Positions 1-64,000 of a stretch of 64,000 nt of DNA are shown here, in pieces. How positions within the stretch are numbered: the first letter of the stretch is position 1; each line of letters opens with the position of its first letter. The DNA is from Auanema rhodensis (Eukaryota > Animalia > Nematoda). Where the stretch lies: positions 12,710,001 to 12,774,000 of the forward strand of contig OZ059898.1 in the NCBI GenBank assembly GCA_964057225.1, in the 5' to 3' direction. A model generated the notes under the pieces. That model worked only from the letters and a program-made list of their open reading frames with translations, did no database searches and had not been told where the DNA came from. The translations under genes were made by a program, and so were the position numbers.

Positions 1-224
1 TATATATATTATATATAATATAATATAGACAAGAGGATAGCATGAACAATGACGATTTTATTTATTAAAAATCAATCTGACAGCTAGATAATGATGTTTC
101 TGAATTATCGGAATCAAATTTACAACCATTTGAGTTGAACAAAAAACGACAAGAAATCATTAATCGATTAGACTAGAACTATTTTTTTTTGTTCCTGTTA
201 GAGATAAGACTCATTGAATCTCAG

Positions 225-228
<4 letters not shown>

Positions 229-261
<33 letters not shown>
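229..261. repeat. (TA)n microsatellite
   Basis: Perfect TA dinucleotide run seen directly. Confidence 0.9.
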
Positions 262-264
<3 letters not shown>

Positions 265-2073
265 TAATAAAGATGATACATTAAACATAAATAATTGAAT
301 AATATAAGAAAGCAAGCATATCAAATAACTTTGAATTAGAGAAAACAATACTAGGATGTCTGATAATAATCAGTAATATGCCATGACTTAGCTTTTAAAA
401 ATATAATTTTTAGGCTTATTAACCATACGACAATATAATAATATATCGTTAACTGATAGCAAACTATCATAGAACTAACTATGTGTGATGTCATGCTGAT
501 TAAAGTATGAAAACTAACATGCGTATAGATTTTTTGGCTTTTTTTTTGTTGGAAAAAGGTTCAAAGGCGGATATGATAGGCTAGGTCAGAAAGGAACAAG
601 ACTGTACAAAAAGGAAATGTTATAGTTTGAACTCTTTCTACCAATTAGCAACTTGGAAGAATAATATACAGAAAATTAAACAAAAGAAAAAAAATAATAA
701 CATGAGAAAAACAACCGTACATTGAACATCGTGCAAACAAAATGATTTGAAGAGCATATATGTTAAGCTATGACGACGTGAAAATATTACGTGAAAACGT
801 GATAATAGAATCTGAGATAGAAAAACGTGTAAAACGGATACGTTTTTTTCTTCTTTGAAAAAAGAACAAGAACCAGTTCAAAGTACGTTGCGTAACATGA
901 AAACCAAAACAAAAGAGTTGCAGAAGGAGTAGCAGTAGCATGATCATCACGCATGAAACACCTAGATGAAATAGACGCGACGAACACACACACATACACA
1001 CATGCACATACACACAAGGTCGTTAACAACGACCGGATGGACGACATGAGAGTGAGAGAAAGACGTATGGGTGATTGGGTGAACTTCAATGGTTCCAGAA
1101 ATGTAACTATCAATATTTTGAACACAAAAAAATAATTATATTATATGTATATAGTTAGTGAAATCAGATAAATGTCAATAAGATGTGCCATTAAGAACAT
1201 GAAAAACAAAAAAATAGAAGCATGCTGACGTAGCTCAAGAGCGGTAGATGTATTTGAGGTAAGTCATTAAGCTAAGAAGAAGCTGAAGCAGGTGAGGGGG
1301 GGAGGAGAATATGAGTTTTCAAAAAAATGTTAGCTAAATGAACTTCAGAGCGAAAACATCTGAACATAACTATCTATATCTATATATGTATGTGCTTTTC
1401 GCATAAAATACTATACTAAATACAATTTTGAAAAACACAATCTGTAATCCTTAGGTATACAGTGAGGGGAATAGTAGATCAGAGGTAAAATGAACAGACA
1501 TGGAAAGATAAAGAGATACAATACGAGAGAAACAAGAACATATAAGGATACGAAAAAGCATCTGTGTAAAGATTTTCAAAAATCACGAGAAACATAAGTC
1601 ATTGACAATGATATGTACGATCAGAATCGTGTTAAGAGTTGTAAGACTGATTAGAGCAAATAACGTTGAGTAAAAATGAAAAAGACAAAGAAATAGAGAG
1701 AGAAAAAGAGAGAAAAAGAGACAAAGAGAGTGCACGAGAGAGAGAGAAACAAAAAAAAAGAAAGAAAAAGATGGTATAGGAAAGCAAGAAAGAGAGAGAA
1801 AGAGATTGGCTACATAAGGGAGACAGTAACGTGGTGATGGTCCAATACGAGAACGGTAAAGTTTAAAGATCTTCTCGATTTTGCAGAAAAATAATTTCTG
1901 CAACAGGTATATCAGTGAGGAGACATAGATGGACATGTTATTGGATAATAAAATATATTCCAAAAGAGTATATGAATATAGTAAAGAATGTTCTTCTTCC
2001 CAATCATTCACATCATGAACTAAATAATTGAAAATGAATAAACGAGAAGACTGGCTATCAGCACATATAAGTT

Positions 2074-2132
<59 letters not shown>
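2074..2132. repeat. (GA)n microsatellite
   Basis: Near-perfect GA run of about 29 units. Confidence 0.9.
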
Positions 2133-2135
<3 letters not shown>

Positions 2136-4031
2136 ATTCAACCAAAAAAAGCCGAATGAAATTCAAATCCTTCCATATATGATATGTAGAATGATGTTGA
2201 AGAATGAACTGATGACTGTCATCAACATGATCATCAACATCAACAGAAGCATCACCTTCATCAATGTTGAAGCATCAACAGCAATTTCGATATGTTACTG
2301 ATCTAATATAGAATAAGCGGACAACAGCCGAATGAAGACAAAAAAGGTTAGCAAAACCTATGTATAAATGACCTTGTCTCATGGTAAAGAGTCAAACAAG
2401 GCAAGAAGATATTGATCTATTCAATGTGTTTTCATTTTCATTTGTTCAATTTTTCTAATATTGAGTCTTAATATCGATACAGTCGTTCCTAATTTTTCCT
2501 ACTTTCTTCCTTTTCTGATCAAAAAATCGAAATTTATTAAGAATATTTAGATGAAAATGAGGTAAAAATGTTGAAAATCAATAGAAAATCATCAGAGAAA
2601 TATGAGAAAAAAGTTTTTTATTGGACATAACAGTGATTTATTTGAAAAATGTCTGTTTAATCTTGAACAGGTGAATCAAATAGATGTCACATTATTGTCA
2701 TGCAATATTAGAAGATACTTACTATTTCAATGTGCAATGTATTAAGCCAGCAACATCAACAGCAGCAATAGGGGCAGCCCTGCTGAAAGCTATACCAGAT
2801 CAGTATCAGAATGAACTGCAATGATGATGATAAGGATGAAATTACTCAAATTTTCATGTAAAGAAGTATAAAGTATAACAAGGGCTAAAACTAGAATAAC
2901 AAAAGGTTTTCTTAAACTCTCAGCTGGCGGTCACTTGACGATGGCATTTCATTTTCTTTCTTTCCACTCCTCTCTTTCTCTTTCTGTCACCCTTTCACAG
3001 AATACCTATTTATGGGTTTGTCCTTTGACACTTGGTCTTTTCATTTTTTCATTGATGATGCCCTTCATCACTTAGTTGTTTGGAACAGTTTTTTCTGTTC
3101 ACTATATCATATAATATATAGTTTGCTCATACCTAATCGAGTAACTATATGTATTATTGAGCATATAGTTAAAGAAATGCTTAATTGGATCCAAATGAAA
3201 TAGGAAATATCATATAAATATAGAAACATCATTGAACTCAACCTTAATGTTTAAACCAAACTTTTTTGTTCAAATCAGCATCATTCTCATTCCATTCCTT
3301 CTTCTCAATTTGGTTTTAAAGATCAGTTAATTTGTTATGTTAAGTACTTGATGTTTGTTGTTGTTCGTTTTCAAAAAAAAAAAAAAATAAAAGAAAATTA
3401 CTATTTGATTCTCAAGATCTTTGATTCAAAATCATTGTTTAGCTTAAACTCTACAATCGTTCATAAACTTTTTTTTTGTCACAAAATGCTGTTCAACCTA
3501 ATTAGCTTCATCTTTTTTTTCCGTCGCTCAAGAGGACATCGTACTTGTGCGCCGTAACAGAAAAGCTTAAGTGTTTTTCCTCATCAAACATAAATTCTTT
3601 TGTTGTTTTAATTGAACTTTTGACTAACTTTCATAAAAAAATATATAATAGTGTACCTAAGCTTCATTAATTATATGAAATAATTAACAATACCATCTTC
3701 CTCTTTGACTTTCTCTTTATTTCCTTCTTTCTTTCTCTCTATCTACCTATATTTCTCTTTATCTATCTATCTTTGTCAACTTCTATTGTATTCATCTTAT
3801 TCTCGAAGCAATTTTCTTGTACTCATCCGATTTTCTCCATGTTTTTCCGATCATTAGGTTGCTTTCTCGTTATCGTTAACAGACGATGGAGCGCTCTTTC
3901 TCACTCTCGTGACGTAGAACACAGTTCAGATCAAATGGCTAGAAAATCAAAAATGTCTCAAGAGTATAATGATTGATGTAATGTTAACCGGTTAAAAGAT
4001 CTTCATTTTAACATCAAAAATGCATGAAAAA

Positions 4032-4046
4032 CTCTCTCTCTCTCTT

Positions 4047-4086
<40 letters not shown>
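4032..4086. repeat. (CT)n microsatellite
   Basis: Interrupted CT run. A second, shorter CT run lies at ~4343-4371. Confidence 0.85.
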
Positions 4087-4338
4087 ATCTTCCCTCGTAT
4101 CTCTCTATCCAAATATTTCTCATATTACCTCTTTCATTCTCTTTCGTTTTTGATTTTTGTTTCATACTTATATTATATATAATCATATAATATCTATAGA
4201 GCGAAGAAAAAATATATAAAAATAGCTGCAAAGATCATCTCTTAATTCTAATTATAAAAGTTTTGTTAGGAAAAAAATGTTAAAGAGATCAAAAAAGAAA
4301 AGAATGAAGTATATATGATGAATTGAGAATAGGTAATG

Positions 4339-4374
<36 letters not shown>

Positions 4375-7300
4375 ATACATCTAATCAATTCCTCTAAAAT
4401 ACTATTTTATTGAGAAAAAAGTGAACAAATTGAAACGATAAGGAAGACAAATTATGAAAAATGAATTACATGCTAGTAAGCAGTCAATTTAATTTTTAAA
4501 GATAAATATGATTTATTAAAAAAAAAAAAGAAAACAGTTTCACGTCACGTATATTTTGCATAATAAATATTCTAATAAGAAAGTTTTCTTTTAAAGTTTT
4601 GATTGAATCAAACCAAACATATCAGAGATACAACACTGACGCACAGCATCTGATATTTGAAGATTGCCTTCATAGATATTATATATGAAATGAATGAGCT
4701 GTAAGAAAATGAACTGAAAAACTTTGAAATGTTTAAAAGTTTTTTTAGTAATTTATTGGTTTTTCGAGATGATATAGATGAGATGATGATATACTGATAG
4801 TCTGACATTCAATTAGTATTTAGATATTTGGTAATACTATGAACGAAAAATTTAAAAAAAAAACACGAAGAAACGAAGAAAAATCTGTATGAAGCCGAAG
4901 AGTTTGAAATCAAAAGATGTGAGGAAAATGTAAAATAAGAGAGGACAAACAAGTTTTCTTTCGGAACGTACAGAAGGCATAATCGTCATGTAATGCTATT
5001 GATATTGAATCTTTTCACATCACATGCAAGTAAAGTTTTGAACATCATCCTCAAATCTGACCACTGTAGCAATGGAAATGAACGATTTATAGAAAAAAAA
5101 ACAAGTACAAGATATGTATTAGATGATAAATAAAATTACGAGCATTTCAATTGTTGAAATGAAATCTTAGAAATCAATATTTTGCCATGTTTGGCTAGTT
5201 TTGAAGATGATCAATGTGATTTAGGAGATCGAGAAAATGACCGATAAAGGGGCAGAGGAACACGTCGATGAAGATGAAGAGTTGATGAAGAAAATAAGAA
5301 AGAGAGAGAGATATATAGAGAGAGGGGGGGGGTGAAAAGAACGAGGGAGATGTGGGTGAATGGGAAACACATGAAGAAAGTAAGTTGCAAAAGGATGATA
5401 TCAATATGTCACGCGAGAAATTGAGAAAATCCCTCGGAAGCAAAGGGATGTGTGCTAAGCGGACCTATCAACACCACCTATTAAAGGAAACCAACATTCT
5501 CACACACACACACGTTTCAGAAACGATAAGAAAACCTGATGACTACTAGTTCTCCATGTTATACTTAAAGGAATTAATGATATTGGTCTTGAAAAGTACA
5601 GTTATACATCATTTTCTTTCTATATATAGCACATAAATATCAAAGTAAATGGTCAATGTTGAAATAAAAGTTCAAAAAGAAACGATGAGATTGAACTATA
5701 GTAGAAGATGAGGTGAGCCAGTTCCACACATATTGAGTTGAATTATGAAAGAAATGGAGATTTCAATTTGAACTAGTGGCTTTCAAATGAGTTTGTTTTG
5801 ATGATCAAATGTGTGCTAATTATGTATAAATCTTTATAAGGATGAACTCGATTTATACAGGTTTCATCATCATGTTCAATCCCTCTCATTCTAACCTTTT
5901 CCCTTACTCTCCGAACCTCTATTTAATCTTTACATTCTGTAAAATACATTCAAGCTTATATCTATGCTTTGAATAGAAAAAACATCATTTCATAAAGGTT
6001 AAGACAGTAAGATGAAGGATTCTGGAAAGATAAAAAGAAATATTTGATTAGGAAAGTTGTGTACAGAGTTGTACTGTGCTTCGGAAATCTGCTCCAACTA
6101 GCACAAAACTAACTAATGTACCGGAAAAAAGAAGTTTTATGTTTGTTTGTCAATCTGTTTTCCAGTTTCTTACCTTTGACTTCATTTCTTAGGAAATTGA
6201 GAAACAAAATTTCTTTTTTTTTATGAAACAAAAACAATAATTGGACAAAGAAAGTGACATAACAATCACGAATAATAATTAACATTCTTCTTCAGCTTTT
6301 GCAAGAAATAATTTGTGAAAGTAAAGTTGAATATAATTCTCAAATATTATTAATTTAGTCTTAATTCATGTAAAAGATAATGAAAAATATAAAATTTTTT
6401 CGAAAATTGCTTGTTTAAACTGAATTTGGATAAACAAATAATAGAATGTATTATACAGTAGAATCATTCTATTTGCTAATCAGTTTAACATGATCTATTT
6501 TCTAATTTTCTTGTAGAATTGAAGAAAAAAGTAAAAAAGTAATACAGAAAATTATATTTGTTAATGCGCTAATCTGATTAAATGAAAGAACTTTTAGTAA
6601 ACAAAGTTCAATAAAATCTCAAAAACTATCTATTTCAACTGGTCAGATTGATTGACGTCAGCAACATCATCATTACTCCATACCTCATTGGATGATAATA
6701 TTGTCCTGAATAGACAAACAGAACAATAAATCGAAAATCACAAAATAATATGTTTAACCTGAGATTATGGGTCCTTAAACGACAAATGACGGAATCAGTG
6801 TCATGATCATGATCGGAGGTTCACGAGGTTAAAACATGTAACAACAAAGCTTGAAGGTGAAAGTAGGAAAATGTACATTTTTTTATAAAATTGAAAAAGA
6901 AAAAAAAAAGATAAAATATTGAAAATTTAATTTTAATTTTCAAATATTTTAAATTCAAAACATATTATGATAAGCTGAATATGAAAAGAATTTTTAGATA
7001 ATAAATGAATGAAATGATATACATAAATGAAGAAAGAACGATATAAAATGTTAATGTGTTATCATATTTTTAAATCAAATAATTTAAAAATTTCATAAAG
7101 CATATAAATAAAATTAAAAGGTTAAAATGAGTAATCAAACAAGTAAAATAGAGATAGAACTATTAGTTGCTTATCGAATGAATATTGTTGATTTAAGTTG
7201 TTAAAGACAATATAACAAAGATCATATTACGATCAAAATGTTTGAAAAACTTATACGTACTATATGATAACTAAATGTGTTTTAATATTATGATTAACTA

Positions 7301-7744
7301 TAGAAAAATGACTGAAAATGGCGTCAAATCTCGATTATGTCATATAACTGGAAATGAGAATATTTTGACCGAAAAAAATTGACAAGTTAGATACATTTTT
7401 ATGAATAAAAACATGTCATTTCATAACAATTATATGTTAACTATGCTATAATTTGAGAAAAAAAAAGTTCAAATATTGTCATATCCTATATTCCATGGTA
7501 AATCATGAAATCATGTATTATTCTGTTTTCATGAATATGACATAGATTTCCAATATATGAAAAGATGAGAATAAGCGGATGAGATGAAATTGTACAAGCA
7601 AGATATACGTATTGGGTAAACTTTGACGGTAAATCTATCCGGTTGCCTATATGCAGTGCAGTGTTAATAGTTCGTCATTTACAATAATAGTTAGACTTTG
7701 TATAAATACTAGTACAGGCCAACAGATAAATTGGTAAAGAACAA

Positions 7745-7747
<3 letters not shown>

Positions 7748-7832
<85 letters not shown>
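7748..7832. repeat. (GA)n microsatellite, ~42 units
   Basis: Perfect GA run. It produces the spurious SLSLSL ORFs at 7647-7905. Confidence 0.95.
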
Positions 7833-7834
<2 letters not shown>

Positions 7835-10800
7835 TTTCCAAAGTTATAGTTGGGTGAAGGGTGGGGTAAGTGTAACCGTATATGAAACTTACATGTTAAG
7901 GACAATTTAACAAAAAAAAACCAGATGTAGATATCTTTCTCATTTTAATGTGCTCTTATTCGTATTATTTTCCTTAAAATTCAATATGAAAAATTGGAAA
8001 TGTAAATTGAACACAGCAAGAGAATTGATTATAAGAGTTTAATATCGAAAAATTAAACATTCAATGTGAGATTTTCTAATTATTTCTTTGTATTGTAAAA
8101 ATTTGAACTGACTTGCTGACTCAAATATACATGTCATGACTCCTTTTTGTTATATTTTCTTTTGAAAGCTTCTGTTTGAATGAATGACTTTTCGAGAAAA
8201 ATATGAAAACTTCTGTTGTTGACTGACTTTTCCTTATTTTTTTGTTCAAAATCTGAGTTTTAACAGGAAGAAATTTGAAAACATGTGTGGAATCAAAGAA
8301 ACTTTTCTAGCTCATGAACAACTGTTTACATGCTTGTTGCAAACCATTCAAAGTTGGAAGTTTATAAGTCATGAAATAAGCAAAATACAATTCAATATCG
8401 ATTATATTTCCAGACAGATATCGTTTTAATTCCACTAATTGGTCATAATTCTTTTTGAAATTGAGAGATATCATAGTTGAGATATGGATTTTGAATATAT
8501 ACATGAAATGATGTAGTTTAACCTTTAGACATTACTCTTTAAACAATGATAAATCATATATTAAATCAAAATCTCTGTTCAGCTTACTATGAATTAAAAG
8601 GAAAAGCCTATGCGTCTACTAAGATTTGAACCATTGTTGTTTTATTTGTAATTAAACTACTTAGCACTGCGCTGTCCATGCAACAATCATGATATTCTCG
8701 TTAATGGAGTAGTACACCCAAAAGCCTCAACTTTATTTCTTTAAGTTGCCATAACCTTCTTTATTCTGAACCAAAATTTAATTTTTCAACATAATTTTAA
8801 TCAGAAAAGCCTACACAACATGATGGTGGTATCAGTATCAAATCAGCTAGAAAACAAATATTGTTTTTCTGCCTATAAATTCAATAATTTTCGCAGAAAG
8901 TTACATTTCAACTGATTTTGAAATATTAAAAGTATGAAATTTGAAATAATTGTAGTATATTGTTACATTCATCGAATAATAATTGAAATAATACAGTTCA
9001 ACTGAAGTTTTGATCATTTTGTGAATAAAGTATATTGACTACGTTATTATTTGAAATAATTTGTTGTTTTAATATACGTTTAACCTATAATATACTATTA
9101 GAAAAAATAATTAAATTGTACAAAATACTTCTTGATTATTAAAAAAATAAATTATAGCATTGGAACTACTATTGAGAGCACCTAATATTCCAATAATCAT
9201 TAACCAATATGTTGATAAATTAAAAAATATAATTATATGTGGCCATATACGGCATAATGTCCATGTAAATGTATAACATATGGAAACCATGCAAAACTGT
9301 AGAGCATGCCTAATTGAATTTCATTATATGCTATGCGAAAAAAACAAAAAGTAAATTCAAAAAATAAACTATGTTGTTTAGTTGAAACATACATATATTC
9401 TTTTCGTTTTCGTTGACTTTTAACAGCTTGACTAAGTCCAGATGAAGTTTTCTTTACATATATAAATATCTTAATTATTATAATTATATATTAAATATAT
9501 ATTTATATTTTATATAATTTACTATTATATAACAAACTATACACGTAATTGAAGCTGTTGAATCAAGTGGTATATCAATATAGATATTTGTATAGTTAAT
9601 CATATTATCTCTCTCATTGTATGAATATGAGTACATAATTGGATCAATTGAGAATCTAATTAATTTACATTAAATGAACTTCCAACTTTAAGTTGAAACT
9701 TACCCACAACACGAAATTATAAATTGATCAAGGAGAGACATTATTAAAGCTATAATCACTTGTAAAATAACTATAATACGAACAACTTTAAAGGTAAAAA
9801 TATTATGAAAAGGAAAACACACAACGATTAATCTAAAATTTTATTCTTTCAAATAGAAAGTTTCATTCAAGTTTATCAAGTTTATACCTGTTAATTGCCA
9901 TAAATAGTTGACAAATTGACATATTATTCCAACATATCAAGTAGATAAATGATATCAATCTAACATTCCTACCATATCTTCCTCCTTCAAACAACCAACT
10001 CTAAAACGTTAACTATGTCATATAGTTAATATGAAATCTAATCTATTACATGTAATGAATAAGCCGGAATCGTGTACCCAAAATTGATAATCAGAATAAT
10101 TATATCAGCTATAAGATTTGAGAAAGCAATTGTATAAATAGGAGAAGATTTAGTTCTTAAATTTTTCTTTTTTTTTTAGAAAATAATTATATTTAAACTT
10201 ACTTAAAACATAATTTAGTAACTGAATATAATACTATTAATGATAATAATAAACCAAAACAATTAATAAATCCAAATATTGATAGTAAAACTGTTTTTAA
10301 CATCAACATTAAGCTGAATAAAACTATTTCAAAAGGAAGAAAATAATTTTAGCAATGTATATAGTTATAGGGTACATTTCTACAGATTGGAATTATACAA
10401 TTCATGTTACTATATCAAGTTACAGCTTTGAAAATTGTATTTAGTTATAAGAATAATGAAAAATTCTGATCATTGTAAATTTGAAAATATGAAATACACT
10501 ACGTGACCTACGTCAATGAGATTAGAATATCATTTTGAATTGACAACAACGGTTGAGCGGTTGTATACTGTTAGCTATACTAACTATATTCTTAATTATT
10601 TTTAATAATTTAGGTATCAAAGCATCAATCAACATGAATTAATTGGAAAATAGTAATATTGAGAACAAAAAATCAAGGACGACTTAACCTGATTAGTGGA
10701 GGATAAACACTCAAGTCTGTTTAGAAAATGTTTTAAAGTTATTAACGGTTGCTGCAGTGGGTAGAATATCTGAGTTTTTAAAATATCTTGATGATGTTAG

Positions 10801-11584
10801 AACTTCATTGACGAACTTGGAGAATGATAATCTAGTCCCTTGTCCCCTAAAATTTATTTTTCCTCTTCTCATCATATCATAATCAATTAATTAAGCAACA
10901 TTGAAAGATATTAAATAATAAAATAATTTGATATATTTCCTCTTTCCAGGTAGAACTTTGACATCATCACATCTTATTGTTGTAATATAACTATTTTTTT
11001 GATTATTTAATTTAATTTAATTAATATTTAACTATATAACCTCAAGTAAATATTGTTTGAAGTTAATTAATATTACTATTTAAACAATAATTTTCATTTT
11101 CAATCTTATATTACCTATACTAGTACTAGTATATAACTTCTTTTAATTGTTGTCTTAGATAGATATAAAAACAACTAATTTATTAAAATTTTATTCTGAT
11201 AACTTCACAAATTTTTATTTTATCATTAAAATTTTATTTATTAGCAATAGCAACTTATTCTTCTGTTATTCATGATTTCAAGAAAAACGCCACTTAAACA
11301 CTTTGCATGCTTAACGAAGAAGAAAGCGATTGCTGCTGTCTGAAGATGCTAACGATGACTGAGCGACAAATAAAAAATTAAAGAACGAGAGTATGAAAAA
11401 TGGATCACCCAATAGAGCGAAGATCATTGAAAGAATCATAGGCTAACAACTAACTTGTTGAAAAATCAAACACTTTTTAGATAAAAAACCAAAACATCGT
11501 TTCAATCAAATTAACAATGGTAACACGAAGTATTTCAAACTTAATTACATCTATGTAAATTCCAATAAAAACAACAAAAAGAAA

Positions 11585-11656
11585 TGCCTCATGCTGGAAT
11601 CGAACCAGCGACCTTCTGTTTACTAGACAGACGCTCTGCCCCTGAGCCAATGAGGC
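11585..11656 (-). tRNA. tRNA-Thr (anticodon AGT)
   Basis: Reverse complement is GCCTCATTGGCTCAGGGGCAGAGCGTCTGTCTAGTAAACAGAAGGTCGCTGGTTCGATTCCAGCATGAGGCA (72 nt). Acceptor stem GCCTCAT/ATGAGGC, D stem GCTC/GAGC, anticodon arm TCTGT-CTAGTAA-ACAGA, T arm GCTGG-TTCGATT-CCAGC. A T-run Pol III terminator follows immediately. Confidence 0.96.
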
Positions 11657-13229
11657 GATGTTTACTTCGAACTTCGTATGATATTAGAGGCTATGTTCGT
11701 ATTTCGAATTCATACTATGATGAAGATAGTAATATACTGATCTCTTCCCAATAAATTCTGATTATTAGACTTTTATATCAAAAAGTTTTGTATTTCAAAA
11801 GTATTTTTCATTAAGAAAACAAATCTTTCAATTATGAAAAGTTGTATTCAATTGTAATTACATAATCTATTGAAAAACAAATAAATTATTTGCTTAATAT
11901 TATTATAAAAATGAAAATAAGTTTATTTTAAGTGAATGTTGTTAAACTAAAGTTTCAAACACAAAATAAAGTATGAATACTGAACCCAATCATTCTTCTA
12001 ACATCTTAAACATGTAGAAGATTAAACAAAAAAAAATAATTTAAATAGAATGTTTTAAGAAGAATTAACAAATGAAAGTTCTGAAAATGTATAATTACAG
12101 CTTAAAAACGAAAATAAAGAAGAAAACATTTTGTTTGAATGAAAAAAAAGAAAATGTGTATTCTTAAACAACAAGATAACAATAGACCATTTTTCTGATT
12201 TAGTTTCATATAAACATGAAAAGGCGTTGATGTTAGAACATCGGAAATGTGTTTATAGCTTCATCGATAAATCAAAAATCCTTTTAAAAATATTATTTTT
12301 CATGTTGCAGTATAATCTGAATGTAGATTCAATAAACTATATTGAATTGTGTTCAGTGTCAACCGTATTTGACCGAAGCTCTTAGTATGCCTAAGCTTCT
12401 GAAATACAGCTTACACAAACTTTAATGATTTCATCTTTAAAATTTTGAAAATAATAATTTTATTTGGACCAGAACACAGGCTTAAAAATTCTTTTTGTAT
12501 TTTGTGAAAAAATCAAATTTTTTGCATTTTTTATGATTTTTTTAAAAAGAAATTTGAAATATTATTATCTCCGTCTGTGTATGTTTATGTTTGAGATTGG
12601 ATACTGTATATCCATATGTACATATGTATTTCCAATGTGCTAATTCTCATGAAACTCAAAGAAAATAAAAGAAAAAGAAAAAAAAATCTTATTTTCTGCT
12701 GCTAGTCTTTAGCATTATTAAGTACAAAAATCTCCTCGCTAAACAAAACTTAGCTAATAAAATTATTTCTACAGATAAATCTCTGACAAGTCATAACCCA
12801 TAGGGTATGAGACATTATATATATATAAGTAATTATAATAATAGATTAAATTAACATCAATATGATGTTAATTCAGATTTAAAACTTTAATACAGAAAAA
12901 CGCTGGTAATAGTTAAGGATGTCAAACGAGGTTTGAATGGATGTTCTGATGTTCAGAAATTAGTCCATAACAACTCATAAGACAACAAGAAAAATGCTTA
13001 TGTATATATGTATATATATATTTATATATATATAGATATATATAAATATATAAATAACTGTATGTATATATATATGGTAAGAGGTCGATCAGGAATTGTT
13101 AGCTAGAAGTTCATCTAGGATGAACATTGGCTTTGATCACAACAAGTAACAATGTAATTGCAACTTAAGAGAATTAGAGCCAAAAAAACGTTATGTTTGT
13201 ATAAGTGCTCCATATACAGAAGTTATATA

Positions 13230-16200
13230 TTACAATTCAGTTGACCATTCTTGGAAGACAACGGTCATAGGCTTTCCTTCCAGTTCATCAGCCCATTGAG
13301 TCCAAAACTGGGATTGCTTGGAGGCGTTCAAGGCTACAGTGTTCCTTTTGTCAACAGTCTTGTATGGAACCATTCCACATCTGCAAAAGTTAAAAATAGA
13401 CATCTGGAGATCATGTGATCAAATCAAAAAAAAATTTTTAATCTCAGAAATGTGATTTCAGTTTATTGTCTTTCAACAATTACTCGTGACGAGATCAGAT
13501 CTTATAGTTTTGAATGGTCGTATACTACATCATGACAAGTCATTCAATGTGTCTCAGGTCATTCAGCTATCGTTACGATGTGACAACAAAGTTTTGTGGG
13601 TTTTTCAGATTTACCTGATACACTTCTTGGCCAGAGCAATCTCAACAGCAGTTCCCAATCCACGACGACGATGTTCTTCGAAGACAAATTGGTTGTTGAA
13701 GAATCCAGCTGGATCAATCATTTCGAATGCAACTGGAAGTCCATCAAACTTAACACATGAGGAGGGCAGCCGAGCCAACTTTGCGCTGCAAAAATGAATA
13801 GTTGAAATTGAGATAAGACGGAAATTGAAGTAAATTATAAAGCTGTTTGATTAGGAATATTGTTATTCTGATGACGACACAACACGTTGTGTGTATGTGT
13901 AAAAAAGAATTATCTTTCTCCCATATTGCCTATTGTAATTTGATATAAAGAGAGAAAAAGAAATAGACAGAGAGAGATAGAGAGAGAAAACTTGATCTAA
14001 AGTTACTCTTAATATGGTTGAAGACAAAAAAAGGAAGGAAAAGCTTACATTGTTTGCTCCAAATCTCCCTCACTAGCATGTTTCCAGGTGCTGTTAACGA
14101 TTTCACCCTCGGTTATTGGGTCAATCTTCAAAACAAATTCATAACTATTACTTGAATTGAATTAAATACCTCATCGAAATAATAACCATCAGGAAGAAGA
14201 GGATCCTTATGCTCCATAATCTTCTGTCGTTGAGTAGGATTCATGAAGAACAAGAACAGATTCAAATCTGCTGATGACACATCACACGAGATATTCTTCA
14301 TTGCATTCGTATACTGAAAAAATTTTTACTATTAGGTATAGATAAGAAGTCACTAATATAGCTCAAAAACCTCTAAATTAACGGACGATATGGCTAAAAA
14401 TATGAAATCTTTTGTTTAACTTATACGGTCAAAATATGGAAGGGATTTTGACATATGTCTTTCAGCCGTATAAGCACAAAGCGATGTTAGAAGTGCTTGC
14501 CTGGTCAAGAAATGATGAGCCGAAAATCCGGAACTGAGAATTACAGAGAGTTAGGTAATGGAATACAAGGCCAATTTTCGTCCGACTTTTCTCCATTTTT
14601 TCGTTCATTTTCAACTTTTTCGTTATCATTTGTCCTTTTATAGAAGATTCTTTCTCATTACCGTACCAGTTTAACCAGGTCCTCCTTAGCTACAACCAGA
14701 TGGGCTCGATTACTATCCAGAGATCCCAAAGATCGGATTCTGAAACATCAAAAGAAATATATACATGTATGTATACTATATGAATAAGTAGTAGTAGTAG
14801 CATATTACATTCGCATAACACATATTCTCAATGAAAATACGATATTTTTCCAATTTTTCTTTTGTTTTCAAAGTGTTCATATAACGGAACTAATAATTTC
14901 TTTTTCTCTAATATTATAGTCAAAAAAATTGAAAGTTACGCTTCATCACACACTATTATATCTTGTCTTTCTTATATATCTTTTTCTTTTCTTTTTCTTC
15001 TACTAGTTTTAGAGAAAAACTTCTTTTTTTTTCGGAATAATAGCGGCATATTAAGCAGAAATTGAAATAGAAATTACCTGAATTCACGAATGCAGTTCAT
15101 AAACTCGTTGCGATCGAAAGGTGTACCCGGAATATGAGCCAGCATACATGATGGCCTAGAAAATGTAGGAGTTTTCCTCCCTTCTTGTCAATCCAATCAA
15201 TTTACTTGATATATACATTATCCTTGATCATGAAATAATATCTTGTTGGTCCAGATTCAGGAAAAACGAAAACTCGAATTGGTGATTCTGGGAAGCTGAA
15301 ACAGAGATACAAACTATATTATAATTTATATAATTATAATATTTAACTTATAAACATTGTGAATTCATTCGTTTTTCAACAAAATATTTTATTTTTTATA
15401 TAAAAAAACACTCCTCATGTATATGCTCGTTGATGATAAAAAATAAATGAAACATGCGACTTGGGTGACATGCGAAAAACATTTTTTTCTCCAACTTTAT
15501 AGTTTATAGTTCTTTAAAGAAAATCAAAAAAAAAGAAATTAATGTAGAGAATATAATATCTTTTTCATGTTATAATTTTTCAATTTTCTATTATTTTATT
15601 ACTAAAAAACTTAATAAATTAATTGAATTTTTCGTTTGATACATAACTTATTATTTAAAATAAATGTATGTAGTTTGAATATCTATATCGATACTATACA
15701 TATATTCAGATATTTATGATCTAGTAGCATAGTTAGCTTAGTTTAAAACTGAGAATATGCTCTCAATATTTCAAAAAATCGCAATGTATGCAGTGAAAAT
15801 AAAAAAAAACGTCACGTGAAAGATTACGTGAACAATCACGTCATTTCGCTAATTTTCGTTATTTTCAAAAGTGAATCAGAGATGAATGGTTGTTGATAGA
15901 TGTTTATTTGTAGATTTAAATGATTTTCATTAGTTTTAAGATTAGTTTTTCTGAGAAACAACAGAAAGATTTTCATCAATTAACTTTCAAAGACTGATTA
16001 TGATATACTGATATACGATGACTTTACTGCATTTGCAAAAGAAGGTCATTATGAGATTCCCATCAACTTCAAATGGATGTTTGAGAATGACTTTCAATTG
16101 AATTATAGCTCGTATCTTAATACTATTTCTATCTAACATTCTATCTAATGATATATTAGATTTTCATTCAACCTGAATAGATAATTTGAGGAGATTTAAC

Positions 16201-16442
16201 TGTATATTTCAATCAATTTTCACCTACGAGAATTCCTTTTATATTATTTCATTCTGTATCTAACGATTAGAGAAACAAATTACATAGAAATAATAAATAT
16301 TTTAGGCTAATAATATAGTTAAAACGTACTTTTCATCCAGATACCCATCGATAGAAAAGTGGAAATAAATGGTATCCACATGCTTCTTTGTTTCAATGGC
16401 AGCGCGTTCCAAATCCTCTCGGGTTGTCAGCTCTCGAAGCAT
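13230..16442 (-). CDS. Glycine N-acyltransferase-like GNAT-family acyltransferase (nematode-type), 8 exons, 298 aa
   Basis: Spliced by hand with GT-AG introns and consistent phases. Exons: 16330-16442, 15206-15295, 15078-15155, 14667-14739, 14170-14313, 14049-14125, 13615-13785, 13230-13380 (897 nt). Protein reads MLRELTTREDLERAAIETKKHVDTIYFHFSIDGY...LLPDGYYFDE...IVNSTWKHASEGDLEQTIAKLARLPSSCVKFDGLPVAFEMIDPAGFFNNQFVFEEHRRRGLGTAVEIALAKKCIRCGMVPYKTV... and includes the GNAT motif A (HRRRGLG). The family call comes from recalled family features, not a database search. Confidence 0.9.
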
Positions 16443-19307
16443 TTTTTATGTTTTTCTTCTTGATTTACAAAAAATCAGAAATTCTGCAAATAATTAGAAA
16501 TATAAAACAATGAAGTTGATGTAACATGAGCATAAAGAAATAGCGATAAGTTGAAATAAAAGGATGAAAATATAGAAAATGATGATGTTGGAAATGAAGA
16601 GAAAAGCTAATACAAATGGAGAAACCGGAGATATGGAAAATTATCTTGTTAATGATGTAATAAGTTGGAAAAAAAACTAGAAAAATCAGAAATGAAACCA
16701 ATCCAATAAATAGAGGTAAAGCGAGCTAGAAAGAGAGAAGAGACGAAGAAAGGAGATAAAGAGGGCGAGAAAGAGAGAGATAGAAAGCAGACGAAAGTTG
16801 AGACAAGATAAGTAGGAGGAGATGTAATACAGGACGGGGAAAAACAGGACACCGTAAGGCAAAGGGCAACACTCGTTGAATGAACAATGTGCTGAGAAAG
16901 GGGCGGGATGTGGTCGAAATGTGATGGTTAATGAAAGTTTTTAAAAGTCATCGGAAACCCCCCCCCCCCCACATATGTACACATACCATACGATCTAAAA
17001 GTTTTAGCCAGAGAACAATGTTAAAAGAGAAATAAAAAAAATTCAAAAGGCAATAAGAGAATAAGAGAAAAACAGAAAGAAAAGAGAGTGTGAGGAAGAG
17101 AGAATGACAAAGGACAAGAAGGAGGGAAATTGTGAGAGAGAGAAAAAGAACAAGAAAAAGGAAGAGACAGAGAGAAAAACATGCAGATAGTTGGGCGGAG
17201 ATGATGAGTCAAAGATAAAGAATGATTCGGTAAATGACAAAGATCACTAAAGATTAAGCAGACAGACGAATTTAGCTGGGAGAGCTAGAGAGGATGAAAT
17301 GAAGAAAAATGACTTTGGATGATGATGATGATGAATAAGAAGAAGACGATGCAGAATATGACGACAACGACAAAGAATACGACTGAATGAGATTCATTTT
17401 GAAATTTTATACGTTTGATCTATGATTGTGAACTGATCGAATTTGGAGGTCATTTCATAAATGATAATGCTTTAAGTTTTGATATAATACTATGATCAAT
17501 TGTATATCACTATAGTTGTACTTAGTTCAATGAACTATAATACAATATACTGAGATAAGTTCGATAATAAGAGAACTCTCCCCCCCTTTCGCCCCCCAAT
17601 GAACACACACACATACACACACTTGCGCACATATATAGTCATATTAGATAAAACTTGAACTTGCTTTCACAGAAAATCAATCAGAGACTATAATATCATA
17701 GATCATTGTTGAATATGATCAGAATACGATGAGGAGAAAAAGAGAATGAGGATGAAGGAGACACTCGTATCTATGTGATACATGCTCGCATGTCTTCGTC
17801 GTGACAACAACGATTCTGATGATGTTGATGTTGATGCTGATGAGATAATGACAATTGCAAGAATATATTCGTTGGCAAGAACACTGTCATCGTCAACGAT
17901 GAAACGCCGACAACAACGATTTACCGTGTTTCGAATGTTGTTGCTGTGGATAAGGCAGCTATGGATACCTTCTGTGGATAGCCGTATAAATGCAGTGGTG
18001 AAATCTTGGATGAAACAGACAAAACATCAACAGCATCCTGCCTTGCCTGAAGACATGCTGACATTCTCACTAGCAGATGGGAAAAGGAAGAAGATGAAAT
18101 TTCTAGAGAAAAGGAAGCAGAAGCTGACGAGAGATTGGTAGAGGTAAGGAGGAGATGAGCAAGCAAAGAAAGTAGAAGGAAGAATGAGAAATGAGCAGGC
18201 AGCAGAACAAGAGGGGAAAAAAGAAGAAAAAACTCAAAAAGTAAGTGATGTTTGTCTTTCGCTGAAGAAGCATACCAGCACGTTGAGCCACAGCTCGCTC
18301 AAGCCTGCAAGAATCGCCAAGATGTTCCATCGGTGATGTCGCCGTCATACTTAAATGATTTTTCAAAAAAAGAGAAAAGGTGACCATGTGCAATATACTA
18401 TCACTGGACTAATTGATATTCCGTAGTGAGAGCGAAAGGTAGACGCAAAAGAAGTTTTTCCTTCTTTTTTTTCAAAAAAAATGAAAGAAGATAGAGTGGC
18501 AGGAGGTCTAAAAGAAAAGTAGGAAGATGTTTTAGAAATCATGCTGCAGAATATAAAAGCTGAGAATTTTGTATTAAAAAAACTTGGATAGAAACTGCAC
18601 GATGTGAAGCTAAAAATTGGAAATTCTTTGTTAAAAATGAAGAAAAAATACGCGACAAATGATAGATATTGAAGTTGTTTGAAGTGAGTAAAAGGAAAAA
18701 AAAGGATATGTCGCATAATATACATAAAAACACCGAAAAATGGAGAATAAGGCAATGGAGGGAGAACATAGATGAAAGCTCAGAAAGTTGGGCACGAAAA
18801 ACGCCCAGCTATTTTTTATTCTGAAGAAACGGAGCGAAAAGAGAAAAAGCTTAGAATGAGAGACGTAGACAGCAAAATATGCTCTAGTATACAACAAGAA
18901 AAAGATGAAAAAACTGGGAGATAGGAGAAATAACGGAGAAAGAGAGATGAAGAGAAGAGAGCAAGAAAGAGAAAGAGTAGAAGGTTTGGGTACATTGGGC
19001 TAGGTGTTGGAGCAGAGGATTGAGACAGAGGGTGAGAGGGAAGCATAGATATTTCGGTTGAACAACTAAATAACAATTTTTGGAAATTGTAGTACTAAAC
19101 TCAATGATGGTTGCAAAGTGAAAGAAGCTATTTTCTAGCTCAATTTATCCATTGATATTCAAGGAATAAGATATTTAAAAAAAAAGACCCGAACAAGCAT
19201 AAAGATTTATGTGGATGTGAGGGAGAAGCAATAAGAGTTGGAGGTATAATAGAAAGGGGAGAAAAAGCTATAAATGAGTAAGAAAGATAGAAGGATGGAA
19301 AGAGAGT

Positions 19308-19353
<46 letters not shown>

Positions 19354-22300
19354 AGGGGAAGAGGGAAACAACCAAATTAATAGAAACCATAGTAAACAAT
19401 TGGGTAAATAAATTTTCAAAAAAGATTGAAAAATAATTTGGTTTGAAACTGCAAGTTTATTGCAAAAGGTAACATCATGTTGCGGCAATTGCACATTCAA
19501 CCTTGTGAATTAGGTAGAAATAACAAGCTTTCCAAGTTTTTCATAAAACTCGGTTTTGATTGAAAAGCTTTTCATCTGTGTAATTACCAGTGGTACACAG
19601 TTTTTCAGCTTACATGTTCTCTCTTGAGTATATACTGCCACAAGTGATATTTAGTTGAAAAAATCTTAATTTGCCTTAGCTATTTCGATTAGTTGAAAGA
19701 TCAAACATATAGAAATGTTATTAGAAGAATGGAGTGACAAGTTGAAAATCTAATAACTTGAAAAACTTCAAATAGAAACTTCAGTCCAAAAAAGGAGTGA
19801 ATTGAAAGATTCATGCTCATTCGAAAAACTTTGCCAACTTTCAAAAGTCGTTGAGGAAAATAACGACAAAATGAAAAGAAACGGTGAAACAATTACCGGA
19901 AAAAATAAATGAAGAGGAAAATATCTTTAAATTGAACAAGAAAAACAAAAAAATTATATAAAAAGCAAGAATATTGAGATAGAATGTGTCTTGAAGCGAG
20001 AATTCTGCTATGCTTTTAACATCAGCTTTCTTGGGGTTATGTCTGTTTTGGTCTCAAGTTAATCTTCATTTTCGCATGATATCATAACAATCTTCTGAAA
20101 TTGCTTTCATGAAAAAAAAAAGATTTTTTCAAAATCTTCAACTTCGTTACATCATTCAAACAACGATCTTAACATAAGCGATTGTTTCTCTCTCTCTCTC
20201 CCTCTCTCTCTCTCTCTTACTCATACTCTATCTCCCTTTCCCTCCCTCTTACTCTGCTTCTTTTAGTGTCTTGAAGATTCTTCTTTTGTTTGGTGTCGTC
20301 ATAAGAGAAAAATGAACCATTTTCCTGAGATATCGTGTAAGTGTGTGTGTTAGAATGCTGTTCAACAATACGAACCCATTCATCCACTCATAATACACTT
20401 GGAAGTTTTCGAAATTTGTTGAAAGTTGTGATAACAGTCGAAAGATATTGGTTGGATTACTTTATTTGACAAGTAGCAAGAGTGAAGATGAGAAAGCTGA
20501 AAGCTTTATTTCACATTTTCTAGAAAAAGCCTACAAGATGCATCTGTTTGTAACACCTATTCGTTATATCTGAATGTTTTTTTTAAGTCTAGGAATGACA
20601 TTTAGATAAATTATAACAAGGAAATAGATTTATGATTGTAAATTAGATAGAAAACTAGCAATTTTCTTTTAAATAATGGTAAAACTCACTATGTTTGGCA
20701 GGGCTTTGATGCTTGAACGGTGTATTTAAAAAATTAATCTCAAAACGAAATTTGGGATAAAAAGGAAAAAGAGCTGAATGGATGAGGAATTACGTCAATA
20801 TGAGAGAGGAAAAAGGCAGCCGCGTGAAAAGAGTATGCAAAAAGAAGGAGAGAAACTGAATCTGCTTCTAGCGAAAGACGTGAAGAGGAAGAGCCGTAAG
20901 CTGAAAAACGGCTTTCAGCATGTGTATACATGTATGTCTGTGTCATTTCGCCTCTGCTCTCTATCATTTCATATAGTCTTTGGCAGTTTTTTCTTGCTCT
21001 CTCATTCTCCAGCTTTCTCGTCGTTTTCCATTTTCGACGTCTGTGCCATCCTTTCATACCGCAATCTTTTACATCACAAGTCTATCTATGCAATTGATGT
21101 ATATTTCGACGTACAGGCTCAACAGAAAAACAATATTCATCGAATTTTAATAATCCTCGTAATGGCTGGGGAGAGCTTTTTCTGTCTCTTTTATTTTTTT
21201 TATTTTGTTGGGTGTGCTCACTCTAAGCATGTTATCTCATGAATGCAGACATTCACTCTCTCACTACCTTTTCAAGCTCAATCTCTCCTTCTTCTTGTAT
21301 CCATCACTTCTTTCTGTCTCTGTCTCTATCTCTGTCTCTCTCTCTCTCTCTGTCTCTATATCTCTCTCTCACTCTCTCTCTCTCTCTGGATATCAATCAA
21401 TCTAGATTTTTTTTAGAAATCGTTTCAAATATATCCATTACCAATAGATAGTAAAGAAAAAAACGAAACAATGGGATACAGGGAAACTACAGTAGACGGC
21501 AAGACACATGCATGTGATTTCGATGGGCAAAGTAGGCACGGACCAAATAACTGTTCTGACGGTGTGTTAAGTAAGTGAGATTTAACAATATGGCTTGTTT
21601 ACCATGACCGATGTCCTTAAAGTGTATCTTGCTTCATATTTTTATAAACTTTCTATATCGTTGAGGGAAAACATATCTAGAGTTTAAAAAAATACATGAA
21701 AAAGTGCTTGGAGTGGATGGCATAGAGCTGGATCTAGTAGGTTAAAACAAGCAAAATGCCCATGGGATAGACGAAAAGAATAATTTGTTTCCTTTTTAAG
21801 CAGAGTAATAAATTGCGCAAAAGAAGCGACATCACAGAAAATATGAAAGATTTTTCATGTTTGGAAAAAATGAGAAAGAAAAACGGAAACTCATACGTCG
21901 TCTGGGTTATATGTCCAACAACTATTCGAGTACGAAGCTCTTCGCCTCATAGATAGAAGAGCTGATAGACTTTTTAAGATCAGATAATGTAATGAGAAAG
22001 GCAAACGATTTTTTAAAATTTAAGAGTCGAGGGCTAAATTAGAATACATGAGAGACGATGAATGGGATGGCTTTAATAGATTCGAAATGGGGTAATGAGA
22101 TGAGGAAACGAAAGAGTAAAGAAATGACAATAAGGAGAAAGAGAGATCAACTGAAACAGGAGGAAGTTGAGCACAAAAGAGAAGGTTTGACATCAGCTTT
22201 TGCGGAGACTAAGGAGTTAGCTGTTAGGAGTAGAAGCAGCTCTTTGACAAGCGATTCAGCAGAAAAATGAACAGAGCCAGGAGCGAATAGGAAGAATAAA

Positions 22301-24177
22301 GGACCAGTTCAAAGCAATACTATTGAGGAGAGATAGAGAAATGGAGAGAAAGGCAGAGAGAGAACGAATAGGAAAGGGGTCCTAGCTAGAGATGGAAGAA
22401 TAAGGAATTGCACGAATTTGCTAGAAACGTCTTCGAGTAGGTATATGGGCTCAGCAAGAACGAGAATCAAGAACGACAGATAAGATAAAACGGGAAATAC
22501 ATGGAGGGGATAGAAAAAAGAAAAAATATTAAATAGAATATGAAATGGAGAGAACAGAAAGGGAGAAGCCGGATGCCATGAGTCCAAAAGCTATAGAATG
22601 GGTCGACTCGGGACAAATGGCAGTAGCACGATGCTTCAACGAAATAGCACTGTTGCCTGAGAGGGGACAGATGGCCGAAGATGCAGATGAGACGGACCAT
22701 TCTATTAGAGGGATTTAGAGAGTAGACATAGAATAGAGAAAACTGAAAAACAGATATGCCTGTGGCATATCCAGGGTCGGAGGGGGGGGGTCGTTGTGTA
22801 TGCAGAGGAAGGAGAAAAATAGAGATATGTTGGAGTAGAAGAGGAAGACAACAGGACAGAACAGAAGATTTCAACTATCAAGCCAAATGAGAGAGCATGC
22901 TCAAGTGGCAGAAACTGCGAGAGTAACATAGAGACTAGAGAAAGAATGAGATATTGGTTAAAATGGTTGAAAATGGCAATGGAAAAGAAGAAATTTATAG
23001 AAAATCTTCCAGGATTGTAGTAGGGAGCGTATGTGTGGTAGAAAGAGCGGGATAAAGAGCAAGAGAAATGAAGAAAATTGGGTAGAGAACATAGTTTCTG
23101 AAGAGAGGACGAAAAAATAGAAAGCGTGCAGAATCTAAAACGCATTGCTGTCTCTTCTCTCTTTCTCTTTGCCACTCATCTCCTCCCTCCCTTTCTACCC
23201 TCTCCCTCTCTCCTTCTCTCCCTCTGTCCCTTTCTCCCCTCTCTCTCTCTTTTCTTTCTATTGCTTGCCAACAGCCAAAACAAGAGAAAACGGAAAGAGG
23301 ATTGCTGTCTAAGAGACTGGAAGCAATGTAAGAGCAGCTTCAGCAGTAAGCTATTTCAAATTTTTAAGTTTTCAAAGAAGTATTGACTTTAAACGACCCA
23401 AACGTTCACAAATTTTTGTGCTGTTCAAAATGCATTGGTAAATCAGAAATGTGGGACGGGCAATTTTACCTCAAACGATGGATGGAAAGGATATTGGGGG
23501 TGCAGATGAATTGCGGAGTGAACAGACGTTGTTGAGAGAGAGCAAGAAATGCTGGCTTCTAGGGATGAGAGTATGAAGCTGATGGCTGTAGAACCCATAT
23601 CTTTGGGTCTCCAATCTCCAGAAAATAGAATTTCTGAATAAAAACCGGAACCCATACCCAGAAAATGGGTTAGTAATAGGAGCAATAGAGAGAGCGGAAA
23701 GAAATGGCGCGCAAACTACAGAGTTCAAAGACTTTTCTTGGGGGTTTGCCGACACTGCATGCATAAAATAGAATGATTTTAAGAAGGAAAGACTTGCAAA
23801 AAGATGACAAGTGCTTCATGAATTTAGGAGGCTTTGAGTCCATTGAACAGAAAACTCCGGAGGTTCAGGAAGTTTTTTGTCGATCTGTTTCAAACTTTTT
23901 TTTCTTTGTTCAACAGTTGCTTTTACGGCTGGGGGTGATTTTTAAAGGATGAGAAACGAAAAAAGATGAGAAAGAAGACAAAAAAGAAAAAAAAAGAAGA
24001 AAAACACACAGAAAAGAGTGACTGAGATGAGGAAAAGGAGAGAAAAAAAGTAAATTGAAATAGTATTCAGTTAGAAGAAGGATTGGCAGTTAAGAAGTGA
24101 GTAATAGAGCAAAAAAAAGATGTGAAAGGTTATAGAGAAAGATAGAGAAAGAGAGAGACAGCGAGAGAGAGAGGGGG

Positions 24178-24209
<32 letters not shown>

Positions 24210-27200
24210 AGTGTTGAAATATTATTGAAAGAGAGTACAACTTCGACTATGAAATGAAGAAACACTAAAGGATAAACTATTCTGTTCAATATATTTCTGA
24301 TTCATATAGTGGAGGATACGTAATATTTCTTTGAAAGTGACATATGTTACTCTCTGATCTTTGAAACAGATGTCTAGAGAGAATATATATTTGAATATTA
24401 TTAAAATTGAAATTTTTTTTAAATCTCCAATCCCTTCTTATTTTTCTTTTTGGTTTGATTTTGCACATCACAAATATTGCAAATATCATTGAACTTTCAA
24501 ACGTCCTTACTATCGATGATGTCAAAAGGGAGAATAAAGATACTAGAGAATGAAGGAAAACTGGAGAGAAAATAATTGAAAAATTGACAAAAAAATGAGA
24601 GATTAAGAAGAAAAGAGAGGATCAAAATGTTGAAAGGCGCAAGAAATAAGTTTTTAAACGCTACGTGAAGTCTTGATAAATTGCCTATCTTTTTGTCTTT
24701 GTTCTACCTGATCTCATTTGCAAAGTGATAAGTTGCAATGAAAACTGAGAACTTCAAAGTTTAACATTGATCAAGTTTGTTCTAAATTTTAGCAAATTAT
24801 TCTTTTTTCTGATTAAATTTATATTTATTCTTATATTATACTGACTAAAATCGTTTTAAAGAAATTGGAATAAGTTGAGTATTTTAGACAAATGGCTAAG
24901 TTTGCTAAAAACGTTTCTGTTGAAAGTTCGCTTTATTCAGGAATACCTTTAACCGGATATGACAGTGTGAGACAAAAAGTATCCGGAATTGAGTGTTCAA
25001 AGCTAGAATGCTGTAGAAATCTTTGGATGAACGTATAGAAAAAGAGTTATAGCTCGATGCTCAAACAATGAATAATGTGGCATAAATCATATGATTTTCG
25101 ACTAATTTTCTTAAATTATACATAAAGAATAAAGATTTTACTGGAATTCCGATAAAAATCGAAATCTATATATAGATATAAGAGAAATATACTTGTGTAT
25201 ACTCATGATATTCGATAACAATGGAATTATATCGGAAGAATATATTCGAGATGGATAAATTCAATTGTCTTTCTTAAGCTCTTCTTGTCAGGAAGTAACC
25301 TATTCCCTCAGAAAAACGAAAATATAATTGATCTAAAGTCAGAAGAGAACGGCTTACCAAGTTGAAGAAGTGTTCAAAACTTGAAACTTAATAGCTAGAA
25401 GGTATCAAGCAGTTCTTCTACACACCCACATGTAAAATGTTGTTGAACCGAAATACGAATATAAAAAAGTTTTTTCTGACTGTGTCTGTGTGTGTCAATT
25501 CACCAAACCACTTCGCATTTTTTTGTTTGTTTTGTAATTGGAAATATACTGATTAGAATGACTCAAATTTCAGGATGCCAGAGCCAAGTTGTGGCTCAAG
25601 CGTGCAGAATGTGCTAGCTGCATTCAATGTGACAACTGTGCTTTTGAGCTTTTGCTGCTCACACTTAGCCTCATATCTATTTGCTTCAAATTTCCGCATA
25701 TGAAGTTTAAAACAGTTATTTCCCCTAACTTTCATATAGTCAGAGTTTAAGCTATCCCTCTGATGTGGTATCTGAAAAGATAGACAAAGAAGACGTAATA
25801 GATAGAAAGGAAGTCGAAGAGAGAGAAACAGCGAGAGATCAAGAGTGAGAGAAAGAGGAAACGAGAACGAGCCTTAGCTGAAATGATAAAAATTTTTTTG
25901 AAATAGAAAGTTTTTTTTCTAATTCTTTGTAAGTCAATACTACAGCAAGATACCAGAGATGTTTTTGGCCAGAGATGTTTTATTAAAAATATTATTTTAT
26001 CAAATTTTGACATCAGCAGAATGAACCCCGTGATTTCAAAGAATTTATAAATAATTTATATTTTATTGATATTAAACTATTTTTTGAATAAAAACGACAA
26101 ATCAAAACAATTTGCAACGAAACAATAGAACGATTTCATTGACAACCGGATGGAAAACATTCTAAGATTAAATGAAGAAAAATGACAAAAAGAAATATAA
26201 ATATTAAAAAAATTATTTTTCTTTTTCGTAAATGAAATAAAATTATTTTAAAGTTTCTAGTTTTTCATAAACAGCTTCATGATTTAATAAACTGAAAAAT
26301 ATAAAATTGTAGGAGGGGAGGGGGACGCATGGCTTGTATGTCAGTAACAACCGTTCATCAACAATCAACAAATCATTCATTTAAAATTTCCACGCAGTTT
26401 TCACGTCTGCTCGCATAATTTCCACGTTGTACACGTCATTCAGCCTTTACTTTGCTCTTGCTACTCCATAGCTCACCACTGCACTAAAAACTTTACGACG
26501 ACTGAAAAGAAAATGAGAAGGAAAATGCTCAAAAACATAACGCCTACAGCATATTGCATGGTGATGTGAAAGAAAGCGCAATACATGTTTCATGAACTAT
26601 ATCGTGCACATATTGAATCGGTTATGCTAATTTATGCGTCTGAAACAAAAAATCAGCAACAAATTGGCACCAAAAAAAACTAAGAAGCAAAGGGCTTCAG
26701 AAATTAAAAGTGTAGGAGAAACTTCCGAATGCTAAAACATGAAGCAGCATGCAGAATGAAAGAAACTCAGAAAACTCTAAAGGTAGCCTTGTTGAGCTAG
26801 CTAAGCTTTGAGTTTCAAATATCTATGAAACAAACAGCTGAACAGAGCAGATCGTTCGCTATCTCTTACTCCAGTTATTACTTTCGACTGCAGGATAACG
26901 GCAGGAAAGTAAATCCCATTTTCAATTCAGCCGCTGGAATGCCTGTCATTCGGTTCACTCTGACTGGAATTATCAAGAAGACAGCCCCTTCTCAATGTCG
27001 ATGTATGAATTCAAATGTTTTACTTATAAATGAAACTAATTACTTGCACATTTAACTTAGCACTTTCTTCTTAAAATAGCAAAATCCTGATAAAGGATTG
27101 ATTTATGCTTCTTCGTAGTCAATTGAAATTTTATATTTTTATTTGAAAAAAAGCTACAATTTGCATTTAGCTTACACAATTTGGAAAGAAAATCTATGTT

Positions 27201-28878
27201 TTTCCCTATGTAAGCTGGCTCACCAACCATTCCCACATTCTACGAATTTGACATGAATTGTCGAAAAGAAACAGAACAAAAATAATTTTTTTTATTATTT
27301 TAAGTTTTTTCCCGCACGTTTAGAATAATATTCCTATTCCAGCCAGGATTTTTCTATTCTGTTGTTGATAAATCTTCCCGCTAATTATGAAAAACAGACG
27401 AGTTTCTATACGTATAACTAAAGCAGTCACGGCGCTGCTGAGCTATAGGAAATTTCAGAGATAGTTCTCAGAAACTTCATTCTAGCCAGATCAATATCCA
27501 TCTTTAAAGCTTAATCAGTCCCTCTTTCATCTTTCGTCGTTCTGAATTTAGCTTCATCAGTTCGTCCTTCAATCCCAACGACATTGAGAATGAAGAGACT
27601 TCCGCGCTTTGCTGGTTCTCTATTAGAAATTCTCCGGATTGCTTCGTCTTGTGAGTTAAACGTCACATAAACATAAAAAGTTTTTAAAGTTGAGCAAAAG
27701 ACTGTTTGTTCTGAGCTGAGTGTTTTGGCTCTTTTGTCCGTTCTGTTAGCGTCCAAATCTCTTGTTGAAGATTAGTCATACATATACTCGTTAGTTTTCC
27801 AAAATCTTGAGACGTTCTTCAAATCCTTGACCTTATTCATTTGTGGTTTCCAGCTTTTTCTATTCTCATGCTCTCAATACATTAGCCATTTTATTCATTT
27901 CATCCGTATTCCCACCATAGTATTTCTCGAACGAGCGAAAAGAGGCATTTTAATAACCTTCTTCTTTAATCTTTTTTCTTCGTTTTTTTCAAGATTCTGT
28001 CGTTTCTAGCCTATTCCTTTGTTGTTAATAAGCATTCATGATAAGCCGATCAGCTTAAACTTATAAATAGTCGATAAAACACTAGAAGAAGATTTGACGA
28101 TGAATCAATCACATGAGGGAAAGCTTTTCACCACGCAATATATAATGAAGATTCGATGTTCAAATCTTCATAACTTAAACGCAAATGTTATACTTATAAT
28201 TACATTCAGTTTTGGTCTCTCAAATGTTCTCAAATTTTGTCATAGTAAAAGGAAACGTCATTAATCTGTCGACTCTAAAGAAAGCCAACTCTAAAGAAAT
28301 AATTGAATCATCAGTGAGAAGCATGACGGCTTCTAAAATAAAATCGAAAGGACGCATGAAAGACAACAACAGAACTTTCGAACCATATATAGCGTTCGGT
28401 TTCTTTAATTCGTTTCACGTCACCATAATCATCATTTGATCTTCTTTTAGCGTGTAGACTATCATATCCACACTCAATTATGCAGATATCTTTCTCGGAT
28501 TTCTTTCGATTTATATGTCAATTAGAGATCATCGCGAACTTTAAATCCTCTTTCCTTCTTTTCCTCTCTTACCCACGCTTCATCTCTCAATAATTTCGTT
28601 ACTTGATGCCTTTACTTGCCTATTCTTTCAATCTAATATGGATTCCAACGTCTACGTCTAACCTGTGCTCTATCTCTGATTATATGCTTTTTTCAGCTAT
28701 ATATTCGTTGAAACTCTCACTCTTAATTGCGTCTCGTGGAATAGAAACCTAATCAAAGCGTCATGGCCAATGAATGATTGCTTCACAACTGTGCATGTAC
28801 AATGCGAATTTGCGTAATCCTTTAGTAAATTTTCAATGCACTCCTCAGGCTATGAGAAACTGTATTTAGGATAGCACC

Positions 28879-29605
28879 ATGGATGCGAACACTGAGTTAA
28901 CATCAACAGACCAATCCGTCTATGGACTGGTAGTCTTCCTTGTCATATTTCTTCTTTTTGCAACATTAACATCTGGATTGCTTGTATGCTTAACCAAAAT
29001 CTGGTGTGGCTTCAAGCCGTCTTCACCACCTCCACAGCTTACAGAGGTTGGACTCTAATAACTATGTAACAACTCACTTATTCGGGTTCAGAAACAAAGA
29101 CAATCAATTCTTCGTTCACCTGCATTTGGAGATGAAGAAGATAGTGAGGACGAGAGTGTGAGCGCCCCACATAATATAAGTGGACGTAGATTTTGTGAGT
29201 GAATGTTGCTAAATACTCCTTTAACCTGATAACATTGCAGCACAAAGAATAATGAGTTACGTTCAAAAGTCTTTGGGTGATAAACGAGATAAGGAGAAAG
29301 AGGTATGTACGCTCTTTATCTTTGAGTACGGTATACTGTATACTGTATGCAGCATACAGTAGGCAGCATACCGTATACCACTCGGTTTCGGTGCCGACAT
29401 TTATGAAAATATCTTCAAACCAAATATTACAGCCAGAGCCAGCATCAGTACCACTACCCGAAATATATGGAGCAGAAAATGTGCCGACAATTGAGGTTTG
29501 TTTTCATGTTTTTATTTCCAATTTCAATATTATTATAAACTTCTTCAGATAGGAAATGCTATCGATGGTACTGACCACGACCCTGCCACCATTGTTCACG
29601 TATAA
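28879..29605 (+). CDS. Small single-pass transmembrane protein, 4 exons, 117 aa, unknown function
   Basis: Exons 28879-29046, 29092-29157, 29433-29495 and 29549-29605, all joined by phase-0 GT-AG introns (45, 275, 53 nt). A TTTAG acceptor lies just upstream of the ATG and AATAAA is at 29612. Protein: MDANTELTSTDQSVYGLVVFLVIFLLFATLTSGLLVCLTKIWCGFKPSSPPPQLTE|KQRQSILRSPAFGDEEDSEDES|PEPASVPLPEIYGAENVPTIE|IGNAIDGTDHDPATIVHV*. Confidence 0.75.
29327..29375. repeat. Near-perfect intronic palindrome (24-bp arms)
   Basis: TACGGTATACTGTATACTGTATGC-A-GCATACAGTAGGCAGCATACCGTA; 21 of 24 positions form Watson-Crick pairs. Confidence 0.8.
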
Positions 29606-30199
29606 ACCTATAATAAAATGGGAACAAAGGAATTATCAACAAATAAAACAATATAAGGAAGCGAGATCCGCCTGTTTCTCCAGGTTCAAGCCTTAATTCA
29701 ACTAAAAAAGGGAATTCGACCTTTTTTATTATAATCTTCAGTAACCACTACTATTATCTACATATAACTGTAAAACTGAAACTAACCTTTGTTTTCCTCT
29801 TTACCTAACCTACAACTTTGTCTTGAGCATGTTTCAGTGAACCTGTAAATTTTCTGTAAAGTCATAAAATCAAGCGAAGTCCATTAGGCGACTTTTCGCT
29901 CTAAATAACGATTCAAAATAAAAGCTTTAATCTTGAAACATAACAGTTAGAATAAAAATGCACAATAAGCATTATAAACAACACACGTACGACTTCCTTG
30001 AACTTTTTTTGGATAACCCACTGTCCTACTATTGATACAAAAAATGAAACAGTGTAGTAACAAACAGTCGGAGAGAAGTGAATGAGGTCAACAATAATGA
30101 TTTAACAATACAATGATTACTTAAGCTGAAAGATTGACGAATTTTATGAGTACAAGATCGAGATTACGAAAACATAAAGCATCTATGATCATAATTGGA

Positions 30200-33100
30200 T
30201 TAACTATTGTGTGGTTGCCAAAATATTTCTTGATTACCGTTATTCACAGCGGGCTGGTTCCTGAAAATTGACTTTTCACTTTATATCATCACAATAATCG
30301 AATTTCTATTTCAAGTTATGAAATAGAAGACAAAAAAGCCCGATGTTTATTATGCGATAATAATATAACAATTATATTAATATCCGAAAATAAGAGAAAA
30401 AGGAAAAAACAGCGCTAGATAGTACTAGTTATTACCAAACACAAACTCACATATTTATCACAGGGGGAGGTATTGAAGTATCGATAACCGGGGGAGGTAC
30501 ACCGAAATGAGGCTGCACAAGTCCTGGAGGAGGAATTGCAGACACATCCATTGCGTTTGGAGCGAAAGACTGAAAGTTAAAATTTTAATCAAAAGTTTAT
30601 GTAAGCTTGAAACATACTTGAGTTGGTGGTGGAGTGGCGAAAGTTGGGGGAGGGAATGATAAGTCATGAACGGACATGTTTGATGATTGAACAAGTGGGG
30701 ACGGTATAAAAGGAGTATGAGATCGGAAAGCAGGGGAAGTCAATGGTGGGATGTCCGACACTCTACGAGAAGCCTGAAAAATCATTTACTCCATAAAATA
30801 ATTTAGTAGAAAATAATAACTACCAAGTTTCCAGCCTGATCTGATGGAATGTTAAGAGCGAGGGGTTGAGTGGAGGACTGATCACCAGCAGAAGAGGAAG
30901 AAGCAGCAGCAGCCTGAATACATCCTAAGATAAGAAACAATTTACAAGAAAACAAAATACCTTCTCCTTTCTCTTTAAGTGTAGCTTAGTGAGCTTGGCT
31001 CGCATTATAGCTTCAGCAACCATGGGTGAGGAAGCCTTCGCTTTCGATGATTCTCTAAGATTCCTCATTTCCTCTTCATCCTGGAATGCTTACGTCATTA
31101 TTATTTTTTCCTAGCATAATACAAACCAAGTCGATAACATCTTCAAGATCAAATACTGGAGGTACAGGTGGAACAGGTGTAGAAGCCACTGGTGATGCTA
31201 GAGGTAAATCTTCTATTTTCAAGCGTAAAAGTGGTCTTTGCCCAGCAGAACTTCAAAAAAAGAATAATATGAAAATTTGATCATGTAACATACTTAGATA
31301 TGGGAGGCGGAGGTACAGAATAGTCAGAAGTAACCTGGCTACCACCAGACATATTGATTGAAGTATTTGAGATTCCAGGCACAGGACTTGTTAATCCCTC
31401 ATTTGGTGGGGGAATGTTGAACGTTTGTAGCGTTCCACTGGATGGGGTAACGGGTGCTGGAGTTGATACAGTAGAAGAAGAAGCTGTCCCTTTTTGATCG
31501 AAAACGGGTGAAACAGTACTGGAAGGTGTTCCAGATATTGTTCCGGGAAAGCAACCAGTAGGTGCGCCTGATGATCCAACAGACCCGGCACTTCGCTGAA
31601 ACATAATTGTTACAAATAAATGTAAGCCAAAAACGCACCATAGAAGGAGATATAGAATCATCTAAGGGAGTAATGGAAACACGAAGCGGAGGTAAAACAG
31701 TCAACGGCTGAGCAACGGTGACTTAAATTAGAAAAAATGAAATATGCCAAACTGATCACACAACAATACATTTTCTTTGTGATACAGAAGACTGATCCTT
31801 CTCAGTACCCAAACCAATATTCTGAGCACGTCGTCTCCTGTGCTTCTTTTGAACCCACGGTCTAGCCTCCTCATTATACCTAAAAGCACATTATTATTAC
31901 ATTACGAAACAAACCTGCTAAAAAAACGCATGCATTATCGCAATGCTAATATGGGTTTCGAAATAAAAAATTAGATAAAAATTACAAAAGATACATAAAT
32001 AAGAAATAAAAAATGAACATCAAAATAAACAAAATGAACGAACCTAGCTACCAAGTCAATTGCATCTTGAATACGAGCGATTGGAGGTTCGATGAAGTAA
32101 ACTTCGTCCAACGGTTCAGCATCAGGAGCAGGAATAGACATTAAAGCTTTCATTTCCAGCATAGCTTCAGGAGGCATTATTGCTGTTCCATCATGACGAG
32201 CTTGACGAGCTTGTCTATCCAACATATCATCATCCGATGGAATAATAATAACACACTCAAATATAAATCAATGACAAATAATAGGATGAATACCAACCTT
32301 TCTACGGAATTCCTCAAACATCTGTAAACGCTTTTTTCTCACATCTCTCGATGTATTGCTCATATCAATTATGTAATTCCGTCTTCTACGAGCAGCAAGA
32401 AGCACCGATCTAACATGTTGTGTGTTATGAGAATATATTTATAGATATATCAGTACCTCTGCAGAGATTTTCCAATTAACCCCATTACCATGTCCCATCG
32501 ACCATGATGAGCGCGTCTTCGAGAAACGCCATTGATCTGTAATCGAACATTGTAATCTCTGTGAGAAGAACTTCAATTACCTTCATAGCAGCTAAAACGT
32601 TCTCGGATTGGATGACTGTCCATTGCTCAGTTGGGTGATCACGAAGGTATTGACGAACCCAAGTGGTTTTTCCAACTCCTGGAAGCCCAACCATCATTAG
32701 TACAGTACACTCCGATTTGCTTTCAGGTGCTTTAGGACTACGTTCTAGATCTCCTCGACCCAAAGACGCAGGAAATCTCCATATAGGATTTCTGAAAAGC
32801 AATAATAAACAAAGCACACTTTTTATAATATCATACTCTTTCCATTCTTCTTTCCCTCCAGGGAAATCTCCAAAGTTTACAGCAACTGAGCAATTCTTCA
32901 CGGAGATATGTGGATAAATAGCATTATCCGAAGGCAAAGAAATGTTTTTGAAAGCCTCTCCCATGAATTCCTCGTTGATCCAATAGGAAATTGTGCCCTT
33001 TGACAAATCCTGAAATAGATTCAAAGTTAAATTCAACTTATTGTGTTGAACTTACCACACAGGCAGTAACAACATCATTCAAATGAAATGGTTTTCCATA

Positions 33101-36100
33101 ATCAGAGAATTCAATAGAACTAGCACGTTTTCCAAGGGAAGTGATGCAATAAGAGTGAGCACTTTCCCCCAACTAAATAAAAGTATGTAAGCTAGAAGAT
33201 TAAAGAGACACTTACAATATTCGGAGCTTCTCGTAGAGAAAATCCAACACGTATATCATGAGGATCAAGTTCCTCGAATGGCAAATGCTTTGTTGACAGA
33301 AATTCAACAATCTAAGTGAATATTTGAAGTAAAACAAACAGCTTATTGTACTTACTTTGATTTGGAAAGCTATAACTGAGCCTAATGGAACATCATTCTC
33401 AATATCTTCATCATTTTTCCTCACATCCCTAGATGCATATTATAGATCATCAAACTTGTAACAAAATACTAACCTGAATGGCAAACGTATTCCATAATTA
33501 CTTTTAACGCCACCCCACATCAATGCTAAACCATCAGCATTTTCAGGTTCAATTAACCAATTTTTATCAGTAGCACCCTTGATATGTAAATCAGCGTTAT
33601 CTGAATAGAAAAAGTTTAAAAACATCATTCTACCCTGTTTCTCACAATAATCAGGTTCAATAGTTTCATCCGAAGGGAGCTTTTCTTCTTCAATAACCAC
33701 CTCCTTCTTCTTCTTTGGTTTAGAAATTCCAGCAGCAATCTCAAAAAGCATATCATCATCATCAGATGGTACAGGTTCCCCATGGTATTCAGGAGCAGGT
33801 TTTTCCTGTTCTTCGGGCTCATATTCTTCTTCCAAAGGAATTTGGGAATAGTGAGGTCCCGAATCTACTTTCACTAAAAAATAATAAATAATTTGAGCAT
33901 TTGAACATTCAACTAACCTTTGTCTTTCGGCTTATTTAACGATTCTAAAACATTTTTCGCTTTCATAAGAAGGTCCCTTGGGTTCAGCATCAAATCAACT
34001 CCTCTGAAGAAAAAATGAAATATGAAAATTGAATGACTAATAAGTAACTCACGCTCCACTATCTTTCTTAGTTGAATCTTCCTCCGTTTTTACCGATTTA
34101 CCGTCGTCCTTATGTTTAATTTTCGAAGAAACCTTGTTTGGAACATCAGTTTCTTGCACATCTTCATCACTTGCATCATCATCATCGTCCTCTTCATCTG
34201 GACGGCTACTGTCACTATATTCGTCTTCGTCATCAGTTGATGAACGACTTGTGCAAGGTGAGTACTAAAAAACAAGTTAATTCAATAGTAGAGAAGGGTT
34301 TAAAAAAAAGCTCACTTGCAGATTGGCTTCGTCCTCCTTTCCGGCAATAACAGAAGAGGGTACATATTCCGCGAAATCCTCAACAACAGATGCTTCTAAA
34401 GGATCGTATTCTTCCTCATCTCGATTTTCCAGTTTAATACAGTCGTATTTATTAGGGGTACAATTGAGATTCTGATTAAGAGGGTAAATAATTAATTAGT
34501 AACAAAATTAACTCATACCACAGCTTCAGAATTTATCACACAATCTAAAAGATAGTTAACACATTCTTGAACATCGCTTCGCACTGAAAACAAAACAAAA
34601 TTACTAGAAAAAAGAAGATATAAAACGTACATAACTCATCCTTTTTTTTATTTTCTTGGATTAACATCAACAGTGCTTGAGTAACTCCAACAACTAGACT
34701 GTTATCATTAGGTATAGGTTCTTCTTCAACCTTGGTGAGCAAAGGAGGAGTCGCACTAAATAAATCAAATAATTCTATAATTTCCAAATAACTAACCTTT
34801 CTGATGCAATTTGGCTAGTTTGATCAGATCCTTCATTCGAAAGCTTAATTCTCTTCAACAAAGAAAATGAGTTTTTTTAACTCTAAATCCAGAAATACCT
34901 CTTTCTCGATCTTTATATGATCAGGGACAGGACCTTTAGGAGGAGGTGGAGGAATTATTCTTGGCTGGGCTGCAGCTCCGGAAGCACAAGGCAAAACTTT
35001 AGGAGGGGCTGGTGGAGGTGGGATGAGAGAACGAGGGGCTATACAGACTAAGATATATAAAAAAGTAATAAAAAGGAGCCAAACCTGAAGTACTAAATGT
35101 CATTTCAACTTTCTTTGGTGGTGGAGGAGGTGGAACAAGAGCGCCAACTGTAGATGGTCCAGATTGAGACAACTTCTTTGGTGGTGGAGGCGGTGGGGGT
35201 AAAACCAAAGAAGGATCAGATCCCTTTCTTTTACCAGAACTTCCATCCATTGAAGTCATAATTGGAGCTACACGGTGATAACAAAAATAACATTACATCC
35301 ATAAATCACACTACCTTTGCCTAAAGACGAAGCAGCATTCCTCAATTCCATGATTCGCTCATGTTCCTTTTCAGCTTCTTCAATCTTTCTCTTTTTCTCT
35401 CCCAGTAAATAAGTTTGATCAACCATAATGCTTCCCAACAAATCTGTGTCATTTGAAGACGCAGATTTCTTAACAATTTGAGGTCGAGGAACTGAAAGAT
35501 ATTTTCACATAATTGGCAAACCACACTAAATTCAAACGTTTTTTATCTTCGTGCCGTTTCTCAGGATTCTTTTTTACTTCAATCTCCTTCTCAGTTCCTT
35601 CACCATTGCCCTCTGTTTTAACAACAGGAATACCTGGACTGATTTGGCTTGTTAACTTCTTATCACCTTCCTTCTGCTTCGACCTCTGTGAAAGTTGAAA
35701 TAAAATTAAATAATGCAAGATGTAGACATACCTCTGCCATAAGCTTAGCCCATTCATCAGCCACAGTTCTTCGCTCAGGTGGTCTGTTAAATTTGATCTT
35801 ATCCCTATCCTTTTCACGTTCCCGGTCACGTTCCCGATCACGGTCTCGTTCGCGATCACGCTCTCGTTCACGATCCTTATCATGATATCTAGATAAACAA
35901 AACAAAATTTGAACTAAACGTAGACTTTAAACCGACTTCTTTTCATATTTATCTACTCTATCCTTTGAACTAATAGAATGTCGCCTATCCTTTTTCTTCT
36001 TCTCGGGTTTCCAATCTTCCAAACAACGAATAAAAAAATAAATTGGAAAATTTAAATACCACTGTCGCCTTTTTCAAGAACGGCCAAAACTGGTGATTTA

Positions 36101-37075
36101 TTATAACTTGGAGATTCAGGAGGAGATTCAACAAAATCATCACTACAAAGTAACCGCACCTAAAATTTATGATTCGAGAAAAATTTTAAATAGTCAATAT
36201 ACCTCTTCTGTAACTTTTTTCGGGGGAATAACTTTTTCCCTACTAGGGGAAAATAGATTTTTACTCCTCGTACCATGCTTATGTCCTGGAGTTGAACGTT
36301 CTTCGGACTTAGCAGATGTCGGAAGTTGCCCCAATAAGGGAACGTCATCATCGCTATCGGTACTAGGACCGGCAACATCGTTAGAACATGATTCCTTTGC
36401 TGTGATAACAGTAATAGGAGATGTGGTACTTGGCGGAGGACCTTCTATCAAAGAAATGAAATGCTATCAGATCATAAAAAAATGATTTACCTTCATCACT
36501 TTCAGCATTGACCTCAGACTTAGGCTTATCCACTTTACGCTTCTTTGAGCTCTCTGATTTTGCAGATGGCTGCATAACATCGATTCAAAAATTATATAAC
36601 AATAAAAAATTACATTTGATCTTTTCTTTCTAGGTTTAGGAATATCCTCCGCTGAAGCGGGTTCTGTTTTAATCTCGTCTTTAGCAACTGGAGGAGCAAT
36701 AGCTGGAGTTTCAGGTTCAGGGTCCGGTTCTTCAGGTTTGACTACCTTTAAATTGAAAGAAATGGATAAGTATTTTGCAATACAAAGACTTACTGATTTC
36801 CTATTATTTTTTTTAGGTGGAGGGGAAACTATTGTAGGTTCTTCTACTATACTTTTACCAAGCAAAACAGCATCTGACAACCTATCAGCCAAAACTTGAC
36901 GAGCTCCATTTGTAGGCAGCCCTCGAATGTCAAGTTCCTTAAGCTTTTATAATGAAACCACTGAATATCAGTATTTAGCTACCTTTTTTAATCTACCAAT
37001 GTCTAATAATTGAATCATTGTAGGGTTCAAAGTAGGAGCTTCACCTCCGGCACTACGACGAGTGCGAGTGGACAT
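30200..37075 (-). CDS. hrpu-1: hnRNP U / SAF-A-like protein (SAP + SPRY + P-loop AAA_33-type domain, Pro-rich tail), multi-exon
   Basis: ATG at 37075 (MSTRTRRSAGG). SAP-like segment RLKKELDIRGLPTNGARQVLADRL. RE/RD repeat and poly-Pro linker. SPRY segments (LALMWGGVKSNYG; IYPHISVKNCSVAVNFG). Walker A MMVGLPGVGKTTWV. hnRNP U-type AARRRRNYIIDMSN...RKKRLQMFEEFRRK. The terminal exon ...QEIFWQPHNS* stops at 30200-30202. Not every internal intron was traced, and the hrpu-1 versus hrpu-2 assignment is tentative. Confidence 0.9.
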
Positions 37076-37112
37076 TGTATCAAAATATATAGAAATATGT
37101 AACTTACTAAAT

Positions 37113-37120
37113 CTGAAAAA
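37113..37120 (-). promoter_or_regulatory. Candidate trans-splice acceptor (TTTTTCAG) of the hnRNP U-like gene
   Basis: Consensus nematode 3' splice site 37 nt upstream of the ATG, with no upstream coding exon evident. Confidence 0.5.
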
Positions 37121-37700
37121 CGAACATTTTAAAAACTTATTAAAAAAAAGAGAAAAATCATAGAAAAATTCAAATCAGGCTTTGAAAATGGTTCCCCGCC
37201 TGTGTCATTTGTCTCAACTAATTTTTAATCAAACGACTACGAATTTTTGACTACCGTAACCCAAAAAAGAAAAAAGAATTTTTATACCAGAAAACAGGTA
37301 TTTTTCGTACTTTTGACAATTTTACTTTTATTGTTGCACTGTAATTAATTTTCTATGTCATAAATCAAACCTAAGACAAAACAAAATTTATTAAAAACTC
37401 GAAATAATAGATATCAGCTATGAGTACTAAGTGAAAGCTCTTAATTTAGAAAGGTAGCATACCCCGTGTAGTAGCAAATATTAAATGTACAACATGCATT
37501 CGATTTTAAGGCCTGAGGATTCACAGGGTCTTAATTCTTCACAAAATGAAGCTTCGATAGAGTATTGGGATCAACATATACAAATAGCAGAAAGGCCATC
37601 ACCAATAACACAATAATAACAATGATAATAAAAATAATGTTCAAAATTGATGACTAGATTTGCAGTCTTGATGAAGGGATGATATTACACAGCGAAATAT

Positions 37701-40564
37701 TCATACTGAGTTGTTTTGCTCTCGTTTTATACCGAGAAGAGAATCACCAAATGAGACAGGAGTTGTAAGTGATAGTAATAGATCCATAGAAGACTGTTGA
37801 CCAAGCTGCATTTGTGCGTTCACAAGAGCTTGAAGCAAACTGAGATCTGGAACCTGGAAAACAAAAAAATTAGTTTACATAGAATAAGCGGTAACAACAC
37901 CTCTGGCTGGGATAACCCGTTAGGATATTGAACTCTTGGCCTTTTTACTTCTGGGCTAGACTGAGAGTTAGATGAGGATTGGGAAGATTCGTCAATAGAT
38001 CGTTTCCTATCGGAATCTTCAAGGCACGAATAATCTGAAATGAAAGGGTTGACGATGAACTGAAAATGTGTTTCTCACCTGAGGATAGGCGAGGTTTTTC
38101 AAGCTGTATATTCATTCGCTTTTGGATCTGTTTATCTGTTATTAAATTAATTATAGAGTCACCAATGTTCAGGGATGACGCCACTCTAGTGAGGGAGGAA
38201 GCTACTAAAGTATTCATTACATTTTGCAATAATAAATAAGGATTTACCATTGCTTGTACCAAACATTTTCGCGGTGTCTCGTATGCGATACAATGATTGT
38301 ACCATATGATCAATAATATCATCTAATATATTCATTTGATGCATTTCAGACCAAAAAACTGGTGGATCTGAAAGAAAAAGTATTAATTAAAGATTATTAA
38401 TTAATACAATCTTACCTGTGTTCATCATTCGTAAATACTGTTCAGGGGGGAGCATCAAAGGAATTGGAGGAGATTCTGTTAAACTGTCATCAACATCCAC
38501 AACTTCTTCTTTGACTTCAGATTTAACGGCTCCATTAAGATGTTGATTATTATTATTGAGAACATTATTCCATTGCATCAATTGAGAAAACGTCGTAGCT
38601 TCTTTAAATAAATCTATAAATGAACACAAAACAACTTCATAGTCAATTGAACTTGTTGACTTACTTAAATTGCACTGTGTCTGACCCATAATTTGGTTAC
38701 TGAACAGGTTCGTAAAAACAGGAGCAGTTTTTTGAGAAGCAGAGCTACCGCGCCTGAAAAAGAGCAAACAAACAAATTTCGAGTTGTCCTTATTTGGAAT
38801 GTACCTGCTTTCACAGTCTTTTTCTTTAGGAGTGATATAATTTCTACTTTGACACTTAGCTGAGCACATTTGGGCATGATTATAAAAATCAAAAGTTCTC
38901 ATTTCCATGAGCGTTCTGAATAGAAAACATTTACAAGAACGTTACAACATTCGATCACAAACCTTAAATTAGACTTTCCAATTCGTATACTACCTTTCCA
39001 ATCCTTTTGCTTATCTTTATTAGCTCGGACTGTAAATTCCTTAGGACTAATCATTTCACCTGGAAGTTTTAATGTAAAACTCATGACAAACTGGAAAAAA
39101 TGAGACAACTAACCATTTAGTTCTATACAAGCCTGGTGTATTCCCGGACAACGAAACAATTCCAAATGCATTTTTGCATAGAGCGGCCCACATTTGATCT
39201 AAAAGATAAAGATGTCATAAAACGTGACTTCATTAGCACAATGGCTATTTAAACATGTTTCAAGCCCCTCATTTTGCTGCTTTTGGTCTTTTCAAGCGTT
39301 CATCCGTTAGTCTCTTTCCGTTCACAACCACTCTTACATGACTTGCTCTCACGCAACCGCGTGTTCCCTTAATAGCTCTTTTACACGACGGTTTCTCCAG
39401 ATCCTTTGAATTAGTTATCGTTTCTTGATATATCACTCTACTCCTCGTAATAAGTTTCAACGTCATCATCAGCAGAACGAAATGTTCCTCGAGCACCAAG
39501 CAATTTCAACCTCGTCGTCCAGTTTTGCTTTTTATAGTGCCCTGAGGCGAACAACGGGTTAGAAGCATTGCTCATCGGGCAACAGGCCGCGGATTATTTG
39601 GACAGTCGTTGACCACGGTCCCGACACGAGAATACTCGCGCACGCACGAGAATAGAAACACAAACAAACGCACTTGGAAAAACAAACAAAGCCAACGAAA
39701 GCCCTAAGGCGACAATTGCAACGCTGCTGGCTCAATATCACTAGCTCGATTGCACTTTTAAAAGACAACACAATCTTCGAAGCTTAAATCATACGACAGT
39801 CATACATCAAAGTTCACCACTTTCTGAGGGAAATTAATAAATCAGATTATTTTGATGACATTAGATTACACCTTCGAAAGGTTGAAAAGCTAGGACATTC
39901 ACAGTTAGATCAAACCGAAAGACAGTGCTATTGTGAGTAGCAGCTGTGGAAGATTCCTGTAGAACAGTAAACTATACTTACAATTCCATACCGGTTTTGC
40001 TATCTTTTTTTTGTATTTCCAGACACACATTCAATCCTCTGTACCTAAGAAAGGTAAGAATAGTTCTCGTCGCTGTCGGAGAATGCACTGTTGTCCTATA
40101 GTGTTCGCTTCAGAAATTCAAAGTGGAAAGCTGAGGGGACGAAAACGTGACGTTCTTTCTATTCGCAGCTCTCTCAGCGCTATTTCGGGCCTCTGCTGCT
40201 TGCACAAACAAATGAATCGTCCGAGCGCAATCTTTGCGATTTAACTGGCAGCGTCCGAACTGTTCACTCAAAATACATGACTACGCAACGAAAAGGAATT
40301 TTCGTTTCACGCAGTCTAAAAATAGCTCAGAATACTGGCTCTCCCGTTTTTCATTCAAATGACATCGATTACGAAATAAAAAAAAAGAAAATTATAGCGA
40401 GCACGAACCTCAATTACTTTTCCCGAATTTGGATCAATCGTTGTGTGTTCATCAATAATTTTGCCCATATCACGTATCCCATTTTCACTGACAGAATTTT
40501 CTTCATCTGTAGGGGTATCTGACGATGTTCTAGGTGAAGTGGACGATGCACTTTCATCTGGCAT
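37701..40564 (-). CDS. SAND (KDWK) domain transcription factor, GMEB-like, multi-exon
   Basis: Exon 1 (40409-40564, MPDESASSTSPRT...GKVIE) splices to 39114-39198 and then 39059 downward, giving IKCGPLYAKMHLELFRCPGIHQACIELNGEMISPKEFTVRANKDKQKDWKGSIRIGKSNLRTLMEMRTFDFYNHAQMCSAKCQSRNYI. This is a complete SAND domain with the KDWK motif plus a His/Cys segment. The last exon VPDLSLLQALVNAQ...KREQNNSV* stops at 37701-37703. Confidence 0.9.
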
Positions 40565-43500
40565 CGTCTCTAAGTTTGAGGGACTTGCTTGTTAAAAACT
40601 TTAAAAGGTCAGTCTGTAAAATATACGTGATTACGAGCAGAATATGTAGTTTTAGGATATACATAAGCCAAACGACTTGCACTAGAGAATGCATAACGAA
40701 GAATTCAAAATAAGGATTACAGGGCTTGATCAGCGGATTTCATAATGAAGGAGCAATAAGTACCGCGTGAAAATTAGAATACGTAAAAGCAGTACACGCA
40801 AAAAAAAATGGCGCAAAATCCAAATGGAATTTAGTAAAAATCAATAAAATCAAAAGTCCAATTGGGCTCAGTTGAATTCGAAGCTCTTGTAATTTAGTTA
40901 AGTGGAAACTGACATACAGTACAATATCCAAGTTCTGTACATTCCAAATCACAGTAGGACATTATTAAACGAACACACATATTTAAAATTGTTAAAAGAC
41001 TTTGAGAAGGTAGGAATAGTCATAGAAGCTGTCAGGAAGAGTGTGCCTCCAAATTAGCTGTAGCTTATTAAGAATAGCTAGATTTACAAATCGATTATCA
41101 ATCTTGAAATGATGATGAAAACTAATAAAGTTAAAAGGTGAAATAAAAGTGGAAAACACGAGGCTGTGTTCACATGATTCCCCGAGGGACAGATTGACCA
41201 TTTGGTGGGGCGGGTGAGCATGTTTTTACGTTATTTACCCATCAGGGCGAGAGCTCGGAGGCGGGTCAGTTGCAATTCGTCGTTTGTGTATGAAAGATAG
41301 AAGACATTCGAAGGGATAAAGCAAAACAAGAGAGAAAAGCGACTGAACTGGAGAGACTCCGAAAGGAGCAGCATCAGCTAGAGTGGTGTTGGTTCTGGTC
41401 GACGAACAACGATAACGACGGAGTAGCTGGAGGGAACTAGCGCAGGCCAAGTGAGGTCGAAACTTAGCGAGTTCAAAACGGAGGAGAAGTCAGAAGATAG
41501 TAAGGGAGGGGGAGAGAAAGAACTCACAAAGCAAGGGATAGATAAGTGAATAAGAGAAGGCTGCCACCCCTGCAAGCAACAAGCCAGCTGACCAGACGAA
41601 ATCGTGACGAGACCGCCCAACACGCAAACGTGTCCCTCTGTTCAACTAGGCTTATGCTGATGCTGGTCTCAAAGTAAAATAGAACCCTAGGCTGAAGTGG
41701 TACGAGAGAGGCTAAATGTAGACCACCCATATTGGTCATATGTCAATGTTCACGTGCGTAAAACAATTTTCATTATTTCATCAATGAGCCCGTGAAGCGG
41801 TTGCATTCTCTCTAACACTTCACATATCAATCGACAAATTATCATAAACAGATATTGAGTATTAGAATCCATGATGAATATGGTCTGGAAAGTTCAATAG
41901 TCTAGATGAAGTTCAATATTCAAATTAGATCAAAAACATAAAAAGGAAATAAAAGAATGTAAACGGTAGTCTACACTAATGCTTGTCGAATCTGTATGTA
42001 TGAGTGTCGCTGGGAGTGTAGACCACGTAGAGTAAGCAAAGTAACAGCTGACCAATTGGTTTCTGTCTCTCTCCTTTCGCCCATCGTTTCTCTCGTGATG
42101 TTGTTCTGCCATCACGACCACGTAGCTCTCGCGAGCGAAACGATCAGATACAACTAGTGTACATAACTTCTCCCTTCTGTTCTCTCTCAGTTCTAACATG
42201 TTTTCTACCTTTCTCTTGCTCACTTTCTTAGCATCGCTCTCTCACTTTAGCGAGATGTACCAGCTATTTGGCAGTATGCTGTAACATAGGGAGCAAATGG
42301 CTAGACGATACCCGTCACTGCTTGGGAGGGATTCAGCAGCTCTCAATGTATTTTGAAATGGCTATATGGCGGCTGGTGTCAAAGAGGTGAACACAGTAGA
42401 AGTATCGTTTAATCAGATTCAGGAATAGCTTTTCCTCACCCTGAACCTCATATTCCGTGAGATATTTCTATCATATATCTCTTTCATTCACATCGGCGCT
42501 GCCGTTTACCAGCCAGCCATTGTGATTCCACGCAACGAAACTTAACAGCTGGGACACGGGAGAAGGATAGATAGCCCCTTGAAGTCTCGCCATCAACAAG
42601 TTATGCTGTTTATCGAAATTGAACTCCTGTAGTCCTACGATGATAAAGACAGCTATTGTTGGGTAAAAGCGACTGCAGGTGCCACAAGAAGAACAATGCT
42701 GATCTTATCGTGTTGGGACCAAGACCGGACAGCATTTCAGAGTTTTCAAAAAGTGAATCAACTAAAGCAGGGAGAGAGAAAGAGAGGTCATATTCATTCA
42801 CATGTTCACTTCAATGTATGTTCTTAAATCAGACGAGAATAGGTTGTTTTGGAGCAGGAATGATGATTCGCAAAAAGAGGTGTAAAGATCGGTTGTTCGT
42901 AGGATTCAGAAGAGGTTCAACGAGTTAGAACGTACAGAGGGACCAAGATCAAATACCAGCAAAAAAAAACAAATCATAATCAATAAGATTGAATGGCCAG
43001 TAGCGAATAAATGAGAACGATAATGAAAATTAAAGTTAATTGTGCATATAATACTTAAGAGAGATAACTAGGTAAAATGAAGAGGAATGAGATATATTGC
43101 AGATAATAATAGAATTAAAAATGAAAAATTCAGTTATTTTATCATTAGAAATAGATATGATTCTGCCTGATGTGTGGGGGTGTTCTTTCTCTCTCCCATC
43201 TACGTGAAATAGCCATGTGTTCTATCTATCTCCGTCTGTTTCTCAGTCTCTTCTACTAGGGTAATATGTTTTATCTTGAAAATGTAAAAAAAAAGAAGAC
43301 AATGATAATGATATTGAATTCTAACATCTATTAGTATTCGTAAGTAAGTAAATATGATTAAATTGAAATTACAACAACAAACAGTACGTAAGGTGAGATA
43401 ATCGACTAAGAAAAAACGGACAAATTGGTTCGGACAGTAACAGGAGGGAGGAGGCAAGGAAAAATGGTGAGAAAGCGAGGTGAACATTATGGGAAGCACA

Positions 43501-46500
43501 TCCGAAACAAACGTACTAGCAATAGATACATAGAATTTGTCGTTAGAGTTACTAGTAAACGTTGTTGACATTTCAAAATATCAGAATCTTTGACTTTTCG
43601 ACCAAGTTGCTACAGATAGGACTGCCTGTGCTAGTGTCCAGCGCTTATGCTCGTCCCATCGTTCGTCTACATCAGCTCCTCACCCCCTCATTATTCTCAT
43701 CTCTCACACAATTCTATACTATTTTGATTGTTTCTTGTGCGTCTATCTATCTTACGGACTCTCTTTACTTTATACTATCTGCATTACTGAGACAGCTGTG
43801 TAGTGACGGGGTACGACTGGTTGAGCATCTTCTCATGTGTAATACGAAGGCTCACGTACGTGAAGGTTACCAAGAAAGAGATAGAAAAAGTGATAGAGGA
43901 ACAGAGAAGTGGAGAGAGAGCGTAAAGGAACGATTGAAGATGAAGAGAAAGAAGCATCAGATATCTCTTTATCCTTTGGCAGTTTGCGCCGTAAACATAT
44001 TACAAAGAGCATTGACTTTCTTAGCGCCTAGCGACGTCGTTGTCGTTCAGGTTAAATAGTCTGAGAAAAACTTTTCATGGAATACTATTGATCTTGGTAG
44101 CAGTTTGAATTCATCAAGATATAGCCGAGTTTAGCTACAGCAAGCAGCCAGATCATCATAGCACTGTTCCCTCCCACCCGTTCGAAGTGGTGTATATTAG
44201 CTATTTTTAGTAAGACAAGTCGTCGCATATTCTTCTATTTCGGAGAAATATACACAGAAAAGGAGGGATAGAGGCAGATCTAAAGCTTTCAAGTAATATT
44301 AGTTCTTATATGTTCTAATGTATCATAGAAAAATTACAAAAAAAAATGAGAAAATGAGAAGGAAAAATCATTATAGACTAAATGACGTCAATTACTCATA
44401 TATCGTCTGAATAGAACAAGCTTAAGTCGAGACAGACACTGCAGAGATCTGAATCGTTTTGTCGTTGTGTTCACGACCGGATGTCGTTTTCAAGACTGAT
44501 GGCTAGAGAGATTTGGAAAATGAATCTCTCCGAAGCAAAAACTGAGAGAGTCTGAGCAAGGAGATCAAAAGAGGGGAAAGAAACGAATTTTTTTGAAAAT
44601 AGTAGATCGGGTGGCTTAAGTAATCATGAGACGAGAGATTTCAGAAAAACATGAGAGCTTCAGATCCTAAATGTATATAATTGAAGGTGGCTTTTGTGAT
44701 TTTGTGTGACGAAAAACTGTGTACAATAGCCTGACTAAGTGACAAGCATGAGTAAATGGTTACCTCTTCTCATGAAATCATTGAAGGTAGAGAGACCTTC
44801 TGTTGTCAAAAAAAAATATAACGTGACCATAGATTTTGGAAAAGAGAAAAAGAAGAAAAATGAAAAAAAAAAAGAAAAAATGGGCAATAGGTCCATGGCT
44901 AGTCACATAGATAACAAAAGTTTAAATAAAAATATTAACGAATAAAATGTTTAGAAAATAGTAATAGGCAAATGGAATAGGAGTACGAGTATCAGGAATT
45001 GAATATGTCTGCGGTTTGTTCGTTAGAAACTAGAGTATCAGAGATGAATAAGGTGAAATCCTGAAAAAAATTCAATTAGACCGATGTTTTGAAACAAATA
45101 ATGATAAGAATATAGAAAGAACTTGAATGTACGATATGGATGAAAATGGTAAAAATGTGATTAATACTAACAAATATCTTGTAAAAGAAGAAATAGAACG
45201 TGTGAAAGAAAAATTATTGAAAATAGAAGGATGTCAGAAGAAATATTGATGTATACGTGACTTATGTGACTAACATAAGACTTAATGTTCAACTTTGTTT
45301 CTCTTCAGTTGCTGAAGTTTGATGCAATTTCACGTGATTTACGTGAAAGTTATCTCTTCATTGTTGCAAAGTAAAGCACAAAGAGCGGTTGCTTCTGACT
45401 CAAATTCTCTAACAAAACTATTATCTTGATTTCATTCTGTATTTCTTTCATTATCTATCAATCACTCTCTCGAAATAGTGTAGCTATTTGATATCTTCGA
45501 GATATCGCTAGAAATTATTGTTTTGATGAATAATCAATGTAGTTTAACCTTTTTGTCAAAATATGAAAGAAGACAAAAAAAGATAAGAATATTCTAAAGA
45601 TCAGCTCATCTTGTATATGGTTAGCCAGCAATTCGTTCAGCTTTTTTCAATAAGAAAAAAACCACCAAGAGGATGTGAAAGGACAGAATGAATGAAAATG
45701 AAGGACTCCAGACGCATCAGTAGATCGAAAATTAGACAATTCAATGGCGCAGAACTAGAATGCCATCCTAAAGATGAATTTAGCTAGTTCAAGCTCAATA
45801 TACCGGGCAGTTTGAATGAAAGTTAGTGGCGGCAAATTCGCTTGCATCGAGCAAAGCTAAAACTTATGAGCGTAGAACTGGACTATTAACACTGCGCATA
45901 TTCATGCTTTCGGATTTATAGATGCAAGAAGTATGTGGTAGCTGTGAAGAAAAATTGATGTCTAGCTCATGAGCTCATATGACAACCTGAAACCAAAAGA
46001 TCATCTATGTATATTGCGAGCATCTATGGTGTCAACATCACTTTCTTTTTTTTTTAATTGCTGGCCATGCAATCATTGATCTATATGATAATAAGGTAAT
46101 TTAATTCATATATCAGTAGATGACGAATTATTAGACTGTAGAATCAGTAAGCTTAGAAGATGGCAGCTGCTTCTGTTTTGCCAATTCAACATAGTTTTGC
46201 AAAGAAAGAGAGAAAGAAAGAGAGATAGAATTAAGATGAGTAGCTTCTAGAAATTGTTGTGATTCAAGAGAAAGAGAGAGAGATAGCGATTATGGTAGTA
46301 TCAGATAGATTAACAAAAATGACTAACTAATAAGGTGTTTCAATGATATCATATTATATACTTCATGTGACTATATGGATTGAATAGTACAAACAGTATA
46401 AACATCACAAATTCATCTATAACTGCTAGTACTATAACTACAACAACTTCTATTTGTAGCTTTCGCTGCGTGCTTTAATGATGATTATGATGATGTTGAT

Positions 46501-49500
46501 ATATAGTTCGGAATCTAATAGGTACAGCAAAGATGAAATTCGAGGATGATATAGACTAGAGAGAAAAGCTGGTGAAATACAGAAAGAGAAAGAAATAGAT
46601 GAACAGAGAGAGAGAGAGAAACAGAGAGGGAGAGAAACAGAGAGGGAGAGACAGAGAGATTGTTAGGGGTAGAGGGAGAGTGATTGGAAACTGGTAGATT
46701 CAACGCTAGTCGATCACGAAACAAAAAAAAAAGAATTTTATGACGAAGTGCCAATAGAACCTATAGTATGAATGGAAGAATCAAAAACTAGAAGAATAAT
46801 TCAGAATTATTTAACAAAACAATCTAAACGAAGATCTTTTTGATCACAATGGAATTAATAACGTTTTCTACCCGAGATATCTATAGAATCTGCTCAGAAC
46901 TTTTTTTTTGTAGCTAGCTGTGCTAATATTACGAACGTTAGCAGATATACATATATTCTTTGGCTAATATTTCGAATAGGGATAGTTCTATACAATGAAG
47001 TAGTAAAGCTGTAATCAGCATCAGACAATGCTTTAGGAAAAATAGAAATTAAAGAAATGTTGCAGATGAATTGATCTACTATGATATACGGAATTCATGG
47101 AAAGTTTGAAAAGGAATGAGAGAGAAAGTCGAAAAGGAGAAGAGCCATAGAGAGAACAAAATAGAAAGAAAGAGTGAATGAAAAAGAGAGAAAGAGAGAG
47201 AGGGAGATAGAGAGAAGGGTAGAATCAGAAGTGAAATGATTATTTTCGAATGAGAAAGGGAATACAGGCTGAGAAGAGGAGAAGATAGATCATGGTTTGG
47301 TAGGTATACAACTACAAACATATACAAACATCAGTTGTGTAACGATCATGCACCAAGACAAGGCAATGATTCAAGTGATTTCACGGGAAGGGTTCGGAAG
47401 AAGGTGTGTGGAATCTGATCACACAAGCAAGGTGATATCGGCTTGTACGAGATCTAGCGTTAGTCATGTTGAAAGAGACGAAATAAATATTGAACGGACA
47501 GTAACGAAAAGTTCAAAATAAAAGAAGCAATGAACGAAAAAAGTTGGTTTGGCCAAGTTCAACCGGGGTTCGACTTGTTGGAATATCATCGGATATGATG
47601 ATGCTGATGATGAGAGATAGATAGTGGACATGTGTGTATGTGAATGTATGCGTGTGTCTACTACGTTCATCGTCGTCGTGATGCACATACACGGACAGCG
47701 ATCGATAATCAGCGGAGGTCGACGACGTGAAAACGTGGAACTGACGTATGAATCTCTTTTCGCGTCTAGTTCTCTAACGTGTTCATTGTATTTCAACATG
47801 TCTTTTTCTCTCTCCATTTTTCTCTTTTCTGTCGCGCGACGCGTGGTAGTTGTGGGATTGGGTGGTGGGGGGGGGGGGGTTTGCGTGTGGTTGTGGTGGT
47901 TGATTGCTAGTGAAATAGAAAAATGAAGCGAGATCATATACATTTGAGAGGTTGTTAGCAAGAAAACGAGATAACGATGAGGGAAAAAAAGCGAAAAGTT
48001 AAAAGGAACCTATGATTTAGACAGAGAAATGGTGTTAGGGGGGTGTTAGGGGCGTTGGTGATGGTGATGGTGGTGTCGATGAACATGCAGGGTCATTCCT
48101 CTTCGTAGAAGCCAGAGCATTACACGTTTCACGTTTGATTCATAGAACTGAGAACAGAATGATAGATAGAGATGGAATATTTCGCAAATGCAAGCCTAAG
48201 CCGATGGGTGATATTTGTCAAACTAAATATAAAAGAAACTTAAACAGCTAGAGTAGCAAAATGAGGAAGATATAAAGAGAGTGGGGTTAGAGGGAAATGT
48301 GAAGAAAAAGGATGAATAGATCAGAGAGGTAACAGATCAAAGAAGAGCATACATGTTATTTTCTTTTGGATATACCGAAACACATAATCATCCTCTTTCC
48401 ATTTACTGAGAAATCGTTTGGACGCCAAAAAACGTCTGTCTGGAGATTGCCGATCATCATCATCATCCCAGAACTACGAGTTTGTATTAGAAAGCACAAA
48501 AGGGCTAAAAGCCAGTTCATATACTTGCTATCTTTTTCTCCCTTTATCTGTTGGCCGACCGAACAACTGAATGATTGGAAATAATAAGGGAAAGCATAAA
48601 TAGAAAGAGATCTACATAGAAACGACTGATCGTAAGTGAGTAAGAGAGATAGGCAGAACAGAGTAATAAGTGAGAGAGAGTAGAGAAAGAGAGAGAGAAA
48701 GAAAGAGAGAGAGAGCTACAAATAGTTGTATCGTTTCTAAAAATGGTAACGGCCGATTCACTAATCGCCCTAAAGTCAGTATTTGAGGAAATTCGAAGTG
48801 AAATACTGTCAGATGTATGCTTACGAATGATTTAGAAAGAGAAATCATCATGAAGTAAAGAGACAAAATATAACAAAAACTGGCGGCGACCCTCATCGTT
48901 TCTGTGCGACGTCGTTTTTTTAGAATTTGAACGAACAGAAAAAGAGCGTTCCGTTTTAGTTAGATAGACAAACTATATCGAGTTTGTATTGAGTAGGTAG
49001 GAGGTGTTTAGTTCAGTGATACTGAATGACGATATCATATGTAATACATATTATATCTTCTTCGACATCAGAGTTAAACGAATAACATCATAGGAAAATA
49101 AATGGTTAAATAATCATTGGTAATAGTTATCAAGCACAGAATTAGAGGCTAATTTGGAAGCTGCAGCTGATAGAATCATATCTAACGGACAGTAAATGGG
49201 GAAAAAGGAAGCTGAAGTGTAAAATAACATTGAAAGTTGACATCATACTTAAGTAAATATATCTTTCTATTAAGTTAGTATAATTGAATTAAATGAACAA
49301 TTCTATATATATATATGTATATATAAATATATAAATAATCTATATATAGTATATAGTATATAATATAAATATTATGTTAATTCATACATATAAAAACATA
49401 TTATCGAATATTATAGTTGTAGCTTGAGTATATAAAGATTAAGTTTCATAATTCATTATGCAACCGGATGCATTGCTTGTGAACGTAGGAAAATTGAACT

Positions 49501-52500
49501 GTCACGTAATCCACGTGGCACGTGCCCCGAAACGCGGCAGAAGTTCAAAAAAATAATCAATTTGAATGAATGAAATCATTATAACATCATTTTGATGTTA
49601 ATTAAAATATGATGATGTAATCAAATATAGTATTTTGAATTAATAATAAAAATTATTTCAATTATTGAGTAAGTAAAAGTAATAGTTTAAATCATATAAT
49701 ATAAGTAATTAAAATTAGTAAAAAAATGCTGATTGAATAAGCAGCCAACGAAACTATAATATAAATTCATTTTTCAAATATGGAAAAATTCAGGTCAAAG
49801 AGGACAATTTGTATGATGCAAGCCCATATCATATGATTTCGTAATTTATACGAGAACTACAACATGTACAATTATAATATAATTCATCGAATGTTAACTT
49901 TACATTCTAGATGTAATATGTGAATGAATATACTGCTAAACGTAAACGTACGTGAGAATTACAGAGAGATAGAAAGGGATGACGAGAGGGAAGGAGGGAT
50001 AGATGGAGAGAAAGATATAGAGAGAAAATCGAAAAAAAAAACGAGAAGAGAAAAAAAATGGAGAGAGAAGAGGAAAGAATTTGAAAAAAAAGTGAAAGGT
50101 GGGAGAAAAAACTTTTTTTTGTTTTCTGTTTGTTCATATTTTTGCATTAAAATTCTCGGTTTGTATGTGTATGAATCTATATTTCAGCTCCCAAATTATC
50201 ACGTGTAGGCTTATTCACTATAGAACTCACTGATCACATTAAAAGAAAACAGATAAAGAAAAATAACAACTTGAAACAGATAAATTTCTGAGAAATTAAG
50301 TAGAAAATATCAGAAATGAACAATTTTCGGGAAATACCAAGGCTTTCGGTGAGAACGAAAGGCGTTTTTTCTCTCGGAAACATGCATCTTTTGAGCTAAA
50401 ACCTAAAAAATATTTCCGATATATGTTGATGAAGCTGATTATGACGTCTACATGTCCAACTGTATTCAGGTCATACAACAAGTCAGGAAGACTGGTCTGG
50501 CTACGTATATTCGAGGTACAACAATTGTAGTCACTGGCGGATTGATCCACGTTGTTCAACGTACGAACTTGGTGGGTTTGATGGTTTATGTTAGGATATC
50601 CTTCCTCTCTCTTTTCTACTTATCTTCTATTGCTCTCTGTCTATTTTTACCCTCTCTCTCTTCTATAATTTCGTTGTCTCTCTACTCTCTCCAGCTCCAA
50701 GACCAGGTCTTTGTGTCTTTCAAAATCGGGGTATCTTATACAAGCCAAGGTCGAACCACGTATCGTCCTCATTCGAGGATCAACACCGACCACCCCCACC
50801 CCTCCGCCATCAACATCATCATCAACGTTGATGAGGATGGTCATGACGACGTCGACGACAGCGCCATCATAACTCTTTTGTCGTGGAAGTTCGTGTTGTA
50901 CTAATGATTTATCTACCAAAAATACATTTTTTTTCTTTGAACATGTCCTTCGGGAGGTATTGCTGAATAGTTCACCAAGACATTCCGTGTCGTAATCAGA
51001 GTTTTGGGACAAAATTTTCAGATTTTTCGAATATACACGTCCATAAAATCGTATTATCAGAGAGACAAAACAACAAAAAAAACCTCTAGAACGATCATGA
51101 AATGATCATTTTTATTGAATAGTGAAGATGTGCAATAGCCGGAAAAAGTCCCTATATAGTGGGCACAGCTGCTTAAAATCGTGAGCAAACTTCTGTATAT
51201 AGAGATAGCTTTACACGGTATGAATCATGTTGGTATTAGTAGTATTTAGGCTTTTTTTGTGTTATTATAAGCTTATAAAATTAATTTTCGATGGATTTTT
51301 TTTAGGAAATAACATAATCTTCAAAATAAAAATATGAGGAACAACTGAAGGATTTTATCAGATTGTTCTTCATTTGTGATGAAGTGACCAGCTCTATATC
51401 ATGCGTTCAAAAGGAAAGTAATTTTTTTTAATTTAGGCTTGAAAAATCTACCAGTTTTGATAAAAAATAAAAAAAAATAAGAAGAAAATTGGATAACATG
51501 TTATTCCGCAAACTACTGAGCTTAGAGGAATAAAAGAAAAATTGTAATGTATGCAGATTAAATGATCAAAGTCAAGAGAAATCAAAAAGGTGGTTCATTG
51601 ATATGGTGAGATTTGGATTAGTTGGCTCTATTAGCTACTAATACAAGCTTCTTAGTTGATCTTTTGATTTGTCATTGTGAATACGGAAAGGTTTGAGAAC
51701 AATACGTGAGATGAGAAAGGGTTTAGAGCTTGTTCCTTCCGGATTCACATTTGGAACAGTGTTACCAAGAAGTAACATCAGAAACAATCAAAATCAAAGA
51801 AAGGGTTTGTTAGAGAGGTAAAAGACATGCATGAGGTAAAGAACAGGGGGTGAAGAGGGGTGAGGTGGTAAAATAGAGAGAAAAGGAAGCGGCTGTGCGA
51901 AAGTGACGATAATAGGAGAGTGGTTCACGACAAGTGACGACGCAACTCGAATTTTCTATTATTTATGTTCAAAATGGCTTCCTAACTGGAACCGGCAGCT
52001 GTCTCGTACTTGGCTGATGGGCAGTTGTGGTCCGAATTTCTGATGTCAGGTCAATATAAGATGGCTCGGTATTGACGCAACAAGATCAGAACGAATTGTC
52101 TATCAGGAGAGCTTGGCAAGGATGCAGGTTGATATTTGGTGAAATGTAGGATGTGGTCATGCGGCCATCAAATTGCAAGTTACGTGTTTCTCATTTTCAG
52201 GTTAAAGGACAACAACGACGGCGGCCCAACCGGTTCCGAATTCGTTCTAGCTGACTAAATTTACCGTTGAATCAACAGGTCAGCTGGTAACTTGAATGAA
52301 CATCTGTCTCGTTTTGAGAATATAATAGCTGGATGAGATCGCCCGACTCTCCTCTACTATTTGAAGCCAATCTTTACGTTATACCCAGTCTCATAAACTT
52401 GGTGGTCCTGGAGGTTTGACAACAAGTATGATCGCCGCTGGATTGCAGTTACTCCATCGACAGCGGCAATAGCTGATGATGATGATTGTGGTCGTTTTGT

Positions 52501-54249
52501 CGGTGGTTGTGGTGTTAGTGGTAGTGTTGGTGGTGGTAGTCGTGTGGTCCTTGTGTCTCCCTCGGGGGGCAATACACAGACGTGGAAAGAAGGAAAGAGA
52601 GAAAGAGATAGATGGAGGAAAAGAGAGAGAATAAGACAGTGTGAGCCAATGATGGAGAAAGAGAGAGCGACCAGGGAGACCAGTCTAGCCTCCACGTAAC
52701 TTCACGTTGGAGCCGGACAAACAAAAAACATTGATTTTCCATCTGAACCTCTAGAAATAGCAGCAGGACAGCCTCTACTAGAGAGTATACGAAAAGAGGA
52801 AGAAATAGAAATCATATGCCCACCACGGATTGAGATTGGATGGAAAGATGAATCATACAAGGAACGGATTTGGGAGAGTAAGAACCCACGTGCATGTAGT
52901 AGGTGAGAGAAAATTAATAAATAAATCCGGAATTGTATGAAAGAGTGAACAACATTTATAGGAAGAGAATGAGATCAGATGAAAGTCCATGGAATAATAT
53001 GTAATCGGAAGAACTTTGATGAACATGAAGCCCAAGAAAGCTGAGAAAAGGAAGAAGAGATAATATGAAAAGAAAAGGAAGGAAGGAAGGAAGGGAAGAG
53101 CACAGAAAAAGGATGCACTGGTCACGTAAAGTAGATGCAGCTGTCTGAATCTATGTTGACGTCAGTGCAACTAGCAACATTTCCATAGAAATGATTCAAT
53201 ACAATGTGTAGAATAAGAAATGAACACCAACTAGAAGGTGAGAGTAAAGGAAAGGGAAGATGAAGCAAAAAAAAAGTCAAAAAAGACGTCGAGAGAACAG
53301 AGAATGAAAAACAACCGTTTGATGCGCTTCGGTTTCGAAAAATGAATAAGTGTTGTTCACGTGGATGACGTGTTTTCTCACGTGCATTAACAGAATAAAT
53401 TCCATGAATATTCAGAATCATTATGAATACAGTTAGAGTAATGTATTTGATCAGAATAGAATACATAGAATAGCTGACCAGTTAAAGACATTGCATGGCC
53501 AGTCGACAAGACAGCGGAAGAGACCACAACTCACTTGTCTGTTCGCGTGTGGCGCACACGCAGTGAGATCAGCATAGACTTGAACCAAGCTTTCCGGGAT
53601 CGACCAAACAAGCTCGAGAGTCACTTTGTCTTCTTGAACGGGAAAGGGATCGACGAAGATGGCATAAAAGGAGGATAAGGAGAAGAGATTGAAGTCCAAG
53701 GGGTCAGTCACAAATCTGGAAGAGACGGAGTTGTTCAAAGAACTATTGTGAGTTTTGAATCACTGGAATACACCCAATACCCAAGCCTCTGACAGTGAAA
53801 AAGAATTAGTGGTGATGATCGTAATAGACTGCGTGTTCTTCGATCCGACTTGTCGCCGGGATCGACCTAATGAGCGAGGAATCCTTATACGGTCAACAGA
53901 ATGTACGAGATCCTATTCTTCACGACAGCCGCACTCATCACCATCTTCCCAATCAACATACCCTAGTCGGCCTAATGGCTGGCAAAGATGACGTTCTCTG
54001 TCATTCAAAGATGAAAATTTCGAAGACTGTTTCCAAGACAACTAGTCTACTATTTTGTCTACGTGAACGACACGGAAATGACCGGGCAGGTCTTGCTTAA
54101 GAAAGAGAATTGAAAGAAGGCGAGAATAAGAACAAGGCAAAAAGAAGAGAGGACCAGAGAACAGGGGGGTTAGAAGCGGAAGACGTAAAGAGGTGAGCGA
54201 CAACGATTCTGACAGCGAAGGTGAAAGCGAAATCGCCGCTAGTCTAGGG

Positions 54250-54257
54250 TTATATAA
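54250..54257. promoter_or_regulatory. TATA-box-like TATATAA (readable on both strands) in a GC-richer island
   Basis: GGGTTATATAAGGCG with GC-rich flanks. No associated gene was identified. Confidence 0.3.
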
Positions 54258-54970
54258 GGCGTTTTCAGGTACTGACGCTGATGATTGGAAGATGTCACAT
54301 CAAGCGAACGGACAAGTTCAGAAGAGAAAAGGAAGAACAGATGAAGAAACGGAGCCGACGTGTGATGGCCATACGTAAGACAAGACAAAAATGACAATGA
54401 TCACAATGATATGGTAAAGGTGTTGAAGAAGATGCTGACAACATTTGAAACCACACAATTCTTCACGTCGACATCAATAATGCTTAAAACATGCCATCCT
54501 AATCATGTTCCAACGACGAGCGTAACTAACTGCTAACATTTAAGTATTTCTAAGGGGAACATCTTTCTCTCTCTTTCTCTCTCTCTTTCTTTTTTTATTT
54601 CTTATGAATACTGATAAGAAACAACTTTGACAGGAAAACATGTATGAAATCCATTTATCACAGGAAAACGAAACTCATGCAAGAACTTCAACACAAGATT
54701 GAGTTAATTGCAAATAACTATAAAAATTTATATCAAGAGTATCGAGAATTGTTATAACCTGAACATCAACTAGAAAATTGAAATAAAACTAAGTTTTATA
54801 TGCTAAGTTGTGTGAAATTGAGATAAAAATATAATAAATGATGGGTTTTCAAACTCATAGATGCCTGATATTAACTAATTTACTCGAAATATATCTAATT
54901 TTGGTATATTCGACATGAATATACACTGTATCAGAGATCATCTCAACTAAACACTGGAAAACTGGTGCTA

Positions 54971-55248
54971 GTAGTATGTGAAAAGTTGTCGCTGGACGGT
55001 CATTTTGCCCATTCTCTATTTTTTGCACTTTTTAGCTATTTTAATGCACAAAAATATCAAAAATCTGTCTTAACTTATCGAAAATTGGTCATTTCTGAAA
55101 AAATGGTAAATTTGGACTGTCTAGTTCTTTGACCATTTTGCCCAGTACCCCCTTTTCCCAAATCCAAGCTTTTTCACATTTTCGAATAAATTAATCCTAA
55201 TAAATAAGCAAGTTAAATAAAAATCTGAAACCACTAACAAATCTAGAT
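54971..55248 (+). repeat. Left terminal inverted repeat
   Basis: Reverse complement of 56231-56502. Confidence 0.92.
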
Positions 55249-55357
55249 GTTACAGATTGACCACTCTCTCTTTCTCTTTTAGTTCTTTCCTTTGGTGTGA
55301 CGTACAAAGGTCATCAGCGTTCACTTTTCTCGAGCACACACATTTGCTCCAGTTAAA

Positions 55358-56230
55358 CTAGCCGCACGCGACGCAACACGCGAACGCGTTGTGCGTCGTT
55401 TTCCATCCGTGATCATTTCCCTTATATTTGCTAATAAATCATAAATCATCATTTCACTTATATTCGCTATTAAATCTCTCTGTTTAAAGAAAAATGTAAA
55501 AAGGTAACGTGGATATGTTGGAGAAGACTCTACTCACGGCTTCCGAAAAATGAGTACAATTACGTCATACGCTATCTCAGAAGTGAATGACATAATTGTG
55601 CTCAAGATTATTGCCGGGGAATTCCCGTTCTATTCGAAAGGATTGGATTCTCTGTATTGAGGCCAGCACTATTTGCAGTTGGGCATCAGCCCGAACAGAA
55701 TGCCAACCTGGAAAGAGGGAGTCATATCTGACAGATGCGGTATGTCTAAATTCTTAACTTTATTGTTAATTATTTGATATGATTGGGTACTATATTGGAA
55801 CGTCGGGCGATTCGGGCAGTGGAATTTTTAATTCGTCCGGATATTTTCTCGGAGTGTCGGTCAGAAAGAAGAATATGTTCGTCATCAACGATTCTTCCAA
55901 CATGCCACTAGCAGAAGTGGCGGACCACCGCCCTGATAGTATAATAATCACCTCCGATATGATTATGGCAATTGCTGGAATTGGCGGACCAGGGTAAGCG
56001 AGCAGCTTCCCTCATAAATTCTACAGTTTTGCGATTTTGTTTCAATTGAATTTTTCTGTATTCGGTAAACAACAAAAAAATGATATGGATTCACTGCTTG
56101 ACGAATATTGAACAGGTGGAAGATATCGTTGATTACGATTCAAATATCTTTTATTGTATCAGGCAAAATGTCACTCATGAAGATTCCACGGAAATCTTTG
56201 ATTCTTAGCTTTTCTACAAAATTCATAGGA
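55358..56230 (-). mobile_element. Putative non-autonomous Helitron nested in the TIR element (873 bp)
   Basis: On the minus strand, the 5' end A|TCCTATG sits exactly at the inner edge of the right TIR. The 3' end has a GC-rich hairpin (CGACGCACAACGCGTTCGCGTGTTGCGTCG, 55369-55398), a 7-nt spacer, then CTAG|T. An internal 29-bp duplication lies at 55412-55440 / 55448-55476. The 3' end is well supported; the 5' end is inferred. Confidence 0.62.
55565..55997 (+). pseudogene. Decayed trypsin/chymotrypsin-like serine protease fragment (transposon cargo)
   Basis: SYAISEVNDIIVLKIIAGEFPFYSKGLDSLY*GQHYLQLGISPNRMPTWKEGVISDRC (in-frame TGA at 55658), then a GTATGT intron donor at 55740 with no intact AG acceptor, then GYYIGTSGDSGSGIFNSSGYFLGVSVRKK. 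DIIVLK resembles the catalytic-Asp strand and GDSGSG the catalytic-Ser motif. No clear catalytic-His exon. Confidence 0.7.
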
Positions 56231-56502
56231 TCTAGATTAGTGGTTTCAGATTTTTATTTAACTTGCTTATTTATTAGGATTAATTTATTCGAAAATGTGA
56301 AAAAGCTTGGATTTGGGAAAAGGGGCTACTGGGCAAAATGGTCTAAGAACTAGACAGTCCAAATTTACCATTTTTTCAGAAATGACCAATTTTCGATAAG
56401 TTAAGACAGATTTTTGATGTTTTTGTGCATTAAAATAGCTAAAAAGTGCAAAAATAGAGAATGGGCAAAATGACCGTCCAGCGACAACTGTTCACATACT
56501 AC
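56231..56502 (-). repeat. Right terminal inverted repeat
   Basis: Reverse complement of 54971-55248. Confidence 0.92.
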
Positions 56503-59500
56503 TATGATGTTGATTCTGATAATAATCATAAGAAGGTGGAGAGAAACGGAAAACAGTCATATTCGTTGTGGAACATGTCGTGCCGAGAATGTGACATCGT
56601 TCACGCAATAGTTGAGAGAAAGTTGTTCAAATATCGCTGAAGAAACAATAGAAAAGAATAAAAAAATTAGAAAATCTGCAAAGTACACTGACACGTGAAC
56701 TCATGCTGGAAAGGTCACGTGAAAACGTGGACATTGTTTCAGGACATTGTATATAGAGGGAAGAAGGGGAAGTGTGTTCAGTCGGCTGTCAATTGGCTGG
56801 AGGCGGTCCGAAACTTGGTGGTCGTCAATGAACCGTCAAAGGCATTGGGATGGTGTTGGTAGTGGGAGTAGAGTACAAGGAGACATCAGAGGTTGCAGAT
56901 GGATGGACAAGGCTCGATGGACAAAGAGAACGATTGAGATGTTAGAGTTCTGGAATACATGATGGAACAAATAAAATGCAGAGAGATATATAAAGAGAGA
57001 AAGAGGGATATAACATACTTTTTACATGAAAAGAGAGCTCGAAAGAGAGAGAGGGAAAATGAGAGGGAATGATTGAGAATTAAGAGAAAAGAGAGCAAAA
57101 TGATGGTAGTGCCGCCAGTCAGACATCTCTCTTCACGTGAAATGTTATTTCGTTGTTTAGTGTCTGGTTTCTCTACACGTGAACCACTATCTCTAACACG
57201 TATATGGCGTAGTAGCGATCGTTGTGTGCTGGGTGGTTCGGCGGAAGGGGGCTGACTGGTGTAGACGTCGACGACTAGCCATATGGATGGGATGAATGTG
57301 GAGGAAGAGTAAAAAGAATGAAATCGTCTATAGAGAGACGTGGAGAGACAGAGAAAAAGAAAAAATAAGAGAGGGACATAAGTATAAAGAAGATGGTAAT
57401 AGGGCACAAGGCTCAATGACGATCTGGATGACAAGCAGTGTCGGGCTTTTCCAGTCAAAAGCGGAAACGTTCACACATGAAAAAAAGCATAAAAGAGAAC
57501 TCACGTGGACAAAAGCTCCAAGAAATGTCTTATGAACATGACCGACATGAAGAAAGAGAATTGAAAAAGATATAGATAATATCAGTAGAACATGTAATAT
57601 ATTAAACATGCATAGGGGTTCAATTTAAAGAAAAAGCTCGACTAAAATGAGAAAAAATAGAAAATTTGCATAAAGAAAGAGTTGGAGCATCGAGAAAAAC
57701 AGAATAAGATCAGAAATAATCTAGTCGAAGTAGTTTCATAGCGAAACTGACATGAGAAGAGATAACCGTGTGTAAGCGTTTGTAATCTCAAAAATAGAGT
57801 TACGAGCTTCACGTGAAAAACGCCAATCCTCACGTACGCAAAAAAGAAATATAAAGATGTACATGATTATAATGATTTTGAGTACACGAGTAAGCTGAAA
57901 TATATAAAAACTCTGTATATTATAGATAATATAGGTGATAATTTGAAAAACAAGAGGAAAAACGAACGAGAGAGAGAGGTGGTGAGAACTAAAAATGAAC
58001 ACGAGGATATGAGATACAAGAAAGAGAATTAGAGAAAAAGAAAATGATGAGAGGTTAGGAAAGTAATGATTCAGTGCAACTATGAGCGGGATAGACCAAC
58101 GACGAACAACGAAATCGTAAACGTGTTAAATACCAGACCGACAACGAATAAGGAAAACGACGTCAACGCACCTAATACTAGGACCAGCAGCGGTTTCAAA
58201 TCTATGTGAAACATTGGCTGATATGAGTTTGTAATCTAGGTGTAAATTTTATGAATGGTTACCGAGTGTTTGCTAATAACTTGACAGTTTAGAAGAAAGA
58301 AAAAGATAAAACCAGGTAAATGAGTCAAAGTCAGTAAAAGCAAAGAAATGCTTAAAACAGATTTGAGACGATGATTAGAGTTAGTGAGATGATATGGAAC
58401 ATGATGAAAGAGATGGACTACCTTGAAAGTTTAACTTTCAAACTTTTGAATTAAACGCCATGTGTCAAAGTAAAACAAAGCTAATAGTCATCTGTAACGA
58501 CGAAGTAATAATAGACTAGTCGTCAGCTAATAATTCCCCATGTCTGTATGTATCTCATATGTGTGAAAGTATAATTGAGAACATCCTAGATAGAGAACTA
58601 ATATATACATACATGCATACATAGATACATACATACCAGCCCTCCGGCAATATCTTTTTTCTTTCACTATGCGTTGTTGCAAGGGCCGTCTGTGATATGT
58701 CCTTAGGTTGTGGCGTGAGATAGCTGGCCAAACATCGCGCAGCAGCGCCTAACGACTTCACGTGGATCAGCTGCCCAGTCGCCCCTGCAGTCGTCAGTCG
58801 GTAGATTCTCCCTCGTTTACATTCTCTCTTATCTCTTCAACTCACTCCGTCTCTTTCTCGTACCCAGCCCGTTCTATCGCTTTCTTTCTTTACATGCAAA
58901 CATCAAAATGTAGCTCTTGATGTCATTGCATTGGCGTATTTCCTAGGTTGAAATCAGAATCAAGCCTTTCCACCACACCCATCATATATATTCCTTGAAA
59001 TTTGGGAACCAGGGGTGACACAATTGCAAGAAGCTTATGAATTTTAGCACATGCACCAAGAACATTCACAAAAAAGACGAATTTAGTTTGATATAGTTGG
59101 CTGAAATCAAGCTAATTAGCTTCCCAAAGCTCTGACTCTTAGCTATCAATTGAGAGAACGAAGAAGATTACCATCACATGCACATATATAGCATCATCGT
59201 GTTAACAACATGTTGAAATGAGCCATTTCATTAAGGCTGTTGCCACTACTGGTAGCGTTAGTTGAATCAAGAGGGAGGAAGAGAAGACACATTAAGTCAA
59301 ACGACAATGATGTCTTGTAGTACACAATATGATTGAGATAGTGATAATCATAATAGAATATGTGAGAGAATATGAATGAAGATTTTTGGAAAATCAATCT
59401 AAATATGAGTAGAAACGTGAGAAATACAGATAGCAAGATATAAAGATTGATAGATTGAGAGAGAGAGAGCGAAAAAGAGAAAGAGACGAGAGGGCAGAAG

Positions 59501-61880
59501 TTAAACACACGTCGAACTTACCAGTATTGAATCTGAACGTCAAAAATTCAAGATCAAAAAGGTAAAATAAGCCTAACATATACATTGATTTGATGAAAAA
59601 AAATTTCAAAAATCGAGATGATTTAAAAATAAATTAATCATTTACGATTGGATGATGAATGCATGTTGAGAGTCACGGATCGCTCGGTTATTCGGAAAAC
59701 AAGAAGGTTGAGATTTCAGGTGAAGGAAGGGTTTAAGTGGGAATTAAGAAGAAGTCTTTGCTAAACTAAGGATGCTGAGAGTAGAAGACTACGTTGCTGG
59801 AGACAAAGTGAGCGCCTGCCTGCTCGATTATCACGTGCGTGAACAGTTGAAGGACATTGCTCACGACATGATGAGGGGGCACACGCGCAGCTTTGAAGAC
59901 GAATAGCTGATTGCAAAGTGTGAAAAAGCAGAGAGGAAAAGGAATTAAATCATAATGAAAATCGATTTAACTGGAGGCTTTTAAACTTTATCCAAGGTTA
60001 ATCACACATAATCAGAAGAAAATTTGTACAAGAATTTGCAAACAAATAATTCGATTGGAATTCCAAACATATGGGAAATTTGAAATTATAAATGGGGATA
60101 ACTCACTTTTCTCCAGAAGAATAAGAGAGCGTTGACCAACTTATTGATGTTGCGGGAGGTTTTCAGGTTAAGAATCTAGCACTTTGAGAAAAATTGATTC
60201 AAATAAGGAACTGTTGTTCATTTACAATGAAACATGATGATGTGATAAACGCATCTGATTGAGCTGAATCTACTGACTAGAAAGATCTGAGAGGGGAAAT
60301 AAGCTTCGTGATCATAGAAAGGACAAAGATTCATGCATCAGGAGTCAACGAGCAACGGATGATATACTGCTTGCCTTTAAAATCGTCCTTGTCGTCGACG
60401 CCGTCGTTGTCATCATCACAGCATCATCGTCTTTCTCTTGATGTGTTGCTGTAACTGCCAACTATCTTGGTGGCTGTTGCTGCTCGCACGCACTCTCAGA
60501 ATCATCATCGTTGACGTTCTCAGTGAGGAAGCGCCAAAAATTTTTATTGGGCACTGGGCGAACCAAATTCAATTACCCGTTCAGAAGGCTCTTTTTGTTC
60601 TCGTCGATGTTGCATTCGCACCCGGAACAATTACTTGAAACGTTGTTCCTTTTTCTTTTTTTCTCATTTCTCCCGTCATTGTCATCATCGACTTGTTGGT
60701 CTAATAGATAGTTAAATATATTGCAAAGAGAAGATTTAACTATATGCGCATCGTTAGTGGTATAAATGCTAGTAATGACAATGATTCAGGAACTTATTTC
60801 ACAAAAAACAGAGAAAGAGAGAGAGAAAGAGTATAATCACAGCAGAAGAGTTGCCTAGAACATGGATATACGTGCAATTCAGTCATATTTCATTTTGGAA
60901 CCTTTCTTTTCAATGTATGTGTGTTCAGACTCAGTTCACCCCATCGAACTAATATTTCTGGTAATGAAGCAGGCAAGTCAGTTAGCCTTCTAGCTAGCCA
61001 GAAAACGAGATAGCTGGTTAGTCACATTGTGGATAGATAGGGCTTAAGTATGGAAGGCATAGCGTACGAAGCAGGTGTCAGATTAGCATTTTCATTTAAA
61101 ATTCAAATGTAAAAGAAGGTATCAAATGGCCACTTTATTCAACAATTGACAAACTACTGTCTGTAGAGTTTTGAGTTAAAGAACATATAATGATGATCAT
61201 CATCATCATCATCATAGTTTATAAATTTCATTTCAATGATAAAGATAACGATTTCAATTCAAGCCGTTCATCATCATTATGACAACTTCATTGTCTGTAT
61301 TGAAGTCTTCCATGTGCTCTTCTTATCCTTTCGATTCAATTTCAAACGATAAAAGACGGGCCAAGAGATTAGAGGCTATATGACCTATCGTGATCATCTC
61401 ATGAAATTCTTGATTACAAGCAGATATTTCAAGATATCTTATCATATTCACTTGCGTATGTGTGTGACTTTATAGCTCATAGTGATCTTTCATCGTTATA
61501 ATCATCACTTTGTCACATAATTCATTCAACTTTTCTTCCTATCTCCCTCATTTTCTCACTATTTTCCCTCTTTCTTTATCTTTACTCTATTTTTGAAAAA
61601 TAACATTTACCTCAACATGAACTTTATCAAGCTGACAGTAATAGTTTCCATTTTTCAATTTGAAATATTGAAAATGAAAAATATTTATATGTCAATGAGA
61701 ATAGAAAAAGACAAAACGATCAGAATGACATTCATTCTTTGCAAACTCTATATCATCGATGGATGTGTGAGATGTGAAAAAGGCAATTTGAATGACTTGA
61801 AATGTATGGAAAATCTCATAACTTTTTCAAAGCAAAGCTTTTCAAAATCGTTCTGCCGAAATAGATATGTGTTTCATCTT

Positions 61881-61941
<61 letters not shown>
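61881..61941. repeat. (CT)n microsatellite
   Basis: About 30 CT units with one interruption. It produces the ERERER/SLSLSL ORFs. Confidence 0.9.
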
Positions 61942-61944
<3 letters not shown>

Positions 61945-62240
61945 ACTAAAAAAAGCTTTACCAAACATTCTATGTTGGGACCAACGTATATCGTATTCGA
62001 AAAAGTAAAGAACAAAAAACGAAAGAAAACTAGAGATTGATAGTGATATAGAGAGAACGAGAGTATATGTATGAAAAAAATAGAGATATAGAGAGAGTGA
62101 GAAATCGAGAGAGAGAGAAAGAGAGAGAGAGATAGAGAAAGAGTGAGATAGAGAGAGGGAATGGGAAGGGAGGGCAACCGAATAGCACATCGTTGAAACA
62201 AAAAAAAATAAAACAGTAATCATTTCATAGCAGGGATGTT

Positions 62241-62299
62241 GACGTGGAATATACGTGGAACTTCACGTGGAAGTTCATGTGAAGTTTCACGTGGAACAC
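62241..62299 (+). repeat. Five-unit ~12-bp tandem array of (C)ACGTGGAA-like motifs
   Basis: GACGTGGAATAT-ACGTGGAACTT-CACGTGGAAGTT-CATGTGAAGTTT-CACGTGGAACAC. Confidence 0.7.
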
Positions 62300-63874
62300 A
62301 ATGCACGGATGTAATAGTAATATGCTAATAACTTGAAATGACAGAAAATAAATAAAGAAGAGATGTACATGAATGGAAAGAAAATCAAGTAAACCCATAA
62401 TTAAACAGATGATACAATAATGAATGATATCAATATTTAAAATATTATAGAATAATTTTTAAAAATAGACATATAGTGATGTCAAAAAAACACGTTCTTG
62501 CTATTTTAGCTCATGAGTAAGTGAGATAGATCGTTTAAAATAGAATTGAAAGCAAAGTATAAGAGCGATGAGCAGTATAGTGTTGATGCTAAAAATAAAA
62601 AAAAATTGTATTCTCACATACAATCGGTGAGAATTCCGATAAAAGGGGAAAATACGTGACAATGACGTTCACATCAAAGCTTCAACGTGTCATTTAAAAC
62701 TCTCGCTTTGTATTGACAAGACTTTTGTGCATATGTATGAGCTTGTGTATGTGATAGCTTATACCGTTTTCACGTGTTTCACTCTATTTCTCAATCTTTG
62801 TATCTATTAAATAGACAAAACAGGTGCAAGCAAAATAGATAAAGAGCATGATGGAGAGAAGAAAAGGGAGAAAAATGTGAGAAAACCAACAAGCCACAGA
62901 AGAGATAAACTGAATGCGGAAGAAAATATAAAAATAGTCAGATTGATGATAAAGCAAGTGTGTGACAACGTCGTCTGATGGTGACCACATCAAGACGTCG
63001 CGTGGTGCCCATAAAGCAGGACAATCATTGCGGGAAATGCGAGCGCCACACGCCACGACGACAACGATGTCTTCGTTGCCTTCGTTGCAGCACCAACAGC
63101 AGTAGCCTTCACGACATTACCATCATAGACGGACAGATGGATGAGCTGTATCATCGATGTTAGAATGTTCATAGAGAGTATGTCAAAAGGAGAGAATATA
63201 AGAAAAACCAAGAGGTTCAATAAGAGAAAATAAGAGATGGTTCAAAGAAATGAATAAAACTGAAAGGGAAAGCAATGGGACGAGCGTGGTCATGATTTTG
63301 ACCTCAACGTGCGACATTGCTCACAAAGTCCTTATTTCAATATAATAATTTGGGATCATAGCGACCAAAATACATGGTATATCATACTTTTTTTTCGAAT
63401 TTCTCTCTCAAATTTCAACAAAAATCTGTAAATAACCTTTCGACAAAACAAGAAATGAAGGGCACTCGGATGAGGGCATACAAGCAGTAAGTTCAGTCAT
63501 GTTGAGCAGGAAGCATCGAAGGATGAGCTTCACGTTGTCATTACGTGGTTAATCAAATCCTCTAACAACGGCTCACTCATCTTCCTATGTCTCTTCAACT
63601 CATGGTAAAGTGTAACTAGCAAGTGAAAAAGGAAGAAGAAGATACTGCTAAATGGTAGATGGATAGGCTCCTCTATTAAGAAAGCTGGCTTGCAACTGCA
63701 GGGAACACACATCCAAATAGGATTTTAGAATATTAGCTCAGCAAATCCCATGTTTTTCTAATCAGAATTGTTTCATTATTAATAATAACTTCCTTCAATA
63801 GTTTCTCTCAAAATATACATGTAAGATTGGCAAGAAAGAAATCAAATCAAATTGGTTTATCATATTTTCTTCTA

Positions 63875-63878
<4 letters not shown>

Positions 63879-63905
<27 letters not shown>
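63879..63905. repeat. (CT)n microsatellite
   Basis: Perfect CT run. Confidence 0.85.
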
Positions 63906-63908
<3 letters not shown>

Positions 63909-64000
63909 CACGCATTGTTTCTTACTATGCTCTAGAGGTTTTATAAAGTTCTCGTCACATCAATACCTACAATTCATCGAAATCGATTAGTCAACATGAG

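Follow-up and report, generated by a model that had tools for sequence, protein, structure and literature searches.

Does the TA-flanked segment bounded by long terminal inverted repeats (TIRs) in the window, the 64-kb (64,000-nucleotide) stretch of Auanema rhodensis DNA analysed here, consist of two mobile elements lodged one inside the other, or of a single element with captured cargo? The initial annotation favoured the former and read the interior, which includes a protease gene fragment, as a minus-strand Helitron that had recently landed in a young cut-and-paste element. Comparison with related copies led us to a different view, in which the whole segment is probably one evolutionary unit, a non-autonomous Tc1/mariner-type element that captured an HtrA-like (wosp-like) protease gene together with its flanks. 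The parts of this unit are listed in Table 1.

Table 1. Features of the TA-flanked element and its protease cargo, in positions of the window
Feature	Position	Strand	Remarks
TA, candidate target-site duplication	54969-54970	.	pairs with TA at 56503-56504; merges with TIR terminus
Left TIR, 280 bp	54969-55248	+	98% identical to reverse complement of 56230-56504
Outer CATTTTGCCCA of left TIR, candidate transposase-binding site	55001-55011	+	exact 11-mer
Inner CATTTTGCCCA of left TIR	55134-55144	+	133 bp from outer repeat
Spacer with CT-rich tract (55262-55290)	55249-55336	.	part of the "MITE core" of the initial annotation
5' flank of captured protease gene	55337-55493	+	motif CACACATTTGCTCCAGTTAAACTAGCCGCAC 55337-55367; CTAG 55358-55361; palindrome 55369-55398
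Wosp-like (HtrA/DegS-like, Trypsin_2) serine protease pseudogene	55494-55997	+	homology to nematode relatives
3' flank of captured gene	55998-56229	+	56001-56206 88-90% identical to L001 6773-6975
Right TIR, 275 bp	56230-56504	-	CATTTTGCCCA repeats at 56330-56340, 56462-56472
TA, candidate target-site duplication	56503-56504	.	paired with TA at 54969-54970

Terminal inverted repeats and TA ends

A repeat search detected long inverted repeats of 218 nt at 99% and 55 nt at 98% identity, and the MAFFT alignment of the left arm with the right arm contained 4 substitutions, a 1-bp indel and a 4-bp indel, bearing out the TIRs of about 275 bp with few differences that had been described. As to the limits given for them, the two long arms stand, with the left arm ending at 55248 and not at 55249. 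The TA reported on both sides is also present and, since TA is palindromic, this outer dinucleotide could equally be the final two bases of the repeat. The terminus of the element reads (TA)GTAGTATG, unlike the usual Tc1 end, which is of the CAGT type.

Each arm contains two copies of the 11-mer CATTTTGCCCA about 133 bp apart, forming the outer and inner direct repeat of an IR/DR layout. Exactly four copies exist in the 64 kb, all within the TIRs (0.06 expected by chance), and the TIR of a related locus of C. auriculariae, L001, carries the repeats at 7085-7095 and 7218-7228, with the 133-bp spacing kept though the surrounding sequence has diverged. The outer 134 bp of the left TIR are 81% identical to this L001 TIR, and comparison at the right end revealed that L001 likewise ends in CATACTAC-TA, while a second C. 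auriculariae locus, L003, has TC at that place. From the TA flanks and the IR/DR layout, the two features that the assignment draws on, the carrier is best read as a Tc1/mariner-type element. No transposase ORF was found inside the element; a transposase supplied in trans would bind the four CATTTTGCCCA sites and insert the element at TA. Searches with blastn and tblastn for further copies of the TIR, the core and the interior found none in the 64-kb window.

The spacer that follows the left TIR showed weak, non-significant collinear similarity to the upstream sequence of L003, and the higher contig depth over it in public runs is largely made up of CT-repeat and short repeat matches. Tracts of (GA)n with at least 5 units account for 634 bases in the 64-kb window, whereas the C. 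auriculariae loci, 67 kb in all, contain 0 such bases, a sign that the two species differ.

Protease pseudogene and its family

The protease gene fragment reported by the initial annotation was confirmed, as it retains NDIIVLKI as its Asp motif and GDSGSG as its Ser motif and matches family members in tblastn with E values from 1e-18 to 2e-46. The copy has a stop at codon 2 (55497-99), lacks about 200 bp with the His-box region between 55548 and 55569, contains an in-frame TGA at 55658-60, shows a 4-codon gap ahead of GDSG and has lost the last small exon; one intron, 55739-55784, is retained. Judged by the early stop, the internal stop and the missing His-box region, the cargo copy is a dead gene.

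The family comprises nematode serine proteases of about 210 amino acids, and the relatives found here (about 200-216 amino acids, from C. auriculariae, bovis, japonica and nigoni) consist of the protease domain only, with no N-terminal ubiquitin-like domain. Family members possess H40, the Asp motif and GDSGS, whereas the window copy, devoid of the His-box region, has an incomplete His-Asp-Ser triad. Pfam matched none of the window copy's four ORF pieces, and family identity came through the relatives only, the closest of which (P0001 of C. auriculariae) matches Trypsin_2 with 32.1 bits against a cut-off of 27.6. The fold was assessed on a family member, P0002, and not on the broken window copy: its AF2 model, built with alignment A5 (pLDDT 71, pTM 0.74), found its best PDB matches in DegS protease domains (E 5e-8, TM about 0.6). 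The predicted family fold is therefore nearest to that of DegS/HtrA, in agreement with published work on wosp proteases. A PDB sequence profile pointed to alphavirus capsid proteases and exfoliative toxins, which indicates a chymotrypsin fold and nothing narrower, and the 72-aa ORF piece of the window copy returned only trypsin-like leads in the ESM Atlas; no contigs encoding this 72-aa ORF itself are on record. Long multi-stretch phmmer matches look spurious, and the one examined, P0005, is a fungal "pseudo vic" protein.

The wosp family has 235 curated members with an HtrA/Deg-like trypsin fold without a PDZ domain, and its N-terminal ubiquitin-like domain is described as modular (bioRxiv 10.1101/2022.07.12.499685). 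Both our set of relatives and the Data S1 family list include three adjacent C. bovis genes, a circumstantial link, the list using CAUJ_/CBOVI. identifiers and our relatives having GenBank accessions.

Related copies in C. auriculariae

Three loci of C. auriculariae, L001, L003 and L004, the last two belonging to one 7.9-kb segmental duplication, match window positions 55385-56206 with 84-98% identity (55385-55440 is 98% identical to L001 5927-5983) and have the same TIR next to them. In all three the alignment is collinear from the interior through 56230 into the inner and outer TIR. The stretch 56207-56371, which spans this position, is collinear with the C. auriculariae copies at z=7.1, the homology of the gene's 3' flank going on, more weakly, across 56230, and the full length of the right TIR is homologous to the one TIR present 3' of the protease gene in these loci. 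These alignments speak against the Helitron 5' end that had been placed at 56230. Homology between L001 and L003/L004 stops exactly at the TIR terminus.

Identity is uniform across exon, intron, 5' and 3' flanks and TIR (81-90%), indicating that all parts are of similar age. The association of interior and TIR dates back at least to the split from the C. auriculariae copies, now 10-19% divergent, which disagrees with the proposed recent insertion into a young element. Each of the three loci has a single TIR, so the window copy is the only two-ended one seen in this comparison, and searches using the loci's own TIR as query found no left TIR within 5.6-9 kb upstream in C. auriculariae. Two more loci, L002 of Auanema sp. 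JU1783 and L005 of C. auriculariae, hold the gene or gene fragments with no TIR or motif.

Helitron-like motifs and the conserved 5' flank

The motifs that suggested a Helitron are literally present on the minus strand, where 55358-56230 begins with TC after an A (TCCTATG at 56230) and ends with the hairpin, CGTGCGG and CTAG before a T. TC and CTAG are short motifs, the TIR match extends up to and including the T of TC, and the 5' position is set by the TIR end. It had been argued, in addition, that excision of 55358-56230 restores ATCTAGA/T (the slash marking the junction); since ATCTAGAT is already present in the right arm up to base 56230, the argument turns on a single base (T) and is nearly weightless.

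At the opposite end, CTAG falls within CAGTTRAACT[A/C]G[A/C]CGCAC, a motif conserved 5' of paralogous protease genes. The surrounding CACACATTTGCTCCAGTTAAACTAGCCGCAC matches L003 3951-3981 and L004 7375-7405 at 87%, and the motif is found again 5' of P0041, a distant, intact paralogue whose locus, L006, has no TIR and no DNA match to the interior. The presence of this motif, CTAG included, 5' of P0041 where there is no TIR indicates that it is part of the gene family's 5' flank and not a transposon terminus. Conservation extends for 12-21 nt or more past CTAG, on the supposed host side, in L003, L004 and L006, and this is difficult to reconcile with a Helitron 3' end at 55358. Positions 55337-55357, previously assigned to a MITE core of about 110 bp, belong to the same conserved flank. 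Homology thus runs past both proposed ends, an outcome that the initial annotation itself had named as speaking against a Helitron landing inside a MITE, and on these alignments a Helitron nested in the TIR element is not supported.

The hairpin, with a 7+4-bp stem located 7 nt before CTAG, is the most stable 45-nt upstream DNA hairpin among the 480 CTRR+T sites of the window (-12.1 kcal/mol versus -8.9 for the runner-up). Folding of 81 nt had at first given a z-score of -1.0, which understated it; the site-by-site scan is fairer and favours the original observation. In the relatives from C. auriculariae some 100-120 bp separate the two arms, so that no compact hairpin is formed. Other loci of the window's species share the end zone 55358-55391, diverge inward and also share sequence beyond CTAG, their loose ends reading on as GGACTATGTAGAGTGGAAGG, which is homologous to L003 3988-4017, the undeleted flank. 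We infer that the Helitron-like hairpin is secondary: loss of some 100-120 bp from the 5' flank, between two copies of CGCGTTG, would have joined the pre-existing complementary 7-mers CGACGCA and TGCGTCG.

Copy number in public runs

Copy number was derived from short Logan contigs of four public runs at 88% identity or more, with joints, pieces and part of the loose ends listed; such contigs can show presence and cannot prove absence. Positions 55432-56208 are mostly at flank depth, that is single-copy, in runs X1 and X8. Among the joints reported for the four runs, the joint 55357>56231 of an empty copy does not appear, and the listed joints and pieces include neither free copies of the interior nor an empty TIR copy with the ATCTAGATTTAAC junction, contrary to what the nested arrangement had led one to look for. 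Nor did the proposed MITE of about 660 bp with its core show up as an entity of its own in the contigs of these runs. The same genome has, at other places, a TIR copy that has diverged to 89% identity and a contig in which 55244 is joined to 56371. Runs X10 and X11 contain only 40-45% of the sampled words, and both have contigs inside the element; the shortfall seems to stem from low and uneven coverage (about 3-8x) rather than from an empty site, so it does not bear out a presence/absence polymorphism.

Alternative explanations

If the element captured the gene, the protease gene would have entered it once, before the window and C. auriculariae copies split, and template switching in gap repair is one possible route. 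Counting against this reading are the single TIR of the C. auriculariae copies, the terminus that is not of the CAGT type, the failure to find a transposase or an autonomous partner, and the hairpin with CTAG/T at the top of 480 sites, which is a coincidence under the deletion model. The first of these, together with the failure to see a second two-ended copy and with window arms that are 98% alike versus 81% to the C. auriculariae TIR, would also fit a gene immobile at this site beside a solo TIR, the second arm having been made by a local inverted duplication of the ~277-bp 3' flank and the TA being coincidental. We consider such a duplication quite unlikely, since both arms and L001 end at the same terminal nucleotides (L003 differs at the last base), TA flanks each end, the 89%-identical TIR copy and the 55244-56371 contig exist elsewhere in the genome, and functional TIRs typically show such an IR/DR motif layout.

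A non-autonomous Helitron with a protease fragment, running on the minus strand from 56230 to 55358 and recently inserted between A and T of a young TA-flanked MITE of about 660 bp, would account for the TC, the CTAG, the GC-rich hairpin 7 nt upstream with its first rank, and the A and T flanks. The loci that share 55358-55391 and then diverge inward would, taken alone, have the look of a 3'-end-sharing Helitron family. This recent insertion is nevertheless hardly credible in view of the C. auriculariae homology that passes the 5' end into the TIR, the 12-21 nt that those loci and L003, L004 and L006 share beyond CTAG, the hairpin arms standing apart in relatives, the mostly single-copy interior, the absence of the 55357>56231 joint from those reported, and an interior-TIR linkage that is older than 10-19% divergence. 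Alternatively, an old Helitron with the protease could have entered an ancestral TIR element, the composite being copied as a unit and its ends decaying in C. auriculariae. The order of core-like motif, interior and TIR is common to the window and L003/L004, as a composite ancestor would also give, and GATC, hence minus-strand A/TC, is kept at the 5' junction of L001. This older insertion appears very improbable all the same, as upstream of P0041, where there is no TIR, both the CTAG motif and the adjoining flank are kept, and neither a RepHel protein nor a family of ends provides positive evidence; although the present data fit both, it is less parsimonious than simple capture.

Comparison with known systems

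The capture that we favour has a counterpart in C. briggsae, where the msft-1/tlpr-1 element is a MULE with 870-bp TIRs that has taken up a wosp protease (Widen et al., bioRxiv 10.1101/2022.07.12.499685). Both place a nematode HtrA-like protease gene between long near-identical TIRs of a cut-and-paste transposon, but the window element, with its TA flanks, its IR/DR layout and TIRs of 275-280 bp, is not a MULE, and there is neither a transposase nor an antidote gene. The window protease is moreover a pseudogene and has no ubiquitin-like domain at its N terminus; a toxin-antidote function is accordingly not expected of it. Wosp proteases ("WASP" in the preprint) are also Maverick/Polinton cargo in nematodes (bioRxiv 10.1101/2022.07.12.499685). 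With these our family shares the structural kinship to DegS/HtrA, the species range and a between-genome identity in the intron similar to that in exons, whereas the window copy adjoins no Maverick gene and its carrier is a small TIR element.

Among IR/DR elements of the Tc1/mariner group, Tc3, Sleeping Beauty and Minos have the same TA flanks, TIRs of a few hundred bp and an outer plus an inner repeat per arm; the window element differs in having no transposase remnant, in a TIR that reaches about 100 bp inside the inner repeat, and in an interior that is a captured host or cargo gene. To our knowledge, captured genes are less often reported for Tc1/mariner elements than for MULEs, CACTA elements and Helitrons. 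Helitrons have a 5' TC and a 3' hairpin followed by CTRR, and insert between A and T. All four end signatures are found at 56230 and 55358 with a gene fragment in between, as in gene-fragment-carrying Helitrons; unlike in these, the ends bound homology in no related copy, the interior is not multicopy and the hairpin is not kept compact.

A Helitron inside a MITE with doubly movable cargo would be a neat case, but the evidence says otherwise. The locus makes a modest addition to the known cases in which mobile elements (Mavericks; in C. briggsae a MULE) have repeatedly captured wosp-type proteases; here the carrier is a small TA-flanked IR/DR element, present in at least two genomes, and the gene has kept its promoter-side motif. 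Given 81-90% identity between two nematode species, and if these are as distant as usual, this element, besides Mavericks, might have moved wosp-like cargo horizontally, a possibility that we regard as doubtful; if true, it would represent a second and much simpler vehicle for the spread of wosp genes. The case also advises caution, since TC, a hairpin, CTAG and an A/T site can arise in ordinary sequence, here probably when a short piece of a CG-rich 5' flank was deleted, and Helitron-like signatures need checking against the limits of homology among copies. Elsewhere in the window, the hnRNP-U-like ORF at 32488-33036 is a conserved exon.

Long terminal inverted repeats enclosing a protease gene remnant

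A repeat search of the window identified long inverted repeats, matching over 218 nt (99%) and a further 55 nt (98%), and in an end-to-end alignment the two arms are distinguished by four substitutions and two indels, of 1 bp and 4 bp. Both outer ends are TA, so the long, near-identical terminal inverted repeats (TIRs) with TA on either side described in the initial annotation are indeed present; because TA is palindromic, the outer TA could be a target-site duplication or just the terminal dinucleotide of the repeat. Each arm carries two copies of the 11-mer CATTTTGCCCA, 133 bp apart, and these four are its only occurrences in the window, where 0.06 would be expected by chance; 100 shuffles never produced as many. 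One outer and one inner repeat per arm constitute the IR/DR architecture, as in Tc1/mariner elements of the Tc3 or Sleeping Beauty type. The arms, the ~110-bp core between the left TIR and the proposed Helitron (55249-55357) and the interior (55358-56230) showed no other similar sequence within the 64-kb window. We consider it probable that this is a non-autonomous, TA-flanked, IR/DR-type Tc1/mariner-like element carrying a captured wosp-like protease gene, since decayed, along with the gene's flanks.

Table. Positions of the inverted repeats and of the conserved flank motif
Feature	Position	Basis
Left TIR arm	54969-55248	End-to-end alignment
Right TIR arm	56230-56504	End-to-end alignment
Motif CAGTTRAACT[A/C]G[A/C]CGCAC	window 55350-55367; L004:7384-7405; L006:5731-5748	Conserved among diverged paralogues, two genomes

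The plus-strand translation of the interior contains pieces with an Asp-box (NDIIVLKI) and a Ser-box (GDSGSG). Alone, the translated pieces matched no Pfam family, and phmmer, run with a 72-aa piece against 1.8 billion representatives, retrieved 35 relatives, the closest being P0001 of Caenorhabditis auriculariae (84% identity), itself above the Pfam Trypsin_2 cut-off (32.1 vs 27.6 bits). With both boxes kept and such relatives, the protease gene fragment reported initially is a real remnant. Full-length relatives of ~200-216 aa occur in C. japonica, C. bovis (three adjacent genes), C. nigoni, C. sp. 36 and C. auriculariae, and the family is present as fragments in Auanema and Aphelenchoides. 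An AlphaFold model of the family member P0002, built with nine family sequences (pLDDT 71, pTM 0.74), had DegS/HtrA protease domains as its best match (E 5e-8, TM ~0.6). The wosp genes ("WASP" in the preprint) encode worm HtrA-like serine proteases carried as cargo by Mavericks and captured by a MULE in C. briggsae (10.1101/2022.07.12.499685); the DegS/HtrA kinship published for them is the same as that predicted for the protease family of the window. By sequence profile (alignment A5), the nearest solved structures were alphavirus capsid chymotrypsin-like proteases (E 7e-5), followed by staphylococcal exfoliative toxins, so that profile and predicted fold ranked different branches of one fold nearest.

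Judging from its sequence, the window copy is a dead gene: codon 2 is a stop (55497-55499), an in-frame TGA follows at 55658-55660, ~200 bp with the His-box region and the first intron have been lost between 55548 and 55569, and both the final small exon and four codons ahead of GDSG are missing. Auanema sp. JU1783 also has part of this gene, intron region included (L002:5995-6434), whose nucleotide identity is 75-81% with the window copy and 77% with that of C. auriculariae; neither the TIR nor the CATTTTGCCCA motif was found within the 7.3 kb examined there.

Copies of the element in C. auriculariae

The DNA surrounding P0001 and two further family members, P0020 and P0044, provided three C. 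auriculariae loci (L001, L003 and L004), which match window positions 55385-56206 at 81-98% identity and carry the same TIR after the protease gene, at the same distance as in the window. The outer 134 bp of the TIR are 81% identical between the window and L001, whose TIR has two CATTTTGCCCA sites again spaced by 133 bp. Identity to L001 is 85-89% in the exon, 87% in the intron, 88% in the 5' flank, 90% in the 3' flank and 81% in the TIR, and by this comparison all parts of the element are of similar age. The junction of interior and TIR is common to copies that have diverged by 10-19% elsewhere, which marks an old association. L003:176-7820 and L004:3546-11353 form an inverted 7.9-kb segmental duplication of 94.5% identity, carrying the protease gene, its single TIR and flanks, with both copies on one 64-kb contig (CAJGYM010000217.1).

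Proposed Helitron ends and flanks of the protease gene

The initial annotation placed a minus-strand Helitron, with the protease fragment, inside the TIR transposon; whereas the outer element and the remnant hold, the nested Helitron is unsupported, since homology of the interior extends past both proposed ends, 56230 and 55358, an outcome that the initial annotation itself had named as refuting it. The signs it relied on are literally there: read on the minus strand from 56230 to 55358, the segment starts with A|TC and ends with hairpin-CGTGCGG-CTAG|T. No other of the 480 CTRR+T sites on both strands of the window has an upstream 45-nt DNA hairpin as stable as that of this site (-12.1 kcal/mol; next -8.9), which is thus not a trivial chance pattern, although an 81-nt fold around it, which understated the hairpin relative to the site-by-site scan, gave a z of only -1.

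At the proposed 5' end, the stretch 56207-56371, which joins the strongly matching segments and includes 56230, is collinear and homologous with C. auriculariae sequence (alignment A2; local score 80.5 vs 37.4 ± 6.1 for shuffles, z = 7.1). At the 3' end, similarity to the C. auriculariae copies sets in at 55385, the right arm of the hairpin, and continues rightward; at the corresponding place these copies have neither the left arm nor the CTAG. The 31 bases at 55337-55367, reaching from 21 nt outside to 10 nt inside this end, recur at 87% in L003 (3951-3981) and L004 (7375-7405), in the same order upstream of the protease segment and separated from it by ~115 bp plus a nested 1.5-kb MITE. The motif CAGTTGAACTAGACGCAC is also found in L006, the locus of P0041, an intact, distant paralogue without a nearby TIR, where it lies ~255 bp upstream of the start codon and is followed without interruption by GCAGAGACGCAGAGGAA, CGCATTCTTCCATCAACTTTT, TGTAGTTC, TTTCCCATCCG and the ATG. 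The motif listed in the table precedes the start codons of diverged paralogues by ~140-270 bp and may serve the family as a promoter or regulatory element. The nested MITE is a TIR element with ends GGGATAAGTTTTTAGGGGCCCCTATAGGGG / CCCCTATAGGGCCCCCTAAAACTTATCCC (L003:4056-5580, ~L004:7479-9038), and in L006 the motif is closely preceded by a remnant (5680-5725) that bears repeats of the same CCCTATAGG type.

The hairpin could have another origin. Relatives carry the complementary 7-mers CGACGCA and TGCGTCG ~100-120 bp apart, and in the window's GAACGCGTTG|TGCGTCG the left part matches the upstream flank and the right part the gene-proximal flank of C. auriculariae, with CGCGTTG as overlap. A deletion between two CGCGTTG repeats would have created the compact hairpin, the undeleted downstream half being known from C. 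auriculariae only. A CG-rich stretch in the left flank (53520-53640; gttcgcgtgtggcgcacacgc ... gaccaaacaagctcgag) apparently resembles the hairpin zone and a string, GACCAAACTCGTCGAG, in loose ends of other loci.

A recent Helitron within the TIR element would entail ~660-bp copies reading ATCTAGATTTAAC and copies bounded exactly at 55358 and 56230. The A|TC start, the top-ranking hairpin and the CTAG|T end speak for it, but homology with the C. auriculariae copies crosses 56230 into the TIR and, on the minus strand, the 12 nt that follow CTAG/CGAG (TTYAACTGKRGC) are conserved in each of the three contexts, with conservation reaching 21 nt in two of them, and we regard a recent Helitron as very unlikely. 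Together with the motif, this conservation indicates that CTAG belongs to the protease family's own 5' flank and is not a transposon terminus. That an ancient Helitron was inserted and its composite then spread is very unlikely. A local inverted duplication adjoining a solo TIR is, in our judgement, unlikely. No left TIR was found in any C. auriculariae locus and L003 and L004 represent one duplication, which leaves the window as the only two-ended copy seen; homology between L001 and L003/L004 ends exactly at the TIR terminus, which is therefore a real element end.

Read contigs across the insertion site

Logan contigs of four public sequencing runs (X1, X8, X10 and X11) were placed on 54100-57400 at ≥88% identity. 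These contigs show the element in place: those of X1 span the left and the right outer end (54606-55013 and 56460-57400), and one of X8 spans the right end (56469-56693). Contigs of all four runs cross 55357/55358, and neither an empty-site joint nor a 55357>56231 joint was reported among them at this identity. Depth across 55432-56208 is mostly at flank level, in X1 (22-31 vs 20-26) as in X8, and rises in the last bin only, which argues against free interior copies at ≥88%. The exceptions are traces of diverged paralogues: in X10, a contig covering 56038-56167 has a diverged tail, and X8 and X11 show an inserted A after 55425, as in L001. The TIR bins lie at ~2-3x, a depth explained by the two arms together with one copy of 89% identity and a contig that joins 55244 to 56371; this contig may stem from a family member, internally deleted or diverged, without core and interior. 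Bin 55321-55431 reaches 4-5x; other loci in the runs share 55337-55391, preceded by CACTGTGACCGAGCACAAT and continuing as GGACTATGTAGAGTGGAAGG, both with homologues in L003 (3763-3781 and 3988-4017, respectively), and on this homology they are undeleted 5' flanks of paralogues. In X10 and X11 the shares of sampled words are lower, apparently through thin coverage and not because the element is missing.

Repeat content and possible horizontal spread

If the window comes from a species other than C. auriculariae, as its microsatellites suggest, the evenness of the identity (81-90%) would point to a small carrier having spread horizontally. (GA)n microsatellites of at least 5 units are absent from 67 kb of C. 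auriculariae loci vs 634 bases in the 64-kb window, where purine/pyrimidine tracts of at least 20 amount to 18 bp per kb. (GA)n/(CT)n and long purine/pyrimidine tracts are very dense in the window, for example at 2076-2135, 7738-7842, 21309-21404 and 61877-61950.
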